Shown piece by piece: positions 1 to 55,173 of a stretch of 55,173 nucleotides of DNA. Each line of letters opens with the position of its first letter. Within the stretch, counting starts at the first letter, position 1. The notes beneath the pieces were generated by a model. It had not been told where the DNA came from. It did not search any database and saw only the letters and a program-made list of their open reading frames with translations. The stretch comes from a virus (lineage: Duplodnaviria; Caudoviricetes). The DNA is taken from the IMG/VR virus record IMGVR_UViG_3300043607_000025, positions 1 to 55,173 of that record. The stretch is one strand, 5' to 3'. A program made the position numbers and the translations under genes.

Positions 1-191
1 GGAGTTCGCCGAGGCGGTAAAGCCCGGCGACTGGCCACTGCAGCGACCCTTCGGTTACGAGGTCGCGTAGGTCGCGCGCGCCTTCGGTGCGCAGGACATC
101 GTTGGCGTCCTTGCAGCCTTCCGGCCAGTCGACAAACCAGAACCGTGCCGCACCGAGTAACCTGGCCATGTCAGCGCGGAGTGACAGGCCG
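1..191. repeat. Terminal direct repeat, left copy (circular assembly overlap)
   Basis: 1-191 matches 54983-55173 except at 128 (g) versus 55110 (a); the primase-helicase frame reads through the junction. Confidence 0.95.
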
Positions 192-655
192 GCATCGTCG
201 CCATCGCCGCACCACACGAACTTCTTGATCCGGTTGAGGCCAGCCTTGAGCGCTTCATCGACGTAGGAATACCCTCTCAATTCCGATGGCGCTTCGGCGC
301 TGCGCTGCTTGGCCCCGTTTGGAACTGACAGAACGCTGCCACGGGGAATTCCGGCCTCGACGAGGGCGCAGCGGTCGAGCTCGCCCTCGACCAGGAAAAT
401 TGTTTCTGGCTGGTCCGCGAGCGCGTCGTCCTCGCCCCAGAAGCTGAGTTTGAGACCTTTGCCGGCCACGAAGGATTTGTCGGGGACGGCGCGGGCTTTC
501 CAGCCGTCGCGGTAGTGAAAAACGATGCCCTCTGACTTCCGATTGAGGTCAGGAAAGTAGATGGTACCGGAGGCGACGCCGAGCTGTTCCAAGGTCTCCC
601 GGCTGATGCGGCGCTCGGTTTTGGCCCAGTTGGCGACGTCGTCCGACAGGGTCAT
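1..655 (-). CDS. Toprim primase-helicase, 5' part (continues across the circular junction to 54180; about 485 aa in total)
   Basis: ATG at 655 gives MTLSDDVANWAKTERRIS...IFLVEGELDRCALVEAG...SVPNGA (Toprim EGxxD motif); same frame as ORF 54180..55151 via the overlap. Confidence 0.85.
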   Translation of the reverse strand, partial: MTLSDDVANWAKTERRISRETLEQLGVASGTIYFPDLNRKSEGIVFHYRDGWKARAVPDKSFVAGKGLKLSFWGEDDALADQPETIFLVEGELDRCALVEAGIPRGSVLSVPNGAKQRSAEAPSELRGYSYVDEALKAGLNRIKKFVWCGDGDDAGLSLRADMARLLGAARFWFVDWPEGCKDANDVLRTEGARDLRDLVTEGSLQWPVAGLYRLGEL

Positions 656-854
656 CCGTGACGCCGCCTGCCCAATTGCAGTGGTGGCAGTAGTACAAAA
701 GTTCATTGCCCGTCACCGTGACCGAGAGGCATTTTTGGGTTTTCTTGCGTCGGGTATGGCTGCACTGAGGGCATCGAAATTGTCGGGTGCCGGCGAAGTT
801 TTGGCGGACGCCGACGGTGGCAAGTTGGCGAAGAACGTCATCGGAATTTTGCAT
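549..854 (-). CDS. Primase-type zinc-binding domain protein, in a different frame from the Toprim domain
   Basis: CPQCSHTRRKKTQKCLSV...YYCHHCNWAG; ATG at 854 lies 1 nt after the upstream stop codon. Confidence 0.7.
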   Translation of the reverse strand: MQNSDDVLRQLATVGVRQNFAGTRQFRCPQCSHTRRKKTQKCLSVTVTGNELLYYCHHCNWAGGVTDDPVGRRRQLGQNRAPHQPGDLGTARRRLRYHLLS

Positions 855-855
855 T

Positions 856-1626
856 TCACCAGGCATCTCCGCGGCGCCGTAATTCCTCCTTGTCGGCTTT
901 GGCGCGGTGCTCAAGAGCCGCGGTATGCTCCCGTTGCAGCCACCTCGATACCGGGAAAAACCATTTCCCGTCCTTTGGCTGATTTTGGAAATAGTAATCA
1001 TCCGCTGCTTGCAGAGCAGCCAGCATGTCCTTGATCTCAAAATAAGATTCTCGCCAACGGTCGAATTCCGCTTGCGATAGCCGGATAATTCTGCCCTGGA
1101 AGGCATACCGGCTGATCGAAACAACATTTTCCGTCGGCGGCGCGTTTGCGCCCCTAACTTTCTTTTTTGATTCTTGGCTATTGGTATCTTGGCTATTGGC
1201 ATATGGCTTATGGGGCTTAAGTGTACCCTTAAGCCGGGGGTTATCCTCACTGGGATTTCCCCTTTGTTTTCTTAGGCTTGGATTACCTCCTTCCTTACCG
1301 TTTTTCTTGGCTTCTCGCGATCTTTTCGCGTCCCGAACTAGACGGCGGTTATAGATCGTGCCGTTGCGATCGCGAGACAGTACGCCGTTTCGTTCTAGCT
1401 CCTCGATCAACTTCGCCACTTCGGGCGCCGAGCCACCGACCATGCGGGCAGTGTCGTGGACCGTAAGCGACTGGCCTTTGATCGCGAGATAGCCGATCGG
1501 GTCGGACTGGGCCGCGATGCAGAGCATCTCGATCCAGAGCCCTCGGGCTGCGAGGCTGCAGTTACGTAAACCAGGGTCCGACAGCCAATCGGACCAGTAA
1601 AACTTGCTCCATGTGGTGCCGCTCAT
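856..1626 (-). CDS. Phage replication initiator / replisome organiser (YdaU/DUF1376-like N-terminus)
   Basis: WSKFYWSDWLSDPGLRNCSLAARGLWIEMLC N-terminus, low-complexity linker, position upstream of the primase-helicase. Confidence 0.7.
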   Translation of the reverse strand: MSGTTWSKFYWSDWLSDPGLRNCSLAARGLWIEMLCIAAQSDPIGYLAIKGQSLTVHDTARMVGGSAPEVAKLIEELERNGVLSRDRNGTIYNRRLVRDAKRSREAKKNGKEGGNPSLRKQRGNPSEDNPRLKGTLKPHKPYANSQDTNSQESKKKVRGANAPPTENVVSISRYAFQGRIIRLSQAEFDRWRESYFEIKDMLAALQAADDYYFQNQPKDGKWFFPVSRWLQREHTAALEHRAKADKEELRRRGDAW

Positions 1627-1814
1627 AGCAGCCGCTCCCCCTTCGCGGCCGCCACATAGTCCTGCACGATTGCCGCCATGCAGGCGATCTCGTGGGCGGC
1701 CTTGCCGGCGGACATCTTCCCCTCGTCGACCCATCGCTCGTAGACGCGCGTGCGTATTTTCAATTCGCGTTCAGCGCATGAAAGTTTGTCGGCCGCGGTG
1801 ATGGTATCCGTCAT
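1623..1814 (-). CDS. Hypothetical phage protein
   Basis: 63-aa ORF with 4-nt overlaps on both sides. Confidence 0.7.
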   Translation of the reverse strand: MTDTITAADKLSCAERELKIRTRVYERWVDEGKMSAGKAAHEIACMAAIVQDYVAAAKGERLL

Positions 1815-2383
1815 GCGGCCCCCCTCGCCTGCTCGCCGAACAGGAACAGCTCGCGCGTGGTGGCGCTCTCGCGGCCGTAAGTAGCGGCCGCCCAGTCCCA
1901 GGTCGCAGCAGCATCCGCCACGTTGTCGTCACCGCAGCCTTTCGGCAGGAGCCCGAGCAGATGGCAGCGCGCGACCACAGCGGCCTTGGTAGCCGCACGA
2001 TCACCAAGCTTGGCGCGCCCCAGGAAGTGCTTGCGCACCGTGCTGTCGGCGGCCTCGGTCCACGCGACGCCATAGCGCCCGCATAGGCCTTCGACGACAC
2101 CGTGCAGGCCGGCGTGCATGCGAAAGTTATCGTCACTGCCGCCGGAGACCTTCAACAGCGCCGCGATGTGAAGCATCTTCTCTTTGACCACCAAAGCCGG
2201 CGGGATGGCCTCAAACCGACCCACCAGGAAGTCGAGCAGGTTGCTGAACGCAACGGCGCGGTGCTCGCCCGTCTTCTTGAGCCTCACGGAGCAGCATTCC
2301 GGCTTCGCCCCGGCGCGGCCGACCGCAAGACCCAGGTTCACCCCGAGATCCAACGCGAAGATGGTGCCGGTGATGCGGGTCAT
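1811..2383 (-). CDS. RuvC-like Holliday junction resolvase
   Basis: IFALDLG, VVKE and DDNVADA acidic motifs of an RNase H fold. Confidence 0.7.
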   Translation of the reverse strand: MTRITGTIFALDLGVNLGLAVGRAGAKPECCSVRLKKTGEHRAVAFSNLLDFLVGRFEAIPPALVVKEKMLHIAALLKVSGGSDDNFRMHAGLHGVVEGLCGRYGVAWTEAADSTVRKHFLGRAKLGDRAATKAAVVARCHLLGLLPKGCGDDNVADAAATWDWAAATYGRESATTRELFLFGEQARGAA

Positions 2384-2388
2384 GGCAA

Positions 2389-2997
2389 TCAGTGCGCCTG
2401 CTCCTCGACCACCTTATACGTCGCCGGCGCGCCGCCGATGCCCGCTTTCTCCGCCTCCGCGCGACGCAGGCTTTCCGGCCTCAGGTCTCGGTCATCCTCG
2501 GCTTCCTTCAGCGGCTTAAACCCCCTCGCAAGAATCGCCTGCCCGGCGTCATAGCCGTCGATCCACCGTTGGTATTGTGGCACGGAAGGATCATGCGGCG
2601 GTTTGCGGGGTTCGTTTTCCATGCAAGCCCGTTTGCCATCGGCATAGGCGCGGTCAACCGACGGCGTGCGGTCCTCTGCGAAAAGCTCCGCTTGCGTGCC
2701 CATGGCCAATCCGAGCCATCGGGCAATACGCATCTGCGCCTCGATCTTTTCCTTGAGCTTCTCCTCGCCCTTCTCGTCCTTCAGCAGCGCCCAGGTGCGG
2801 ATATCGCGCACGGCGTGCTTGCCAAGCTTGGCCTTGGCCTCCTCCTCGACAATCGCAAGCGTGTCCTTCGCTGCTTGCCAGCGCTTGGCAAAGCCAAAGA
2901 AAGTCATCGCCTTGACGTCATCGTCTTGGTGATTGCCGTTCGTCGGCGGCAACGGGCCGCCGGTTTTCTCGCTCGCGGATTTTTTCGGGCGTCCCAT
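2389..2997 (-). CDS. Hypothetical protein; GapR/DUF2312-like middle and RMF-like C-terminal motif
   Basis: RBS GAGGAG before ATG 2997; EEEAKAK...ARWLGLAMG and DRAYADGKRA...QRWIDGY motifs, judged by eye. Confidence 0.6.
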   Translation of the reverse strand: MGRPKKSASEKTGGPLPPTNGNHQDDDVKAMTFFGFAKRWQAAKDTLAIVEEEAKAKLGKHAVRDIRTWALLKDEKGEEKLKEKIEAQMRIARWLGLAMGTQAELFAEDRTPSVDRAYADGKRACMENEPRKPPHDPSVPQYQRWIDGYDAGQAILARGFKPLKEAEDDRDLRPESLRRAEAEKAGIGGAPATYKVVEEQAH

Positions 2998-3007
2998 TGC
3001 GGTCTCC

Positions 3008-3643
3008 TCACTCTGCGCGATTGGATTTGGCGGCGATGCCTGGGCAGCACAGGGCAAAATGTTCGCCGCAGTAAGACCGGTTAGGCAGCGCCTCGGCGGC
3101 GCAAAACAAGAAGCTCTGTTCACCGTATGGATAACGGCAATCGCTCTCTTTGAGCTCGAAGAACTGCTTGGGCCGTCGTTGCTGTCTACGCGGGACCGCC
3201 TCGGCCGGGAGTTCGGCGGGGCTCTCGACCGGCGGCGCCGGCGGCCTCATCGGATCTTGCTTCAGTTTCCTGTTGATGCGGCCAGCGATGGTGTAATCGC
3301 CGCCGGCCTGGCGGGGCCGCGGCCTTGTCTTCTCCGGTTTCGGCCGCGCGGCGCGCGACAATCCGAGGCGGTGCGTTCGGCCGATCACGGCGTTGCGGGT
3401 GAGCCCGCAGTCGAGTTCGATGGCGATCTGGCTGGCAGACAAGCCCTCGGCGTGCAGACGCCTTAGGGCCTCGTCCCGCTCCGGGGTCCAAACAGTGCTA
3501 ATTCTGATTTTGTCGTGTTTCACATCGACAGCTTCAATACGAACGAACCGTTTCCATGAAAACAATCCAGCAGTAAGCGCAGCGGGGCTAAGCCCGTGCG
3601 GCTGCGCAACCCAGATCTGCCCGACTTCTGGAGCAACTTTCAT
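3008..3643 (-). CDS. gcrA: GcrA-family cell-cycle regulator
   Basis: WTPERDEALRRLHAEGLSASQIA...TRNAVIGRTHRLGL and C-terminal CRYPYG..FLFC...SYCGEH. Confidence 0.9.
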   Translation of the reverse strand: MKVAPEVGQIWVAQPHGLSPAALTAGLFSWKRFVRIEAVDVKHDKIRISTVWTPERDEALRRLHAEGLSASQIAIELDCGLTRNAVIGRTHRLGLSRAARPKPEKTRPRPRQAGGDYTIAGRINRKLKQDPMRPPAPPVESPAELPAEAVPRRQQRRPKQFFELKESDCRYPYGEQSFLFCAAEALPNRSYCGEHFALCCPGIAAKSNRAE

Positions 3644-4710
3644 TCCGCCGCCTCCATTGTTTCGGCTGTCTCGTTACCCCAGGCGTCCCACCCTGGTCGC
3701 GGCGGGCCACGCCGGTTTAATTCGATTTTGGGCATGGTCGGGTAATAGCCCTCTATCATTTCGAGGAAGCATTCAGGCTTGGCGGAATGCTCAGTCTTCG
3801 GCGCGATGATCAGTGACTCCCATTGCGTGCCGGGAGCCGGACAGGGCGGGTTACCGCGCGTGCCTATCAGCAGCAATTCATGCTTCGAGCGGTTCCAGCG
3901 GCCGGTGCTGATGCGATCCTTGCCCCAGCAGTAATTGGACTTGTATTTGAAACCCCAGGCTTCCAGTACACCAATCGCAATTCGCAAATGCTGATTGGTC
4001 GTCCATAGAAACAGCACGCAATCTTTTCCACTGATCGAAGGGACATCGCGCGCAGCGATCAACGCTGCATCACTAGTGGGATAATGATTAGAGGCATGAC
4101 GGTCCATACCTGTCTCTTCGCTCCACACCGTGTCTTTCCATTCCGGATCGGCGACGATCACCCCATATGTCTTGTCCGGCAATGCTCGCTGCTTTTCGCC
4201 GAGTGCCTTCTCGCGGTTTGCCCGCGCCGCTTTCTTGTCGCCCTGCGTGATCTCGCGCACTACCGCGGTGACGGTGGCGTCCTTACCCTGCTCGCGCAGC
4301 TTCTTGGCGACCGCCTTCAATTCGGCGGGCGACACGTCGGCGAGCTTGCCAAGCCGGTGGCGCGATGTCGGTTTGACGCCGGTAGCTTCGCGGCCCTTGG
4401 TGGATTTTCCCTGCGAGGAAAATCCATTCTTGCCCAACTGCCCGCCACCTTTTGCCTTTGGCACTCTCCGGAGTTCTTCGGCGATCCGCCGATTGCCGAT
4501 CAGGATCGCATCCTCGGCGGCAGCTTTGACCTCAGCGACATGCCCTAGCAATACGTTGATCGCTGTGGCCTCACGGATGATCTTACGAATATCATCGTAC
4601 GTCTTTGCAGCGATCAAATCGCGTTCCATGCGCCTCAGCGCTGCGAGAGCGGCAGGCACGCTCGGCACCTGCTTCCGGACGGCCTTGTCGAGCGACGGCA
4701 GGTTGCTCAT
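3640..4710 (-). CDS. MT-A70-family adenine methyltransferase
   Basis: YGVIVADPEW, LFLWTT, EAWGFKY, HELLLIGTRG, HSAKP, IELNRR, GWDAWGNE. Confidence 0.88.
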   Translation of the reverse strand: MSNLPSLDKAVRKQVPSVPAALAALRRMERDLIAAKTYDDIRKIIREATAINVLLGHVAEVKAAAEDAILIGNRRIAEELRRVPKAKGGGQLGKNGFSSQGKSTKGREATGVKPTSRHRLGKLADVSPAELKAVAKKLREQGKDATVTAVVREITQGDKKAARANREKALGEKQRALPDKTYGVIVADPEWKDTVWSEETGMDRHASNHYPTSDAALIAARDVPSISGKDCVLFLWTTNQHLRIAIGVLEAWGFKYKSNYCWGKDRISTGRWNRSKHELLLIGTRGNPPCPAPGTQWESLIIAPKTEHSAKPECFLEMIEGYYPTMPKIELNRRGPPRPGWDAWGNETAETMEAAE

Positions 4711-5108
4711 CGCAGCACCCACGACAGCGGAATGAGCACATTGCAGAAGCGGCCGCCGTCGCCGCCGCCTTCACGGAAGCGGCCTTCCGCATAGGCCCGG
4801 CGCGCCAACTCCTTCAGTCGTTCGATGGGAAACATCAGATAGCAAAGGGTCTGACTGTCGCGGCGCAACTCATGCACCCAGTAATCGGCTTCGGTCACCG
4901 CAATGCCGGACGGCTGTCCGCCTTGACGATATTCGATGCAGATGTTGCCGGTCTGCTCCCACTGCCACGTCTCAGTCTTTAGCTCGATCTTTTCCAGCTT
5001 GGCGGCGGCAAAGATTTCCGCGAGCCGTCGTTCGGCAACCAACGCCTGGTCAAGCTGGAGATCGAATTTGCGATCGCGATTGAACGCGATCTTGTTCATC
5101 CCATTCAC
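4707..5108 (-). CDS. Hypothetical protein, possibly PD-(D/E)xK nuclease-like
   Basis: IELKTE...TGNICIEY...SGIAVTEADYW; ATGA overlap with the methylase gene. Confidence 0.65.
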   Translation of the reverse strand: MNGMNKIAFNRDRKFDLQLDQALVAERRLAEIFAAAKLEKIELKTETWQWEQTGNICIEYRQGGQPSGIAVTEADYWVHELRRDSQTLCYLMFPIERLKELARRAYAEGRFREGGGDGGRFCNVLIPLSWVLR

Positions 5109-5123
5109 GGCCGCCCCTCCCCA

Positions 5124-5489
5124 TCAGTCTTCGCCGTTATTTCCGGAGCGACCCAGACCGCGAAGTGCACGAACTGCGTCGATAAACGCAGCAACGTCCG
5201 AGCGAAGGAGATCCTCATCCCGCAAGTGGTACGTACTAGCCAATGCTTCATAGCGGTGCGCCAGCTCGGCGGCTTCATGCCGTCCTGCCGCGGCTCGCAT
5301 CCTTCGAACGGTTTTGTGTTCGTCATCGGTGATCTCGCCATAAAAGAGGGCTTTGGCTTGCCGATACGAAACGCCGGCATTGCGCGCCGCTCGCGCTAAC
5401 CAGCTTTCGCGCGTGTCATTCCACTGCCGCGGACCCGCGGCGGCCGCTACCAGATCACGCATGACTGCACCGGAATGCTTCTCCGACAT
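5124..5489 (-). CDS. CII-like / HTH phage regulator
   Basis: RBS GGAG; ESWLARAARNAGVSYRQAKALFYGE helix-turn-helix-like segment; downstream of cro. Confidence 0.6.
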   Translation of the reverse strand: MSEKHSGAVMRDLVAAAAGPRQWNDTRESWLARAARNAGVSYRQAKALFYGEITDDEHKTVRRMRAAAGRHEAAELAHRYEALASTYHLRDEDLLRSDVAAFIDAVRALRGLGRSGNNGED

Positions 5490-5688
5490 TTTGGAAATCT
5501 CCTGCTGCACATTGACCGCGTGCAACGCAGTCACGTCGGCGCTTCCCGGCGCCGGTGCAGAGGGAAACGAACATGCGAACGAAGGAGAAAAATGCCTTGG
5601 GTCGGTGGAACGGGCCAGCTGGCTTGCACCAACCGGCCCGCCACTCCACCATCGGAACGTGTTTGGCAGTACCGATGGAGAGATCAAA

Positions 5689-5913
5689 ATGGACGCGTAC
5701 ATTGCTTGGAATGCAGCCATCCTCAACACGCTGGGCTGCTTGGTACAGCAGCTTTCCGTACGTGGGCACATCGACGGAGCAGAACTTGTTGAATGCGTGC
5801 AGACGATCGCTGCTGCACTGAGAAAAAACCAACAGCCGCTCATAGCCGATGTCATGCATCAGATCGCGATGCATCTGCTCAAATCGGACGAGCCGTTGCC
5901 ACCCCGCGGCTAG
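5689..5913 (+). CDS. Small hypothetical protein antisense to the early operon
   Basis: GGAGAG RBS then MDAYIAWNAAILNTLGCLVQQL (74 aa). Confidence 0.5.
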   Translation: MDAYIAWNAAILNTLGCLVQQLSVRGHIDGAELVECVQTIAAALRKNQQPLIADVMHQIAMHLLKSDEPLPPRG

Positions 5914-6187
5914 CACGATGACCTCCCAAAGCTCTCAAGGAAGGCACGCGCTTCGCCCAGCGTCATCAAGCCCGCAACCTCGATAGCCGCGGACTTGGAT
6001 GTGCCCGAAGTGAACGTGAGGGGCGTCGGCGCAGTAACGAGCGCTGCAATTGGAGCCAGTCCAAGCAGCCGCAGGAAGCCGCGCTTTGTCATCACAGGAC
6101 CGGCGACCTCACGGTAGCCGGCCCGCCGCGGGGCCATCGAGACGCGAGACCAGGGCCCGACGGAGGTGGAGGTTGTCGAGGCGGGGG

Positions 6188-6412
6188 TCATTCGGCTGCG
6201 ACCGATGAAGTAGCGGGAGGTTTAATCAAGGGGTTGGCCAAATCGTTCAGCGCGACAGCACCACCTGTCGCGTCTTGAATACGCATAGCCAGCGCCATCG
6301 ACGGCAAGTCGCCATTCAAAAGTTGGGCAATACGCCCCTGCGTCACGCCAACAACCTTGGCGAACGCTTCCTGGGTTTGGTCTTTTTCAGCAAGCCAGTC
6401 GGAGAGTTGCAT
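6188..6412 (-). CDS. Cro-like HTH repressor
   Basis: MQLSDWLAEKDQTQEAFAKVVGVTQGRIAQLLNG...IQDATGGAV; divergent from cI. Confidence 0.85.
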   Translation of the reverse strand: MQLSDWLAEKDQTQEAFAKVVGVTQGRIAQLLNGDLPSMALAMRIQDATGGAVALNDLANPLIKPPATSSVAAE

Positions 6413-6419
6413 GCCAGCT

Positions 6420-6461
6420 AAATTAGCAATGCTGATATTTATCGTCAATAGCATTATTAAT
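6420..6461. promoter_or_regulatory. OR-like operators and the cro promoter
   Basis: ATTAGCAATGCTGAT (6422-6436) and AATAGCATTATTAAT (6447-6461); minus-strand TTGACG-N17-TAATTT. Confidence 0.75.
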
Positions 6462-6504
6462 AAGACGGGATGGACCGCCAGAAGGACCGCTCCAAAATGT
6501 TGGA

Positions 6505-6858
6505 ATGGCAAAGAAAAACAATGAGAACAAAGTTCAAACACGGTTCAAGCAGCCGAAACGGCGCCTGTTTTTGGCGCAGTGGCGAAAATATCGCGATGAG
6601 ATGACCCAGGAGCGGCTCGCGGAGCGAGCCGGGGTAAGCCAGGGCATGATCTCGCAGCTTGAAAACGGTACGAGCGACTATACCGGCGAATTGTTGGAAA
6701 AGCTGGCATTCGGGCTCAACTGCCAACCGGCCGACCTGATTATGAGGAACCCGACCGATCCAAAGGCCCCTTGGACAATCTGGGATCGGATCAAGCCGGA
6801 ACTGCGTGCCCAGGCACTGCGGGTGCTCGAAACGTTCGCCGACGAGGAAGCCGCGTAG
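6505..6858 (+). CDS. CI-like XRE-family repressor (no peptidase domain)
   Basis: WRKYRDEMTQERLAERAGVSQGMISQLENG HTH. Confidence 0.88.
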   Translation: MAKKNNENKVQTRFKQPKRRLFLAQWRKYRDEMTQERLAERAGVSQGMISQLENGTSDYTGELLEKLAFGLNCQPADLIMRNPTDPKAPWTIWDRIKPELRAQALRVLETFADEEAA

Positions 6859-6967
6859 GTCCTCAGTTTGAGGGCCGGCGGGGCGGTCGAGTCGGCCGTG
6901 TCCGGCGGACCGTTCTGGACTTGTGAGGGCGGGCGACCTGGAGTTCGAGGGCCGGGCTAATTGATGT

Positions 6968-7480
6968 TCAACGGCCTCTTGGCCGGACGTAGCGCCCATA
7001 GTCCTCGACCGTCCGAGCGACGACGTGCGGTATCTGTATCGTCTGGCCAAATATGGCTTTGTAGGAGTAAATCCCGATGTACTTGCCCCAAAATTGCACT
7101 TTGTCGTCTTCCAGAATGCGCGGCTCATCGGAACGATTCTTGCGATAGTCCACATAGACTATGTCGCTCCCAATCTTCTCGGAAACGTTCACGTCAATAC
7201 GTAGGGTCAAGTTCTGCCCGCTTTCGATCGCTTGCACGACCTTGCCATCGAACACGACAATTGCGCCTTGGTAGTTGCCTGGGTTACGCGCAAGTTCGTC
7301 ATAGGACACAGTTCTCGCTCGGGACTTAACATCCAAAATGGATTCTGCATTCGTTGTCTTGCTCGGTGGCGGCGTTGAGCTGGGCGTCGATGTTGAGTTG
7401 CGGGTCGAGGCACCAATGGTAATTGCGCCTACGACAAGGACTACGCCCCAGATGGTCACGATTGTAGAAAACGTTGGCAT
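6968..7480 (-). CDS. Membrane-anchored OB-fold-like protein (lysogenic conversion moron)
   Basis: N-terminal TM helix, S/T/P linker, VSYDELARNPGNYQG..V.FDGKVVQ motif. Confidence 0.7.
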   Translation of the reverse strand: MPTFSTIVTIWGVVLVVGAITIGASTRNSTSTPSSTPPPSKTTNAESILDVKSRARTVSYDELARNPGNYQGAIVVFDGKVVQAIESGQNLTLRIDVNVSEKIGSDIVYVDYRKNRSDEPRILEDDKVQFWGKYIGIYSYKAIFGQTIQIPHVVARTVEDYGRYVRPRGR

Positions 7481-7713
7481 GTTAAAGGTCGTCCTTGTTG
7501 ATTACCCAATGCCATATAACGAAACGGATCGATCCGGTCTTGGCGGATCGTGCCAGGGCTTTGCGCAAATAGGCCAAAGATGCTGACGCGGGCGTGGGAT
7601 ACGAGCTGTCAGGACTGGGAGGCCAGCGAGGCCGAGCCGCGCCGAGGTGCCGGGCCAAACCGGGCCCAGGGGGCAATCGCCCCTGCGCCCTTTACTGAGT
7701 GCCTCGTGAAACG

Positions 7714-8241
7714 TCACAGTGTTGATCGGGCCGATGTCATGGGTAGCTGCTGGCGTTCCAGCTCAGCACAAGCTTCACTAGCCTTTGAATTCTTGATTGA
7801 ATATACCTTCACCTTATCACCCGCAGAGACTGTCACCGTCGCTTTCTGGCGGTCATCTTGGCAGAGCTTCTCAAGAGCGGCAAGGAAGCCCTGATCGTTC
7901 CGCAGCATCACTTTCTCTGACGTGATGGCATCGCCAGCGTAGACAAACTTGCGAACCAGGGAGCCACGAAGCTTGGACATGTCGTTAGGCGTATCGCGGA
8001 ACGCCCCTGACGGAGCCTCGGCCAATGGTGCAGAGCGGAAATATTCGTCACGCACCACTGTGCCTTCCGTCAGCGGATATCTAGCGACAAAGTAAACGGT
8101 GGTGGGAGGCGCCTCAGGCGCCGGAGCGGCCTGCACCGATATCGGTGCTGGCAGATTCATACTACTATAAGCAATAAGCCCAAACGCAGTGGTTGCGAGC
8201 AGCAGCACCATGATGATCGAAATTCGCAAAGCAGATGACAC
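7714..8241 (-). CDS. Truncated Flp/Tad pilus assembly CpaB-like protein (TM plus SAF domain)
   Basis: MSSALRISIIMVLLLATTAFGLIAY; YFVARYPLTEGTVVR...LRGSLVRKFVYAGDAIT..VM..DQGFLA; RBS GAGGAG. Confidence 0.7.
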   Translation of the reverse strand: MSSALRISIIMVLLLATTAFGLIAYSSMNLPAPISVQAAPAPEAPPTTVYFVARYPLTEGTVVRDEYFRSAPLAEAPSGAFRDTPNDMSKLRGSLVRKFVYAGDAITSEKVMLRNDQGFLAALEKLCQDDRQKATVTVSAGDKVKVYSIKNSKASEACAELERQQLPMTSARSTL

Positions 8242-8427
8242 GTCAGTTCTCCTCTTGTTTCAAGTTGCCGCGTTGCAAGGTTCGCGGAGGGCTCGACATG
8301 AACACTGTGGAGCCGCTTCTTTGTAGCTTCCGCCCCCGTGCCGGGCTTGTTGGCCGTGGCCAAAGGTTTGATTTCCGGTGCCATGCGGATGCCCGAGGCA
8401 GAGCCGCACGCAGGTCCCGCGAGAAAT

Positions 8428-8477
8428 ATTAGCATAGCTGATTTTTCACTTGCTTTCGATATTAGCATTGCTATTAT
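8428..8477 (+). promoter_or_regulatory. OL-like operators and rightward early promoter
   Basis: ATTAGCATAGCTGAT (8428-8442) and ATTAGCATTGCTATT (8461-8475); TTGCTT-N16-TATTAT. Confidence 0.75.
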
Positions 8478-8504
8478 CCCTCTCATCCTTTTGGGAGGGA
8501 ACAC

Positions 8505-8735
8505 ATGCCAACCCCGAAACTCCACGACCTCGAAGTCTTCGTCTGCCTCAACGAGGACGGCGATTACGTCGCCGACACCGACGCCGATCAGGCTCTGTCC
8601 CTGTGCCAAGAAAGCATGGGCGGCCAAGCGTTCAGGACCGTCAAATTGATGGTGACCATGGCGGCGCCCGAAATCGCCGCCGTCGCGGTCCGGGTGCCGG
8701 ACGAGGCCGGCCAGACCCTCGCGGTGGAGGCGTAG
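8505..8735 (+). CDS. Hypothetical protein
   Basis: GGGAGG RBS; first gene after the operators. Confidence 0.7.
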   Translation: MPTPKLHDLEVFVCLNEDGDYVADTDADQALSLCQESMGGQAFRTVKLMVTMAAPEIAAVAVRVPDEAGQTLAVEA

Positions 8736-8739
8736 GGCC

Positions 8740-9624
8740 ATGAACACCGTGCTGCAAGATCGCATCGAACGGTTGCCTGCGATCAAGCTTTACAGCGGCT
8801 CGCACGAACCTCCGACAAACGGCATCCAAGCCTGCGCGATGGAATTGGTCTCCTGGATTGCCGGCGAACCGTGGTCAGCCCATCCCGAGTGCGCGTGCCC
8901 GGTTATTGGCTCGTTCATGCGCTCATGGAACGACGGGTTGCCCGACGATGAGCGCACCACCCTCCTCCTGCCGCTGATCCCGCGACTAGTCGGTACGCGC
9001 GGCAGCAAGGCGCTGGAGGAACGGCGCTCGCTGATGGCCGGCGATTGGCTGGTGCGGGTGAATACCCCGGCGTGGTTGCGATTGGTGGGGCTCACCGTGC
9101 ATGCCGACGCGCTCGCGTCACTTCCGGAGATTATCTCACTCAAACAAGTCCCGTCGATCAAAGGGCCGATTGAAGCCGCGCGTGTAGGTGCGGCCGCAGC
9201 GGGGGCCGCAGCGTGGGACGCAGCGTGGGCCGCAGCGGGGGACGCAGCGAGGGCCGCAGCGGGGGCCGCAGCGTGGGACGCAGCGTGGGACGCAGCGTGG
9301 GCCGCAGCGAGGGGCGCAGCGAGGGCCGCAGCGAGGGCCGCAGCGTGGGACGCAGCGTGGGACGCAGCGAGGGACGCAGCGTGGGCCGCAGCGTGGGACG
9401 CAGCGGGGGCCGCAGCGGGGGCCGCAGCGTGGGACGCAGCGAGGGCCGCAGCGGGGGCCGCAGCGGGGGCCGCAGCGTGGGACGCAGCGTGGGACGCAGC
9501 GAGGGCCGCAGCGGGCAAAAAACTATTGCCCGTCAAGGCCGAGCTACAACAGTCAGCGATCAAGCTGATCGAGCGCATGATTGCAGCCACGTCGGCCAAA
9601 GCATCCGTGGAGTTGGCACCATGA
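8740..9624 (+). CDS. Ala/Trp repeat protein (xAAx tetrapeptide repeats)
   Basis: [26 protein letters not shown]-terminus followed by 27 tetrapeptide repeats. Confidence 0.8.
9193..9516 (+). repeat. 27 x 12-nt tandem repeat G(A/C/G)CGCAGCG(T/A/G)GG
   Basis: Counted directly; in frame within 8740..9624. Confidence 0.95.
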
Positions 9625-10703
9625 CGATGATCCTAACCTACAAATACAGGATCAAAGATCGTTCATCGCGCAAAACGCTGCAACGGCATGCTTTTGCTTG
9701 TAATCAAGTCTGGAATTGGTGCGTCGCCCAGCAACGCGACACCGAGGCACGCTATCGGGCAGGCGCTCCTAAACGTAAATGGGCGTCGAATTTCGATCTA
9801 CAAAAGCTCTGCAAAGGCGTGGGCACCGAACTGGGCTTGCATCAGCAGAGCGTCAACGATGTCTGCCGCGATTTTGCCAAAGCGCGCGACAAGGCCAAGC
9901 ACGCACCACGCTTCCGGTCGAGCTTTGGTGCTCGGCGAGCGTTGGGCTGGATACCCTTCCAGAGACAGAGTCGTCAAACCTGCGGGAACAGCATTACCTA
10001 TCTCGGCAAGCGCTACCGCTTCTGGGAAAGCGACAGGCCGCTACCCGAGAACGCCAAGGGCGGATGCTTCGTCGAGGATACGCTTGGCCGCTGGTACGTG
10101 TGCTTTTACATTGAGGTTGATCTACCTGCAGGCGGCAATGACGCGATCGGCGTTGACCTTGGCCTGAAATCGCTGGCGACGCTCAGCGATGGCCGCAAGA
10201 TCGAGGCGCCGCAACACTATCGGCAGCACGAGCAACGCCTGGCTTTGGCGCAGCGCGCCAATAATAAGCAGCGTACCCGGCGCATCCACGCCAAGATCAA
10301 GAATTGCAGACGGGATTTTCTGCACAAGGAAACGACGAAGCTGCACCGCGAACACGCGCTCATCGCGGTCGGCAATGTCAACGCACAACAGCTCGCAAAG
10401 ACGCGGATGGCGAAGTCCGTGCTCGATGCCGGCTGGTCTGCTTTCCGCTCCATGCTGAAATACAAATCAGCGGGATATGTGGAGGTAGACGAAAAGTTCA
10501 CGACCCAAACCTGTTCGACGTGCGGATCACTTCCGCCTTCGCGGCCGAAAGGTATCGCAGGCCTTGGAATAAGAGCGTGGGACTGTTCCGACTGTGGCGC
10601 GAGCCACGACCGCGACGTGAACGCGGCTCGGAATATTCTCGCGCTCGCGCTCAGTGTCGAGCGTCCTGTTGAGGAAAGCCGGAGGGCAACATGCCACGGA
10701 TAG
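9621..10703 (+). CDS. tnpB: TnpB-family RNA-guided nuclease (solo, no TnpA)
   Basis: TYKYRI, IGVDLGLKSLAT, TTQTCSTCG...WDCSDCG, DRDVNAARNI. Confidence 0.9.
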   Translation: MTMILTYKYRIKDRSSRKTLQRHAFACNQVWNWCVAQQRDTEARYRAGAPKRKWASNFDLQKLCKGVGTELGLHQQSVNDVCRDFAKARDKAKHAPRFRSSFGARRALGWIPFQRQSRQTCGNSITYLGKRYRFWESDRPLPENAKGGCFVEDTLGRWYVCFYIEVDLPAGGNDAIGVDLGLKSLATLSDGRKIEAPQHYRQHEQRLALAQRANNKQRTRRIHAKIKNCRRDFLHKETTKLHREHALIAVGNVNAQQLAKTRMAKSVLDAGWSAFRSMLKYKSAGYVEVDEKFTTQTCSTCGSLPPSRPKGIAGLGIRAWDCSDCGASHDRDVNAARNILALALSVERPVEESRRATCHG

Positions 10704-11020
10704 GCACGCGCACGCATCAGGCGCACGCCGAACTGATCGCCAAGCTCGCGGCGGCCAAGCCCACCCGCATCATCACCGAGCGCGGCGCCGACGAAACCGA
10801 CATCGCGCTGCGCGAAATGCACATCCGCGCCGTGACGGGCAACTATCTCAAATACCTCCAGGCGGTCATCGAGGACATGAACGAGCACCTCGTCGCCGGC
10901 GAGAAGGTCGACTGCGGGCAGTTCATCTCGGCCTTTGTCGATGTCGCCAGCGACTATCTCTACGCACCCATGCGCGCAGCGGCCAACGCGACCGAAGCCG
11001 AGCGGGAGTGGGTGGCATGA
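10691..11020 (+). CDS. Hypothetical protein
   Basis: GGAGGG RBS; overlaps both neighbours. Confidence 0.7.
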   Translation: MPRIGTRTHQAHAELIAKLAAAKPTRIITERGADETDIALREMHIRAVTGNYLKYLQAVIEDMNEHLVAGEKVDCGQFISAFVDVASDYLYAPMRAAANATEAEREWVA

Positions 11021-11949
11021 CCGTCGAGCGCATTCAAATTCAGAGCCGCGATCAGTGGCTGGCCGCGCGCAAGCAGGATGTGACCGCTTCAACTGCGGCT
11101 GGATTGCTTGGCCTGCATCCATACGTCACCCCGTACGCGCTCCATCAATTCAAGAGCGGTGCGATTGCTGACGATACCGACGAGACACAGCCGATGCGCC
11201 GTGGAAGGCTTTTGGAGCCTGTCGCGGTTCAGATGATCCGCGAGGATTATCCCGACATCAAACTCGATGACTACCCAGTCGGGTATTACTATCGCGACCC
11301 CGAGCACCGCATCGGCGCAACACCAGACCTGCTGGCAACGGACGCCAAAGGCCGGCTCGGTGTCGTGCAAATCAAAAATTGCGAGCCCTCAATCTTCCGC
11401 CGCGACTGGCGCGGAGAGAACGGCGGCGTCGATCCGCCACTGTGGATCGTGGTGCAAGCCCTCATCGAGGCCTACCTGACCGGCGCCGAATGGGCGGCCG
11501 TCGCGCCGATGCGCGTCAGCTTCGGTGTTGAGATCGAACTCATCCCGATCCCGCTGCACGCCGGCATCATCGACCGCATCAAGTACGAAGTCGCCGAGTT
11601 TTGGGAGCGCGTGGAGCGCGGAACGCCGCCTGACCCAGACTATGGAAAGGATGGCGCGCTGATCGCCAAGCTTTTCCCGAAAGACGACGGCAGCGAAATC
11701 GATTTGAGCGCGGACAACATGGCCCCGCAGCTCGTTGCCGACCTCGAGCGCGCGCGCGCCGACAAGAAAGACGCCGAGACGCGCGAGAAAATCGCAAAGA
11801 CGGGCATCAACGAGAAGATGGGCCCTGCCCGCTTCGCGCGCCTCGCCGACGGCCGTCGCATCTCAAACTCCACCATCGACCGTAAGGCCTACGAGGTCGC
11901 GGCCACGTCTTTCCGAATGATCAAAATATTAAACGGGAGAGCCGCATGA
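11017..11949 (+). CDS. YqaJ/lambda-exonuclease-family protein
   Basis: WLAARKQDVTAS, GRLLEP, IGATPD, VQIK. Confidence 0.85.
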   Translation: MTVERIQIQSRDQWLAARKQDVTASTAAGLLGLHPYVTPYALHQFKSGAIADDTDETQPMRRGRLLEPVAVQMIREDYPDIKLDDYPVGYYYRDPEHRIGATPDLLATDAKGRLGVVQIKNCEPSIFRRDWRGENGGVDPPLWIVVQALIEAYLTGAEWAAVAPMRVSFGVEIELIPIPLHAGIIDRIKYEVAEFWERVERGTPPDPDYGKDGALIAKLFPKDDGSEIDLSADNMAPQLVADLERARADKKDAETREKIAKTGINEKMGPARFARLADGRRISNSTIDRKAYEVAATSFRMIKILNGRAA

Positions 11950-12854
11950 ACGCGCCAATCAAGACGCCGGCGATTGGCGACAACCGGCCCGCGCTAATCA
12001 CCGCCGACCAGCTGGCGAAGGACTTCGCGCACATTGAGGCGTTCGTGGCCGGCCTTGAGGCTGCAGCGAAGGACGTTGCCCCCGTCGTTGAAGATGACGA
12101 CGACCTCGCCATCATCAATGCGCTGGTGCCCAAGCTGCGCGCCGGCGCCAAGCGTTGCGACGAGGTTCGCGACCAGGAGAAGCGGCCCTACCTCGACGCC
12201 GGCACCACGGTGCAAACCTTTTTCAAGGCGCTTGAAACCCGCCTGCTCACGCTCAAGACCGATCTCGAGAGCCGCGGCGGCCGATACCTCAAGAAGAAGG
12301 CCGACGCCGAGCGCATCGCGCGCGAGGAAGAATCCCGCAAAGCCCGCGAGGAAGAAGCTCGCCAGCGCGCTGCAGCCGAAGCCGCGGAGGCCGCAGCACG
12401 GCGCGCGCGCGAAGCCGCTGAGAAGGCGGAGGCTGACCGCGCCAAGGCCGCAGCGATGGCCGATGCGAGGGCGCTGGAGAAAGCAGCACAGGCGAAGGCC
12501 GCAGCTGATGCTGAGGTCGCCGCAGCGACGGCGCGCGCGCAGGCCGAGCAGAAAGCCGCGAGCGAAGCGACGGCCCAGACCGCGGCGACAGAAAAGGCCG
12601 CGACGGCGAAGGCCGCGGATCTGGCACGTACGCACACCGCCGGCGGGACGAGCACTTTGATCGAGGCATTCGAGCCGAAGGTCGACGATTTCACCAAGGT
12701 CGATTTGCTCGCGATCCGGGCCTTCATTCGAGAAGACGAGATCATGTTGGCGCTACGCGCCTACGCGCGCGCGAACAAGGACGAGCTCAAAGCCGGCCGC
12801 GCCAAGATCAACGGCGTGACGTTCGTGCTCACCACGAAAGGAAGTTTTCGATGA
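11946..12854 (+). CDS. Coiled-coil phage protein in the recombination module
   Basis: IGDNRP N-terminus, EKRPYL..G..V..FFK, Ala/Glu/Lys coiled coil, INGV at the C-terminus. Confidence 0.7.
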   Translation: MNAPIKTPAIGDNRPALITADQLAKDFAHIEAFVAGLEAAAKDVAPVVEDDDDLAIINALVPKLRAGAKRCDEVRDQEKRPYLDAGTTVQTFFKALETRLLTLKTDLESRGGRYLKKKADAERIAREEESRKAREEEARQRAAAEAAEAAARRAREAAEKAEADRAKAAAMADARALEKAAQAKAAADAEVAAATARAQAEQKAASEATAQTAATEKAATAKAADLARTHTAGGTSTLIEAFEPKVDDFTKVDLLAIRAFIREDEIMLALRAYARANKDELKAGRAKINGVTFVLTTKGSFR

Positions 12855-13909
12855 CCACCACCGAAGTCGCAGTCCAGCAGGCTAGCAACGTCGCAGCGTT
12901 GCCGACGCGCCATCTCGTGCCATCAACCGATCTGTTCTCCGACCCAGCGGCCTTCGAACACGCGCAGCGAGTTGCCAAGGTCTTTGCCTCGTCAAAACTC
13001 GTCCCGCAACACATGCAGGGCAACACGGCCGACTGTCTTATTGCGCTCCAGATCGCACGCAGGCTCAATGAAGAGCCTCTGACAGTCATGCAGCAAATCT
13101 ACATCGTGAACGGCCGCCCCGGTTGGTACACGAGCTACATGATCTCGCGCGTCAACCGCGCTGGGATATTAAAAGGCCCAATCACATGGGAAGAGGCGGG
13201 TGAGGGCGACGCGCTCACTGTGACTGCAAAGGCAGTGCTCGCAGCCACTGGAGAAGAAATCCGCGCGTCTGCGGACATGCGGATGGCAGCCGCCGAGGGA
13301 TGGACCAAAAACGCCAAATACAAAAGCATGCCAGCCCATATGCTGCGCTGGCGCTCGGCCGCGATGCTGATCCGCCTTTACGCCCCCGAGGTCATGCTCG
13401 GCATGCCGGCCGTCGAAGAACTCGAGACGATGCCCAAGATGCGGGACGTGACGCCTGCGAAAAACCTAGCCGATAAGCTCGACGCTCTCGCCAAAATCCC
13501 CGACAAGCCTGCCCCGGCGGAAGCGGCCGAGACGCACGACCCCGACACGGGCGAAATCACCGACGAGCAAGGTTCGCAGCAGGAAGCGCCGAACGCACCT
13601 GCGGCGGGCCAGCCGGCTTCCGATCCTGATCCCTCCCAAAGGAAATCAGAACAACCGGGAGCCGGCGCGGCCGCTCGTGCCGAGAAAGACGACGGCCCGA
13701 AAACCGCGGCGGCTTATCTGCAAAACACCCACGCATGGATCGAAAACCTGCTCGACGCCGACGCTGGCGAGAAGCGATGGAAAGCCGAGAAGGCGCAGCG
13801 GAATAAGCTGAACGTCGATCCCGACGACCGTGACCGGCTTGATGCCGAATTGAAGGCGAAGATCGCGGCGCTGCGCGGCGGGACAGCCAGCCAAAAGCAA
13901 GTCGTGTGA
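12851..13909 (+). CDS. RecT/Redbeta-like single-strand annealing protein
   Basis: LVPQHMQGNTADCLIALQ..., YKSMPAHMLRWRS..., APEVMLG; follows the exonuclease. Confidence 0.75.
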   Translation: MTTTEVAVQQASNVAALPTRHLVPSTDLFSDPAAFEHAQRVAKVFASSKLVPQHMQGNTADCLIALQIARRLNEEPLTVMQQIYIVNGRPGWYTSYMISRVNRAGILKGPITWEEAGEGDALTVTAKAVLAATGEEIRASADMRMAAAEGWTKNAKYKSMPAHMLRWRSAAMLIRLYAPEVMLGMPAVEELETMPKMRDVTPAKNLADKLDALAKIPDKPAPAEAAETHDPDTGEITDEQGSQQEAPNAPAAGQPASDPDPSQRKSEQPGAGAAARAEKDDGPKTAAAYLQNTHAWIENLLDADAGEKRWKAEKAQRNKLNVDPDDRDRLDAELKAKIAALRGGTASQKQVV

Positions 13910-13998
13910 TGCACTGACTGCGGCGTGAGCTCGCCGCAGTAGGGGCAACATGCTCGAAACCGCGGACATTGTGATCCGCAAACAAACGGAGACTTCAG

Positions 13999-14409
13999 AT
14001 GAATACCACTGGCACCAATACCAATGGCCGCTCGCTGGCGACGCCACCGCCGCTCCCGGCCACCAAAAAGGACTTGCTCGCCCAGCGCGTCGGTCAGATG
14101 CGACGGACGCTGAACGACATGGTCGAGGAATCGCATATCGCTCTTTACGGTGACGATCGGTATGTCGCCTTCCTCAACGCCGTTTACGACGAGCAGGCGG
14201 TAGAAGGTTCGCTGTCGGCCGACAACATCATGGCCGCGACCATGATCCGCGACCACGCCAAGAAGAATGGTGGCGGTCAGTTGGTCAATGAGAAGCTGGC
14301 AACGATCAGCAAGGCACTCGGCGTTGTTATGCGGCGTTACGAGATCAGCCGCAAGGAACGCCGCGACATGATCCATGGCGAAACAGTGCCGGGCAACAAC
14401 GGTGATTGA
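13999..14409 (+). CDS. Hypothetical protein
   Basis: GGAG RBS; 136-aa ORF. Confidence 0.6.
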   Translation: MNTTGTNTNGRSLATPPPLPATKKDLLAQRVGQMRRTLNDMVEESHIALYGDDRYVAFLNAVYDEQAVEGSLSADNIMAATMIRDHAKKNGGGQLVNEKLATISKALGVVMRRYEISRKERRDMIHGETVPGNNGD

Positions 14410-14492
14410 TTGAGGCGCCGGGGTTAATAGCTCCGGCACTCTTTCCTTTAGCGCGGGCATGGTGTCCCGCAGTTATTAAGCAGGAGATAGTT

Positions 14493-15410
14493 ATGAAATG
14501 CGTATGTCCGATGGGTGGCGATCGAACCTGCCCCGACAACTGTGTCATCGCCACATGGCATGGCATGCCGGAAGATCAAAGGACAAAAGAGCGTCGTCGC
14601 CCTTTAGTCGAGATACTTGCTAAGCAGGGTTACACCCAGGAAGCGATTGCAATGCAGCTTGGCGTGAGCCACCAGACGGTTGGTCGCGATCTTGAGACAT
14701 TGTCCATCGTGGACAATGTCAAAGGGCAAGGCAAAGACACGCTTGGGCGAAAGAAGAGTACCGGCCGCCCAAAGGGCAGACAACGCAAGACCACGGCCGA
14801 TCAGGACGCACAGATTGCCGGTGCGATTTTGGACAGCGGCAAAACCTATGAGCAAGCGCAACAAGAATTTGATGTCAGCAACACAGTAGTGCGGCGCGCA
14901 GTGGCGCAAGAGCAAGGGCGCCGAGAAGCGCAGGCCGACCCACCGATTGATCCGGCCACGCTGTCGCTATCGGCGCAAGAAAAACTGGCGGCGGCTATGC
15001 GCCAGTATCAACGCAAGCTCGATGCCAAGTATGAAAAGGATTTGCGCGACGGTATCCAGAAAGCCGTGGAAGATGCCGTTCTGCCGCACTACGAAGAGAA
15101 GATTGCGCTAAGCGAGCAGATAACCAAAGCCCGTCAAGGGCTCATGAAAAAATCCGACTACAACAAGATCAGATTCTGTTTGCATCCCGACCAGTACATG
15201 AACCGCACACCGGAACAACGCAACGCTGCGAGCCAGTTGTGGGAAGAGTTGGAGGTCGTGCTGGTCAGTGAGGCTGAGAAGCCCACCGACACATTCAAGA
15301 TGCCAAAGACCTATGCCGAATTGTTGGCGCGCAAGCAGGCAGCGCAGGAAAAGCGAAAGACGAGGCGCGGACCGGGCCACCAGTCGCTGGCCGCGACGGA
15401 ATGCGGATAA
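14493..15410 (+). CDS. HTH DNA-binding protein
   Basis: AGGAG RBS; GYTQEAIAMQLGVSHQTVGRDL HTH; LHPD motif near the C-terminus. Confidence 0.7.
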   Translation: MKCVCPMGGDRTCPDNCVIATWHGMPEDQRTKERRRPLVEILAKQGYTQEAIAMQLGVSHQTVGRDLETLSIVDNVKGQGKDTLGRKKSTGRPKGRQRKTTADQDAQIAGAILDSGKTYEQAQQEFDVSNTVVRRAVAQEQGRREAQADPPIDPATLSLSAQEKLAAAMRQYQRKLDAKYEKDLRDGIQKAVEDAVLPHYEEKIALSEQITKARQGLMKKSDYNKIRFCLHPDQYMNRTPEQRNAASQLWEELEVVLVSEAEKPTDTFKMPKTYAELLARKQAAQEKRKTRRGPGHQSLAATECG

Positions 15411-15796
15411 TGCAACCCCGGCTTTTCAACATGCGCCTTCACGCGACAGTCATTGCGCTCGCCATGGTCCCGCTCGGGCTGTTTGCGCTCGCGAGCTACG
15501 GCAAGCCGCAGAAGCCAGTAGTGCCGATCGAGCAGCCGACCGTGCTGCGCGCGGTCAAGACCGACAGCTTTCGCGCGCCTGTAGTCACCGCCGAATTCAA
15601 AGCCACACCATTCACGCCGGTCCTAGTCGAGCGTCCGGTCGTGACGGAGGAGGCTCGGTCCATCCCCGCCTCCGGGCCTCCTCCACCACAGTCAGTCAAG
15701 AAGAAGACCCGGTTGGCGTACCGATCGGACGACATCTGTACGCGACACGGGATGTATCGCGTGAATTACGGCCGCCGATGGCGGTGCCGGAAATGA
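15410..15796 (+). CDS. Membrane-anchored hypothetical protein
   Basis: TM helix, Pro-rich linker, C-terminal DICTRHGM...WRC. Confidence 0.6.
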   Translation: MQPRLFNMRLHATVIALAMVPLGLFALASYGKPQKPVVPIEQPTVLRAVKTDSFRAPVVTAEFKATPFTPVLVERPVVTEEARSIPASGPPPPQSVKKKTRLAYRSDDICTRHGMYRVNYGRRWRCRK

Positions 15797-15822
15797 TCTC
15801 AACCCAGAAGGACTATCACCCC

Positions 15823-16650
15823 ATGAGGAAACTACTTGCAGCAACCACCTTGGTACTCGCCATGGCGGCACCGGCCCACGCCCACCTGATCCTGTTCGAC
15901 AACCCGAACCAACCGAACTCCGGGGACGCTGTGTCCCAGTCGTTCGTCGACTTCGGGGCACAGGGCTTCGGCAACAGCCCGGCGGCACTGACCCTGCAAT
16001 CCAATGGCTCCCAGATCGGCAGCGTCACGCCGAGTATCACGGGAACCGCTGTCGTTCACGATCAGGCCATCGCCGGGAGCAACAAAGCCGCAACCCCAAC
16101 GCTGACCGACTTGGGTTGGCTCGGCGGCAGCGTCGTTGCCATCGGCTACAACAGCAATCAAAGCAACCAGACCGGCATTACGCTCCAGCAACTGGCGCTG
16201 ACGGTCTACAGTGGAACGACGGCGCTCGCCTCGTTCAGCCTCGCCACAAACCTGATCCCGCTGCAGTTTACGGCAGCCGACCTGCAACTGCAGGAAGGCC
16301 ACGGCAACGCGATCTTCGGGTTCGTGCTGGACACGCAAGAGCGCGCTCAGTTCAACGCACTCGTCGCCCTGACCGGCAGCGGTGATTTCCGGGTTGGCCT
16401 GGCCGCCAACATGGGATGCTTCGGGGCTGCGGGCAACGACCCGAATTGCCAAGTCTCGAACGACGGCGCCGACACGTTCTATCTCATCGCCCGCGGCAAC
16501 CCGATCATCAACCCGACCTGCCCGGATTGCGTCATCAACCCGGTCGACGTCGTTCCCGGCCCGGTGGCCGGTGCCGGTCTGCCGGGGCTGTTCGCCGCCT
16601 GCGTCGGGCTGTGGGGCTGGCGGCGCCGCCGTCACGCGCCTGTGGCGTAG
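15823..16650 (+). CDS. Secreted protein with PEP-CTERM-like sorting signal
   Basis: Signal peptide ending AHA; C-terminal VPGPVAGAGLPGL + TM + RRRR. Confidence 0.8.
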   Translation: MRKLLAATTLVLAMAAPAHAHLILFDNPNQPNSGDAVSQSFVDFGAQGFGNSPAALTLQSNGSQIGSVTPSITGTAVVHDQAIAGSNKAATPTLTDLGWLGGSVVAIGYNSNQSNQTGITLQQLALTVYSGTTALASFSLATNLIPLQFTAADLQLQEGHGNAIFGFVLDTQERAQFNALVALTGSGDFRVGLAANMGCFGAAGNDPNCQVSNDGADTFYLIARGNPIINPTCPDCVINPVDVVPGPVAGAGLPGLFAACVGLWGWRRRRHAPVA

Positions 16651-16689
16651 TCACCTTGTCTCAGTCTCACCTCATTGGAGTTTACCTTC

Positions 16690-17385
16690 ATGAAGAAGCT
16701 GCTGCTGTTCACGACCGCTGCACTGATCGCCACGCCGGTGGCGGCCACCGCAGACATGGCGTTGCGCCTGCAAGACGGCGCGCTCGTCCAGGATTTCTTT
16801 TCTGCGCCTGGAGCGAGTTCGTTCACCGGGCCGACCGACTTCGCGTTTGGAGATTTCACGATCTCCAACATCACGGGATCGACGACGCCGTCGACCACTG
16901 CCCCGGTGCTGTTGTCGACGAACACCTTGGACCTTCAGTCCACGGACATCGGATCGCACGTCCTCGACATCTTCGTCACCGGCAACAATTTGTTGTTCCC
17001 GACGGGCATCAACAACACCTTCTCGGGCTTCACCAGCGTTTCGTTGTCGGACGGCTGGACCTCGTCGTTGTCTACTTTGCTCGACACCGGCAATGGCAAC
17101 TTCACCGGGTCGTTGGTTGACAGCATCGTGTTCAACGGCAACGGCATCTCGACGTTCTCCAACAACCAGACCGCCCTGGCGGACTTCGGTACTGGGCCGT
17201 ACTCGATCACGGCGCACTACCAGATCACGACCAACGGCACCGGACAGGCCAACAGCGGCATCCAGTTCGCCGCCGCGGCAGTCCCCGGCCCGGTCGTTGG
17301 CGCCGGCCTGCCCGGCCTGATCGCCGCGGGTCTGTTCATGGTCGGCCTCGCCAAACGTCGCCGCAACCGATCAGCTCAGGCCTGA
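16690..17385 (+). CDS. Secreted protein with PEP-CTERM-like sorting signal
   Basis: Signal peptide ending ATA; S/T/G/N-rich; VPGPVVGAGLPGL + TM + KRRR. Confidence 0.8.
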   Translation: MKKLLLFTTAALIATPVAATADMALRLQDGALVQDFFSAPGASSFTGPTDFAFGDFTISNITGSTTPSTTAPVLLSTNTLDLQSTDIGSHVLDIFVTGNNLLFPTGINNTFSGFTSVSLSDGWTSSLSTLLDTGNGNFTGSLVDSIVFNGNGISTFSNNQTALADFGTGPYSITAHYQITTNGTGQANSGIQFAAAAVPGPVVGAGLPGLIAAGLFMVGLAKRRRNRSAQA

Positions 17386-17784
17386 CGGGCCCTCTGCCCA
17401 CTGCCCTCCCGTCAGCATGAGGGCGCGTGCGGGTCTATGTGCCGCGTCCCGCACGCGCATCATGCTCTGCTGGAGCTGCCCGCATGATCGAATATGAGTT
17501 CATGACGATGGGGCAAATCCCGTTTGGCTATATCGCCGGCTTTGGGATCGTCGTGTTGGCGCTAGTGGTACTGGCCGCCTACGGGTGGCTCGTCGCGGTA
17601 GCGCGGATAATGGGATCGTGACCACCCGTCCCGAGATCCGCGAAAAATCACCGCGCTACTGGAAGACCGGCCGCAAGCTCAGCGCCAAGCGGATCGCCGA
17701 GAACGAGCGCGCCGCAGAACTCAGCCGGTGGATCAAGGAAGAACTCGCCAGGGCCAAAACCGAGATCTAAGCCGAGGAGAAAAA

Positions 17785-18012
17785 ATGACCGTCACTTATG
17801 AAACGCGGTGCGACAAAGTCGATTGGGACAATCTCAAAACGGAAGTTATCACAAAGCTCGAATACCTTCGCATGGCCTGGGCGGCTTCGGAGCAGGGCGC
17901 GCCGACTGAATTGCATAGGAAAATTGTTAACGATCTTTATGTCCCGGCTATTCGCCTGTTAGCGGAGTTTTGCGCGTGTCTCGAAGTGGATGAAGCACCG
18001 GACGACCAATGA
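17785..18012 (+). CDS. Hypothetical protein
   Basis: GAGGAG RBS; MTVTYETRCDKVDW. Confidence 0.55.
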   Translation: MTVTYETRCDKVDWDNLKTEVITKLEYLRMAWAASEQGAPTELHRKIVNDLYVPAIRLLAEFCACLEVDEAPDDQ

Positions 18013-18022
18013 GCCAATCCAA

Positions 18023-18256
18023 ATGAACATCAAGATCGCGCTGCCCCGCATGCCGGCAAGCTTGGCCAAGGCGCTCGATCGCTACAGCGACTGGGCCGAG
18101 CAGCCGGTCCTGCGCCGGGACCTGGTGTCGATCGGCATCATCGCCAGCGTCTGCTTTGTCTATTCGTTCTGGGTCGGCGCTGAAGCCGCCATGGTCCTCG
18201 GCATACCGAGCGGCGTGTTGGCCTGGATCGCCATCGAAAATTGGTACGCAGCATGA
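18023..18256 (+). CDS. Small two-TM membrane protein
   Basis: Two hydrophobic segments. Confidence 0.5.
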   Translation: MNIKIALPRMPASLAKALDRYSDWAEQPVLRRDLVSIGIIASVCFVYSFWVGAEAAMVLGIPSGVLAWIAIENWYAA

Positions 18257-18646
18257 CCGGAGGCGAGCGATATATCTGCCGCGGCAAGGGGCGAGCCTAT
18301 TACAACAACGGCCGCTCATGGCGGTGCAACCGAACTCGGCAGTAACGTTTGAGGTTGCTTGAACTCGCGAACTCCGAGCCCGTCAGTAAACTGTGAAGAT
18401 CGACATGACCAAAGAGCAGGTAGAACTCGAACTCCGGCTGCACATGACAAACCTCTGCCTCGCGGTTCTGAGCAAGCGCGATGGCATGTTGCGCGAGTGC
18501 AAGGAGCTTTTGGTCGACAAGGTTTGCGAGTTGATCGCCTCCGCGCGCAAATCCGACGTTAACGGTTAGTGGGTGACTGCGATGAGACTTGGTGAACTGT
18601 TCGCCGTCGCGCGACACATCAAGGCGATGGCGGGGGAACTCAAGTT

Positions 18647-18841
18647 ATGACTGCCCGCCTCCCCTTCACGCAGCAGTCCGTGCGCCGCGCGATCGCCGCC
18701 GCGCGCAAGGAGGGGCTGCGGGTGACGGAGATCCGTCCGGATGGGACTTTGGTTGTGCAGGACGGGGACGCACCGGTTGCCCCGCTCGAGACGCAGGAAC
18801 ACAATGACAGAGCCTCCCGCTGGGCGGAGGTCAAGGCATGA
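18647..18841 (+). CDS. Putative excisionase / small DNA-binding protein
   Basis: FTQQSVRRAIAAARKEGLRVTEIRPDG; ATGA overlap with the integrase. Confidence 0.6.
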   Translation: MTARLPFTQQSVRRAIAAARKEGLRVTEIRPDGTLVVQDGDAPVAPLETQEHNDRASRWAEVKA

Positions 18842-19980
18842 GATCCGTGCGGCTGGATCTTCCCTACTTGATGGCCGATACCGACCGGCACGGGAACCGG
18901 CGCCTTTTCGTGCGCCGGCACGGCCGCAAGATCCGCATCCGGGAGCAGCAGGGGACCGCGGCCTTTGCCAGCGCCTACACGGCGGCCCTGGAGGCGCTCG
19001 AGAGTCGGGCTCTGGACCAGCGCCAGCGCGCGCCGAAAGGAGCGCCGGCGGGCACGCTGGGCTGGCTAGCGGCGGCCTATTTCGGGTCTTCGGAGTTCAA
19101 GGCCCTGGATCTTGTCTCGCAGCGGACCCGTCGCGGGATCCTCGAGGGCTGCCTGCTCGAGCCGCGGGAACCTGGATCCGCCGACCTGATGGCACTCTGC
19201 CCGCTCGAGGTCTTGGCTGCGCCCCATATCCTGATGCTTCGGGACCGCCGAGCGGACAAGCCCGGATCCGCAAACAATCGGCTGAAATACCTGTCGGCCA
19301 TGTTCGGGTGGGCGGTCAATCGCGGGATCCTGCGGGCCAATCCGGCTCGGGACGTTAAGCCGGTCAGATACGCAAGCTCCGGGTTTCACAGTTGGACGCC
19401 AGCGGAGGTCGTCCAATTCGAGCGAAGGCACCCGGTCGGGTCCAAGGCGCGGCTGGCGCTGGCACTCCTGCTGTTCACCGGGCCGCGCCGGGGGGACGTT
19501 GTGACCTTCGGCCGCCAGCACGTCAAAGACGGCTGGATCCGCTTCGTACCCCGGAAAACCCGCTACAAACGGTCAACGCTCCTCGAGATCCCGATCGTGC
19601 CTGAACTGGCCAGGATCCTCGCGGCAAGCCCCACGGGCGAATTGACATTCCTCGAGACGGAATATGGCCGGGCATTCTCGGCCGCTGGCTTCGGCGGCTG
19701 GTTCCGGAAACGGTGCGATGAGGCGGGGCTCAAGCATTGCAGCGCCCACGGGCTCCGGAAGGCAGGGGCAGCCATCGCGGCGGAGCGCGGTGCGACCGAC
19801 CGCCAGCTCATGGCGCTATACGGCTGGACAACGGCGAGCCAGGCGACGGTCTACACTGCGGCGGCCGACAGAAAGAAACTGGCCGGCGAAGCCGCAAGGC
19901 TATTGGGTGGCGATCGAACAGAGAACGAACCTGCCCCACTCGCGATTGCCCCACCTTCTAAGACTTTGAAAAATGGATAG
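18838..19980 (+). CDS. int: Tyrosine integrase
   Basis: TGPRRGD, HGLRK, YGW and ATVY catalytic motifs. Confidence 0.92.
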   Translation: MRSVRLDLPYLMADTDRHGNRRLFVRRHGRKIRIREQQGTAAFASAYTAALEALESRALDQRQRAPKGAPAGTLGWLAAAYFGSSEFKALDLVSQRTRRGILEGCLLEPREPGSADLMALCPLEVLAAPHILMLRDRRADKPGSANNRLKYLSAMFGWAVNRGILRANPARDVKPVRYASSGFHSWTPAEVVQFERRHPVGSKARLALALLLFTGPRRGDVVTFGRQHVKDGWIRFVPRKTRYKRSTLLEIPIVPELARILAASPTGELTFLETEYGRAFSAAGFGGWFRKRCDEAGLKHCSAHGLRKAGAAIAAERGATDRQLMALYGWTTASQATVYTAAADRKKLAGEAARLLGGDRTENEPAPLAIAPPSKTLKNG

Positions 19981-20100
19981 AATTTCCTGGACTGGCAGGA
20001 GTGGAGGGGCTGTTAGCCCCTTGCTACAAAACAGTAATTCGAAAAGTGGGGCAATTTCCACCCCATGTTGGCGTATGGGAAACCCGATTAACTGCCCCAC
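19932..20100. other. attP: tRNA 3'-end core (19993-20011) flanked by TGCCCCAC arm-like sites
   Basis: Reverse complement of the core is AGCCCCTCCACTCCTGCCA (part of T-loop, T-stem, acceptor strand, CCA); TGCCCCAC at 19932, 19947, 20093 and inverted at 20046. Confidence 0.7.
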
Positions 20101-20540
20101 CCTCCCTCGATCCGAACTCGCGGCGCTGGGGATAAGGCAGCTCACAAAGCGTGAGGCCAAAGCCACGCCGATCGAGTTCCCCGACTTGCTAATTTCGATC
20201 GCTCGAACGGCGGGAGCACCCCATGCCGAAATTTCCAAATCTCTATTTGGAGAATTTGGAAAATGCACTTCCCGCTAACGGCGCTCATGGTGAGCACGAC
20301 AGTTTTTTGTCGTGCGAGGACACCATGCGCAACCGTCGAGCAACCCTTGAACAGCCCCTCCCGCCGGTTCGGCTCAAACCCGGCGACCCCCGGCTGAGGG
20401 ACTAGCGATGCTCCAAAATGTCGAGCCGCTCATCTGGAACGCGATTGGTGGTGTCTTAGGCGCTGCCACGTACTGCCTGCTGATCAGGTGGGGACGCTTC
20501 GCTCAGCAATGGCGATCCTGGTTCCTGCAGGAGAAATGAG

Positions 20541-20738
20541 ATGCTTGTGGCAATGCCAAAGTTCGAACAGACCTTTTGCAGTTCGTGCGGCGAGGCCTTC
20601 GGTCCAGGCTACAGTGGCTACTCTCATTGCGACCAGCACAAAGAGGTCCGTATGACCCCAACGGTCGAAAGGGTGATGAAGCAGTTCGAGAGCGCCCTCG
20701 CACGGAAGCGCGCCTACGGGCCGCCATCAACGCATTAG
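20541..20738 (+). CDS. Small Cys-containing hypothetical protein
   Basis: CSSCG...HC; AGGAG RBS. Confidence 0.5.
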   Translation: MLVAMPKFEQTFCSSCGEAFGPGYSGYSHCDQHKEVRMTPTVERVMKQFESALARKRAYGPPSTH

Positions 20739-20783
20739 GAGAAGGTGGAATGCATTGCCACCATCGTGCACGAGGAATGAAAC

Positions 20784-21044
20784 ATGGGCCTCACAGTCAA
20801 ATGGATCGACGGCGGGCGCGAGCCCGGGGCCAAGCCAAACCCGGCTTATCCGAACGGCGTCGCCGTCGACGCCACGGCCGGCGAGGAGCCGTACTGCTAT
20901 GCGGTCCTCCCCTACCCGGCCAAGCGCTGCGGGCATTTCGTGATCACGTGCGACGCCTGCCGGCAGCATGTCGTCGTCCCCACTGCCGGCCGGCCCGACG
21001 ATCCGCGCTCGCTCAAGCTCGCCTGCATCAAACCGGAGCATTGA
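20784..21044 (+). CDS. Hypothetical protein
   Basis: GAGG RBS; CDAC motif. Confidence 0.6.
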   Translation: MGLTVKWIDGGREPGAKPNPAYPNGVAVDATAGEEPYCYAVLPYPAKRCGHFVITCDACRQHVVVPTAGRPDDPRSLKLACIKPEH

Positions 21045-21048
21045 AACC

Positions 21049-21669
21049 ATGGCCGACAAGAAAGCGCTGGAGCTTCTGCTGCAGAAGCTCACCGACGAGG
21101 GCAAACTGGTCGAGGCCGGATGGGTCGGGCTGCGGCTGGCGGTTGGCCTGGAGAATGCGCCGGCCGACCAGTTGCGCGAGATGCGCTTGGCCTTCCTCGG
21201 CGGCGCGCAGCATTTGTTTTCGAGCATCATGACCGCGCTCGACCCGGGCGACGAGGCGACCGACGCCGACCTCAATCGAATGAGCTTGATCTCGGCCGAG
21301 CTTGAGGCGGCGGCGAAGGAGCTTGTGGCCAGCTATGACAAACCGCCTCGTGCAACAAAACCCGAAAAACCCGACAATTTGTCAACAGCGCACGGGCTCG
21401 GCGACGCGCCCATCGAGGCGGACTACCGCGAGATGATGAACTCGATGGCGGTCTATCTCGACCGCTTTTTCAACGGGCCGGCGGCGAACACCAGGGACGC
21501 GGGGCGCACGACCGGCTTCGTGCTGATGGTGTTCCCGTTCAGCGCCGACGCCGATGGCGCGCACCGCTGCAATTACATCAGCAATGCCAGCCGCGAGGAT
21601 GTCGTGGTGCTCCTTAAAGAACAACTGGCAAGATTTGAAGGTCAACCTGAAATCGAGGGGAGGGCTTAA
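21049..21669 (+). CDS. Hypothetical protein (possibly two fused phage domains)
   Basis: GGAG RBS; QLREMRLAFLGGAQ and GFVLMVFPF...NYISNA segments. Confidence 0.65.
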   Translation: MADKKALELLLQKLTDEGKLVEAGWVGLRLAVGLENAPADQLREMRLAFLGGAQHLFSSIMTALDPGDEATDADLNRMSLISAELEAAAKELVASYDKPPRATKPEKPDNLSTAHGLGDAPIEADYREMMNSMAVYLDRFFNGPAANTRDAGRTTGFVLMVFPFSADADGAHRCNYISNASREDVVVLLKEQLARFEGQPEIEGRA

Positions 21670-21993
21670 TGGGAGGCAGGAAAGCAATCGATCTAACCAA
21701 TCAACGCTTTGGACGGTTGGTTGTTTTGCGCCGTGCTGACTGCGCCAACGGACATGCGCGATGGCGCTGTCAATGCGATTGCGGAGGGCAAAAAGTTGTC
21801 GAAATCTTACCGGGCTTTTCTCGAAGACATGGGCCGCAGACCAACACCGAAACATTCGATCGACCGTATCAACAACGACGGAGACTATGAACCGGGCAAC
21901 TGCCGATGGGCGACCGCGACAGTGCAGCAAAATAATCGGCGCATTACGCTTGCGCGGTTCGAGGGAAGCCCGGATGTCACCGGGCACGCGTAA
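21669..21993 (+). pseudogene. Degenerate HNH-type homing endonuclease remnant
   Basis: N-part ([20 protein letters not shown]) and C-part ([26 protein letters not shown]) are in different frames and the middle is missing. Confidence 0.75.
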
Positions 21994-22258
21994 GCGCAGC
22001 CGGATTGAGCAACGGCAACTCCAACCAGGCGGGCTTCGCCGGCTGACGGCAGTCGCGGATGTCGCGGACCAGATTGCTGATGAGGTCGGCCTGCGTTTTG
22101 TTGCGCTCGGAAGCGTTGGCGGCGACTTCGCCGAGCACATAGGCGGCGAACCCGAGAAACCCAACATTGACCATTAGCAGCGCGATCGCCAATGGCGTCG
22201 ACTTCATCGCATCCAGGGTGCTGGCGGCAACCTTTCCAACTTCCTCTGGAATACTCAT
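21977..22258 (-). CDS. Membrane protein in the lysis cassette (holin/spanin-like)
   Basis: One TM helix plus coiled segment; directly after the endolysin. Confidence 0.55.
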
Positions 22259-22261
22259 CGG

Positions 22262-22831
22262 CTACGTCCCCGCGTCATCTTCCGGCGCATCCACGGCCTG
22301 CGGCATTTCCTCGCCCATGGGCTTCACCACTTTGTCAGGCTTGCCGTCATAGTTTTCATCGGGGATATTCTGGAACAGCAACGCCTCGCTCGCGCGGCGG
22401 CGCGTCAGTCCCGCCAGCACCTTGCCGCCGCCCTTGTTCCACTTGGCAAATTCCTTCGCCGCCCCGGCAAAGTCATTGGCGTTGACCTTCTTGAGCAGGG
22501 TGGACTTGCCCAGGTTGCCCTCGCCGCAGTTGTAGGCGAACGACACCAGCGCATCATACTGCCACGGCTCCAGCGGCACCTTGACCAACCTGCGCACGGC
22601 CGCCTCAAATCCCGCCATGTCGGAGAGGAACTCAGCATCGCATTCGACCTGGGACCACACGTCGCCGGAGTTGAACTTGCGGCCGTGGTGGTTGGTGTGG
22701 CCGTGACCGATGGTCAAAACGCCAGCTGGGCATTTGTACGCCTTAAACTTGCCCTCGTGCGGTTTGAGACAACCTTCAAAGTGCTTTATGAGGTTGGCAC
22801 ACGCGGCGGTGAGCTTGCGATCATCGTTCAT
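22262..22831 (-). CDS. Endolysin, GH24 lysozyme
   Basis: IKHFEG, AYKCPAGVLTIGHG, DALVSFAYN, GLTRRRASE. Confidence 0.92.
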   Translation of the reverse strand: MNDDRKLTAACANLIKHFEGCLKPHEGKFKAYKCPAGVLTIGHGHTNHHGRKFNSGDVWSQVECDAEFLSDMAGFEAAVRRLVKVPLEPWQYDALVSFAYNCGEGNLGKSTLLKKVNANDFAGAAKEFAKWNKGGGKVLAGLTRRRASEALLFQNIPDENYDGKPDKVVKPMGEEMPQAVDAPEDDAGT

Positions 22832-22843
22832 TTCTTTGCCTCT

Positions 22844-22948
22844 TCAGCGCATGAACATCAGCAGCAGCAGCACGGCCAGGATCGGAAGCGTGCTGGCGGA
22901 AACGATCTGCGCCACCAGCAAACGGTCAATCGGGCGGCGATAGGTCAT
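22844..22948 (-). CDS. 34-aa TM peptide, possible holin
   Basis: MTYRRPIDRLLVAQIVSASTLPILAVLLLLMFMR, upstream of the endolysin. Confidence 0.35.
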   Translation of the reverse strand: MTYRRPIDRLLVAQIVSASTLPILAVLLLLMFMR

Positions 22949-22956
22949 GACGACCC

Positions 22957-23541
22957 TCACAAGCTTGTGGAGAACGCGACATTGAGCGTGTCCCCGTTCA
23001 CCACAGCCTTGTCGCCGGTCGAGAACGTCCCGGCCGACCACAGCACGCCGCCGGTGTCGTCCTTGGTGGCGACCGCGCCGGTGCCGAAGACCAGGAACGC
23101 GCCCTTCACGGTGCCGGTGCTGGTGATGGCGAACGACAGCGCCGCCGACAGCGCCTTGCCGCCCGCCGAGGCCGCCGACCACACCGCGGTCTTGCGGTTG
23201 CCGGTATAGGTTGGCGCGTTGGCGCTGCCAGCCTCAAGCCATCCGACGTGCGATGCCATCGTGTCGCCGGCCGCGACAGCCGTGTACGACACAGACGAGA
23301 TCAGGCTCATGAACGGCCCGACCACGGTGTAAGCCGCGCCGGCAAAGGCGGTGTCCAGCATCAGGTTCTTGCCGACCGTGCAGACCACGTTCTCGATCGT
23401 GTCGCGCCACTTGAGTTGGCCGTCCGCGCCGATGCATTCCATCTCGTAGCGACCGTGCGCCTCGGCATATTCGCTGAGGCCAGAGCCGCGAATTACGGAC
23501 GCGTCGTTGTATTCGCGCGCCTGCGCGCGTTCATCGGTCAT
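22957..23541 (-). CDS. Putative virion tail-tip protein
   Basis: AGGAG RBS; beta-rich; ends DTLNVAFS. Confidence 0.65.
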   Translation of the reverse strand: MTDERAQAREYNDASVIRGSGLSEYAEAHGRYEMECIGADGQLKWRDTIENVVCTVGKNLMLDTAFAGAAYTVVGPFMSLISSVSYTAVAAGDTMASHVGWLEAGSANAPTYTGNRKTAVWSAASAGGKALSAALSFAITSTGTVKGAFLVFGTGAVATKDDTGGVLWSAGTFSTGDKAVVNGDTLNVAFSTSL

Positions 23542-23564
23542 GAGTTTCTCCTTTTGGAAGGTCG

Positions 23565-25370
23565 TTATGTGAGCGTCGGCAGCGGATCGATGTAGCAAGT
23601 GCCGGATGTCTTACCGATGCGCACGTTGATGTAGATGAAACCCTTCATCTGCGGCTGCGGCGAGGTCAGCGTGGTGACGAGCTTGAACGGCGACCAGCCG
23701 GCGCCCGAGCCGCCGCCGTTCCAAGTGCTGCCGTCCGAGGACACAGCAGCGGCAGCCGCCAGAGGATGCGATTTGCACGTGGTCTTGAAGCTGGCGATCG
23801 GCGAGCCCGAGCTGCCGAGGTACTGCACGTCCATCCAGATCTCGTCGTTGTTCGGCAACGATGCGGAATTCACCGTGCCGTGGACCGTGACGATGACATC
23901 GGCGCCCGTTGTCTCGGACCAGATGGCCAGCGGCAGCATGCGATAGGGCGTCAAGAACGCCGCCTGCGCATTGGTGACGATCTTGTCCGAGGTCGGCGTG
24001 GTGCCGTCGGTGGCGCCGCCGACGCGCGTGATCGAGGTCTCGGTAACTTGCGAGCCTGCGTACTCGTCCCGGGTGGCCTTGTAGTTGGTGGCCCCGCTGT
24101 CGCAGCGCACGGTGATGACGGGGGTCGCCGGATAACCACCCACGTTCGTAGTCCCGTAGCGGGTCATGCTGGCGTGAAATTTACAGTCCTCAAACACGAC
24201 AGGAGCGGCAGACACCGGCTGGTTCGCGAACAACTGGCCGGAAAACGCCGAGAAGTCGATACCCCGACAAGTCATGCTAAGCGTCGGGCCGGAAGTATAC
24301 GTCGTGAACAAAGAGGCCGGGAACGTCGCACCTTGGATAGCGGACGGTGTGTTGCGCCATTCCCAGCTCGCGCTTTGAAGCCGAATAGTTTGGCCGGTAG
24401 CTGCAAACTGCACCGTGCAATTATCCCACAAAACATGAGAGGGAGCGGCGCCGAGGGTCCCAATGGCTATCAATGCAGATGCATTGGTATTGACCAACGT
24501 GAATGCACAGTTCTTAAAAGAGAAAAAGGTCCCTTGCGAAGACACACCCCCGATTGTCAACTGGGTGCCGGATGAAGACCCATCGCCAGCCCTGAAATTT
24601 ATCCCTTGGTAAAAACAACTCACGACCCCCGGAGTGTTGAGATTGATGGCAGTCCCGCCGGTTGTCGCAATCGACGCTCCGGTATTGTAATTCGCCTCGA
24701 CCGGCGGCAGGGCCGCCGTACGATCCACGCAGATTGCGTAAGTGGGAGCGGCAGCCGTGGCAGGCCCCGACAAGTTCAAGGCCGTCGCCTGCGTCTCGGC
24801 GTGGTTGTCGGCGATCCAGAACTTGTGCCCGGCCGCGCCCCAGTTGGGGGCATAAGCGTTGGCAAGCCGTGCGTGCGGGGCGCCCCAGGCCGGGAAGTTG
24901 CCGACCGGACCGAGTGAGGTCCACACCGCCGTGGTGTCGGTCGTGGTGACACCAGCCGTATCACTGAACGACGGCTCGGAGGCACTCATCGCCCCCGCCG
25001 TCGTGCATATCTGGTAGCTGGCGCCGCTGCTGCGCTTGATGATCTGCCCGAGCACGGCGGGCGTGGCGGCTTTCACCTGTGCCCAGGTTGCCGTGCTGGC
25101 CAGATCGCCGTTGACGGCAGGCTGGCCGGTGCATTCCTGAAACGTAACTGTATTAGATACAGTTTTTGCGCCTCGAGTTAGCGTCCAAGCTGGTTCGCTT
25201 CCTGCACTTGTACCACCCACAATAACCACGAACACCCGCTCAGAATTGACCGCAGGTGCCGCCAACTGACGAATAATCTGACCGGCCGCATAGGCCGTGG
25301 ACACAGCAAACTGCGTAGCCGCTGTATACTTAACCGAAGAAACATACCAAGTGGTGTCGACGAGGGCGAT
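23565..25370 (-). CDS. Tail fibre/spike-like protein; probable non-ATG start (ATC at 25370)
   Basis: Frame is open upstream of the listed GTG; AGGAG lies 8 nt before ATC GCC CTC GTC; EP.W..T.G..T.D repeats and a beta-helix-like middle. Confidence 0.7.
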   Translation of the reverse strand: MALVDTTWYVSSVKYTAATQFAVSTAYAAGQIIRQLAAPAVNSERVFVVIVGGTSAGSEPAWTLTRGAKTVSNTVTFQECTGQPAVNGDLASTATWAQVKAATPAVLGQIIKRSSGASYQICTTAGAMSASEPSFSDTAGVTTTDTTAVWTSLGPVGNFPAWGAPHARLANAYAPNWGAAGHKFWIADNHAETQATALNLSGPATAAAPTYAICVDRTAALPPVEANYNTGASIATTGGTAINLNTPGVVSCFYQGINFRAGDGSSSGTQLTIGGVSSQGTFFSFKNCAFTLVNTNASALIAIGTLGAAPSHVLWDNCTVQFAATGQTIRLQSASWEWRNTPSAIQGATFPASLFTTYTSGPTLSMTCRGIDFSAFSGQLFANQPVSAAPVVFEDCKFHASMTRYGTTNVGGYPATPVITVRCDSGATNYKATRDEYAGSQVTETSITRVGGATDGTTPTSDKIVTNAQAAFLTPYRMLPLAIWSETTGADVIVTVHGTVNSASLPNNDEIWMDVQYLGSSGSPIASFKTTCKSHPLAAAAAVSSDGSTWNGGGSGAGWSPFKLVTTLTSPQPQMKGFIYINVRIGKTSGTCYIDPLPTLT

Positions 25371-25463
25371 TGGAGTTACTCCTGCTGGAGTGCCATAATG
25401 CGCGACGGGACCAGTGGCTTGAGGCCGAGTTGCTGCGTAGAGGCTAGTGCGATGGCCAAGGGC

Positions 25464-25988
25464 TTATGCTCCCAACGCTGTACCCGAACTCAACCGCGAG
25501 CTCTTGACTGGCGGCACGCCGGAATTGACCTGTACTGGCGACAGCCCCGCGATCGTTGCATTGCGCATGACAGCACTCGCCAGCGTCGCGCTTGGACCGT
25601 CCGATGCCGACGCCGCTTCCACCACCGCCGCCGTCAAGATGCTTGGCGCGGTCACCGAAGCGGCGGCCAACTCGGCAGCGGCTGCCGCCTCGGCGAGCGC
25701 GACAGCGTAGCCAACTCCAGCGTTGACTGCGTCGGCTGCGATCACCGCCTCGACGACGGCTGCCGCGTAGGCAAGCCCGGCATTGACGGTGGCCGCCGCA
25801 CTCGCCGCCTCGCGCATGATCTCGCCGAGGTAGGCATCGATATGATCACCGACCGAGGCCGGGTCATCGACCAGCGTGGCAAAGACCACGTTGCCGGTGC
25901 CCGGTGCGTCCAGCGCCGATGCAGCCTCGGCGAGCCCCGCCGCGATCGCCGCCCGCCGCCGCAGTTGGCTGACGCTACAGACGAGCAT
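25464..25988 (-). CDS. Ala-rich putative virion protein
   Basis: EAASA repeats; coupled to the upstream gene. Confidence 0.6.
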   Translation of the reverse strand: MLVCSVSQLRRRAAIAAGLAEAASALDAPGTGNVVFATLVDDPASVGDHIDAYLGEIMREAASAAATVNAGLAYAAAVVEAVIAADAVNAGVGYAVALAEAAAAAELAAASVTAPSILTAAVVEAASASDGPSATLASAVMRNATIAGLSPVQVNSGVPPVKSSRLSSGTALGA

Positions 25989-27274
25989 TAGGACGGCTGC
26001 TGCAAGCTTGGGTCCGGCGTGTACGCCCGGATCTCGCCGGTCGGTTGGAATTGACCTGCCGGCTTCTCTTGCGGCGGCTCCGCGTCATAGTCGACGCCCG
26101 TGGTGCCGGTATTCTCACCGTTGATCCATCTGTCGCTGCCGTGCAGCAGGATATCCGGGCGCTTGCCTAGCAGCTTCTCTGCCGGCGCCGGCAGCCCTTC
26201 CGGGTGTTCATCCGTCGGCGGCTGTCCTACCGGGTCGACGGGGATCAAGGTGAACTGTCCATCCTTGTCCTTGATCGGAATGCCGTTGTCGTTGCGCTCG
26301 TAGTCGATGAAGGCACGGCGGTTGGACTCGACGCCAGTATCGAGCATCACGCCGGTGAACAACTGAAACTCGGCCAGCTCGACCCAACTAATGTCATTGA
26401 CATAAGCAGACGTCCCAGGGATGCCGAACGCCTGGCCGCTGGTGGGAATCGGGCCGGGGGCATAGCTCCCACTGGGTGGCGATGGGACCGGCTCGCCCAT
26501 GAAATTGTCGCTGAACGTCCCGGAAAGGCTGTATATATTCTCGGTCAAGATGGTATTTGGCCCAAGACCGTCAGGTGCATCCCGATTGGGGCCCATGTTC
26601 TCCGGCCCCCGATAGTCCTTGTCGTCAATGGCGTACCACATCTGGCAGGAACTGCTGGCGAACGGATCTCCTATCGAAAGGCTCCCGCTCAGGTCGAACG
26701 ACAACAGCAAATGGTGCCACTCATCTGGCGTTATCGACAGGTTCGTTTCCGGGTCTGACAGTATGGCAGTTCGAACATGGAAATACTCAGGGGGTCCGTA
26801 TAATATCGTGGGCGAAGCGTCCTTGAGAGTAAGACTATAGCTGCGGGGAATCCCGGTAAAATTATAAAAGGCAGATGTTGCAACCCAACCCACCGCCGCA
26901 TAAGCCCCATAAGTATCCATCTGCAAGTTGAATTCCAGGTCGAACGTCCCGTCGCTGTAGCACTCGAGCCCGATGTAAGACGGCCCGACGTCATATGGAT
27001 CGCCCACAGTCTCCCAACCGTAAAAGGCTTCAAAATGATGAAACTCGCTAACCGGATTAACCAGGATATCGCCGTACAAATAACTGAAGTTCTGCTGCTG
27101 TTGCGACGTGCCGAACACGACCAGCGGGAGTCGGATCACAGGAGCAGTAGCGGGACCTCCTGGTCCTGTGTGCCCTAATGCCGCCAACACCGACTCCTTC
27201 GGCACCCTAAACCAAAACGAGATCACCGCCTTGCTGAAATTCGGAATGCCTTTCGGTATTTGCAGATAACTCAT
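25988..27274 (-). CDS. Putative receptor-binding/tail protein with LamG-like motifs
   Basis: ISFWFRVP, DEWHHLLLSFD, ELAEFQLF; AT-richer interior. Confidence 0.6.
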   Translation of the reverse strand: MSYLQIPKGIPNFSKAVISFWFRVPKESVLAALGHTGPGGPATAPVIRLPLVVFGTSQQQQNFSYLYGDILVNPVSEFHHFEAFYGWETVGDPYDVGPSYIGLECYSDGTFDLEFNLQMDTYGAYAAVGWVATSAFYNFTGIPRSYSLTLKDASPTILYGPPEYFHVRTAILSDPETNLSITPDEWHHLLLSFDLSGSLSIGDPFASSSCQMWYAIDDKDYRGPENMGPNRDAPDGLGPNTILTENIYSLSGTFSDNFMGEPVPSPPSGSYAPGPIPTSGQAFGIPGTSAYVNDISWVELAEFQLFTGVMLDTGVESNRRAFIDYERNDNGIPIKDKDGQFTLIPVDPVGQPPTDEHPEGLPAPAEKLLGKRPDILLHGSDRWINGENTGTTGVDYDAEPPQEKPAGQFQPTGEIRAYTPDPSLQQPS

Positions 27275-27440
27275 CCGAGCTTCTTGAGTTGAGGACGCCG
27301 GGCAGAAGGTGGCTCAGGTGGAGGCCCTGGAGGGGCACCGGCTTTGTCGCCGAACTCAACCGCAAGCCCGCCGCCCACCTCATCCCAATGCACATTGTAG
27401 ATGCGCGTTAGCAAATCCTGAGAGTAAGCTCCAACCGGCA

Positions 27441-28235
27441 TCAGATATCCGTGCGCAGGAACGGCAACGTCACCGACAGTCCCGATGGCGCAGCATTATC
27501 GGATTGCGTGACCCGGAGCGCATAGCGATCGCCCTCGGCAAAATCCACCAACGCCGGAATATTGAACGCGCCCGGTTGCCCGCCGTCGGTATCGATGGAG
27601 CTGCCGGCGACAAACGTGATGGTGCCGATCTCGACCCTGTTCTTCTCGATCGACAAAATGATGTTGGTGCCCGTGGCAATACCTACATCGAGATAGGCGT
27701 AGCAATGCGCATCCCCGCTCACCAACTGCATCGTGCGGGTGGCGATGCCCTGGAACAGCAGTTCATTCGGCACGCGCTGGATGCTGCCGGGCATAAAAAT
27801 GATGGCGTCGAAGTTGATGTCGTAGAGAGGCATCCAGAATTGATAGAGCGGATTGCCGCTACCGTCGGCGGCATTCGGGTCGAAGACCGCTGGCAGCGCC
27901 GGGGTGTTATGATCGACCAGCACCTGGAACATGCCCAGGCCGCGGACCGAGATCAATTGTCCCCTGGTATACGGCGTGCTGTTGAGCCATTGCCCGATAT
28001 AGGTAAGCGTTGCGATCGGCAGCGGGATGACCTGGGTCGTGCCATCCGTGAACAGGATCGTCATGCTGTTGGGCGAGGAGCTGATGCTGTCGATCTGCTT
28101 GCCTTCGTCCAGAGCCGCGTTGAGCTCCACGATCCGCTGATCGACATCGTAGAAATTGCCGTCGACCTGCGCGGCGCTGATCGGAGCCCCGGTTCCGGCA
28201 CCCCAGGTGCCGGATGTAACGTAGACGACCGTCAT
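27441..28235 (-). CDS. Putative tail protein
   Basis: WGAGTGAPISAAQVDGNF fibre-type N-terminus; carbohydrate-binding-like W..STPY..G motif. Confidence 0.65.
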   Translation of the reverse strand: MTVVYVTSGTWGAGTGAPISAAQVDGNFYDVDQRIVELNAALDEGKQIDSISSSPNSMTILFTDGTTQVIPLPIATLTYIGQWLNSTPYTRGQLISVRGLGMFQVLVDHNTPALPAVFDPNAADGSGNPLYQFWMPLYDINFDAIIFMPGSIQRVPNELLFQGIATRTMQLVSGDAHCYAYLDVGIATGTNIILSIEKNRVEIGTITFVAGSSIDTDGGQPGAFNIPALVDFAEGDRYALRVTQSDNAAPSGLSVTLPFLRTDI

Positions 28236-28239
28236 ACGG

Positions 28240-28659
28240 CTACCCTATGGTGTCCATAAAATCTTCGTCGACAAATGGTATGGTTTTGTTCTTTTCCAGG
28301 GTCTTGACATTGTCTGGGTTCGGCGGATTGCTAAAGATCATTTTGACTGGCCCCCTCTCGGTATCAAACCTGACCTTCTTCAACCTCTCGACATCGACAT
28401 AGTTTTTCTTGTTGATGTTGCCCTTCTCATCCTTCTGATAAACCCGCTCGTTGTCGACCTGCCGCTTGGTTTCATGCTCTGGCGAATTGCTCGAATAGCT
28501 GGCGCTAAAGCTGTACTGGAGGTCGATGAGCCCGCCGCCCGAGCCGCCGATAGTGCAGATGCCTTTCGTGGCATCGTCCGCAGGCGGCAAGACGCGCGCC
28601 GGGCCGGGCCGGATGTTGGGCAACACTGCTGGTCGGACGACTACCTCAAAACCAGCCAT
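28240..28659 (-). CDS. Hypothetical tail-region protein
   Basis: ORF coupled within the late operon. Confidence 0.65.
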   Translation of the reverse strand: MAGFEVVVRPAVLPNIRPGPARVLPPADDATKGICTIGGSGGGLIDLQYSFSASYSSNSPEHETKRQVDNERVYQKDEKGNINKKNYVDVERLKKVRFDTERGPVKMIFSNPPNPDNVKTLEKNKTIPFVDEDFMDTIG

Positions 28660-30701
28660 CACACCGCCTCCAGGTCGTAGCCGCTTGAAATTTTGAGCTC
28701 AGTGACCTGCACGGCATAATCGCTGGAAAACTCGCGGGTCATGCTCTTGAGCTTGAAGGTCGCCTTGGTTTCCACCGCCTTGAGTGCGTTGCCGACCGAA
28801 GTGGATCGCGCCTGCACCGCTTTCTGCAATTGCGCGGCGTCCTCGTCGGTGATGTACGGCGTGATGATCGGCGGGACATTCCAGTGGGCGTGGGTGAAGA
28901 TATAGTCACCTTGCACGGATGCGGGATTCTCGACCACCAATGGCTGGTCGATGACATCCTCGACCCGCAGCGCGGACGTGAAGTCGAGCCCGTCATCATT
29001 TGGATTGGCATTCGGCGGCTGGTAGCCGACCGAGGTATCGAACAGGACGATGCGGCCGGTGAACTGCTGATAATCGGCCCCGGTGTAATTGGTGCTGCAA
29101 TAGGTCGGCGTCCCGCCCGCTGCCACTGCCGATCCGCCGCGGCCGATGGCGCAGCCGATGCGAAGCTCGCAGGCGATGCGGCCATCCGAACCATCCAGCG
29201 CGAGCGAATAACCAATGACCTTGCCGAGCGCCTCACCGACACGCGGCTCGACCAGAAACGCATTCTTGCGCAGCGTGATCTCGGGCATGCGCGCGAGCTT
29301 AGGGGCAAAGGCGATCTCCACCACCCTCGCTCTTTTCAGCAAGTGCGCGCGCGCCAATACGATCAGATGCTCGAGACTGCGATTGCCGCGCTCGGTCGCA
29401 ATGTAGGAGCGCCGGCGCACATCGCCGATCGGCACATAGGCATCGGTGCCTTCTCCCAGCAGTTCGCTCAGGTTGACCGATTTGACGTCATCGATCCGCA
29501 ATGCCTCACCATCTTCAGGGTCGGTCAGAACATGTTGCACATCGGCAATCAGCGAAAACGACACGCGATCCGTGCATGGCCGATTGGCTGAATAGCCCGC
29601 CACCAAGCTTACCGTCGTGTAATGCAACGGCAGCGCGGCGCCAACCGCCGTATAGCTGCGGCTCAACGCCGTGCTTGAACCAGATTCCCCCGGTATGCCG
29701 AACGCTGCCTGTACCTTGCCGATCGTCACAGAGCTCCGGTCGGAAGTCACGATCCTCGGGTAGGAAATATACGAGGGCGCGGTAATGAAACTCTCCGTCT
29801 CCGTTATCGTGGTGTGTGTGGTCGATGGACCAAACCACGACGTGTCGGGGAAGATGACCGTGATGTCGGAACCCGTGGTCTTGCTCTTGACCGATAAATC
29901 ATACGGCGTCGAGGCGGATGCTTCGGCGACCACCCAGCCGTCGCCAATCGTGGTCCCGGCCTTCGGCCAACTATCGTTCGTCAAGGTATACGATGTGATG
30001 TAGTTGCGGCCGCCATCTGGCCAATTCCGGCACAGATAGCTGCCCAGTTCGACGAGCCCCTGCGCTTGTTGCGTCCAGGCATATTCGGCGATGACATCGA
30101 CCCGAGCCAACGGGCCGCTGGTGAGTGTGAGACCCAATCCGTCGTAGAGCACCGTGCCGTCTTCGCTGGCACCGTCGAACTCGATCAGGCCGTCCTCGCC
30201 GGTGATTTCGTCCGAGACCGTGAGCTCGTGGGTCTCGCGATCATAGTGCCAGATCGCGCTATAGCCTTCGAGCACGACCTCCGGGTCCGTGCGGCGATCC
30301 TTGTCGATCACCACCTCGTCGTAATACGGCAGCACGCGCAGCGTCTCGGCCAAGGCCTCCTTCTGCGCCACGAGGTCGATCGGCCGCGCGACAAATTCCA
30401 ACGTGACGAGTTCCTCGAAGATCGAGGTCGGAACGCCGACGAGCCGCCCGCGGAACCGGACGAGATCCGGCCCGCAGTCAAGCGCAAACCAGCACCAGAT
30501 TTTGCGGCCGGGACCGAGCAGGCCGATGGCATTGCCGGCGACGTTGCGCGGCCGGCGGACCACGACGGTGAGGCTCGCCGGATCGCCCTCGTCTTGCTTA
30601 AGTGTGAAGCTGAAGATGTTCTCGTCCCAGCGTAGATGCTCGGGCGCGAACGTACCCTCATCTGGATCGATCCAGGCAAAGTACGGCATGCCGGCAGGCA
30701 T
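28659..30701 (-). CDS. Putative tail tip/hub protein
   Basis: 680 aa, second gene after the tape measure. Confidence 0.65.
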   Translation of the reverse strand: MPAGMPYFAWIDPDEGTFAPEHLRWDENIFSFTLKQDEGDPASLTVVVRRPRNVAGNAIGLLGPGRKIWCWFALDCGPDLVRFRGRLVGVPTSIFEELVTLEFVARPIDLVAQKEALAETLRVLPYYDEVVIDKDRRTDPEVVLEGYSAIWHYDRETHELTVSDEITGEDGLIEFDGASEDGTVLYDGLGLTLTSGPLARVDVIAEYAWTQQAQGLVELGSYLCRNWPDGGRNYITSYTLTNDSWPKAGTTIGDGWVVAEASASTPYDLSVKSKTTGSDITVIFPDTSWFGPSTTHTTITETESFITAPSYISYPRIVTSDRSSVTIGKVQAAFGIPGESGSSTALSRSYTAVGAALPLHYTTVSLVAGYSANRPCTDRVSFSLIADVQHVLTDPEDGEALRIDDVKSVNLSELLGEGTDAYVPIGDVRRRSYIATERGNRSLEHLIVLARAHLLKRARVVEIAFAPKLARMPEITLRKNAFLVEPRVGEALGKVIGYSLALDGSDGRIACELRIGCAIGRGGSAVAAGGTPTYCSTNYTGADYQQFTGRIVLFDTSVGYQPPNANPNDDGLDFTSALRVEDVIDQPLVVENPASVQGDYIFTHAHWNVPPIITPYITDEDAAQLQKAVQARSTSVGNALKAVETKATFKLKSMTREFSSDYAVQVTELKISSGYDLEAV

Positions 30702-31108
30702 CAGGCGATCACCCTCTGCTCGGCCTCAAGCGTCCAGGCCACCTCGGCCGCCCACTCGTCACGCGACGTGTTCCAGGACGTCACCTTGGCCAAAATAGTC
30801 AGCACCTCGCCTGCGCCATCGGTGCCGCCGCTGCCGAGGCCGGGGATGCATGTGATGGTGACATCCATTCCCGGCCACACATCGGTGAGCTCGGGCGCCT
30901 CGTGATCGGTGCAGGTGATGCTGACCTTGTGCTGCCGGAACTGCGCGACAGAGATGTCGGCGAGCTCGCCCCGGCAATCGCGCGCCAGGCTTTTGGCCTG
31001 GTCGATCGGCGCCAGCGTCATGGTGATGCCGCGCACAGCGTAAGATGAAAAATCGATGTCGTCGATTGTCAGCAGCGTGTAGGGCGGACGGGTGGGATCG
31101 AGTGGCAT
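30701..31108 (-). CDS. Putative distal tail protein
   Basis: 135 aa directly after the tape measure. Confidence 0.6.
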   Translation of the reverse strand: MPLDPTRPPYTLLTIDDIDFSSYAVRGITMTLAPIDQAKSLARDCRGELADISVAQFRQHKVSITCTDHEAPELTDVWPGMDVTITCIPGLGSGGTDGAGEVLTILAKVTSWNTSRDEWAAEVAWTLEAEQRVIA

Positions 31109-34100
31109 CAGGAGTACCGGCTCGGCTTCCGGCCGCCCGATCTGATTTGGCTCATCGCCGAGGCCCGCCGCAGCGCCTCGACCGCCCGCTCGTCCGTGTA
31201 TGCGACCACCGTCCCGCCACCCGGCAATCCCAGCTCGAGCCGGCCAAGGTTGCGCGGAATGCCACCTCCGCCGCCACCGGCGAAGGCCGGAAGCGCCATC
31301 GGCCCCATCGCCAGCCCGCCGAGCGCGAAGCCGCCCATGCCGCCGAGCCGCAGCGCCTCGAGCAGTTGCAGGACGCCGGGCCGCTGCACCGCGTGCGCCG
31401 GGACGATGTACTCACCACGACTAAGCCAGGCCAAGTTGGAATCGCTCGTCCCCGTCCCGCGGCCGCCGAGCAGACCGCCGCCAGCTTTGCCGCTAGCGCT
31501 CGTCAGCTTGCCGGCATCATTCGCTATGCTCTGCAAGACATCGATCGCCTTACCCAGCGTCTCGTCTATACCCTTGGCCATTTTATAGACATCCCAGCCA
31601 ATTTTATTCAGATCATCAAATACTTTGAATGCCACGCCTTTAAGTGCTTCATTTATGCTCCCCTGGGCATCCATGCCGGCTTGCGCCGCGCTCTTGATGA
31701 TGTCGAACACCCGGTGCAATTTCTCAGGCAGGCCGGACAAAAAACCGGACATTTGGGAGGAGCTGACCTCGCCGCCGCTGGCATAAGCCGGTATCAGGCC
31801 GCCAGCCGCATGCCCTGCGAGACGCCCGGAACGGCGCAACGCCTCGAGAAATGCCAACACGCCGGGCTGCTGCACCACACGCGCCGGGACGATGTATTCA
31901 CCGCGCGAGACCCAAGCCAAATTGCTGTCCGACGTGCCGCTGCCCCGCCCGCCGAGCAGGCCGCCACCGGCCATACCTTGCGTGGCGGGTGCGGCATCGG
32001 ACGACGACCCGCCCCCTTTGCCGCCGAACAGCTTCGCCACCATTGCATTCCAGGCATCCACGACCCACTGCCATGCATTGGCGATCGGCGTCGTGACCCA
32101 TGCGGTGAGCGCTGCCGTGGCCTGATCAATGGCGGTTTTGACACCCGTCACGGCGCCGTTGAACGTGTCCACGACCCACTGCCATGCATTGGCGATCGGC
32201 GTCGTGACCCAGGTTTGAATGAAGCTCGCCAAGGACTCGGATGCCTCTGCGATCAATCCCACAACCGCATTGAATGTGTCGACAATCCACTGCCAGGCAT
32301 TCGCCACCGGCGTCGTGACCCATGCGGTGATGAGGGCCGGGGCAGCACTTATTGTTTGTCCGAGCAATGCGATGGCGGCGTTGAAAGTATCAACAATCCA
32401 CTGCCAGGCATTACCAACCGGCGTCGTAACCCATCGCTCGATGAAACCGGGTTGGGCTTGTCCCTCGACCTCCCCGAAAACCGCGTTCCATTTATCGACG
32501 ATCCACTGCCAGGCCTTCGCCACCGGCGTCGTAACCACTCTATTGATGGTTCCAGCCAGCCGTTCTACCGCCGGCTGCAGCATCTTCATCCACGCGATCC
32601 AGGCATTCGCCACTGGCGTCGGGACAAATGCCGCAACCAGGCTCGCGGCCTTGCCGGCGAGTTCCGAGAACTGTCGGCCGAGTTCCTGCCAGAACGCCAT
32701 GGTCGACACCGTCTTGCCGATCTTGGTGCCGACCTCGAGAATGGAGGCACCGAGATTGACCCAAGCGGCCTTCAGTCGTTGCTGTCTGACGATCTCGGCG
32801 GCTTGCTCGTTCGCCAGATCGATCTGCTTTTGCTTGAACTCTTCGAACTTATCCGCCGGCGGGAACAGCGCATCCCACGCCTTGCTGAGCCGCAACGAGG
32901 CATCCTCGAGCGCCTGGGTGCTCTCCTTGACCTTGTCGAAATTGGCGGCCGTCTCGGGGCCGATGGCCACGCCGCCTTCGCGTATTTTCTGGAATAGGTT
33001 TGGTATTCGTCCGAGCGTGTCGGCGACGTTGCTGGCTTCGCTGCCGTACTGGCGGATGCTGTTGACGGCGGCCTCGTCAATACCGAACTGCTTGCCGATG
33101 GCGAGCGCATCCTTGATGTCGGTCGCGGTGGCAATGATCTGAACGAGGGCCTGCACAACGCTTGCACTGCTGCCTTCCGCCTGCTCCGCCACACCCCGCA
33201 ATGCGATCTGAACGGCCGTTATTTTTCTTTCCGCCGTCACCGCTTCGTCAAACTTGATGTCCTTCTGCCCTGCGATAATCTTGTCGACCTGCTCAACAAC
33301 CGTAAACAACGAGGTGGCTATCGCCTGGGCCCGCGCCTTCTGCGCGTCGGCCGCTGCGGTCGCGGCATCGGACGTCGCCCGCTGGGCGTCCTGCACCGAT
33401 TTCTCGGCCGCCACCCGGCCAGTCGTTAATTCAAGAAGCTGCTTGTCGATGTCGGCCAGCTGCCGGGCTGCGCCATAGGGGGCGCGCGCGCCGCCCTGCT
33501 GCTCCAGCTTGATCTGCGACTCCAGCAGCGCCTTCTGGGTCTCCAGCACCCGCTTGTTGGCGGCGTCGACCTTGTTGGATGCGTCTTCGATCTCATTGGC
33601 CGAGGCTGTCAAAGCCCTACCAATGTCGAGCAGGGACATCTGCCTTGCTATATTATCGACGACCTTGCCGAACGTCTCTGCGCCAATGCCAAGATGCTCA
33701 AACGCCTGCTGTCCGATTTGTAGTTCGTGAATGGTCTCGCCAGTAGCCTCGGACAGGTTGATCAGGTTCTCGTAGAGCCGCGCGCCCGCCAAGCCGCTCT
33801 CTGAAAACGCGCTGCCCATCGACTTCGCGGCCTTGGCGACGTCTTCGGCGGCCTTCGCTGCCGACGACGAGACTTTGGCGATGCCTTCAGAGGCTCTTAC
33901 GATGCTGTCGGTAGAACTATCAAAGACCCCGGCGAGCTTGGCAGTCTCGGCGTTGAGCTTGGCAATCTCGGCCTGGGCCTTGTTGTACTCGAGGGAGGCC
34001 TTGACGATCGCGTCGCTCTGTTCCGCAATGCGTGGACTAAGAGCGCCGCTGACGGTCTTGCCCAATACAAGGGCGAGAAATCCAAGAGCAGCAAGCGCAA

Positions 34101-34734
34101 GCCCTATCAGCGCAACTGCCTTGCCGGCACTTGCCGTCGCTTCTTCAAGTGCCGCGGCGGTTTGGCCGACTGCCGCGCCGGTCTTGACGGCCTCCAGGGC
34201 GAACAGTGACCAGAACCGAACCGCGTCCTGCGCCGCCGCGCCAGACTGAGCGACTTGTCCCGAGGCCTGCTCGGCAGCCCCGCCTGCCTTGACCATGCCT
34301 TCGGCGGACTTTTCCCCCGCTCCACCGAGCGCAGTGAGATGGTCGGCCACTGGCGGGGCACTCTGGGCAATCTGGCCCAAACTCTCGCCTGTCCCCTTGG
34401 CCGCCTCTCCGACCACGGTGACGCCTTCGGCCGCCTTCGTCCCGTCCTTGCCGACCTTGGCCAGCCCCTCGCTGGTCGCATCGGCGGCCTGGCCGACCTT
34501 TTCGAGAGCGGGAGCCGCCTTCGATCCGGCCTCTTCAATCTGTGCCGCGAAGCTCTGCATGGCCTCGGTGGCCGCGGCAATCGCTTGCGCGAACTTGGCA
34601 AAAGTGTCGCCGCCGATCTGCTGAGCTGCGTCGTGGATCTGGTTGAGCGATTTCTCGCCAGCCTTGCCCATATCCTCGAGTTGCTTCTGGACCTCCTCGC
34701 TGCCCTCAAGGCTGATGCGCTGCTTTATGGCCAT
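31108..34734 (-). CDS. Tail tape measure protein
   Basis: 1208-aa Ala-rich helical protein; WVTTPVANAWQWIVD repeats; two AGGG..G.GT.TSDS..A.LS.GEYIV motifs. Confidence 0.88.
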   Translation of the reverse strand: MAIKQRISLEGSEEVQKQLEDMGKAGEKSLNQIHDAAQQIGGDTFAKFAQAIAAATEAMQSFAAQIEEAGSKAAPALEKVGQAADATSEGLAKVGKDGTKAAEGVTVVGEAAKGTGESLGQIAQSAPPVADHLTALGGAGEKSAEGMVKAGGAAEQASGQVAQSGAAAQDAVRFWSLFALEAVKTGAAVGQTAAALEEATASAGKAVALIGLALAALGFLALVLGKTVSGALSPRIAEQSDAIVKASLEYNKAQAEIAKLNAETAKLAGVFDSSTDSIVRASEGIAKVSSSAAKAAEDVAKAAKSMGSAFSESGLAGARLYENLINLSEATGETIHELQIGQQAFEHLGIGAETFGKVVDNIARQMSLLDIGRALTASANEIEDASNKVDAANKRVLETQKALLESQIKLEQQGGARAPYGAARQLADIDKQLLELTTGRVAAEKSVQDAQRATSDAATAAADAQKARAQAIATSLFTVVEQVDKIIAGQKDIKFDEAVTAERKITAVQIALRGVAEQAEGSSASVVQALVQIIATATDIKDALAIGKQFGIDEAAVNSIRQYGSEASNVADTLGRIPNLFQKIREGGVAIGPETAANFDKVKESTQALEDASLRLSKAWDALFPPADKFEEFKQKQIDLANEQAAEIVRQQRLKAAWVNLGASILEVGTKIGKTVSTMAFWQELGRQFSELAGKAASLVAAFVPTPVANAWIAWMKMLQPAVERLAGTINRVVTTPVAKAWQWIVDKWNAVFGEVEGQAQPGFIERWVTTPVGNAWQWIVDTFNAAIALLGQTISAAPALITAWVTTPVANAWQWIVDTFNAVVGLIAEASESLASFIQTWVTTPIANAWQWVVDTFNGAVTGVKTAIDQATAALTAWVTTPIANAWQWVVDAWNAMVAKLFGGKGGGSSSDAAPATQGMAGGGLLGGRGSGTSDSNLAWVSRGEYIVPARVVQQPGVLAFLEALRRSGRLAGHAAGGLIPAYASGGEVSSSQMSGFLSGLPEKLHRVFDIIKSAAQAGMDAQGSINEALKGVAFKVFDDLNKIGWDVYKMAKGIDETLGKAIDVLQSIANDAGKLTSASGKAGGGLLGGRGTGTSDSNLAWLSRGEYIVPAHAVQRPGVLQLLEALRLGGMGGFALGGLAMGPMALPAFAGGGGGGIPRNLGRLELGLPGGGTVVAYTDERAVEALRRASAMSQIRSGGRKPSRYS

Positions 34735-34737
34735 CGA

Positions 34738-35274
34738 TCAGTCCTTGATCCGCTGCTCATAGAATTCCGTCATGCGCCCTGCGGCCCGTTCGAAGATGGC
34801 GTAGAGATCCAGACGCTTGCGGATGTTGACCTGGCTAACGCCGACGAACAGCGGCCCGAGTTTCCGATTGCCGGCGTCGAACAACAGCGGCGGCTTGCCC
34901 GCGACGTTCACCGACACCAGTTTGCCGCCATATTGACGTGGCGAACGGATACCGGCCGGCAGGTTCCGCTCGAGCGGCAGCCACAGCAATGGACGGCCTG
35001 CGATCGTGGCGCCGCGCTCGAACACCCCGGCAAACGGGATGGTGTTAAAGATCAACGCCGCCGGATCGCCGCCCTTGTTCGGGTAGAACCTGGAGCGCAG
35101 CGCCGCCTGCCAGCGCGCCGGGAAGCCTGCCGATGCGATGTTGGCCCGGCCCTCCTTGACCGCCAGCTTAGCAACATCCTGCACGGCGCCGGCCTTGGCC
35201 TCGTCGATATTCTTCGCGATCTCCTTCATCAATCGATCAAAGACCGCTTCCTGCGCCGAAAAAACGAGCTTCAT
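34738..35274 (-). CDS. Tail completion-type hypothetical protein
   Basis: Position; FAGVFERGATI motif. Confidence 0.6.
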   Translation of the reverse strand: MKLVFSAQEAVFDRLMKEIAKNIDEAKAGAVQDVAKLAVKEGRANIASAGFPARWQAALRSRFYPNKGGDPAALIFNTIPFAGVFERGATIAGRPLLWLPLERNLPAGIRSPRQYGGKLVSVNVAGKPPLLFDAGNRKLGPLFVGVSQVNIRKRLDLYAIFERAAGRMTEFYEQRIKD

Positions 35275-35429
35275 GCGCGAATGGCACCACTAAACAAAGG
35301 CGTGGCACGATCCGACAAGACCGCGGGCAATGGCCGGCTATAAGGTTTGCCCCTCATTGGATGAATGGCCGGGACCATGTTTTTGAAATTTCCATGCTGG
35401 ATATGGGGCATCGCGGCCGGGGCGGTGAC

Positions 35430-35657
35430 ATGAGCAACCCGGCTGCACCCTACTTCACCTACTACATCATCCTGCTCGCGTTTGGCCTCATCGCACAACA
35501 TCGCGGACGCAACGGCCTCTACTGGTCGGCTTTGGCGCTATTCATCACGCCAATATTTGCCGGATTGCTGCTGTGGCTGATGACCCGGAAGCTGGAAGCG
35601 ACCGCGCTCCCGCAGGCTGAGCGCTATCGTGCCGCCTCTACCCGCCCAATTCCTTGA
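35430..35657 (+). CDS. Small two-TM protein antisense within the tail operon
   Basis: LIAQHRGRNGLYWSALALFITPIFAGLLLWL. Confidence 0.55.
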   Translation: MSNPAAPYFTYYIILLAFGLIAQHRGRNGLYWSALALFITPIFAGLLLWLMTRKLEATALPQAERYRAASTRPIP

Positions 35658-35865
35658 GCGTCTTCTCGATCGCCTTGCCGTCGCCTTGGGCACCCAAGGC
35701 CGCGGTCCAGAGATCGTTCGCCCGCTCCATGCGGTCGAGCTTCCCGCTGAATTCGAGATAGGCCGAGAGCTGGCGCGGCGTCAGCGTCATTGCAAAGTCG
35801 GGGGGGAAGCCGCGTCTGATGAGGGCTGTGATGCTGATGGCGATTTCATGGAGCGCAGTTTTTTC
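35638..35865 (-). CDS. Tail assembly chaperone GT extension via predicted -1 frameshift
   Basis: Slippery G AAA AAA C at 35865-35858; the -1 frame is open to 35638 (EKTALHEIA...KELGG). Confidence 0.65.
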   Translation of the reverse strand, partial: EKTALHEIAISITALIRRGFPPDFAMTLTPRQLSAYLEFSGKLDRMERANDLWTAALGAQGDGKAIEKTLKELGG

Positions 35866-36257
35866 GGTTTTCTTGCTCCTTCGCCCGCGCCCATGATGCG
35901 CATCAGCCTCTCGAGGAAGGAGCGAGTCCCGTTTGGGCAAGTAAGTCTCCAGATCGGTTCTAAAAGCGCCGCTTGATTTTCCATCACCATGGCGCCGGCA
36001 ACCTGCTCGTATTTCTCATCACCTGGATGGCCGCACCCGGCGGCAATAACCGGCGCAACCGCCGCGCCAAGCTGCTCGATCAATCGCAGCACAACGCTGG
36101 GGTTGAACCCGCCCCTGAACAAGTCTCCGACATTCGGGAATCGGGAGATGATGGACGCGGCATCGTTGAAACTCAGCCCGCGCACGCTGATCCGGTGCCC
36201 GTCGATCCAGACAGCCTCGCAGGCCGTCGACGGTGCAATATCCAACAGGTCAGCCAT
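35787..36257 (-). CDS. Tail assembly chaperone (G-like)
   Basis: Lies between the tail tube and tape measure genes. Confidence 0.75.
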   Translation of the reverse strand: MADLLDIAPSTACEAVWIDGHRISVRGLSFNDAASIISRFPNVGDLFRGGFNPSVVLRLIEQLGAAVAPVIAAGCGHPGDEKYEQVAGAMVMENQAALLEPIWRLTCPNGTRSFLERLMRIMGAGEGARKPKKLRSMKSPSASQPSSDAASPPTLQ

Positions 36258-36266
36258 GGTTTGTCC

Positions 36267-36794
36267 TTATGCCGTTGCCGCTTCGTCGCGGACGGTGAAT
36301 ATCCCGAAGTCGCCGTCGTCGCCCTTCTGCACCTCGGCCTCGATCTCCAACGTCGAGAAGTCATCGGCATCGGTGATGAAGCTAAAGTCGCCGGACGGGT
36401 TGACCGAGGCGCGGCCGATGTAATCGACCTGCTGGCCGATCTCGTTGGTGCCCACGACCTTGAACACGCCGGCAACCTCGGTTTTCTTGAACGCCGATAT
36501 GGTGACGTTGCCGTCGGTGTCGGTGCCCTTCTCGCCGAGCGTGAAGATGGCGAGGTTTTCTCCATTGATTTCGTCCAACGTGATCTTGATGGTCGCGCCG
36601 GTCTGGGTGATGGCGGTGAAGTCCTTCACCTTGACACCCTCGCGCGACGAGAAGTGCTCCTTCTTCTCGATCGTCGGCGTCCAGACGAACGAGGGCGCGT
36701 TGCCGAGGTCGACGAAGTCGGCAGCGCCGTCCTCCTTGAACGAAACGATGCCTTTGCCGATGTGATAGTTCTGGATCGATGGGCTTGCGGGCAT
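36267..36794 (-). CDS. Major tail tube protein
   Basis: YHIGKGIVSF..DLGNAPSF..HFSSREGVK..D. Confidence 0.8.
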   Translation of the reverse strand: MPASPSIQNYHIGKGIVSFKEDGAADFVDLGNAPSFVWTPTIEKKEHFSSREGVKVKDFTAITQTGATIKITLDEINGENLAIFTLGEKGTDTDGNVTISAFKKTEVAGVFKVVGTNEIGQQVDYIGRASVNPSGDFSFITDADDFSTLEIEAEVQKGDDGDFGIFTVRDEAATA

Positions 36795-36797
36795 GGC

Positions 36798-37256
36798 TTA
36801 TAGGTCCTTTATTTTGAGTGAGTATTTGAACATGAACTGCGCACGCAGAGCGCCCTGCAGCGAGCGCCCCCAGCCTAGGTCGGTCTGGCAGCCAAGGTAG
36901 CGGATCGCGCCGTTGCCGAACCTTCCGGTCCTCACGATCGTCTCGTTCAGCGCTGTATCGGTCAGCACCCGCCGGATCAGCTCGCGCCGCAGGGTGGTGA
37001 GCTCGGACCCGACCTCGTCGGCTTGCTGCGCGATGACGATCTCGGGCTGCATGCGCACGACGGTCGGCCGGTTGGCGGGCCGCATCGACAGGTCGGACGC
37101 GTCGTCGGTTTCCTCGTCGCCATCGAACACGATCGCGGCCGGCAGCTTGTCTTCCGGGATGTCGGGATCGTTGCGCAGCGCCGAGCGGATATTCGGAATG
37201 CCGGCGACCACCTCGAGCAGGCGCGCCAGGATGTCCTCGCGGACGTCGATGCTCAT
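36798..37256 (-). CDS. Tail terminator-like protein
   Basis: REDILARL...[11 protein letters not shown]; directly before the tail tube gene. Confidence 0.7.
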
Positions 37257-38461
37257 CGCGCCCTTCTGGCTGAAATGTAACCAGTCACGTTCACCGACCC
37301 GCCGCCGAAGGTCGCCTGCGCCACCAGGTAGACATTCTTCTGGGTGGCCGAGTTCGATGTGCACTGCCCGGTCGGGTACACCTGCCGCTTGCCCGACGTG
37401 ATCGAGCTGGACCAAATCTCGGCCAGGGTGCCGAACCCGATCGTAATGTCATTGTTCGACGGCAGCGTAGCCGGCGTGCCGCTGATCCCGGCCGACAATG
37501 AGTTCGGTCCGGTGGACGTCGGCGTGAAGATGACGCAGCCCCAGATGCCCCAGTCGCCCGGCGGCAGGATCAACGTGGTGACGTTGGCCGACACGGCTGT
37601 GACGAGATTAAAACCGACAGTGTTGCTGGCAGTGAGGTACTCGCCCTTGTCGCCAGCAGCTGCCGGCGACCCGTCGATGACGCCCTTGGTAGGCGCTGGG
37701 ACGAAGATCAGGTTGTCGGTGCCGAGCCTGGCTGAGTTTCCAGCATTGGCGCTGACGGCCGACGGGCCTGCCGGTCCAGTCGCACCGGCCGATCCTGGCG
37801 CGCCGGGAACGCCCTGCAAACCCGCATCGCCTTTGTCGCCTTTTGGTCCTTGCGAACCAGTCTGGCCGGCGGCGCCGACGTCGCCCTTGGGACCTTGTGG
37901 GCCGGCGGCTCCTGCATTCCCCTGCGGACCAGGCGTGCCTTGTGGGCCTTGTGGTCCCTGTGCGCCCGGCTCACCTTGCAGCCCTTGCGGCCCGATCGGC
38001 CCCGGCTCGCCCTGCGGGCCTTGTGGGCCGGGCGTTCCTTCCAGCCCTGGCGCCGTGAGCGTGCCGCTGACAGCGAGGTCGCCGTTGAGTGTGATGTCGC
38101 CGTTTATCGTGCCGCCTCTATGCACGTTGAGGTCGGCAGCACCGGCGACGATAGACGCGCGAGCCGCACCTTTGAGCGGAAGCTTGGCCTGACTGATCAC
38201 GCCGCCGATCGAGGAATAACGCACGTACTCGCGTGTAAACTCGCAACTCTGCGCGCTGCAATTCCGCGCTGTCGCCTCGACGAGTTCGAAGTCGCTGCCT
38301 TCCTCGAGCAACAGGGTAACCGGATCGCCATCGCGCACGCCGGCATCATAAGGGCGCATATAACGTGGGTTTGGATCGGTCACCTTAACCGGGCCGATGC
38401 CCAAGGTCGCCGTCGGGCACTCGACGCGATCGAACGGCGTTCCAAGAACCACGGCCATCAA
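37253..38461 (-). CDS. Collagen-like (Gly-X-Y) virion fibre protein
   Basis: About 30 GXY triplets and a C-terminal fibre-like domain. Confidence 0.75.
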
Positions 38462-38877
38462 ATCGCTCCTCCTGAAATCGATCGGCTAGAAACAGAAGAC
38501 GATGCGAAGCCGCCGCCGTTGCCGCCGCCGTTGCCGTCTGCCTGCTCCTTCAGCAGCAACCGCACCTCGCCCTCATCCTCGCCATTCGGGCTGCCACGCA
38601 ACTCATAGGACCGCACCGTCCAGGCTCGGCCGTTGAAGACTATCATTGCGCCGAGCCAGACATCGCGTGTGATACCTTTGGCGGTGAGTTCGGGTATCCG
38701 GGCGAACGCGCCTGGTCCGACGCTGCGCACCTCGGCGGCCTGGGTTCCCGCCGAGACTGGCAACACCTTCGGCCGGGTGTCGTCGATGACAGTGATCTCA
38801 CTGCTGCCGATAACTGCCGGCACGCCGAGTTCGGCATAGACCGGGTCGTAAAGCAGTGCGCTATAGTCGATGGTCAC
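38458..38877 (-). CDS. Head-tail joining protein
   Basis: GTGA overlap start; GRAWTVRS...GEVRLLL. Confidence 0.6.
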
Positions 38878-39467
38878 AGCGTCAGCTGCTCGAATGCGAG
38901 CCACGTGCCCTCGACGTGTACGATGTCGCGGCCGTCGCGGTGCAAGGACTCCACCACATCCTTGACGTCGACCGTGCCGAGGTCATGCACGTCATGCCAA
39001 ACGATGATCCCACCCGGCCTGACGATCGCCCTCGCGATCGCGCTATCGTGCTCGACGGCCGCGCGGCCGTGGTCCCCGTCGATGAAGACCACGTCGGCGG
39101 GTGGCAAGTCCTGCGGCGTGAGATCGAGTGATCCACGCGGGCGCACCACCATGTGAAACCGCGCGTCGTCCTTGACCAGCTCGCCCGGATTGGCGGGCAC
39201 CTCGTGACGCTGCACTGCCTTCGCCGGTACATAGCCTGGCATCACGTCGATCCCGGTATAGCGTTCGATACCCGGCACATTGGCGAGGATCGCCTTGGCC
39301 GTGCGGCCGGCATTGACGCCAATCTCGATGACGTGGCGGGGCGACACGCTGCGCACCAGCGCGATCAGCACCTCGAGCTCGCCGGGGTTCATGTAGCGCC
39401 GCGGCAAGCCGGCCCAATCGATGGGCCGCACGTCAAATCGCGATTGCGGAACGGTCGGCAGCGACAT
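38874..39467 (-). CDS. Class I SAM-dependent methyltransferase (Methyltransf_24-like)
   Basis: VIEIGVNAG, VFIDGDH, GGIIVWHD. Confidence 0.85.
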   Translation of the reverse strand: MSLPTVPQSRFDVRPIDWAGLPRRYMNPGELEVLIALVRSVSPRHVIEIGVNAGRTAKAILANVPGIERYTGIDVMPGYVPAKAVQRHEVPANPGELVKDDARFHMVVRPRGSLDLTPQDLPPADVVFIDGDHGRAAVEHDSAIARAIVRPGGIIVWHDVHDLGTVDVKDVVESLHRDGRDIVHVEGTWLAFEQLTL

Positions 39468-40393
39468 GCATGTGTGTCCACGAAATGAGCGATGCGTGCG
39501 TGAGCTTGGACGAGATCGATGTCCTTGTTGCACTGGTGCTGGGGCAGGAAGCAGTTGCACGGCCGCACTGGGTCGATGCCGAGCGTGGGCGCGAAGCGCG
39601 CGCCATACGCATAGAAGCGCGACGACTCGCGCCCGCCGTAGACACCGATCACCGGCGTGCCGACAGCTTGCGACAGGATCAACGCGAAGCCGGGCGAGCA
39701 GAAGGTGAGCGCAGCGGATGCGATCAAACCAATCATGGCCTCGGCGTCCAGCTCGCCCGCGTGCAGGACAACGTCGGCATCCAGATGGTCGCCACAAATC
39801 CATTCGACGCCGTCGACCAGGTCGGCGATCGACACCACGAAGAACCGGGAGCGGATGGCGTTGTAGATCGCCGCGTAAGCCTTCGGGTCTGGATTGCGGG
39901 TGGCGCAGCCGCCCCACTCGGTGCGGTCGACCAGCGGGCGCAGCACCATGATAGGACGGCCGGGCCGTGGGCGAACGATGTGCAGTGCCTTCGCGCGCCA
40001 TGCCTGCGGCACCGGCAACGAGAAGTCCGCGCCGTCGAGCTCCTGACGCAGCGTATAGCGCAGCATGCCGCCCAGGATGGAGCCCGAGGCGCGAATGCAC
40101 GTCGTGTCGTACCAGATCTTTTTTTTCTTTGGCGGGATGATTGTCCGCCGCAGGCGCGCATAGCTTTCGCTCTCGCGCAGAACGTTCTTGCGTTGGGTGC
40201 GCAGCGTCGTTCGGGCCGGCGGCAATACCGCAAACCGCTCGCCGACGAGGTCGTGATAAAGGCACGGCCACGGGGTGTGGAGCCACACGTCCGAATCCGA
40301 CGTCGCGAGCACGCGGCGCACGAGCGCGCGCTGGTGCACGTTGTCGCCGAGCCCGTGCATGCCATCGAACACGATCGGCGCGGTCATCTTCAT
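39389..40393 (-). CDS. GT9-like glycosyltransferase
   Basis: HGLGDNV N-terminal motif; LIASAALTFCSPG..LSQAVGTPVIGVYG. Confidence 0.7.
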   Translation of the reverse strand: MKMTAPIVFDGMHGLGDNVHQRALVRRVLATSDSDVWLHTPWPCLYHDLVGERFAVLPPARTTLRTQRKNVLRESESYARLRRTIIPPKKKKIWYDTTCIRASGSILGGMLRYTLRQELDGADFSLPVPQAWRAKALHIVRPRPGRPIMVLRPLVDRTEWGGCATRNPDPKAYAAIYNAIRSRFFVVSIADLVDGVEWICGDHLDADVVLHAGELDAEAMIGLIASAALTFCSPGFALILSQAVGTPVIGVYGGRESSRFYAYGARFAPTLGIDPVRPCNCFLPQHQCNKDIDLVQAHARIAHFVDTHACRCRPFRNRDLTCGPSIGPACRGAT

Positions 40394-41034
40394 GCCGCCA
40401 CCCGCCGCTCGAGCACGTCGGTGAGCTCGACGACCGGCCACAGGTCGGCGTAGGCGCTGGGACCGGCGATGAGCAGCGTGATCCCCATGGCCCGCAACGG
40501 CTCGACCATTGTGGCGATATCGCCGCGATGGCGATCGTAGCGTTCCGGCTTCGGGCCCCAACGGTGCGGCTTGTGGTGCCACACCGTGCCATCCGGAGCC
40601 GCCTTGCCGTCGGCGCCGAGCCAGACGATGGTGCCGCCCTGGCCAACCAGGTGCGCCGCCAGGTTGGTCGCGGCGGTCAGCGACGTCCACTTCTGCGTCA
40701 GGGTGTCGGGCGCGCGCGCCAGTCCAGGCGGCTTGCCTTTGCGGCACAGCAGGACTTTCGGTTGATCGCTTAACATAGTCGATGTGGTGACGACGCGGCC
40801 GGCAAAGCCGGCGACCGCTGCCTTGTTCTCTGGTTCGTTCCACCAGCGCCAATCGCCGAAATATAGATAGTTGGCCCACGGCACCGCATGGACGCTCGAG
40901 TTGATGACGATCACGCGCCGCCCGCGCAACTGCTCGAGGTCGTGCGCGAGCACGGACGGACCGCCGGCAATGACGAAGCAGCATTCCCCCGGCCACTCGC
41001 GCGGTACCGACCAGAACGGCATCGACTTACCCAT
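40390..41034 (-). CDS. DUF115/Maf-like (sialyltransferase-like fold) protein
   Basis: CFVIAGGPS, VIVIN, LYFGD, IVWLGADG. Confidence 0.65.
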   Translation of the reverse strand: MGKSMPFWSVPREWPGECCFVIAGGPSVLAHDLEQLRGRRVIVINSSVHAVPWANYLYFGDWRWWNEPENKAAVAGFAGRVVTTSTMLSDQPKVLLCRKGKPPGLARAPDTLTQKWTSLTAATNLAAHLVGQGGTIVWLGADGKAAPDGTVWHHKPHRWGPKPERYDRHRGDIATMVEPLRAMGITLLIAGPSAYADLWPVVELTDVLERRVAA

Positions 41035-41248
41035 GGATAATGCGCCACGTCGGCAATCCCAGCAGCATGGCCACGATCATGTACAGAACGATCAGCAGCA
41101 CCACGAGCAAGTAGAGCCGCTGCACATTCCAGTCGATGCTGTAGCTGAACCACTTCGCGACCATGACGATGATCGCGCCGATCAGCACGAAGATGGCGGC
41201 CACGATTGCGGCATTGATCAGCCCGAGCAATAGTCCCGTCAATGACAT
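41027..41248 (-). CDS. Small two-TM membrane protein
   Basis: Two hydrophobic helices. Confidence 0.65.
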   Translation of the reverse strand: MSLTGLLLGLINAAIVAAIFVLIGAIIVMVAKWFSYSIDWNVQRLYLLVVLLIVLYMIVAMLLGLPTWRIIHG

Positions 41249-41420
41249 GGCAACCGCTCCAAGTCCTCAAGCTGACGCACTGGTGTAATCCCCCCAGGAC
41301 CGCGCGCCGCGCAGTTTGGTTACTTCCTCGCGCAACTCGCGCACTTGCTCTTTCAGCTTGCGGACTTCTTCTCTCAGATCCGCCAATGCATCTTCGCTCA
41401 TATCGGATGCCCGTTGATGG

Positions 41421-42041
41421 TCATGCGACACCCAGCCGCCGGAACGGCCGGATGAGATCGATCACCGGTGCCGACAGAAACCCGGAATTCGCCGTTGCCG
41501 TCGCCGAGGTGAAGTAACTGATCCGCGTATCGCCGTGGCTGATATCGCGGATGCTCGGGTCGCGCCCACCGGATGACCTGACTTCGAACACCGCCTCGAT
41601 GACTGCCTTGGCGAGCCTGGCCGGCGCCCCTTCCGGCAGATCGTAGCCGCCCGAATAGGCGACCGTGATCTTGTTCTCCCAGACGCCGTCCGGCATCCAG
41701 ATGCGTCCGGTCGGCGGGTCGAATTCGTAGTCGGCCGCGGTGGCGCCCAGTGTCGAGATCTCGATCACCTCGACCACCGGATAGAGCGACAGCGTCAACG
41801 CCTGCCGCGTCGGCAAGACTTCGTTGCGATCGAACGTAAACGTTTCCAGGCATTCCGCGCGCCCAAACCGCCGGTCGCAATATTCCGCAATGAGCCGTGA
41901 TTGAAACGTAATGGCGGCCTGCAGCGCCGCATCGTCCGCGCTGCCTTCGATCCCGAGCGCGAGCTTGAGGTCGTCGAGGCTGACCAGGTCCGGCCCGGCG
42001 CTGTCGGTCGACTCGTCGATGATCTCGAGGATCGAGTGCAT
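41421..42041 (-). CDS. Head-tail connector (adaptor)
   Basis: LVSLDDLKLALGI..DDAAL...IAEYCDRRF; YSGGY..P. Confidence 0.8.
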   Translation of the reverse strand: MHSILEIIDESTDSAGPDLVSLDDLKLALGIEGSADDAALQAAITFQSRLIAEYCDRRFGRAECLETFTFDRNEVLPTRQALTLSLYPVVEVIEISTLGATAADYEFDPPTGRIWMPDGVWENKITVAYSGGYDLPEGAPARLAKAVIEAVFEVRSSGGRDPSIRDISHGDTRISYFTSATATANSGFLSAPVIDLIRPFRRLGVA

Positions 42042-42659
42042 CTACTTGAACCTGACCGGCTCGAGCGGCCCGCCCTTGTCGTCCGGCCGAAAGTCACGGC
42101 CGTCGGCGCCGCGCTTGACGGCGAGGCGCCAGTCGTCCGACTTGCCGGGTTTCGCACTGGTCTCGACCTGGGCAATGAACAGCGACCCGCCGTGGCTGAC
42201 GGCGTCCCCTTGCACATAGGCCCGCTCGGTCCAGACCCCGGCGTCGAGCACAAGCGCCGTCTTGATCTCGTGAACGGTGCCGGCGAGCGATACCTGCAGC
42301 GTGCGCCCGCCATCGACCGAGGTTACCTTGGCGGCCTTCAGCACCTGCGCGATCCGCTCGTCGATGTGTTCCTGCAGCAACGTCAAGTCGCTCGCATTGC
42401 GGCCCGGCTCGCCTTTCTGGCCGCGTGCGCCATCCTTGCCGTCGAGGCCGGCGGCTCCTGCCACGCCAGGCTTCCCCGGTTCGCCGCGCTCGCCCTTGTC
42501 GCCCGCGTCGCCTTTTGGCCCACGCTTGCCTTCCGGTCCAGGGGCGCGCGCCAGTGCGCGAACCTCGTCCAGCGCCCGCCGTGCCAGCGCCAGGCCAGTG
42601 CCCAGTCCCTCGAACAGCGTATATGACGGAGCGGGAATGGCCGCCGGCTTCTCGCTCAT
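42042..42659 (-). CDS. Collagen-repeat head-region protein
   Basis: GXY stretch; [31 protein letters not shown]. Confidence 0.75.
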
Positions 42660-42669
42660 GCCGTGCCCC

Positions 42670-43485
42670 TCATGCTGCCAGCAGCCACACGACCACGGCG
42701 TCGTCATCGTCCTGCCGGCCAGCCGCAACTGCTTCCAGGCCGCCAATCACACCGAACCCATTGCCGCGCACGCCGATGGAACCCGCACCGTCGATCTCGA
42801 GGCCGAGAACGGCCGCCGCCGCCCCCTTCGCGCCACGGACGCCGCTGGCTGCCGCCTTGACCGTGAGAGGTGCTTGGCCCTGGCCGCGGGCGCCGGCCGC
42901 ACCAGCGGCCTCGCCAGCAAGACTGGACAGCACTCCAGCGCCGACACTGGTCGCAACAACGACGCCGTGCGCCTCGCCTTCAAGCGCCGGGAGTATTCCG
43001 TAACCGACGCCCTCGACCGGAACCGGCCGCGGCTTCGGCAACCAGCCGCCGCCATAGGCCGGCGGCTGGGCGACCTCGCCAGTGACCTCGCCCGCAAAGA
43101 CAGCCGCATCGGCGGCCTCGGTGGCGGCCAGCACACCGAACGCTGCCCCGGCATCGACGATCGCGCCCGCTGCAGCGAACGTATCGGCGGCCTCGACCGC
43201 GGCCAATGTGCCGGCGATGCCAGCGCCGACCAGCGTGCCGCTGCCGGCGAATGTGTCTACAGCCTCGGTTGCCGCCAGTGTGCCGGCAGCGGCGACGCCC
43301 CCAGCAAACGCTACGGCATCGCTTGCTTCGGTGGCGGTGAAAACCGCGCGCCAGGAAACCGACCCAGCCAATGCCGCAGCATCGGCAACCTCGGCCGCTG
43401 CCAACGTGGCAACGCCCGTGTCCTTTTTGCCGCTGCCGCCGCCCTGAGCTTTTACGCCCTGCTGTGTTCGGACGTGATCGGGCAT
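42670..43485 (-). CDS. Ala/Gly-rich repeat virion protein
   Basis: [10 protein letters not shown] repeats. Confidence 0.65.
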
Positions 43486-43486
43486 T

Positions 43487-43867
43487 TCAAGCCGAGTGCG
43501 TGATCGTGGCTGCGGTGATCGACAGGTTCTGGCCCGCCGTGATCGAGACCGAGTTCAATTGAATGTCGCCGCTGCCGGCGCCCACAGTCAGCCCGGAGAT
43601 GACGACGGTGCCGGTGCTATCCTTGATGCGGGCGATCGCAGCGGTGCCGGTATTGTCGGCCGAGGTGTCACTGCGTGGCAGGCCCGCCATCGTGATCACA
43701 CCACCGCTCTCGGTAAACGACGGATCGGCGAGCGTGATGGTGGCCAGCACCGACGCATATGCCGCGGTACAGATCTCCAGCGTGCCGGGACCGGAGCCGG
43801 CATCGACAGCGGTGATGACCGCCGCCATCCGAACGCTTTTCAATGAAGTGGCGTAATTAACGGTCAT
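43487..43867 (-). CDS. Putative head decoration protein
   Basis: Appears paralogous to 43857..44231 (LA.I.L.DP, G.A..ARI, I.LN). Confidence 0.65.
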   Translation of the reverse strand: MTVNYATSLKSVRMAAVITAVDAGSGPGTLEICTAAYASVLATITLADPSFTESGGVITMAGLPRSDTSADNTGTAAIARIKDSTGTVVISGLTVGAGSGDIQLNSVSITAGQNLSITAATITHSA

Positions 43868-44231
43868 CGTTCGGCATCACCAATCGAAACGACTGCAGTC
43901 GCACCGGGCTGTTGCGGAAGATTCTGGTCGTGTTCAGCTTGATCACCGCGTCAGAATTCTCGTCGCCGACATCGCAGGAAAAGACCGGGCTGCCATCGGC
44001 TGCCGTGATGCGCGCGCCTGTTGCATTGCCTTGCGCCACTGCGGCGTCCTCCTCGGCAATCCTGTTGAACACCAGCTCACCGCCGACCGCTTCCTGGGCG
44101 GCCGGATTGGACAATGGCAGCACTGCCAATGTGCCGGTGTCCGACAGCAGCTCGATGCTGCCGCCGTTCATCATCTCGGCGAGCACGTCGAGCATGGCAT
44201 TACTCGCCGCCTCGGACAGGTTGACGATCAT
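43857..44231 (-). CDS. Putative head decoration protein (paralog)
   Basis: [23 protein letters not shown]. Confidence 0.65.
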
Positions 44232-44737
44232 GGCTCGTAGACCGGCACAAAGGCGCCGCTATCGTCGCGATCGATGCGCGTGACCCTGGGGGCCGGCGTT
44301 TCACGTGACACAATCGGCGGCAGCTCGTGCAGCAGGCGGGCCGCGCTCGCAACCTCGACGGCGAGTTCGGGCGGCAGCACGGCCGCCGCCACATTGGCCA
44401 GCGCTTCACCGACGCACTGTTGCACGATCGGCGTCAGCGGCTCGACCACGCCATCGGCTCCTTTCTCGCCGGGCGCCCCTGGGCTTCCTGGCGGCCCTGG
44501 TGGCCCTTCCGGCCCGAGATCGCCCTGCGGCCCTGGCAGTCCCTGCAGGCCTTGCGGGCCGCTTTGGCCTTGCGGCCCCGGCTCACCGGCGTCGCCCTTC
44601 TCGATCGGCCGCGCCTCGATCTCGGCCAGGCGCGCGGCGAGCGGCGCCAGCGCATCGGCCATGACGGTCGCAGTCTGCTGTTCGTGATCGGCGAGCAACT
44701 CGCCCAGCACTTTGGCCCAGTTTATTTGGTCAGTCAT
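44228..44737 (-). CDS. Collagen-repeat protein after the portal gene
   Basis: GAGGTG RBS; GXY stretch. Confidence 0.7.
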
Positions 44738-44744
44738 TGCAGAC

Positions 44745-44773
44745 TTGACTCACCTCTTTCCGAATCGGACATT
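44745..44773 (+). promoter_or_regulatory. Putative sigma70 promoter for the stand-alone repeat RNA
   Basis: TTGACT-N17-GACATT, 15 nt upstream of the array. Confidence 0.45.
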
Positions 44774-44788
44774 GACGACGCTGTGCGG

Positions 44789-44903
44789 GACTTGACGCGA
44801 CGCGACGTGACAAGACGCGAATAGACGTGGCGAGGCAGGGCAAGACACGGTAGGGCAAGGCAAAGGATGGCGGCCGAGATGTGTCCCAATCATTTCGGTC
44901 GCC
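44789..44903 (+). ncRNA. Candidate stand-alone guide-like RNA: 15 x (GAC/GGY)-NN array plus 3' hairpin
   Basis: Unbroken 5-nt period over 44789-44863; hairpin 44869-44903 with G-U pairs on the + strand, then a T-run. Confidence 0.65.
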
Positions 44904-44910
44904 ACTTTTA

Positions 44911-46311
44911 TTAAGCCGCACGACGCAGTTTCTCATCGCGATAGCGGCGAGTCGCCAGCAATGCGATACTGGTTGCCTTCTCAGCATCAGCCGGTGACGG
45001 CGTTGGCGGCGCCTGGTCATTTGCAGGCGGTGCGGCCGGCGGCGACTTCGATGCAAACGGATCGTCCTGCGTGTCGCGCTTGGCCAGTGCCGCTAGCGAG
45101 TAATTCTGCTGCTGAAGGTAGGGCGACTCGCCGCCCTTGACCGGCTTGAGGTCGAGCTTGCCGCGGCCCTCGTTCGGCGCCATCACACCGGCGCCGACCG
45201 CATCGCGGACGGTGGTGACCAGCGTGATCGAATCCATCCGCAACAGCGTCTCGATGTCGAATTCGGTGCCGAGATCCGTGCCCGCAAGACCGAGGCCATA
45301 ATCGAGCAGTTCCTCGATCTCCTCGATGTGGCTTTGCAGCGCCTGCGAATAGTACTCGACGTTGAGCGCCTGGACGTTGTTGTAGCTCGGCAGCGCACCG
45401 ACGCCGACCTTGTACGGCGGCACGTGATAGACCGAGCACACAACCTCGGCCGACCATTTCAGGTTTTCGATCAACTGGCCCTCGACGTGGGTCATTGAGA
45501 CCTTTTCGTATTTCAAGCCTCCGCCCAGCACGGCGACTCGACCATAGTTGGCGCCCCCGAAGCGGGTTTCCCATTGCTCCTTGAACCGCGTCTGCTGGAC
45601 GTCGCTGATCTCGCCCGGCGCGGTAATGATGCCGCCAGGTGTCGACGAGTTCTCGAACAACAGCGCCGAAGCCCGCTGCGCGTTGAGGCCCAGCATCGAG
45701 GATAAGCCGCTGGCGAATACCGGCGGCGTGCCGACCAGCGGGTGGAACAGGCAATTCATCCGGTCGTGGATGATATCGCGCGCCGGGACGACGATCTCGC
45801 CGATGCCCGCGAGGTTATCGCTGCTCAGGCGGTAGAATACGGCGCTGTCGTCGCCATCGTCTGACACCAGCGGCTGCACCCTGGTCGGATCGAGGACGTG
45901 CAGGCCGACGACGACCTGACGATTGTCGCGCACCTTGAGCACGTAGGTGTTGCCGCGGCTGAGTTTTGAGAGCAACCAGCATTCCCAGAACTGATTGCGG
46001 GTCTGGTAGGAATTTGGTCGTCTAAGGACGGGACTAAACGCCGAGTTAGTGGTCTCGGTCCAAATATCGTCCTTATCCTGCTCGACCAATTTTACTCGCA
46101 GCTTGGCGATGTCGCGCGCGATCAACGTCTTGCATGCAAAGTCGGCATGGAAGCTCGACGCCGTGTCGGTGGTGATCGAGACGTTGCGCTGCCAGGCCCC
46201 GGCGAACGGTTCGCGGATGATCGGGAACCATCCGCCGCGGCCTTCCGATACCGAGCTCAACGCCTTCTGCTTCTCACCGGTGAACGGGATCGGCAGGCCA
46301 AAGATGCGCAC
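44911..46311 (-). CDS. Portal protein (HK97 family)
   Basis: RPNSYQT..FW, GNTY, IIHDR, FENSSTPGG, VYHVPP, MAPNEGR. Confidence 0.92.
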   Translation of the reverse strand: MRIFGLPIPFTGEKQKALSSVSEGRGGWFPIIREPFAGAWQRNVSITTDTASSFHADFACKTLIARDIAKLRVKLVEQDKDDIWTETTNSAFSPVLRRPNSYQTRNQFWECWLLSKLSRGNTYVLKVRDNRQVVVGLHVLDPTRVQPLVSDDGDDSAVFYRLSSDNLAGIGEIVVPARDIIHDRMNCLFHPLVGTPPVFASGLSSMLGLNAQRASALLFENSSTPGGIITAPGEISDVQQTRFKEQWETRFGGANYGRVAVLGGGLKYEKVSMTHVEGQLIENLKWSAEVVCSVYHVPPYKVGVGALPSYNNVQALNVEYYSQALQSHIEEIEELLDYGLGLAGTDLGTEFDIETLLRMDSITLVTTVRDAVGAGVMAPNEGRGKLDLKPVKGGESPYLQQQNYSLAALAKRDTQDDPFASKSPPAAPPANDQAPPTPSPADAEKATSIALLATRRYRDEKLRRAA

Positions 46312-46646
46312 TAGCGTGGTTCCCGTGAAACCTTCGAGATCTCGTGCTGCAGCCGGACAGCACCCCAGCGCTTGTCGATCTCGATGCCGAGCCGGTGCGC
46401 TTGCGCGCGCAGATCGTCGAGCGGATCGGTGGTCGCCTTGGTCTCGGCGGCCTGCGCCTTTTCCTCGATCTTGACCGGTGCCTTGGCCGTGGCCGCCTTG
46501 GCGCTCGGCCGGTCTTCGGCGAACTGCGCCTTGCGGGCGCCAACCAGGATGCGGGCGTGCATGTCGGTCGCGTCGAACTCGTCGCCGGCCTTGAGCCGCC
46601 GCGTGGCGTAGCTGTACGACTTCGTCGCGATCAGTTTGCGCGTCAT
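46311..46646 (-). CDS. Small head-region protein
   Basis: LRAQAHRLGIEIDKRWG HeH-like C-terminus. Confidence 0.7.
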   Translation of the reverse strand: MTRKLIATKSYSYATRRLKAGDEFDATDMHARILVGARKAQFAEDRPSAKAATAKAPVKIEEKAQAAETKATTDPLDDLRAQAHRLGIEIDKRWGAVRLQHEISKVSREPR

Positions 46647-46726
46647 TTACTCAGTCCCCATGGCCATCTTTGATTGCTCCAGACATCGAGGGCGGGCGGG
46701 AGGACAAGCCCGCCCTCGCCGGGACG

Positions 46727-48691
46727 TTACGCGGTGTGAACCGGGCCGCCCCAATCGGTGCTGGTCAGATACGCAACAGACTGCGTCCGTCCGCGCATCC
46801 AGTTGATGATGCGCTCCGCTCTGATCGCTACGGTGTTGGTCTGAAACATAGAGACCAGCGACGTTGCACCGGTTGGCGTACCGGAGTTATGCGCCGGCGC
46901 ATCCGACATTTCGAGCGAGGCTTCGCGGCTTGCGTCGATCGCAATGTCACCCTCATCCGCCACGAAGATGTCCGAGGCGTTGACAAGCACGACGATATTC
47001 ATCGCCTTGGTGATGTAATCGCTGGCGATCACCGGCATGCCGATGAGTGTGCCGCCCGCCATACTCATGCCGGGGAATTCCGACTGTCCGAGTGGATTGG
47101 TCATCATCGCCAATGCTATTGCATTGTTCGACGACATGATCCAAACGCCGCTCGAGACCGGATTATTGGCCGCCGCGAACTTGGCATACAGCGACCGGAT
47201 GTCGAGCCGGATGTCGTCGGCGTCATCACCCGACGATACAACCGTTGCGGCCCCGTTGGTGATCGAGGCTGGCGATACTCCCGTCACCGCGGTCTTCGCA
47301 GGATCGATGAAGTCGATATCCAATCGCTCCCGCAACGCCGCCGCCAGGCTGTCGCGCACGATCATGTCCGACTTTGGGTTGCTGTAGCGAATCGACTCGT
47401 CCGTCAGCGCGCAGATGTTCGCCACTTTCGTCGGAGCGAGCGTCGTACGCGCAAAGTTCAGCGAGGTTAGCGGCTTGGCCTTGCCCTCGCCAACCCAGTA
47501 ACCCGCACCGCCGCCGGTCTGCGTGATCAATGGCGTATTGAACATCACTGAACGCAGGGCGGGCACGCCGCCGATGCCGAAGCGGCCGAGGATGGTCATC
47601 GGCCGAAGATATTCCAGGAAAGCGGCGACCGCATTGGTATCCGTGCCAACGAGATTAGCGGCCCAGTTACCGGAGACCGTCGTGCCGGCCGGGACGTTGG
47701 CTTTGGTGAATTCACCGACGACGGCGCTATCGGGGCCGTACATTTCCGCAGCAATATCGGCGGCGGGGCGAAACACCTTCTGCGACAGAGCCAGGCATTT
47801 GACCTTCTGGGCAAACAACTGTCCAGGCTCCAGCTTCGGCTGCGGCTTGACGATGATCGAGGAGCCGCGCGCGTCGGAGCCTTCCTGCGCGGTGTTGGCT
47901 TTGGTCACCGGCCGAGCCGCGAACGCCTTGGCTTTCTCGACCTGGCGCAAGCGGACCAGATCCTTGTCGATGGCCGCGACCTCGCCTTCGAGCCGGTCGA
48001 ACTCCTCCGACTCCGCCGCGTCCGAGGTGCGGTCCTCGTCGAGCGTCTTCTGCATCACGGCTTCCATGCGGGTGGCACTCGCCATCCGCTTCGCTTCCAG
48101 CGCGGTTATTTGTTCTGCAATGGTCTTCATGGCGCCCTCCTGGGCTGATGTTCGTCCCGAGGCGCCGGGTGGGTTGAGATGCACGACAGCGCGTTGCATG
48201 CGGCCAGGCGCGGCCCGCTGCGCGACGTCGATCGACTTGACGGTGGCAATGGTGGTTTGCGCATTAGCCGGGATGGTCACGGCCGAGAGCTCAAGCCAAA
48301 GCCATTTGATGAAACGGATACCATTGCCGTCTTCGAGATAGGAATGCTCGAGCGACTTGAAGCCGATCGAGAGGCCCTGCACCAGCCCGGCTTTGATCGA
48401 CTGCCAGGCCTCGTCGAGCCTATCCTTGAGCTGTCCCGGCTCGGCGATGCTGACCATCTTGGCGACGATCTCGATTCCGTCCTTGGTGACCGTGGCCTTG
48501 GTGACGTGACCGATCGGCTGCCGCGAGTCGTGATGAAACAACAGTGGCAAGGGCAGCTTGAACTGCGCGCCGTCCGGCTCGACCACATCACCGAGCCGAT
48601 CCGGCGTCGGCGTCGTCGCCATGCCAGTAATGACGCGCGCATCCTCATCGACCTGCTTGATGGCAAGCAGGCTGTACGCTCGGTTGAGCAT
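46727..48691 (-). CDS. Prohead protease-major capsid protein fusion (HK97 fold)
   Basis: Protease motifs LLFHHD, GLSIGF, ELSAVTIPAN; coiled delta domain; WVGEG..KP; SMFQTNTVAIRAER. Confidence 0.92.
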   Translation of the reverse strand: MLNRAYSLLAIKQVDEDARVITGMATTPTPDRLGDVVEPDGAQFKLPLPLLFHHDSRQPIGHVTKATVTKDGIEIVAKMVSIAEPGQLKDRLDEAWQSIKAGLVQGLSIGFKSLEHSYLEDGNGIRFIKWLWLELSAVTIPANAQTTIATVKSIDVAQRAAPGRMQRAVVHLNPPGASGRTSAQEGAMKTIAEQITALEAKRMASATRMEAVMQKTLDEDRTSDAAESEEFDRLEGEVAAIDKDLVRLRQVEKAKAFAARPVTKANTAQEGSDARGSSIIVKPQPKLEPGQLFAQKVKCLALSQKVFRPAADIAAEMYGPDSAVVGEFTKANVPAGTTVSGNWAANLVGTDTNAVAAFLEYLRPMTILGRFGIGGVPALRSVMFNTPLITQTGGGAGYWVGEGKAKPLTSLNFARTTLAPTKVANICALTDESIRYSNPKSDMIVRDSLAAALRERLDIDFIDPAKTAVTGVSPASITNGAATVVSSGDDADDIRLDIRSLYAKFAAANNPVSSGVWIMSSNNAIALAMMTNPLGQSEFPGMSMAGGTLIGMPVIASDYITKAMNIVVLVNASDIFVADEGDIAIDASREASLEMSDAPAHNSGTPTGATSLVSMFQTNTVAIRAERIINWMRGRTQSVAYLTSTDWGGPVHTA

Positions 48692-48705
48692 GACGGTTGA
48701 CCTTT

Positions 48706-48798
48706 TCAGTACCGGAACATCACGACGGCGAACACGATTGCCACGGCGGCGATGAGCGCGGCGAGGCCCGTCGCTATCACCACGTCGTGGTCTATCAT
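48706..48798 (-). CDS. 30-aa single-TM peptide
   Basis: MIDHDVVIATGLAALIAAVAIVFAVVMFRY. Confidence 0.35.
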   Translation of the reverse strand: MIDHDVVIATGLAALIAAVAIVFAVVMFRY

Positions 48799-48915
48799 TG
48801 CTTTACTTGCCTGTTCTACGTTGTCCAAATAATAGAGCACAAATACTACTGCGAACACATTGATTACTTGATAAATCAAAGTACATTACAAGTATTGGAA
48901 CGAAGGAAGACAGAC

Positions 48916-49083
48916 ATGACCAAGCAAGACCCCATCAAGCAGACCGGCGCCTACCTCGACGCACACTGCGCAGCATTCAACGGCTGGAGCCTTCCGGTAG
49001 CCAAGAACGAGTTCGAGCAGCAGGCCATCGACCGGGGCCACTGGGACGGCTCCAAGGCCAGGGAACGGGCACTGGGGGCGTAA
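48916..49083 (+). CDS. 55-aa moron antisense within the head operon
   Basis: AAGGAAG RBS, AT-rich upstream region, hairpin CTGGGGGC-GTAA-GCCCCCAG at its 3' end. Confidence 0.5.
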   Translation: MTKQDPIKQTGAYLDAHCAAFNGWSLPVAKNEFEQQAIDRGHWDGSKARERALGA

Positions 49084-49111
49084 GCCCCCAGACCTCCCGC
49101 AGGAAGCGGCT

Positions 49112-49303
49112 TTAGCGCCGCTCTTGGACTTCGCTGCGCTTGACGACCTTTTCGGTGCCGTCCTCGAGCGTGACAACAACCTGGTCCTGACCGTCAGCAA
49201 ACCCCTGATCACCCTTTTGCGCGTCACGCATGTTGCGGATGTTCTTGCCCTGATATTGACCGTGCTGGCCGCCTTGTCCTTGTCCACCTTCCTGCTGTGC
49301 CAT
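49112..49303 (-). CDS. Small hypothetical protein
   Basis: AGGAG RBS; MAQQEGGQGQGG. Confidence 0.6.
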   Translation of the reverse strand: MAQQEGGQGQGGQHGQYQGKNIRNMRDAQKGDQGFADGQDQVVVTLEDGTEKVVKRSEVQERR

Positions 49304-49339
49304 GGCAATTTGCTCCTTTGGTTGCCTGGTTGAACTCAC

Positions 49340-51016
49340 TCACGCAAAGAACAACTTATACTCGGGCGTATTCTGCGGCTTCGGATCGCGCACCATCACG
49401 GTGACCGCATCCATCAGCGCCATCCACGGGTCGATCTTGGCGTCGCCCGCGCTCTGCTTGGTCGCCCGGATCGCCGTCGCCGTCGGCTCGATCTTCACAT
49501 TGCCCACGCACCAGTCCATCAGCGCGTTTGGCGCGTGCTTGAGCGTGCCGTTCTCGACCTTGCGCTCGGCCGTCTTGATCGCATTCATAAGCTGATAGCC
49601 TTGCGGCGCGCCGACGACTTGCTCGCCCTCCTGCGTGATCTTGATCGCGCGCAACGCCTCGATGAACTCGCCCAGGCCCGCCGGGTCTACTGCCACGCAC
49701 GCCAGCAGCTTCTTGTCGCGGATATCGGCGATCAACTCGACAATCTCCTCGATGTCCTGCGCCGCATGCTCGACGATGGTGAGCTCGCCCGCCGCTTGCG
49801 CCTGCTCGAGCCGCGATGCGATCAACTTGCGCCGATCGAGCACGCTGCGATGACACCACGCATGCGTCCAGACGAGCCAATCAAGCGTCTCACGACAGCG
49901 CCCGACCACGGCCAGGCCAAAGAGATCGTCGAGCCCGCCGCCGTCGATGCCGACCACAATGACCTCGGACCTAATCAGGATCTCATCGAGCGTCAGCGCC
50001 GCGTCCTCGGCCGCTTCCCAATACTCGGCGCCAGGCCAGCCGTTCTCGCGCAAGCTCAGCCCGATCTGCACGTTGAAGTGCTGGCTCGCGATCAGCGCCA
50101 CCGCACCCGGCCCGTCCGCCTCGGCCCGCATCACCTCGCGCGCCAGAAAGTCCTCGTTGGTCGAGCGCCCAAGATTGGGATTGACCAGCGGCCAATAGCG
50201 CCGCTCTTTCCACCCATTGTCGCGCGCGAGCCGATCCGGCAGCTCGTACAGCACCGGCAGCAGCGGCATGGGCGCATGTCCGTCGCGCACCGCGCGCGCC
50301 ATCGCCAGCTCGGACGCAAACACGCCACTCGGCGACTGCTTGCTCTGCGTCGTCGTCTGAAACAGAAACCCGTCCGGCCTTTTGGTCAGCGCGCCGCGCA
50401 ACTCGATGAAGATGTCGGCCGCGTTCGCCTTCTTGGCAAACACATGCGTCTCGTCGATCATCGTCCCCACGGCCTTGCTGCCAGTGATAACGTCAGTGTC
50501 GGCCGCCTTGATCTGCAGCGTCGCGCCCGAAACCCTGTGCGTGATCTTCTTGAGGTTGTCCTGAACCTGGAACAGCTTCGTGAGCTCGGGATCGAGCTTG
50601 ATCGTGCCCTTCGCTTGCCGGTAGGCGATCGTCGCCACCTCGATCGTCGGCGCGATGAACAGATACTCGGCCTCGGGGCGCCTATTGCAGATCAGGGCGG
50701 TAACCATCACCGCACCCCCGTTCGAACTCTTGCTGTTCCCCTTCGGAATGAGCTGGAACACCTCGCTGATGTGCCGCGTATTGGTTGCGGGATCGTAGGA
50801 ACCAAACAATGCCGCGACGATCGGGAAAAACCACGGCCCGCAAACCTCGCCCATCGTTGGCGTACCGATCACGTCCGGCAGCCGCAGCCGCTTGAACACC
50901 CGTAGGGCCTTCGCCGCCTCGGCCGGAAACAGCGGCAGCTCGGGTACCAGCGAGCGGCCGGCAAGTAACCTTTCTTCCCAGTCGACCACCGCCGTGTCCC
51001 ACGACCGCGTCAGCAT
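49340..51016 (-). CDS. Terminase large subunit
   Basis: Walker A IPKGNSKS, Walker B TMIDE, nuclease motifs GIDGG..DDL and KIDP. Confidence 0.93.
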   Translation of the reverse strand: MLTRSWDTAVVDWEERLLAGRSLVPELPLFPAEAAKALRVFKRLRLPDVIGTPTMGEVCGPWFFPIVAALFGSYDPATNTRHISEVFQLIPKGNSKSSNGGAVMVTALICNRRPEAEYLFIAPTIEVATIAYRQAKGTIKLDPELTKLFQVQDNLKKITHRVSGATLQIKAADTDVITGSKAVGTMIDETHVFAKKANAADIFIELRGALTKRPDGFLFQTTTQSKQSPSGVFASELAMARAVRDGHAPMPLLPVLYELPDRLARDNGWKERRYWPLVNPNLGRSTNEDFLAREVMRAEADGPGAVALIASQHFNVQIGLSLRENGWPGAEYWEAAEDAALTLDEILIRSEVIVVGIDGGGLDDLFGLAVVGRCRETLDWLVWTHAWCHRSVLDRRKLIASRLEQAQAAGELTIVEHAAQDIEEIVELIADIRDKKLLACVAVDPAGLGEFIEALRAIKITQEGEQVVGAPQGYQLMNAIKTAERKVENGTLKHAPNALMDWCVGNVKIEPTATAIRATKQSAGDAKIDPWMALMDAVTVMVRDPKPQNTPEYKLFFA

Positions 51017-51336
51017 CAGTTAGCCCGGCCCTCAAACTCCAGGTCGCCAGACCACGCCGTGCCGGCGCCCGCGGTCTCCGCAGCCTCGGCCTGCAGATCC
51101 TTCTTGCCCCTGGTGCTGTCCGCCACCCGCGGATGGCAATACGGGGCCGCTGCCATCGCCATCCGGTCCCGCCGGACCTCGTCGGCGGTTGGGTCGTTCA
51201 GCACCAACAGCATGTATTCCAGCGGCTGCATCTTGGCCGCCTTGGCGTCCGCCACAATGTCCTTCGGCACCGGGTTCGGCGCCTTGGCCTTGAGCCGGGG
51301 CCGTCCGCCTTGTGCACGGTATCCACCACTTGGAAT
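51016..51336 (-). CDS. Terminase small subunit; probable ATT start
   Basis: AGGAG-N6-ATT CCA AGT GGT GGA TAC CGT (xPSGGYRAQGGRP); PLEYML...AAAPYCHP. Confidence 0.75.
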   Translation of the reverse strand: MPSGGYRAQGGRPRLKAKAPNPVPKDIVADAKAAKMQPLEYMLLVLNDPTADEVRRDRMAMAAAPYCHPRVADSTRGKKDLQAEAAETAGAGTAWSGDLEFEGRAN

Positions 51337-51462
51337 TTTCTGCTCCTGCGGTTGTTGGAAGAAAATTCTACAGATTTAGCAAATTGCTAGAAAAATTGTG
51401 GGAATGCGGGGGCAGGCGGTTATACCTCGGGATGGTTTTTGAATTCGCATCCACCCCCCCCT

Positions 51463-51801
51463 TCATCGTTTCAACCGTTGGACACGTACACGGAAGGTCT
51501 TGCGCTCGTGATGCGATGCACAAAGGACCATTCCATTATTAATATCAAATGGTTGACCACCATCCTTCAACTCTACTATGTGGTCAGCGTACACACGATG
51601 CTCGGGCCACGCCTTGGTGCACCTACGCCCATGTTCGTCCCGTGCCTCACACCTACGGCCTGCTCGGCTCGTGATCTCGGCACGCCAAGCTATGTACTGC
51701 GGGCTATTGTAGATCGGCTCGATCTGCTTGGGTGGTAGCTTGGTGGTTCTGGTGTCCACGGCCCGGATCACCGGGGTGATGCTGCGAACAACCTTGGTCA
51801 T
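51463..51801 (-). CDS. Packaging-associated HNH endonuclease
   Basis: RCE..C...ADHIVELKDGG..N..LCASHH..KT; upstream of terS. Confidence 0.85.
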   Translation of the reverse strand: MTKVVRSITPVIRAVDTRTTKLPPKQIEPIYNSPQYIAWRAEITSRAGRRCEARDEHGRRCTKAWPEHRVYADHIVELKDGGQPFDINNGMVLCASHHERKTFRVRVQRLKR

Positions 51802-51837
51802 GGCTGGATAGGCCCGCATGGCTGGATAGGCCCGCAT
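51799..51837. repeat. 18-nt tandem duplication CATGGCTGGATAGGCCCG
   Basis: Two exact copies plus CAT, over the HNH start. Confidence 0.8.
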
Positions 51838-51977
51838 TCGGCCAGGAAAGGCCGCTGGTGCGTTATTGTGGGGGGTAGGGGTGGAGTAGGCGCTCCAGCC
51901 CATTGAACCAGCCAGAGGCTGTTTTTTCTGTACCATAGTTTCACGATAAATCAATATTTGGTAATAATCTGTCGCCA

Positions 51978-52466
51978 CTACACCACCGGTACGCTTTGGC
52001 GGGTGAGTTCCATGGCAATGACGTGGGCTCCTGCTATGGCCCGACGGTAGAACGTGGACCGGGACCACCGGCGCAGCTTTAGCAGCCTGGACAGAGATCG
52101 CTGGTAGGCAGCAGCCGCAGCCAAATGGCTGAGGCACAGCCGTTCCTCGGGATATGGGGCCAAAATGGCGAGCCAGTCGTGCGCCTGTTCCATCCTGCTG
52201 ATATCGATGGAGGAACATCCAAGCCGCGCATTTTCCCAAGCATGAAATCTTTCCTTTCGATCGTCGTCCGCACGGCCAACGATGTCGGAAAATTCGGTCG
52301 CCATCGGTGGCCACGCGCTGGCAATCAACAAACGGCGGCGCGCGTGCGGCAACCGGCGCTCGACAGTGTAGGCCTCGACGAGCCGCTGCTGTACCCAGTC
52401 GGCGGACCATGCCGCTGGCGTGACGGCGCGGGATGCGTCGATCGCGATGGTGCTCAGGCGGGGCAT
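51978..52466 (-). CDS. Putative late-gene regulator (DUF6362-like)
   Basis: W..DWV..RL.EA..ERRLP; C-terminal SRSTFYRR HTH-like; last early gene before an AT-rich late promoter region. Confidence 0.6.
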   Translation of the reverse strand: MPRLSTIAIDASRAVTPAAWSADWVQQRLVEAYTVERRLPHARRRLLIASAWPPMATEFSDIVGRADDDRKERFHAWENARLGCSSIDISRMEQAHDWLAILAPYPEERLCLSHLAAAAAYQRSLSRLLKLRRWSRSTFYRRAIAGAHVIAMELTRQSVPVV

Positions 52467-52473
52467 CGTTGCA

Positions 52474-52986
52474 TCACGCGGCGGCGGGCGGGACTGCTGC
52501 ATTGCGCGGTGGTGGTTCCTTCTGCGCCATTGTTTGCAGCCGGCCAAGCAGCACCATGGTCGCGTCGAGCGCGGCTTGGAGTTCGTCTTCGAGATCCAAC
52601 GCCTTCGCTACATTTTGCGCGCGCTCGAAGATGGATCGCACGCGCTCCACCTCGGCCGCCAATACATCGGCGGATGCGCTTTCCTCGGATCGGATTCGAG
52701 CGATAGCACGATAGCCTTGGAGCGGAGCCACATCGGGGTCGCGGACATATCCCACGACCGAGAACTTTTGTTTTTCGACCGTCATCACCACACGCACACT
52801 TGAGATCAAATGGCGGGCTTGGTCGAGCCGGTAGTTGGCGGCGGCCTTGGTGTTGTCCCACTCGAAATCCTTGTGCAGCGGGTGCTTTGGATTGCGGGCG
52901 GCTTCGACGACGTGGGTCGGCGTCAGGCAGCCGTGCTTGTTCTCCAGCGCGCGGAGGGCGGCGATTTTGACTTTCATGCTGCTCAT
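52474..52986 (-). CDS. Putative accessory protein of the RAMP/repeat locus
   Basis: LTPTHVVEAARNPKHPLHKDFEWDNTKAAANYRLDQARHLI; GGAG RBS just after the array hairpin. Confidence 0.75.
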   Translation of the reverse strand: MSSMKVKIAALRALENKHGCLTPTHVVEAARNPKHPLHKDFEWDNTKAAANYRLDQARHLISSVRVVMTVEKQKFSVVGYVRDPDVAPLQGYRAIARIRSEESASADVLAAEVERVRSIFERAQNVAKALDLEDELQAALDATMVLLGRLQTMAQKEPPPRNAAVPPAAA

Positions 52987-53005
52987 TGATTGCTCCGTTG
53001 CGAGG

Positions 53006-53032
53006 GCCGAGACCGGGGTCTCCGATCTCGGC
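53006..53032 (-). other. 11-bp hairpin at the 3' end of the repeat RNA
   Basis: GCCGAGATCGG-agacc-CCGGTCTCGGC; one pair is U-G on the minus strand only. Confidence 0.75.
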
Positions 53033-53043
53033 TTTGTTGTTTG

Positions 53044-53301
53044 GTCACGTCAGGTCTCGTCAGGTCACGTCTGGTCGCGTCACGTCACGTCTCGTCGGGT
53101 CGCGTCACGTCGTGTCATGTCACGTTGGTCTTGGCTCGTCGTGTCAAGGCCCGTCAAGTCGCGTCACGTCACGTCTTGTCGTGTCACGTCTCGTTGGTCT
53201 TGGCTCGTCGTGTCAAGGCTTGTCGCGTCGCGTCACGTCTCGTCAGGTCAGGTCTAGTCCGGTCAGGTCTAGTCCGGTCTAGTCCTGTCCCGTCACGTCC
53301 C
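53044..53301 (-). ncRNA. Candidate guide-RNA array: 50 x NN-GAC units in three blocks (21/13/16) split by CAAC
   Basis: Parsed base by base: 46 GAC and 4 GCC constant triplets; starts 2 nt after the RAMP-like stop codon. Confidence 0.75.
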
Positions 53302-53303
53302 GA

Positions 53304-54146
53304 TTACTTCGCACCAACACCGTTGCCGATGTGCTCCTCGCCCGGCAGCGGTGGTATTGCTGGCTTCTTTCGCTTCGTGGATGTTGCCGGCCGCGCCACG
53401 CGGGTCACCTGCTCGGCCAGGAACCGGGTCAAGAGGTTTTCGGTCTCGCGGTCGTAAAACTGCGGATCGGCGAGCGCATTGTCCTGCGCCTTGGTGGCTC
53501 CGAGCTTGACGATCTCGTGCCATTCCCGGTCGTCCTCCGAGCACACCCGCCAGCAGCCGAATGCCATCTTGCCTTTTTGTGGCCGGCCGTCGCCGACGCC
53601 GATGATGATGCCCGCAGCACCCAGTAGGTTGCCGACCGATTGAGATTTGATCAGAGCTGTTGGAAACATCACGGTGATCCTGGTGGCCCATCGCGGAAGG
53701 ATGGGAAGCGTCCGCACATCCGGCGTGCGCTTCATGTCACTGGAGCGAACGATGGTGCTGTAGATCTGCGGCACACCCCAGACCGGGATCTTGAGGCCAG
53801 GCACGCGCGTGAGCCGGCCGATCTGCGACTTGGTCGCGCCGACGATGTCGATGGCAACGTCGGCGATCGCCGCATGGAAGCTGCCGGCCGGCATGTACAG
53901 CCGCGTCGGCGCATTGTCGTCGTCGCGGAATTGATAGGCGGCGTCGCGGAACTCGTCGAACGGCTCGTGTTTCTTCGACGATGCACGCTCGGCCGCGTTC
54001 TTCCGGCCGGGTGGGTCCAACAGCGCTCCGGCCGCCTTAGCGCTCACGGCATGTGGCACAAGCGGCGATGTGCCGACGAGACAGAAATCCATGCTCGTCA
54101 TTTCGATTTCGGTGATTGTGATGTTGGTTTCCTGATTTTTAGCCAT
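53304..54146 (-). CDS. Stand-alone RAMP/Cas7-like protein
   Basis: Beta-1 LVGTSPLVPH, LYMPAGSFHAA, R..P....W strand, C-terminal Gly-rich loop AGIIIGVGDGRPQKGKMAFG. Confidence 0.7.
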   Translation of the reverse strand: MAKNQETNITITEIEMTSMDFCLVGTSPLVPHAVSAKAAGALLDPPGRKNAAERASSKKHEPFDEFRDAAYQFRDDDNAPTRLYMPAGSFHAAIADVAIDIVGATKSQIGRLTRVPGLKIPVWGVPQIYSTIVRSSDMKRTPDVRTLPILPRWATRITVMFPTALIKSQSVGNLLGAAGIIIGVGDGRPQKGKMAFGCWRVCSEDDREWHEIVKLGATKAQDNALADPQFYDRETENLLTRFLAEQVTRVARPATSTKRKKPAIPPLPGEEHIGNGVGAK

Positions 54147-54179
54147 TCGCGAACTTCCTTTGTTGGGTTGGTGGGGTGC

Positions 54180-55173
54180 TCATGAGTAAGCCCCGGTGTC
54201 GTAATCCGTTGACCGATATTTCCCCGTCGCGAGGTTGTATTGGAGGCCGAGTTTGCAGGGGTAACCGAGTTCATCGAACCGGGCCTTGCGGTGGTAGAGC
54301 ACAGCCTCGGTCTTGCGGTTCACACCGTCGAAAATCTCAGGCCGGTGCACGACGAAGCCCTGGTCGACCATATTTTCCCAATGTTTGGCGCCGGCGATGT
54401 CTTCGAGGCCTGGGGGCCCGCCGCGCCGATTGCCATCCATTTTTGCTGGGTGAGCTACGATCTGGACGTGGCAATTCATGTCATTCGCGAACACGTACAT
54501 CGCGCGCAGGCAGCGCGCGATGTACTCATCCTCGCGTTCGTTTCGCTCCCGCGAACCCTCGAGCCTATTCCAAGGATCGAGCGTGATCACCTTGGCACCA
54601 TGGCGCACGATGGCGATTTCGGCGAGGTCCAGGAACCATTCGAGAGTTTGTCGGTGCTCTGGGTGGACGGCGAAAAGGTAGTGCTCGTTGATCCAGCCGT
54701 CGGCCTTGCGCTTGTCATCGTCGTCAAGATCGCGCTCGTGCCTGCCCATGATGAGCGTACGAAGTTGTTTGCGCATGTGCGGCTTCGGCCGTGTCTCGAA
54801 GGTCGCGGCGAACAACACCAGGCGATAGGCTTGGATGATCTGAAACCAGATTTGCGTCCAGAGCATTGTTTTACCCATGCCAGCGTGCCCGGTGACGACG
54901 GAAAGCGTACGCGGCGCGAGCCTGATTTTGCTTTCCCACTCCGAAAATCCTGGGTCCCACAGTGTCAGCGCTGGGGGCTCGGGGAGTTCGCCGAGGCGGT
55001 AAAGCCCGGCGACTGGCCACTGCAGCGACCCTTCGGTTACGAGGTCGCGTAGGTCGCGCGCGCCTTCGGTGCGCAGGACATCGTTGGCGTCCTTGCAGCC
55101 TTCCGGCCAATCGACAAACCAGAACCGTGCCGCACCGAGTAACCTGGCCATGTCAGCGCGGAGTGACAGGCCG
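54180..55173 (-). CDS. Primase-helicase, 3' part (SF4/Twinkle-like helicase)
   Basis: KDAND (Toprim), Walker A TGHAGMGKT, Walker B VITLDPWN, VAHP, IAGA. Confidence 0.88.
   Translation of the reverse strand, partial: GLSLRADMARLLGAARFWFVDWPEGCKDANDVLRTEGARDLRDLVTEGSLQWPVAGLYRLGELPEPPALTLWDPGFSEWESKIRLAPRTLSVVTGHAGMGKTMLWTQIWFQIIQAYRLVLFAATFETRPKPHMRKQLRTLIMGRHERDLDDDDKRKADGWINEHYLFAVHPEHRQTLEWFLDLAEIAIVRHGAKVITLDPWNRLEGSRERNEREDEYIARCLRAMYVFANDMNCHVQIVAHPAKMDGNRRGGPPGLEDIAGAKHWENMVDQGFVVHRPEIFDGVNRKTEAVLYHRKARFDELGYPCKLGLQYNLATGKYRSTDYDTGAYS
54983..55173. repeat. Terminal direct repeat, right copy
   Basis: Matches 1-191 with one mismatch. Confidence 0.95.

Follow-up and report, generated by a model that had tools for sequence, protein, structure and literature searches.

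The window, by which we mean the whole 55,173-base stretch analysed here (an IMG/VR virus record, complete by CheckV), carries between two late genes a short repeat array, hereafter array 2, that is probably a solitary guide-RNA (vrRNA) gene of the phage's own VIPR system. According to the main text of the preprint that describes it (bioRxiv 10.64898/2026.04.26.720920), VIPR consists of a small phage-encoded RAMP protein, Vipr, and guide vrRNAs of approximately 100 nt, each composed of 9–16 YNNGG units and a conserved 3' tail. The NN dinucleotides of the vrRNA are described there as pairing with double-stranded DNA with one base skipped between pairs, with no PAM and with either strand targeted, and the system as repressing competing phages, satellites and prophages. 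The same text distinguishes seven VIPR types, among which array layouts and accessory (vap) genes vary, and names the repeats YNNGG, NNNGG, YNNNG and NNNNG; the available text of the companion preprint (bioRxiv 10.64898/2026.04.26.720927) describes Vipr protomers that form a helical filament along the vrRNA. Our assignment of array 2 is carried by its repeat grammar, by the RAMP fold of the protein encoded in the window and the family link of this protein to the Vipr of Escherichia phage SUSP1, by the modularity of the array 2 region, and by a conserved, strand-specific hairpin. The features of this region are as follows.

44739–44910, strand not assigned: the whole module, an apparent insertion relative to sister phages
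44745–44773, + strand: promoter-like sequence TTGACT-N17-GACATT, read in the sequence, with a putative function
44784–44863, + strand: repeat tract, with 15 units from 44789 (GAC, GGC, GGT or GAA, each plus NN)
44864–44912, + strand: 3' tail, comprising an AGGAT junction, a hairpin of 13–14 bp and ACUUUUAUU
44911–46311, − strand: portal gene (Pfam Phage_portal, E 6.8e-75), the stop codon of which abuts the vrRNA T-run
44228–44737, − strand: late gene downstream of the portal gene, 169 aa, with a collagen-like insert

Array 2 was read directly in the sequence as 15 pentamers in one phase (44789–44863, + strand). The cores are GAC in eight units, GGC in five, GGT in one and GAA in one, and each core is followed by NN, giving the string TT GC GC GT AA GC TA GT GA AG AA AC AG AA AA. 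This reading agrees in unit number, core counts and NN string with a preliminary description of the same DNA. The sequence TGCGG at 44784 is a possible 16th unit, and it is also found in a homologous module of another phage (L180, see below). The count of 15 falls inside the 9–16 units per vrRNA given in the main text of the preprint. The pattern G[AG][CT] fits 14 of the 15 cores (six GGY and eight GAC, with the one GAA outside it). Elsewhere in the window, the maximum number of in-phase G[AG][CT] cores per 15-unit frame was 7 on the + strand and 9 on the − strand, and the maximum in 100 second-order Markov simulations was likewise 9 of 15. The 55,173-base record holds one further such array, at 53043–53300, with GACNN on the − strand. 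The low TRF score of array 2 (33, period 5, 5.4 copies) is what a chance, microsatellite-like sequence might give; this reading is refuted both by the 14 in-phase cores against a maximum of 9 in the background and in simulation, and by the presence of a homologous module in another phage, and we regard it as scarcely credible. The earlier claim that array 2 is not a simple microsatellite is upheld on the same two grounds.

The promoter-like sequence upstream of the repeats consists of TTGACT (44745–44750), 17 nt and GACATT (44768–44773), and part of it coincides with the ribosome-binding region of the − strand late gene. A scan for the sigma-70 consensus did not call this promoter, which scored 8/12, under the threshold, with GACATT contributing 3/6. 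Similarly, the array 2 hairpin was not called as a terminator by the scan, the limit of which is exceeded by the 9-nt loop. Thus, of the promoter and terminator signals claimed beforehand, TTGACT-N17-GACATT, the hairpin and the T-run are all present in the sequence, but the promoter is weak and neither signal is called by the scan. The arms of the hairpin lie at 44869–44881 and 44891–44903, forming 13 pairs, or 14 with U44868-A44904, and ACTTTTATT follows the hairpin and overlaps the portal stop codon (44911–44913). The predicted folding energy of the tail is −26.7 kcal/mol on the + strand (z −6.2) versus −16.4 kcal/mol on the − strand. The hairpin is perfect, and its G-U pairs work on the strand of the array only. 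In the L180 homologue, the tail folds at −24.7 kcal/mol on the array's strand versus −21.8 kcal/mol on the opposite strand; between the two lineages compared, the 15 predicted pairs show two compensatory changes, five one-sided changes and no broken pair. On the strand of the array, the tail has the properties of an RNA structure. A search of 44300–45300 against Rfam 15 gave no match at the gathering score, the two sub-threshold matches being chance ones.

Comparison with the sister phages L147, L158 and L161 indicates that the module is insertion-like: the distance from the portal stop to the next start codon is 172 nt in the window versus 13 nt in these phages, and the flanks of 44739–44910 align with them cleanly. 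The late gene at 44228–44737 is a member of the small-gene family that is matched in sister phages by the L180-type guide. This portal-following family is very variable in length (58 to 169 aa), with a collagen-like GXY insert in some members and a conserved C-terminal motif, PPELAxxVASAxRLLHExPP.

A contig from a soil metatranscriptome is identical to 44791–45057, with a depth of 4.88, the deepest of the identical pieces listed; it carries no strand or end information, and DNA carry-over is possible. This contig continues beyond the hairpin into portal sequence and is not a discrete small RNA, and we take it as a weak hint of presence in an RNA library. RNA run X1 holds 9% of the sampled words, and parts of the stretch that it leaves uncovered are uninformative. 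Two other RNA-library contigs are identical to the window at 52916–53066 and 53301–53452; the former reaches 24 nt into the far end of the main array (53043–53066), and the latter stops flush with the vipr edge of that array (53301). The contig that bridges array 2 and the 3' end of the portal gene would fit a cis element of the late operon with no guide function, such as a terminator, an mRNA-stabilizing hairpin, an antisense regulator or an iteron like P4 ori/crr, as would the location of array 2, which is flanked by the portal gene and the late gene after it and carries the ribosome-binding region of the latter. Against such an element, the sister phages manage with a 13-nt spacer, the hairpin, when read on the late-operon strand, is less stable and is not followed by a U-run, and the repeat grammar is that of the arrays of the Vipr family. 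We therefore consider a cis element very improbable.

The module has a homologue in one other kind of phage. Among 77 portal relatives with sufficient downstream sequence, it was found in L180 alone, at 3590–3740 on the − strand, antisense at the 3' end of the portal gene, and an identical module sequence is present in L311, L312 and L488; the L180-type phage is represented by IMG/VR contigs of 4–7 kb. In the presence/absence comparison proposed in the preliminary description, the module was present in one of the 77 portal relatives, and L147, L158 and L161 had the 13-nt spacer. The order of elements in L180 is TTGACC-16-TACGAT, 13–14 GGY/NN units, a GGATG junction, a 13-bp hairpin and CACTTTATT, and both the promoter (9/12) and the terminator of this module were called by the consensus scan. 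Like array 2, the L180-type module occupies the interval from the portal stop to the next gene, in the same orientation and with the −35 box directly beside the neighbouring start codon. Common to both modules are the tract start TGCGG-G[AG]CTT, the GGATG junction, a homologous hairpin and the end CACTTT(T)ATT. The L180-type module differs from array 2 in that its cores are all GGY or TGC, in 13–14 units. Most of the NN differ between the two sequences, and the frame, junction and tail are kept. Further solitary modules were sought by tail motif: the strict scan returned only the L180-type phage (L311, L312), and among the matches listed by the relaxed scan (at least 120), an array was present only in L488, which is of the L180 type.

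The second repeat locus of the window adjoins a gene for a RAMP protein. The features of this locus are as follows.

53304–54146, − strand: vipr, encoding a 280-aa Cas7-like RAMP (phrog_4652, E 9.7e-14)
53043–53300, − strand: main vrRNA array, with three tracts of 21, 13 and 16 NNGAC units, CAAC between them and an 11-bp hairpin at the end
52474–52986, − strand: probable VIPR accessory gene, 170 aa, phrog_15946

The 280-aa protein is predicted to have an RRM-based RAMP fold with a glycine-rich loop. Its AF2 model, built from 38 homologues, has a mean pLDDT of 84.9, and all 27 Foldseek matches with E of at most 1e-3 are CRISPR RAMP effector complexes, the named ones belonging to type III (Csm, Cmr, gRAMP/Cas7-11, Craspase) or type VII. 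The Foldseek-independent VIA comparison gave CRISPR RAMPs in all of its top 28 rows (Z 8.9–5.9, residues 12–211). The best structural matches are Cmr4, Csm3, gRAMP and the type VII Cas7, and the motif G179..G183.G185 D186.R188 is invariant in the 38 homologues. In total, 296 homologues were collected, none of which is functionally named in any source. Pfam analysis of 40 window proteins detected no Cas family.

The profile phrog_4652 also matches an ORF of SUSP1 at 2.1e-98 (KT454805.2, match 28489–29064). The matched ORF is an open frame of 201 aa, annotated as a CDS of 195 aa at 28474–29061. Our family profile A1 matched the same ORF (28489–29064) at 1.2e-6, and BLASTP with the window protein gave 33% identity at the G-loop (E 3e-7). 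The ORF is flanked by GGY/NN RNA genes, one upstream and three downstream, and from these flanking arrays we infer that it is the Vipr described in the main text of the preprint. Since the window protein has the RAMP fold and shares phrog_4652 with the SUSP1 Vipr, we assign the locus to a VIPR system. The suggestion in the preliminary description that array 2 is a trans-encoded guide for the RAMP-like protein gains support from this family membership and from the inserted nature of the module, and further from the L180 homologue, in which the promoter position and the hairpin are kept with other NN, and from the greater stability of the hairpin on the strand of the array.

Array 2 lies 8.4 kb from vipr and antisense to the late operon, in line with the approximately 8 kb noted earlier. 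The order on the − strand is primase/helicase (54180–55172), vipr, the main array, the 170-aa gene, a DUF6362 protein, an HNH endonuclease, the small and large terminase, a protease-capsid fusion, a small gene, the portal gene, array 2 (on the opposite strand) and the 169-aa gene. Of 133 Vipr loci, 103 encode a homologue of the 170-aa protein, in most cases from the gene immediately after vipr and in the same orientation; the phrog_15946 protein showed no similarity to SUSP1 vap1. The window encodes a tyrosine integrase (18838–19980) and a Cro/CI-type HTH protein (6505–6858), which suggests that the phage is probably temperate and makes a lysogen plausible; the earlier proposal that the guide could be made in the lysogen is plausible for the same reason. 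The nearest isolate capsid is that of Pseudomonas phage PAJU2 (55%), and a scan of the window found no tRNA genes. Two other repeats were observed in the window, namely a perfect 18-nt direct repeat (2.2 copies, 51799–51837) within a 315-aa frame with a C-terminal HNH domain, and a 12-nt tandem repeat, GGCCGCAGCGTG (9192–9513, 26.8 copies, 90% matches), inside the ORF at 8740–9624, where it would encode a tetrapeptide repeat.

The main array has a different format from array 2. Its 50 cores are GAC (46) and GCC (4), with no GGY, as against six GGY cores of 15 in array 2. A 69-nt duplication includes the last five units of its tracts 1 and 2, which are identical, and its 11-bp hairpin sits before the ribosome-binding site of the next gene. 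Searches of isolated phages with the window's Vipr by tblastn gave no match, and those of IMG/VR with this single protein gave no loci. A metagenome scan with it gave three loci at 63–65% identity, none of which has a distal antisense array. The nearest Vipr relatives (L009, 62% identical; L308 and L309, 63%) have the same format as the main array. L308 has 14 tracts of 9–15 units punctuated by CAAC, and its 180 cores are GAY (78%), GGY (9%) and GCC (7%). The punctuation GACCAAC recurs in L009 and L308. The ordinary vrRNAs of this clade are thus CAAC-punctuated and without the hairpin tail of array 2, whereas array 2 has the hairpin tail and no CAAC, a different build that may go with different handling.

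In most of 80 IMG/VR loci with relatives of Vipr, long arrays of GGC/GGT plus NN lie beside the gene and on its strand. A stricter test of 133 Vipr loci from viruses, genomes and metagenomes identified same-strand arrays in 85 and opposite-strand arrays in 3. The three opposite-strand arrays are in L010 (2590–4700), in L124 (9721–9859), where the array sits immediately upstream of vipr and diverges from it, and in L129 (10757–10826), where it is convergent and directly downstream of vipr, GAC-type and punctuated by CCAAC. Neither vipr nor an array was found in five long sister phages (two of them with a completeness of 95% or more), in which the maximum was 7 of 12 in-phase cores. In this small sample of five, the presence of arrays goes with vipr, which fits the dependence on the RAMP-like gene implied in the preliminary description.

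The difference in format could mean that array 2 is an orphan vrRNA directed to another Vipr, either serving a GGY-type Vipr in trans from a co-resident element or acting as a decoy that soaks up the Vipr of a competitor. GGY cores and a SUSP1-like GGATG-hairpin tail, and not the GAY/CAAC format of the resident clade, are found in the 3' half of array 2 and in the L180 homologue, and satellites with their own vrRNAs are reported in the main text of the preprint (10.64898/2026.04.26.720920). Against this, the 5' eight units of array 2 have the GAC core of the resident clade, and the five VIPR-less sister phages lack the module, so that we judge an orphan or decoy role improbable. The presence of GGY at 9% in the GAY-type main array of L308 indicates that mixed cores are not foreign to this Vipr, and it supports the plausibility of array 2 being handled by the resident Vipr.

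Targets were sought for both guides. With a skip of 1 nt, the L180-type guide matched 22 of 26 positions in four of the 79 portal loci; 28 loci gave 21 or more matching positions, and 43 gave 19 or more. The value of 22/26 corresponds to 85% of NN under the 1-nt skip, the criterion being at least 80%. With skips of 0, 2 or 3, the guide reached at most 20/26, and none of 200 unit-order shuffles reached 22 (maximum 21). The matches fall on one homologous site in the small gene after the portal, with the exception of two 19/26 matches on the opposite strand (L150, L151); as homologous copies of one site, they were counted as one event. The site is matched in its reading frame, each skipped base being a wobble base, and the codons read AKGMVPFVRD. 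The main text of the preprint (10.64898/2026.04.26.720920) describes the same arrangement for natural VIPR targets. The L180-type phage's own allele scored 14/26, and nothing on its contig scored above 18; the matched allele is carried by VIPR-less sister phages. These comparisons of sequence point to a credible sister-phage target for the L180-type guide.

For the window's guide, no such target was found. In the window itself, no self-targets were detected for four guides with skips of 0–3, only the arrays matching fully, at skip 3. Across 130 Vipr loci, 80 portal loci and five sister genomes, no match of the window's guide rose above the unit-order shuffles, and its best matches outside the seed-selected loci, 21/30 to 21/32, were inside the shuffle range. 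Exact-seed scans of IMG/VR with units 1–8, 8–15 and 4–11, which used a 1-nt skip and needed eight perfect units, gave 22, 67 and 38 matches, respectively; the best full score was 24/30, in AT-rich contigs and at chance level. These seed scans are insensitive, as the L180-type target has no perfect run of more than six units and would be missed by them. The peptide implied by the window's guide, taken on both strands, likewise had no match above shuffles among 120 short and five long portal-adjacent alleles. In the comparison with shuffled controls suggested in the preliminary description, the window's guide stays within the controls, also in the search of the window with skips of 0–3, and the L180-type guide stands above its own.

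This result bears on the reading of array 2 as a decaying or hitch-hiking vrRNA relic, acquired by recombination and no longer expressed or used. Such a relic would account for the mixed GAC/GGC cores and the one GAA unit, the weak −10 element, the failure to find a target for the window's guide in the searches run, and the rarity of the module (1 of 77 portal relatives). It accords poorly with 14 of 15 cores intact and in phase, with a perfect hairpin whose G-U pairs work only on the array's strand, and with an L180 homologue that has intact signals and a credible target. We consider a relic unlikely, although less so than the other alternatives, and retain a functional guide gene of the phage's own VIPR system as the probable reading.

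Taking the binding and pairing rules from the available text of the two preprints, array 2 as such a guide gene would work as follows. Transcription of the module from its own promoter, in the direction opposite to the late operon, would give a + strand RNA of approximately 130 nt, starting near 44780, downstream of TTGACT-N17-GACATT, and ending at the hairpin and U-run (44869–44912). With its own promoter, this RNA could be made in the lysogen, in which the late genes are silent. Each of its 15–16 pentamers would be bound by one 280-aa Vipr protomer, the loaded protomers presumably forming a filament, and the 3' hairpin would cap the RNA and may double as terminator. The NN would then read a double-stranded DNA target of approximately 44 bp, with one skipped base between pairs, and the complex would bind the site in a competing phage and block transcription, so that the gene is silenced.

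Systems of the VIPR kind are already known from the two 2026 preprints, to which array 2 adds one more example, and the basic picture given in the available text of the preprints is unchanged by it. Array 2 represents a guide gene that is detached from vipr, is cleanly inserted and has two core types. The main text of the preprint mentions neither a vrRNA located 8.4 kb from vipr and antisense in the structural operon, which the supplement may list, nor mixed GAC/GGC cores; GAY/NN with CAAC punctuation is also not mentioned in that text, and the supplement may list the GAY type. The occurrence of GAY/NN and CAAC in one soil-phage clade widens the repeat consensus and bears on the question of which bases Vipr reads.

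The L180 homologue appears, from its best-matching site, to be aimed at the version of its adjoining gene carried by sister phages. This points to guides that move as compact, self-contained cassettes and that near-identical phages use against each other. As a tentative proposal, for which we claim no great probability, solitary vrRNA genes would be portable cassettes of approximately 160 nt, comprising promoter, guide and terminator, that are inserted in the late operon beside the phage's own diverged, resistant allele of the target and bring about allelic exclusion among close relatives. The cores of the cassette may then be remodelled for the resident Vipr, here from GGC to GAC in the 5' half. 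The main text of the preprint leaves unsaid how guides are acquired, moved or diversified (10.64898/2026.04.26.720920), and if the cassette proposal is true, these modules would give a first view of the gain and movement of VIPR guides without adaptation machinery.

The closest known counterpart of array 2 is the set of vrRNAs of SUSP1, a type II system. These are likewise built of pentamers consisting of a conserved trinucleotide and a variable NN, with a GGATGG or GGATG(G) junction followed by a 3' hairpin, and SUSP1, like the window phage, encodes a small Cas7-like RAMP of phrog_4652. SUSP1 also has one vrRNA upstream of vipr, apart from the three downstream. The differences lie in the core, which is GAC in 8 of the 15 units of array 2 and GGY in SUSP1, and in the location of array 2 at 8.4 kb from vipr and antisense within the structural operon. 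In addition, the main array of the window differs from the SUSP1 arrays in its GAC cores, its CAAC punctuation and the lack of a tail on each guide, the window's Vipr has 280 aa versus approximately 195–200 aa in SUSP1, and the accessory gene is unrelated to SUSP1 vap1.

Compared with class 1 CRISPR systems, in which the crRNA is held by Cas7, VIPR has in common the RAMP fold with a G-rich loop and, according to the available text of the preprints, the periodic binding of guide RNA by protomers. The period is 6 nt with five specifying bases in CRISPR class 1, but 5 nt with two bases in VIPR, and VIPR is phage-encoded, with no CRISPR repeats, cas1/cas2 or spacers. A CRISPR array or crRNA was rejected as an explanation of array 2, as no direct repeats of 25–40 nt with unique spacers were found by TRF or in the sequence and no Cas family was found by Pfam. 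An iteron, origin or packaging site (like P4 ori/crr or the sites of small terminases) was also dropped, in view of the RAMP identity of the protein and of the VIPR preprint. A similar layout is known from the trp leader RNA of Bacillus, in which TRAP recognizes triplets separated by 2-nt spacers, with one triplet bound per subunit of the oligomer. In TRAP sites, the information lies in the triplets, and the spacers do not matter. Array 2 resembles a TRAP site in its arrangement of a triplet plus 2 nt, but here it is the spacers that carry the information, and the folds of the two proteins are unrelated.

Follow-up and report, generated by a model that had tools for sequence, protein, structure and literature searches.

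Results

Organization of the locus

The window, that is, the whole 55,173-nt stretch of viral DNA analysed here, carries terminase, capsid, portal, tail, and integrase genes and contains, on its minus strand, two genes separated by a period-5 repeat array, together with a second, solitary array on the plus strand. The features are as follows (the basis of each assignment in parentheses).

52483..54157, minus strand: whole VIPR cassette (vipr, vrRNA array, hairpin, vap), 1,675 bp, a discrete accessory insertion
53304..54146, minus strand: vipr, encoding a 280-aa minimal RAMP of the Vipr family, L147/G187 clade (ORF list, profile, fold)
53195..53299, minus strand: vrRNA-like tract a, 21 pentamers (19 GAC-NN, 2 GCC-NN), ending in GAC-CA and then AC (parse, runs)
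53126..53190, minus strand: vrRNA-like tract b, 13 pentamers (11 GAC, 2 GCC) (Tandem Repeats Finder, parse)
53042..53121, minus strand: vrRNA-like tract c, 16 GAC-NN pentamers, ending in GAC-CA-AAC (runs, parse)
53006..53032, minus strand: hairpin with an 11-bp stem, after tract c and 20 nt ahead of the vap start (fold)
52474..52986, minus strand: vap-like gene, 170 aa, helical, no known family (ORF list, homologs)
44789..44863, plus strand: solo vrRNA-like array, 15 pentamers (8 GAC, 5 GGC, 1 GAA, 1 GGT) (run search, parse)
44862..44909, plus strand: strong hairpin, then CUUUUAUU (fold)

The initial annotation had described a compact co-oriented cassette of a 280-aa gene, an array, a hairpin, and a 170-aa gene, all of which were found, on the minus strand. 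Its statement that the array starts 2 nt past the stop of the first gene is correct when counted by the period (~2 nt), but not from the first full GAC (4 nt), and the neighboring gene named there a late regulator exists, but is only a DUF6362 protein by family match. The absence of cas genes and of a CRISPR array, also claimed there, was confirmed: no cas-like gene was found among 45 ORFs scanned against PHROGs, the whole 55-kb window contains no CRISPR-type array, and scans of the window for Rfam families and tRNAs gave 0 matches and none, respectively.

Tandem Repeats Finder delimited the main array as a period-5 array at 53043-53300, within which an exact-run search found three perfect GAC-NN tracts of 16, 8, and 16 units on the minus strand. 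Parsed frame by frame, the array comprises 50 units (46 GAC-NN and 4 GCC-NN) in blocks of 21, 13, and 16, each finishing in GAC-CA-AC, and 14 of the 16 possible dinucleotides are used at the NN position, as counted by hand from the parsed units. The pattern GACNNGACNNGACNNGAC has 34 matches as against 0.01 expected, and 0 of 100 shuffles reached 34. Other period-5 runs of at least 4 units, of any trinucleotide, were absent from the 55 kb except at 44789-44818 on the plus strand. The last five units of tract b are the same as those of tract a, owing to a 69-nt duplication. A conserved 29-nt stretch of the array was considered as a tail hairpin, with G-U pairs favoring the plus strand, and was rejected, the parse resolving it into in-frame GCC/GAC units duplicated within the 69-nt repeat. 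A single SNP was seen in the DNA runs, at an NN position (53266), which is anecdotal.

The hairpin downstream of tract c has a predicted folding energy of -21.4 kcal/mol on the minus strand (z -4.3), and the only T-run near it lies on the plus strand. Lacking a U-run on the sense strand, it resembles a 3' cap or processing element more than a strong terminator. No sigma-70-like promoter was detected near the main or the solo array.

The cassette is an accessory (indel) module, with an exact presence/absence polymorphism between close, near-identical soil phages. In a relative phage locus with 94% nucleotide identity to the window in the helicase (L134), the cassette is absent and the sequence corresponding to window position 54158 directly abuts that of 52482, and another close relative (L135) carries other cargo at the same insertion site. 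The same DNA is present in soil metagenomes from 18 studies, the cassette being identical in many independent ones.

Vipr and Vap proteins

VIPR (Viral Interference Programmable Repeat) systems, described in 2026 preprints and divided there into seven types, consist of a Vipr protein, a vrRNA of GGY/NN repeats, and a Vap protein, as exemplified by the type II system of Escherichia phage SUSP1 (PDB 36pp) (10.64898/2026.04.26.720920; 10.64898/2026.04.26.720927). The initial annotation had pointed to such preprints on GGY-NN repeat RNAs; they exist, and the mechanism they describe is the one it had inferred, each subunit gripping the constant triplet and displaying the variable dinucleotide. Its proposal that the present system is a VIPR relative with GAC as the constant motif is also supported, in that GAC occupies 46 of the 50 units and SUSP1 Vipr (36pp_D) is the sole PDB sequence match of the family profile of the 280-aa protein (E 3e-5). 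A broader profile again retrieved SUSP1 Vipr as the sole PDB match (E 1.2e-8), and the aligned stretch spans the thumb strand and the G-loop. The protein also matches phrog_4652 in PHROGs, whereas it belongs to no family in Pfam, NCBIfam, or PADLOC (the last given the two cassette proteins only), and a tblastn search against cultured phages returned nothing at E<=1e-3.

In the AF2 model of the 280-aa protein (pLDDT 83.6), the 15 Foldseek matches with E<=1e-3 were without exception CRISPR Csm, Cmr, or gRAMP (Cas7-11) effector chains, and rows 1-27 of VIA-align contained CRISPR RAMPs only, with Z scores from 8.4 to 5.9, so that the RAMP/Cas7-like fold suspected from the letters alone is borne out by the model. 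The landmarks picked out by eye are likewise present, namely G25..P28 L29..H32 in beta-1 and the glycine-rich loop G183-V-G-D-G-R-P189. The residues equivalent to those contacting G1 and Y3 in SUSP1 Vipr, the G-loop, and many further columns are invariant across 31 homologs.

The 170-aa protein, which had been taken for an accessory component, is indeed conserved with Vipr: 108 of 126 Vipr loci encode a homolog on the vipr strand, and in 101 of these the homolog lies downstream. It matches phrog_15946, and its AF2 model (pLDDT 85.9) has no Foldseek match in the PDB at E<=1e-3, where no sequence match was found either. Pfam, NCBIfam, and PADLOC contain no family for it, some NCBIfam matches having been dismissed as weak and far below the cut-off, and its atlas matches are viral hypothetical proteins only.

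Repeat motif and pocket residues in related loci

Among the 126 loci with a Vipr homolog, 62 were classed by the presence of at least 8 exact units within 2.5 kb, as expected if period-5 arrays accompany the homologs as well. On the gene strand, the arrays are GGN in 58 loci (45 GGC, 10 GGT, and 3 GGA) and GAC in four, the window, L131, L132, and L051, the last of which, having only 4 exact units, was a manual assignment; among the classed loci, GAC-NN is confined to the clade of the window. In L131/L132 and L051, as in the window, vipr is followed by an array with GACCAAC separators and then by vap; in L052 the order is vipr, vap, array.

In the cryo-EM structure of SUSP1 Vipr, G1 of the repeat is contacted by H17 and D177, G2 by R138 of the thumb and W178 of the G-loop, and Y3 by R179 (10.64898/2026.04.26.720927). 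The R138 column is R in 58 of 58 GGN loci and L in the GAC loci and L052, and the W178 column is W, F, Y, and G in 39, 13, 2, and 4 of the GGN loci, respectively, and G in the GAC loci and L052. In the clade of the window, R138 is replaced by L147 and W178 by G187 (window numbering), with D186 and R188 unchanged and H32 kept, the correspondence of H17 with H32 coming from a weak N-terminal alignment. Thus, A (not G) occupies position 2 of the handle and both residues cradling G2 are replaced, so that pocket and handle have changed together. The nearest outgroup (L120) has H32, H91, and P148 in common with the clade, yet retains R147 and W187 and has GGC arrays. Four GGC loci combine G187 with R147, and the W-to-G change alone therefore leaves the handle unchanged. 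The clade with L or V at position 147 and G or A at 187 comprises 111 of 246 aligned sequences. The co-change took place once, in a monophyletic clade with a local support of only 0.32 at its most recent common ancestor; it is consistent with coupling but amounts to no statistical proof of it.

Strand of the RNA

Read on the gene strand, units that deviate from the consensus and lie between G.C units retain G at position 1 and vary at position 3. The counts of GNT versus ANC are 23:1 in L131, 16:1 in L051, and 7:2 in L052, that of GNR versus YNC in L052 is 18:0, and 31 canonical GGC loci used as a positive control gave a like asymmetry (44:2 and 44:10). Judged from the repeats themselves, this asymmetry puts the predicted RNA on the gene strand. 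Both downstream hairpins, of the main and the solo array, are more stable on the GAC-sense strand. L052 and L034 were initially scored as GGC on the other strand; for L052 this was rejected, as its GACCAAC junctions are oriented as in the window and L131 and its position 1 is an invariant G on the gene strand.

Solo array

The solo array, which is absent from the initial annotation and was found in addition, is intergenic, lies downstream of the portal gene, and is antisense to the flanking genes; in relatives without it, the portal stop joins the next gene almost directly. The hairpin following it (-26.8 kcal/mol, z -3.9 on the plus strand; -16.4 kcal/mol, z -1.5 on the other) likely acts as a terminator of the solo RNA or as its 3' cap.

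Targets and RNA traces

For the four window guides, a search by the 1-nt skip rule over the window and 231 loci (2.08 Mb) found no target above shuffled controls, and neither did a search with 51 guides of the clade allowing skips of 0, 1, or 2 nt over 2.1 Mb. One soil metatranscriptome contains contigs exactly matching 52916-53066, 53301-53452, and 53500-53656 (parts of vipr and the array-vap junction), which are assembled, strandless, and of low depth, leave most of the array uncovered, and may derive from DNA carry-over.

Discussion

The results described above make it very probable that the locus in this soil phage is a phage-borne VIPR system of a non-canonical dialect. In common with SUSP1 VIPR, it is a minimal two-gene locus with a homologous solo RAMP and an accessory gene, has arrays built of 8-21 pentamers in which three bases are constant and two hypervariable, carries several guides per array and a separate solo guide, and conserves the residues equivalent to those contacting G1 and Y3 in SUSP1 Vipr, the equivalence of H32 being weakly aligned; its tracts of 21, 13, and 16 pentamers compare with 9-16 units per guide in described VIPR arrays. 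It differs in the handle, which is GAC and not GGY, in the replacement of both G2 contacts, and in the length of Vipr (280 aa, with an additional C-terminal helical part, as against 202 aa in SUSP1). Between the guides lie GAC-CA-AC junctions at which the frame slips by a single base, whereas SUSP1 VIPR uses a pseudoknot tail, and the Vap is an unannotated helical protein different from that of SUSP1. The founding VIPR paper admits "a related consensus" besides GGY, and a language-model survey lists, in the part of its text available, 21 of 99 period-5 clusters as non-GGY, "e.g. GAC/NN or CAC/NN", beside Vipr-like folds (10.64898/2026.10.21.760802), a description that the window fits. GAC therefore departs from the canonical motif only, not from the family. 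To the extent of that text, the GAC-NN form of VIPR is already known from the preprint, which gives motifs and folds, while the residue-level explanation, the strand test, the junctions, and the cassette boundaries come from the present analysis, the pocket change being the added insight.

The best structural matches of Vipr are Csm3/Cmr4 of the Cas7 family and Cas7-11, which share with it the RRM core, the thumb hairpin, and the glycine-rich loop, although sequence similarity to them is undetectable. RAMPs of the Csm3/Cmr4/Cas7 type assemble into polymers along the guide RNA with a constant step, as is also stated in the VIPR papers. Unlike CRISPR type III systems, the window has no CRISPR array, cas genes, or 5' repeat handle, and the step is 5 nt with three bases sequestered in VIPR, as compared with 6 nt and one flipped base in CRISPR type III.

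Referring to SUSP1 VIPR, from which we infer by homology the transcription, processing, filament formation, DNA silencing, 1-nt skip rule, and identity of the target, the following mechanism is predicted. The cassette would be transcribed from the minus strand with the early/replication genes, and the array would yield three guide RNAs (vrRNAs) of 21, 13, and 16 pentamers, parted at the conserved GAC-CA-AC junctions, each of which shifts the frame by one base. Each pentamer would then be bound by one Vipr protomer to build a helical filament, in which H32 and D186 may read G1, and C3 may be accommodated in a pyrimidine pocket with R188. The variable dinucleotide of every unit would be shown to dsDNA for gapped pairing with a 1-nt skip, thereby silencing a competitor element, presumably with the assistance of the 170-aa Vap.

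An RNA transcribed from the opposite strand, with GUC-NN units and guides antisense to the operon, would account for the symmetry of GAC/GTC at positions 1 and 3 and for the sole T-run terminator-like site near the main array being on the plus strand, and it is not opposed by any promoter, none having been detected on either strand. This is nevertheless quite unlikely: an invariant G at position 1 and a Y-like position 3 are seen on the gene strand alone, just as in the canonical control loci, the arrays lie within co-oriented operons, between vipr and vap, and the hairpin of the solo array folds with 10 kcal/mol greater stability on the GAC-sense strand, where a U-run follows it. It is hardly credible that the locus is decaying or has become an inactive relic, in which a Vipr devoid of guide-binding residues stands beside a drifting repeat, or that the repeat acts as DNA (iterons or protein-binding sites). 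There is no direct sign of function, the target scans were null, and two contact residues are missing, but the ORF is intact, the conservation across the 31 homologs includes the G1/Y3 contacts and the G-loop, the clade sharing the L147/G187-type replacement has 111 members among the sequences examined, the constant triplets are perfect in the exact tracts, the cassette recurs unchanged in independent soil metagenomes, and the architecture is kept in L131, L051, and L052.

The alternative closest to the VIPR reading concerns the handle itself: in the same system, position 2 may simply be unread, the pocket having been lost rather than retuned, and the uniformity of GAC may result from array duplication. 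L052 has the L147/G187 signature and yet contains 116 GCC and 43 GTC among its 196 interior units, L131 has 11 GGC and 9 GCC among 137 interior units, and GAC and GGC are mixed in the solo array of the window. The GCC/GUC units of L052 and the mixture in the solo array indicate that the pocket may be permissive at position 2 and not A-specific; uniformity within an array might then come from duplication, of which the 69-nt repeat inside the main array is an instance. On the other hand, GAC makes up 46 of the 50 window units and 87 of the 137 interior units of L131, even though NN is hypervariable, whereas duplication by itself would homogenise NN too, and G at position 2 is rare in the main arrays of the clade. 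On balance, we regard an unread position 2 as possible but doubtful.

With a similar degree of reserve, we speculate that the L147/G187 clade represents a natural orthogonal dialect of VIPR, which, with both G2-cradling residues exchanged and A at position 2 (C/U in L052), would use its own guides only and would not recognise GGY guides, among them the solo or hijacking vrRNAs of rivals. The solo array of the window, combining GAC and GGC, could serve as a bilingual guide for both dialects. If the dialect is real, VIPR conflicts would have an arms-race axis in the co-evolution of handle and pocket, and two programmable DNA binders that do not cross-talk would be available ready-made.

The RNA-guided DNA binders of the VIPR class have been described only recently and have been proposed to be older than CRISPR. 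Their non-canonical GAC/NN form is cleanly exemplified in nature by the present locus, which also points to the residues that may set handle specificity; a swap of two residues and one base might generate orthogonal Vipr-guide pairs, and bears on how rival phages might escape cross-loading of each other's guides.

The same Vipr-Vap pair is found in a cultured phage, Mycobacterium phage Quico (NC_028751), as genes 57-58. This homolog was reached only via vap, QUICO_58 matching the window vap, and QUICO_57 aligned with the Vipr profile with an hhalign probability of 99.8% (E 1.6e-29). Quico has a GGC-NN array with one-base slips, which lies upstream of vipr, and its Vipr keeps the R and W of the pocket (GVGDWRP); Vipr, Vap, and the array are annotated there as hypothetical or not at all. 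Cultured mycobacteriophages such as Quico are thus bench-accessible carriers of the Vipr-Vap pair.

A VIPR locus with a non-canonical handle

The results support the assignment of the cassette between the helicase and DUF6362 genes to VIPR, in a non-canonical GAC/NN form, and supply a specific, testable explanation for its altered handle, that is, the three constant bases of the repeated pentamer (GAC here, GGY canonically; the two NN bases vary). In the available text of the preprints dating from April–June 2026, a VIPR locus encodes the minimal RAMP Vipr, an accessory protein (gene vap), and vrRNAs of 9–16 YNNGG repeats, each bound by one Vipr protomer that sequesters the GGY bases, while the NN bases pair with DNA, every third target base being skipped, to silence competing phages or satellites; in the solved SUSP1 Vipr of an Escherichia phage, H17 and D177 read G1, thumb R138 and G-loop W178 flank G2, and the Y3 pocket includes R179. 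Seven types are named in the same text, along with "a related consensus", arrays staggered by overlaps of one base, and the alternative repeats NNNGG, YNNNG, and NNNNG (10.64898/2026.04.26.720920; 10.64898/2026.04.26.720927). An October 2026 preprint, as far as its text was available, describes a VIPR role against satellites, solo vrRNAs, vipr-vap deletions, and the requirement for Vap1 along with Vipr in natural SUSP1 infection (10.64898/2026.10.15.759431).

The window is the entire virus record (55,173 nt, G+C 62%). The compact cassette of a 280-aa gene, an array, a hairpin, and a 170-aa gene, noted in the initial annotation, was confirmed:

54180-55151, minus strand: primase/helicase (phrog_239)
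53304-54146, minus strand: 280-aa ORF (vipr)
53042-53299, minus strand: period-5 array
53006-53032, minus strand: hairpin
52474-52986, minus strand: 170-aa ORF (vap-like)
Beyond the vap-like ORF, in minus sense: DUF6362 protein, HNH endonuclease, then small and large terminase, capsid, portal, and tail genes
44789-44863, plus strand: solo array of 15 units (8 GAC, 5 GGC, 1 GAA, 1 GGT)

Because an integrase, a RecT/exonuclease pair, and an HTH regulator are also encoded, the virus looks like a temperate siphovirus, and the likeness of the large terminase to its counterparts in Labrenzia phage vB_LagS-V1 and Agrobacterium phage Rivra (about 51% identity) tentatively suggests an alphaproteobacterial host. 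Soil metagenomes of 18 studies contain the cassette DNA. The actual starts of the HNH and DUF6362 genes differ from those of the longest ORFs, that of DUF6362 being probably the ATG at 52466. Elsewhere, a 12-nt tandem repeat, GGCCGCAGCGTG (9192-9513; 26.8 copies, 90% matches), which would give a four-residue protein repeat, lies within a 294-aa ORF of unassigned function (8740-9624, plus strand), and an exact 18-nt tandem duplication (51799-51837; 2.2 copies) precedes the HNH domain of a 315-aa ORF (51463-52410).

The 280-aa protein is a Vipr-type RAMP

The 280-aa protein matches no family in Pfam, NCBIfam, or PADLOC, and nearly all of the 296 homologs obtained by database search are unnamed. 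A profile of 31 homologs gave a single PDB match, "SUSP1 Vipr protein" (36pp_D, E 3e-5), again the sole PDB match (E 1.2e-8) when relatives at 25% identity were added, in support of the possible VIPR relationship raised in the initial annotation. The RAMP/Cas7-like fold proposed there was likewise borne out: the AlphaFold model (pLDDT 83.6) resembles Csm3, Cmr4, Cas7-11, and type VII Cas7 in Foldseek, where every one of the 15 matches at E≤1e-3 is an effector chain of Csm, Cmr, or gRAMP (Cas7-11), and in VIA-align against 48,161 chains the first 27 rows are all CRISPR RAMPs (top Z 8.4, residues 13-205).

Arrays in the window

Tandem Repeats Finder detected period 5 and its multiples across 53043-53300. 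An exhaustive search of the whole window for runs of any trinucleotide plus two free bases found three perfect GAC-NN runs on the minus strand (16, 8, and 16 units) and only one other such run, at 44789-44818 (plus strand); GACNNGACNNGACNNGAC has 34 matches versus 0.01 expected. Read in frame, the main array has 50 units (46 GAC, 4 GCC) in blocks of 21, 13, and 16. The GAC-NN array and its constant motif both stood up to scrutiny. Every block terminates in GAC-CA-AC(A), followed by a one-base frame slip, and 14 of 16 dinucleotides are represented at NN. The only base difference across the cassette in other soil metagenome contigs, G>A at 53266 (plus strand, one run), lands on a variable NN position.

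The solo array is followed by a strong terminator-like hairpin and CUUUUAUU, the whole element (44789-44909, plus strand) being inserted between portal and the following gene, in antisense orientation to each. Array and hairpin are missing from relatives; in one of these (L152), the next gene begins almost directly after the portal stop.

Handle types among relatives

Of 133 fetched loci encoding relatives, the homologous ORF was recovered by script in 126. Arrays were classed from exact runs of ≥4 units within 2.5 kb totaling ≥8 units, loci short of exact units or of flanking sequence being excluded; period-5 arrays adjoin the homologs in the 62 loci so classed. The gene-strand handle is GGC in 45, GGT in 10, and GGA in 3. 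It is GAC in four: the window, L131 together with L132, which nearly duplicates it, and L051, a manual assignment made on reading the locus, in which just 4 units are exact; these are the closest relatives of the window (62–63% identity).

L052 and L034 were scored as "GGC on the other strand". The gene-strand units of L052 are GCC (116) and GTC (43) of 196, with GACCAAC junctions oriented as in the window. This vrRNA-like array of about 2 kb (2560-4700, about 200 G[C/U]C-NN units) follows vipr and vap, is broken by a small ORF (3973-4214), and accompanies a Vipr sharing L147/G187 (window numbering) with that of the window.

Strand of the guide RNA

The motif alone cannot give the strand, because GAC and GTC mirror each other at positions 1 and 3. 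We counted non-consensus units having in-frame G.C units on either side: RNA from the gene strand should keep position 1 fixed as G and vary among pyrimidines at position 3, and RNA from the opposite strand should do the reverse.

Non-consensus units on the gene strand
L131: GNT:ANC 23:1; GNR:YNC 4:0
L051: GNT:ANC 16:1; GNR:YNC 7:1
L052: GNT:ANC 7:2; GNR:YNC 18:0
Control, 31 canonical GGC loci of known sense: GNT:ANC 44:2; GNR:YNC 44:10

The asymmetry of the control is the same as that in L131, L051, and L052; an earlier, noisier control, which took in flanking coding sequence, gave 214:87. Both array-trailing hairpins (main and solo) fold more stably on the GAC-sense strand, and in L131 and L051 the arrays lie between co-oriented vipr and vap.

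Co-change of the binding pocket and the handle

Column comparison showed that few sites discriminate the 4 GAC from the 58 GGN proteins. Position 147 is L in the GAC clade and R in 58/58 GGN proteins; position 187 is G in the clade and W (39), F (13), Y (2), or G (4) in the others. Since these positions align with SUSP1 R138 and W178, both G2 contacts (HMMER alignments to 36pp_D), D186 and R188 (SUSP1 D177 and R179) are conserved, and there is a weak alignment of H32 to H17, the G1 and Y3 readers appear to be retained and both G2 readers lost, the RNA handle being altered at position 2 only. L120, of the sister group, has H32, H91, and P148 as in the clade, but R147/W187 and GGC arrays. Because G187 is paired with R147 in four GGC loci, it is the R-to-L change at 147, not W-to-G, that always accompanies a non-GG handle.

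In a FastTree phylogeny, the L/V147 sequences form one clade (111 of 246 aligned sequences), whose common ancestor has a local support of only 0.32, the next node above having 1.0; H-L-G occurs in 101 of 120 listed protein clusters. As the association of pocket and handle derives from a single evolutionary event, it is suggestive and does not amount to a statistical test. Judging from the GCC and GTC units of L052, position 2 within the L147/G187 clade can be A, C, or U, and the pocket may be permissive there and not A-specific.

The GAC dialect is already in print at survey level, because a further preprint lists, in its available text, 21 of 99 period-5 clusters with non-canonical motifs, "e.g. 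GAC/NN or CAC/NN", adjoining Vipr-like folds (10.64898/2026.10.21.760802). In the portions available, the string GAC is absent from the main text of 10.64898/2026.04.26.720920, and R138, W178, and GAC are absent from 10.64898/2026.10.15.759431. The available VIPR preprint text, wider literature aside, contained no residue-level account of replaced G2 contacts with G1/Y3 kept, strand test, GAC-CA-AC junctions, within-clade variation at position 2, or exact cassette boundaries.

Targets and transcripts

No guide targets above shuffled controls were found in the window and related phage loci (about 2.1 Mb), either with the 4 window guides under a 1-nt skip or with 51 guides of the clade under skips of 0, 1, and 2 nt. 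Exact, strand-less contigs from one soil metatranscriptome cover 52916-53066, 53301-53452, and 53500-53656, compatible with transcription, or possibly with DNA carry-over.

Presence and absence of the cassette, and the accessory gene

In L134, a relative phage from a 52-kb IMG/VR contig matching the window in the helicase (94% identity) and DUF6362/HNH region (87%), the base at window 54158 abuts that at 52482, exactly 52483-54157 being missing; the cassette behaves as a separate accessory unit. Among 98 loci collected around homologs of helicase, portal, and RecT, none encodes a Vipr. The close relative L135 has other cargo at this site (L135 10990-15300), and the helicase–DUF6362 junction resembles an accessory-gene hot spot. 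This cargo includes an HTH_3 regulator, a HicA toxin, a HicB-like antitoxin, and several unknown ORFs.

The 170-aa protein, for which a mostly helical structure is predicted (pLDDT 85.9), matches no PDB fold at E≤1e-3 and no PDB sequence; in the Atlas, its look-alikes are viral hypothetical proteins only. In 108 of 126 loci, a homolog is encoded on the vipr strand, in 101 of them downstream, at a distance of mostly ≤100 nt, or of about 1 kb where an array lies between; of the 18 loci without it, 4 have <300 nt of downstream flank. In the cultured mycobacteriophage Quico (NC_028751; locus L232, 1490-2941), a GGC-NN array that carries one-base slips and no annotation lies upstream of a gene pair annotated as hypothetical: QUICO_57, a match to the Vipr profile (hhalign 99.8%), and the vap-like QUICO_58. 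Vap is matched by 33 phage records (Mycobacterium 27, Gordonia 5, cyanophage 1).

Follow-up and report, generated by a model that had tools for sequence, protein, structure and literature searches.

A GAC/NN pentamer array beside a Vipr-like gene in a 55-kb soil phage genome: a probable guide-RNA cluster of the VIPR type

Introduction

Near one end of a 55-kb soil phage genome, at positions 53044-53301 on the minus strand, fifty five-base units follow one another, each made of a nearly constant triplet and two variable bases. Such an array could be a gene for guide RNAs, an RNA with some other role, a set of sites in the DNA, or a product of replication slippage. An earlier note on this DNA had read it as a multi-guide precursor with constant and variable parts. 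We followed up that reading across the window, by which we mean the whole stretch of DNA analysed, an entire IMG/VR virus record of 55,173 bp.

The closest published comparison is VIPR, an RNA-guided silencer of DNA that is related to CRISPR and was introduced in preprints of 2026. As set out in the available text of the first of these, VIPR consists of a minimal RAMP protein, Vipr, and of vrRNAs, each with 9-16 pentamers of a constant GGY and a hypervariable NN in alternation and then a 3' tail. The system reads double-stranded DNA through the NN bases, with a 1-nt skip that falls mostly at the codon wobble position; it is directed at competing phages and satellites and results in transcriptional silencing. 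The same text distinguishes seven types, mentions accessory vap genes and 'staggered' arrays, gives NNNGG, YNNNG and NNNNG as alternative repeats, allows that the constant triplet may be 'a related consensus' to GGY, and accepts targets at a threshold of 80% or more NN match (10.64898/2026.04.26.720920). In the structure, as reported, there is one Vipr protomer per repeat, and in SUSP1 Vipr H17 and D177 read G1, R138 and W178 read G2, and a narrow pocket holds Y3 (10.64898/2026.04.26.720927). Two further preprints bear on the window locus in the parts available: one lists, among 99 clusters with five-nt periodicity, 21 with non-canonical fixed triplets, 'e.g. GAC/NN or CAC/NN', and a Vipr-like fold nearby (10.64898/2026.10.21.760802), and the other describes solo vrRNAs, encoded apart from vipr (10.64898/2026.10.15.759431).

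Results and Discussion

Anatomy of the main array

Read on the minus strand, both directly and by script, the main array resolved into 50 units of NN plus a triplet; the triplet was GAC in 46 units and GCC in the other 4, each with its two variable bases. The units formed three blocks of 21, 13 and 16, with CAAC between neighbouring blocks. Block 1 (53197-53301; 19 GAC and 2 GCC) starts 3 nt past the stop codon (53304-53306) of the vipr-like gene described below and is on the same strand as that gene. It is followed by the first CAAC junction (53193-53196), block 2 (53128-53192; 13 pentamers, 11 GAC and 2 GCC), the second CAAC junction (53124-53127), and block 3 (53044-53123; 16 pentamers, GAC throughout), after which the minus strand continues with CAAACAAC. 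The script reproduced exactly the order of NN pairs that the earlier note had listed for all three blocks, and it confirmed the proposed three-block grammar with a phase-breaking CAAC, each CAAC shifting the pentamer phase by -1. The variable positions held 14 of the 16 possible dinucleotides, TC and TG being absent when counted from these lists. The motif (GACNN)x3GAC had 34 occurrences in the window, where 0.01 were expected, and at most one in any of 100 dinucleotide-preserving shuffles; 31 of these occurrences were in the main array and 3 at 44789-44816 on the plus strand.

Blocks 1 and 2 had also been said to share a 28-nt end containing all four GCC units, and this proved correct. The 28-mers at the 3' end of block 1 (53192-53219, minus strand) and at the 3' end of block 2 (53123-53150, minus strand) are identical, all four GCC units of the main array are inside them, and the identity is sharp, with 0 nt of extension on either side. 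The 28-mer keeps the pentamer phase (GCC TT GAC AC GAC GA GCC AA GAC CAAC G). We read block 1 as candidate vrRNA 1, with 16 variable units and then 5 constant 'handle' units; block 2 as candidate vrRNA 2, with 8-9 variable units and then handle units as in block 1; and block 3 as candidate vrRNA 3. Judged from this anatomy, the constant 28 nt that close blocks 1 and 2 would be a handle, and the CAAC junction with its -1 phase would be the boundary of neighbouring guides.

Directly 3' of block 3, and just upstream of the GGAG and ATG of a 170-aa gene, lies a hairpin with an 11-bp stem (53006-53032, minus strand). The RNA fold of 52990-53060 (minus strand) had a minimum free energy of -24.7 kcal/mol and a z of -2.84, and 2 of 200 shuffles folded equally well. 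The T-run of the hairpin is on its plus-strand side only; the hairpin may be a 3' tail. The 28-mers had no significant fold of their own (z 0.05 for block 1 and 0.08 for block 2). An Rfam scan of 52300-54300 revealed no hammerhead and no other family, its two matches both having E above 0.5, and no sigma-70-like promoter was found.

The 280-aa protein upstream of the array

The gene immediately upstream (53304-54146, minus strand) encodes a protein of 280 aa, predicted to consist of a RAMP/Cas7-like core at about residues 12-211 followed by a helical C-terminal extension. No Pfam, NCBIfam or PADLOC model matched it, and its single PHROG match was phrog_4652, of 'unknown function'. The AlphaFold model (pLDDT 88.6, pTM 0.81) gave 42 Foldseek matches in the PDB at E<=1e-3, of which 6xn3_F was the best (E 3.7e-5); those listed were RAMPs of the Cas7 family (Csm3, Cmr4, Cas7-11, type VII). 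When the model was compared by VIA-align, the top 18 rows were all CRISPR RAMPs, with 6s6b_I the best (Z 9.0, rmsd 4.1, 155 residues aligned). The model shows the features expected of a stand-alone RAMP, namely a predicted RRM core, a glycine-rich loop and a thumb. The glycine loop reads G183-V-G-D186-G187-R188-P, and in a family alignment of 51 sequences G179, G183, G185, G197 and R188 were invariant.

Homology to an experimentally validated Vipr was found by hhalign, in which the family alignment A1 matched SUSP1 Vipr (agp039) with a probability of 96%, E 4.6e-9 and 166 columns, covering residues 16-201 of the 280-aa protein and 1-187 of SUSP1 Vipr. In this alignment GVGDGRP stands opposite GVGDWRP and H32 opposite H17. 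The SUSP1 residue W178, which stacks on G2, corresponds to G187 in the 280-aa protein, and the middle letter of the constant triplet is A here as against G in SUSP1. This loop change from W to G beside a triplet change from G to A may bear on how Vipr proteins choose their repeat, although the link is not general among GAC-type Viprs. The idea that this G-loop residue covaries with the repeat letter was rejected; among other GAC-type Viprs the residue there is W, F or M.

The subfamily of the 280-aa protein is large, numbering 5057 representative clusters when E<=1e-3 is allowed and 582 when E<=1e-30 is required. A search of viral contigs with the 280-aa protein as a single query returned 0 loci, tblastn found nothing in 50,697 phage records, and a profile search of genome contigs with alignment A2 gave one locus in a remote archaeal MAG.

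Recurrence of the arrangement in viral contigs

Viral contigs were scanned for eight consecutive GACNN units, which gave at least 133 stretches in at least 103 distinct groups. Among the matches listed, 54 groups were plain microsatellites with a single NN, and 49 were degenerate arrays in which GAC was kept and NN varied; the latter spanned 36-70% G+C. Arrays of one locus were nearly always on the same strand in the matches listed. The ORFs flanking the 49 degenerate arrays were clustered after exclusion of ORFs that overlapped arrays. The dominant superfamily comprised 22 groups in one cluster and 7 groups with clear homologues of the 280-aa protein, so that a Vipr-like ORF stood beside the array in at least 29 of the 49 groups among the matches listed. 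This figure is a lower bound, because about 50 of the at least 133 loci had flanks of 300 nt only. A hidden Markov model built from 120 homologues of the 280-aa protein matched 20 of the 49 groups and linked both flank clusters. In the 49 groups together with the window, block size had a median of 10 units (interquartile range 8-13, n=177), and -1 was the commonest junction phase (36 of 86 junctions). There was no bias towards a 3' hairpin across the GACNN loci (30 of 78 array clusters, p 0.14).

These data bear on the simplest explanation of the array, a neutral pentanucleotide microsatellite arising from replication slippage. The 54 single-NN groups among the at least 103 in the scan speak for it, and duplication does occur at the window locus, as is evident from the duplicated 28-mer and from the higher-order period of 69 nt that Tandem Repeats Finder reported on the main array beside periods of 5, 10 and 15. 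But slippage copies whole units, whereas in this array NN takes 14 values beside a triplet that stays the same in 46 of 50 units, and the same grammar stands beside the same protein family in unrelated phages. We therefore give slippage hardly any credence.

The GAC strand was the strand of the Vipr-like gene in 24 of the 29 groups, as in SUSP1, and the opposite strand in the other 5. The opposite-strand groups were L010, L045, L051, L055 and L073; such loci represent either convergent transcription or GUC/NN repeats on the vipr strand. In the groups with a Vipr-like ORF, arrays commonly lay 2-20 nt from it on the same strand.

T7-type primases recognise 5'-GTC-3', the complement of the constant GAC, and a primase/helicase gene (phrog_239) lies two genes upstream of the array. 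The array might therefore act at the DNA level, as primase sites on the plus strand or as a protein-binding origin or centromere, and serve a primase-helicase like T7 gp4; the GTC recognition, the nearby gene and an array orientation that is not absolute relative to vipr all favour this idea. It is nevertheless very improbable, since the recurrent neighbour is a RAMP-fold protein and no primase was among the top flank clusters of the 49 groups listed, since the arrays mostly lie 2-20 nt from vipr on its own strand, and since blocks of about 10 units match vrRNAs. A primase-site array and a TRAP-like RNA target were both early ideas, dropped once the RAMP protein emerged as the recurrent neighbour.

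On the other side of the main array from the vipr-like gene is the 170-aa gene (52474-52986, minus strand), a candidate accessory (vap-like) partner. Its product matched phrog_15946, 'unknown function', and was modelled with a pLDDT of 87.5; fold searches returned a generic helical hairpin alone and no recognisable DNA-binding fold. Among the matches listed, homologues adjoined GACNN arrays in four groups of viral contigs (L051, L073, L106 and L122). Judged from the anatomy of the locus, this neighbour may be an accessory protein.

Target searches and occurrence in soil

The earlier note had found no self-target by eye. This was borne out by a search of the phage's own genome under skip rules 0-3, in which nothing matched at 80% or more and the best match had 23 of 32 bases. 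Gapped searches of viral and metagenome contigs, by which the same note had proposed to check its guide reading, gave chance-level matches only. These seed scans, run under the 1-nt skip rule, required 9-10 perfect units, a much stricter demand than the published threshold of 80% or more NN match, and so had far lower sensitivity. In viral contigs, units 1-9 of block 3 gave 5 seeds and units 8-16 of block 3 another 5, none of which extended; units 1-9 of a second array, described below, gave 1 seed, which did not extend; and block 2, units 9-17 of block 1 and units 7-15 of the second array each gave 0 seeds. At the viral seeds, matches over the full guides amounted to 20-23 of 32 and 21 of 30 bases, so that the seeds were judged not to extend. 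Metagenome contigs gave 18 seeds under the same rule, the best with 27 of 32 bases, in a bacterial ORF of housekeeping type that we take to be AmmeMemoRadiSam-B-like. We attribute this match to chance: with 18 seeds, an extension that fits at 7 of 12 bases falls short of significance.

When skip rules 0-3 were compared with 122 guides from 50 sources against 0.53 Mb of loci, the mean best fraction was 0.690-0.697 with no difference between rules, the database being too small for the purpose. The NN composition likewise did not discriminate between codon-position models.

The region 52400-54200 was present in soil metagenome runs of 17 studies. In three soil DNA runs the array was identical save for one change at 53266, an NN base; in a second soil sample this change was the sole difference over a contig of 1140 nt. 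One soil RNA library yielded contigs covering 52916-53066, 53301-53452 and 53500-53656, with the body of the array uncovered, and DNA carry-over is possible. These contigs show presence in an RNA library, short of transcription.

The lack of any target in any search, the slippage-like near-repeats inside block 1 (TA CG TA CT CG TA CT CT) and the near invariance of the array among soil samples would all suit an RNA that is produced and becomes coated with the Vipr-like protein yet guides nothing to DNA, whether it serves as a scaffold for autoregulation or packaging or comes from a decayed array whose guides have lost their matches. Against this stand the high diversity of NN, with 14 of 16 types, and the homologous SUSP1 system, which according to the available text is a proven DNA-targeting guide system (10.64898/2026.04.26.720920). 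The absence of targets weighs little because the seed scans, with their 9-10 perfect units, were insensitive. We consider an RNA without a guiding role improbable, if less so than sites in the DNA, and return to the guide-RNA reading.

Relation to VIPR and to class 1 CRISPR systems

Taken together, the results make it very probable that the array encodes the guide RNAs (vrRNAs) of a phage VIPR system, and that this system belongs to the non-canonical GAC/NN type. We assign the locus to VIPR because a gene with the predicted RAMP fold lies directly upstream, because its product is homologous to SUSP1 Vipr, and because the same family stands beside arrays in at least 29 of 49 groups. The earlier reading of the array as a multi-guide precursor thus gains support from homology, from the modelled fold and from recurrent synteny. 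As in VIPR, pentamers of NN and a constant triplet adjoin vipr on the same strand; the blocks have 21, 13 and 16 units, as compared with the published 9-16. The canonical constant triplet GGY is not that of the main array (GAC in 46 of 50 units and GCC in 4 of 50). This difference bars the canonical subtype only, because GAC/NN is already named as a non-canonical VIPR spelling in the available text of the cluster survey (10.64898/2026.10.21.760802). By that account the window locus is a real element of a known kind.

The GAC/NN arrays of that survey (section 2.3) share with the window locus the fixed GAC, the variable NN, about 10 repeats and a Vipr-like fold nearby, and they likewise come from metagenomic and viral DNA. 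As presented in the available text they are computational clusters without anatomy, whereas the anatomy is given here for the window locus (10.64898/2026.10.21.760802). Relative to that text, the three-block layout, the CAAC junctions with their -1 shift, the pentamer-phased 28-nt end, the long Vipr of 280 aa and the second array are described at the window locus only. The locus offers a fully mapped natural example of GAC/NN VIPR in a complete 55-kb soil phage; the map places the guide blocks exactly and includes the 28-nt end, the -1 junctions, the distal array and a candidate partner gene.

The type II VIPR of the Escherichia phage SUSP1 (Vipr YP_009199429.1, vap1 and four vrRNAs), as described in the available texts, has a homologous Vipr and is phage-borne like the window locus (10.64898/2026.04.26.720920, 10.64898/2026.04.26.720927). 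In the SUSP1 record itself we could place both the GGYNN arrays and vipr. In both phages the arrays are on the vipr strand and adjoin the gene, the number of repeats per block is similar, and a small gene is a neighbour. They differ in the constant triplet (GGY in SUSP1, GAC here), in the G-loop (D-W-R in SUSP1, D-G-R here) and in the length of Vipr (195 aa in SUSP1 and 280 aa here, the excess being the predicted C-terminal helical extension). The SUSP1 vrRNAs are also described as each having a pseudoknot-forming tail of about 40 nt, whereas the blocks of the window abut through a 4-nt junction. In this respect the main array is like the 'staggered' vrRNA arrays of other VIPR types, which according to the legend of fig. 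S18 have no long spacers and are offset by 1 nt at the guide boundary, as compared with the -1 phase shift per junction in the window (10.64898/2026.04.26.720920). As candidates for the structured 3' tail of VIPR there are hairpins after block 3 (z -2.84) and after the second array (z -3.93), and the 28-mers of blocks 1 and 2 were unstructured (z close to 0).

With the Cas7 backbone of class 1 CRISPR systems (Csm3, Cmr4, Cas7-11) the 280-aa protein has in common the RAMP fold as modelled, with its RRM core, glycine loop and thumb-like hairpin, and, if the VIPR structures as reported are a guide, the use of one protomer per periodic segment of RNA. The systems differ in period, which is 5 nt with 2 bases read in the window and 6 nt with 5 bases read in Cas7. 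They also differ in that a class 1 CRISPR-Cas locus has a repeat-spacer array and further cas genes. No CRISPR-like repeat-spacer array was found in the 55-kb genome, and no further cas genes appeared in the PHROG annotation of its 48 ORFs.

If the locus works as the SUSP1 and P. fulva studies would predict, the minus strand would be transcribed with or behind vipr, and the transcript would be cut into about three vrRNAs with some 16, 8-9 and 16 variable units. One Vipr protomer would then cover each pentamer, burying the constant GAC and presenting the two variable bases; the NN bases of the resulting filament would pair with double-stranded target DNA, every third target base being skipped, and the outcome would be gene silencing in a competing phage, prophage or satellite. 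The skip of every third base, which the earlier note had also suggested, is here taken by analogy from the VIPR literature. With GAC in place of GGY, the only constant triplet tested biochemically, and with G187 in place of W178, the skip rule could differ at the window locus.

A more far-reaching suggestion is that the long Vipr subfamily (about 250-300 aa) with its D-G-R loop and GAC/NN repeats is a mechanistically distinct class of VIPR. Its reading of the constant triplet would dispense with the tryptophan that SUSP1 Vipr stacks on G2, and a pentamer-phased handle and a -1 junction would delimit the guides in place of a pseudoknot tail. The spacing of target bases might also differ, which could explain why the searches under a 1-nt skip were empty. 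We consider a distinct class, with these handle and spacing features included, doubtful, and prefer the assignment to the known GAC/NN type.

Second array and genome setting

The window contains a second, solitary pentamer array on the plus strand (44787-44861), with 15 units (8 GAC, 5 GGC, 1 GGT and 1 GAA). At a distance of 8 kb from vipr, it occupies the interval that separates the portal gene from a collagen-like gene, and it resembles the solo vrRNAs as these are described in the available text (10.64898/2026.10.15.759431). Immediately 3' of it is a hairpin (44862-44909, plus strand) with a 14-bp core stem between an A-tract and a U-tract; its RNA fold had a minimum free energy of -26.8 kcal/mol, which none of 200 shuffles equalled. 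This hairpin could alternatively be the terminator of the portal transcript.

By PHROG annotation the genome is that of a temperate siphovirus, with integrase, RecT, methyltransferase, tape measure, portal, capsid-protease, TerL, TerS and HNH genes. The order on the minus strand is primase-helicase, the 280-aa gene (53304-54146), the main array, the 170-aa gene (52474-52986), a DUF6362 gene, HNH, TerS and TerL. The primase-helicase gene (phrog_239) is divided between the two ends of the record (2-706 and 54180-55172), its parts being 2 bases out of register at the junction; from this split we conclude that the genome is circular (closed) or circularly permuted. The nearest TerL proteins, with 51% identity, were those of Roseibium and Agrobacterium phages. 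The DUF6362 protein is encoded at 51978-52547, just upstream of HNH, TerS and TerL. DUF6362 domains are found in late-gene or gene-transfer-agent activators of Alphaproteobacteria, which would agree with the Roseibium and Agrobacterium relatives of TerL.

Several other repeats were seen in the genome. At 9192-9513 there is a tandem repeat of 12 nt, GGCCGCAGCGTG, in about 27 copies. It is in frame with the ORF 9213-10703, where it encodes (V/E/G)GRS about 25 times and varies only at the middle base of one codon; the C-terminal part of this ORF matches the transposase family phrog_506. The tape-measure gene (31108-34734) has five repeats of 111 nt, one of them of 105 nt, and collagen-like G-x-y repeats occur in the tail-fibre gene (37253-38461) and in a 169-aa gene (44228-44737).
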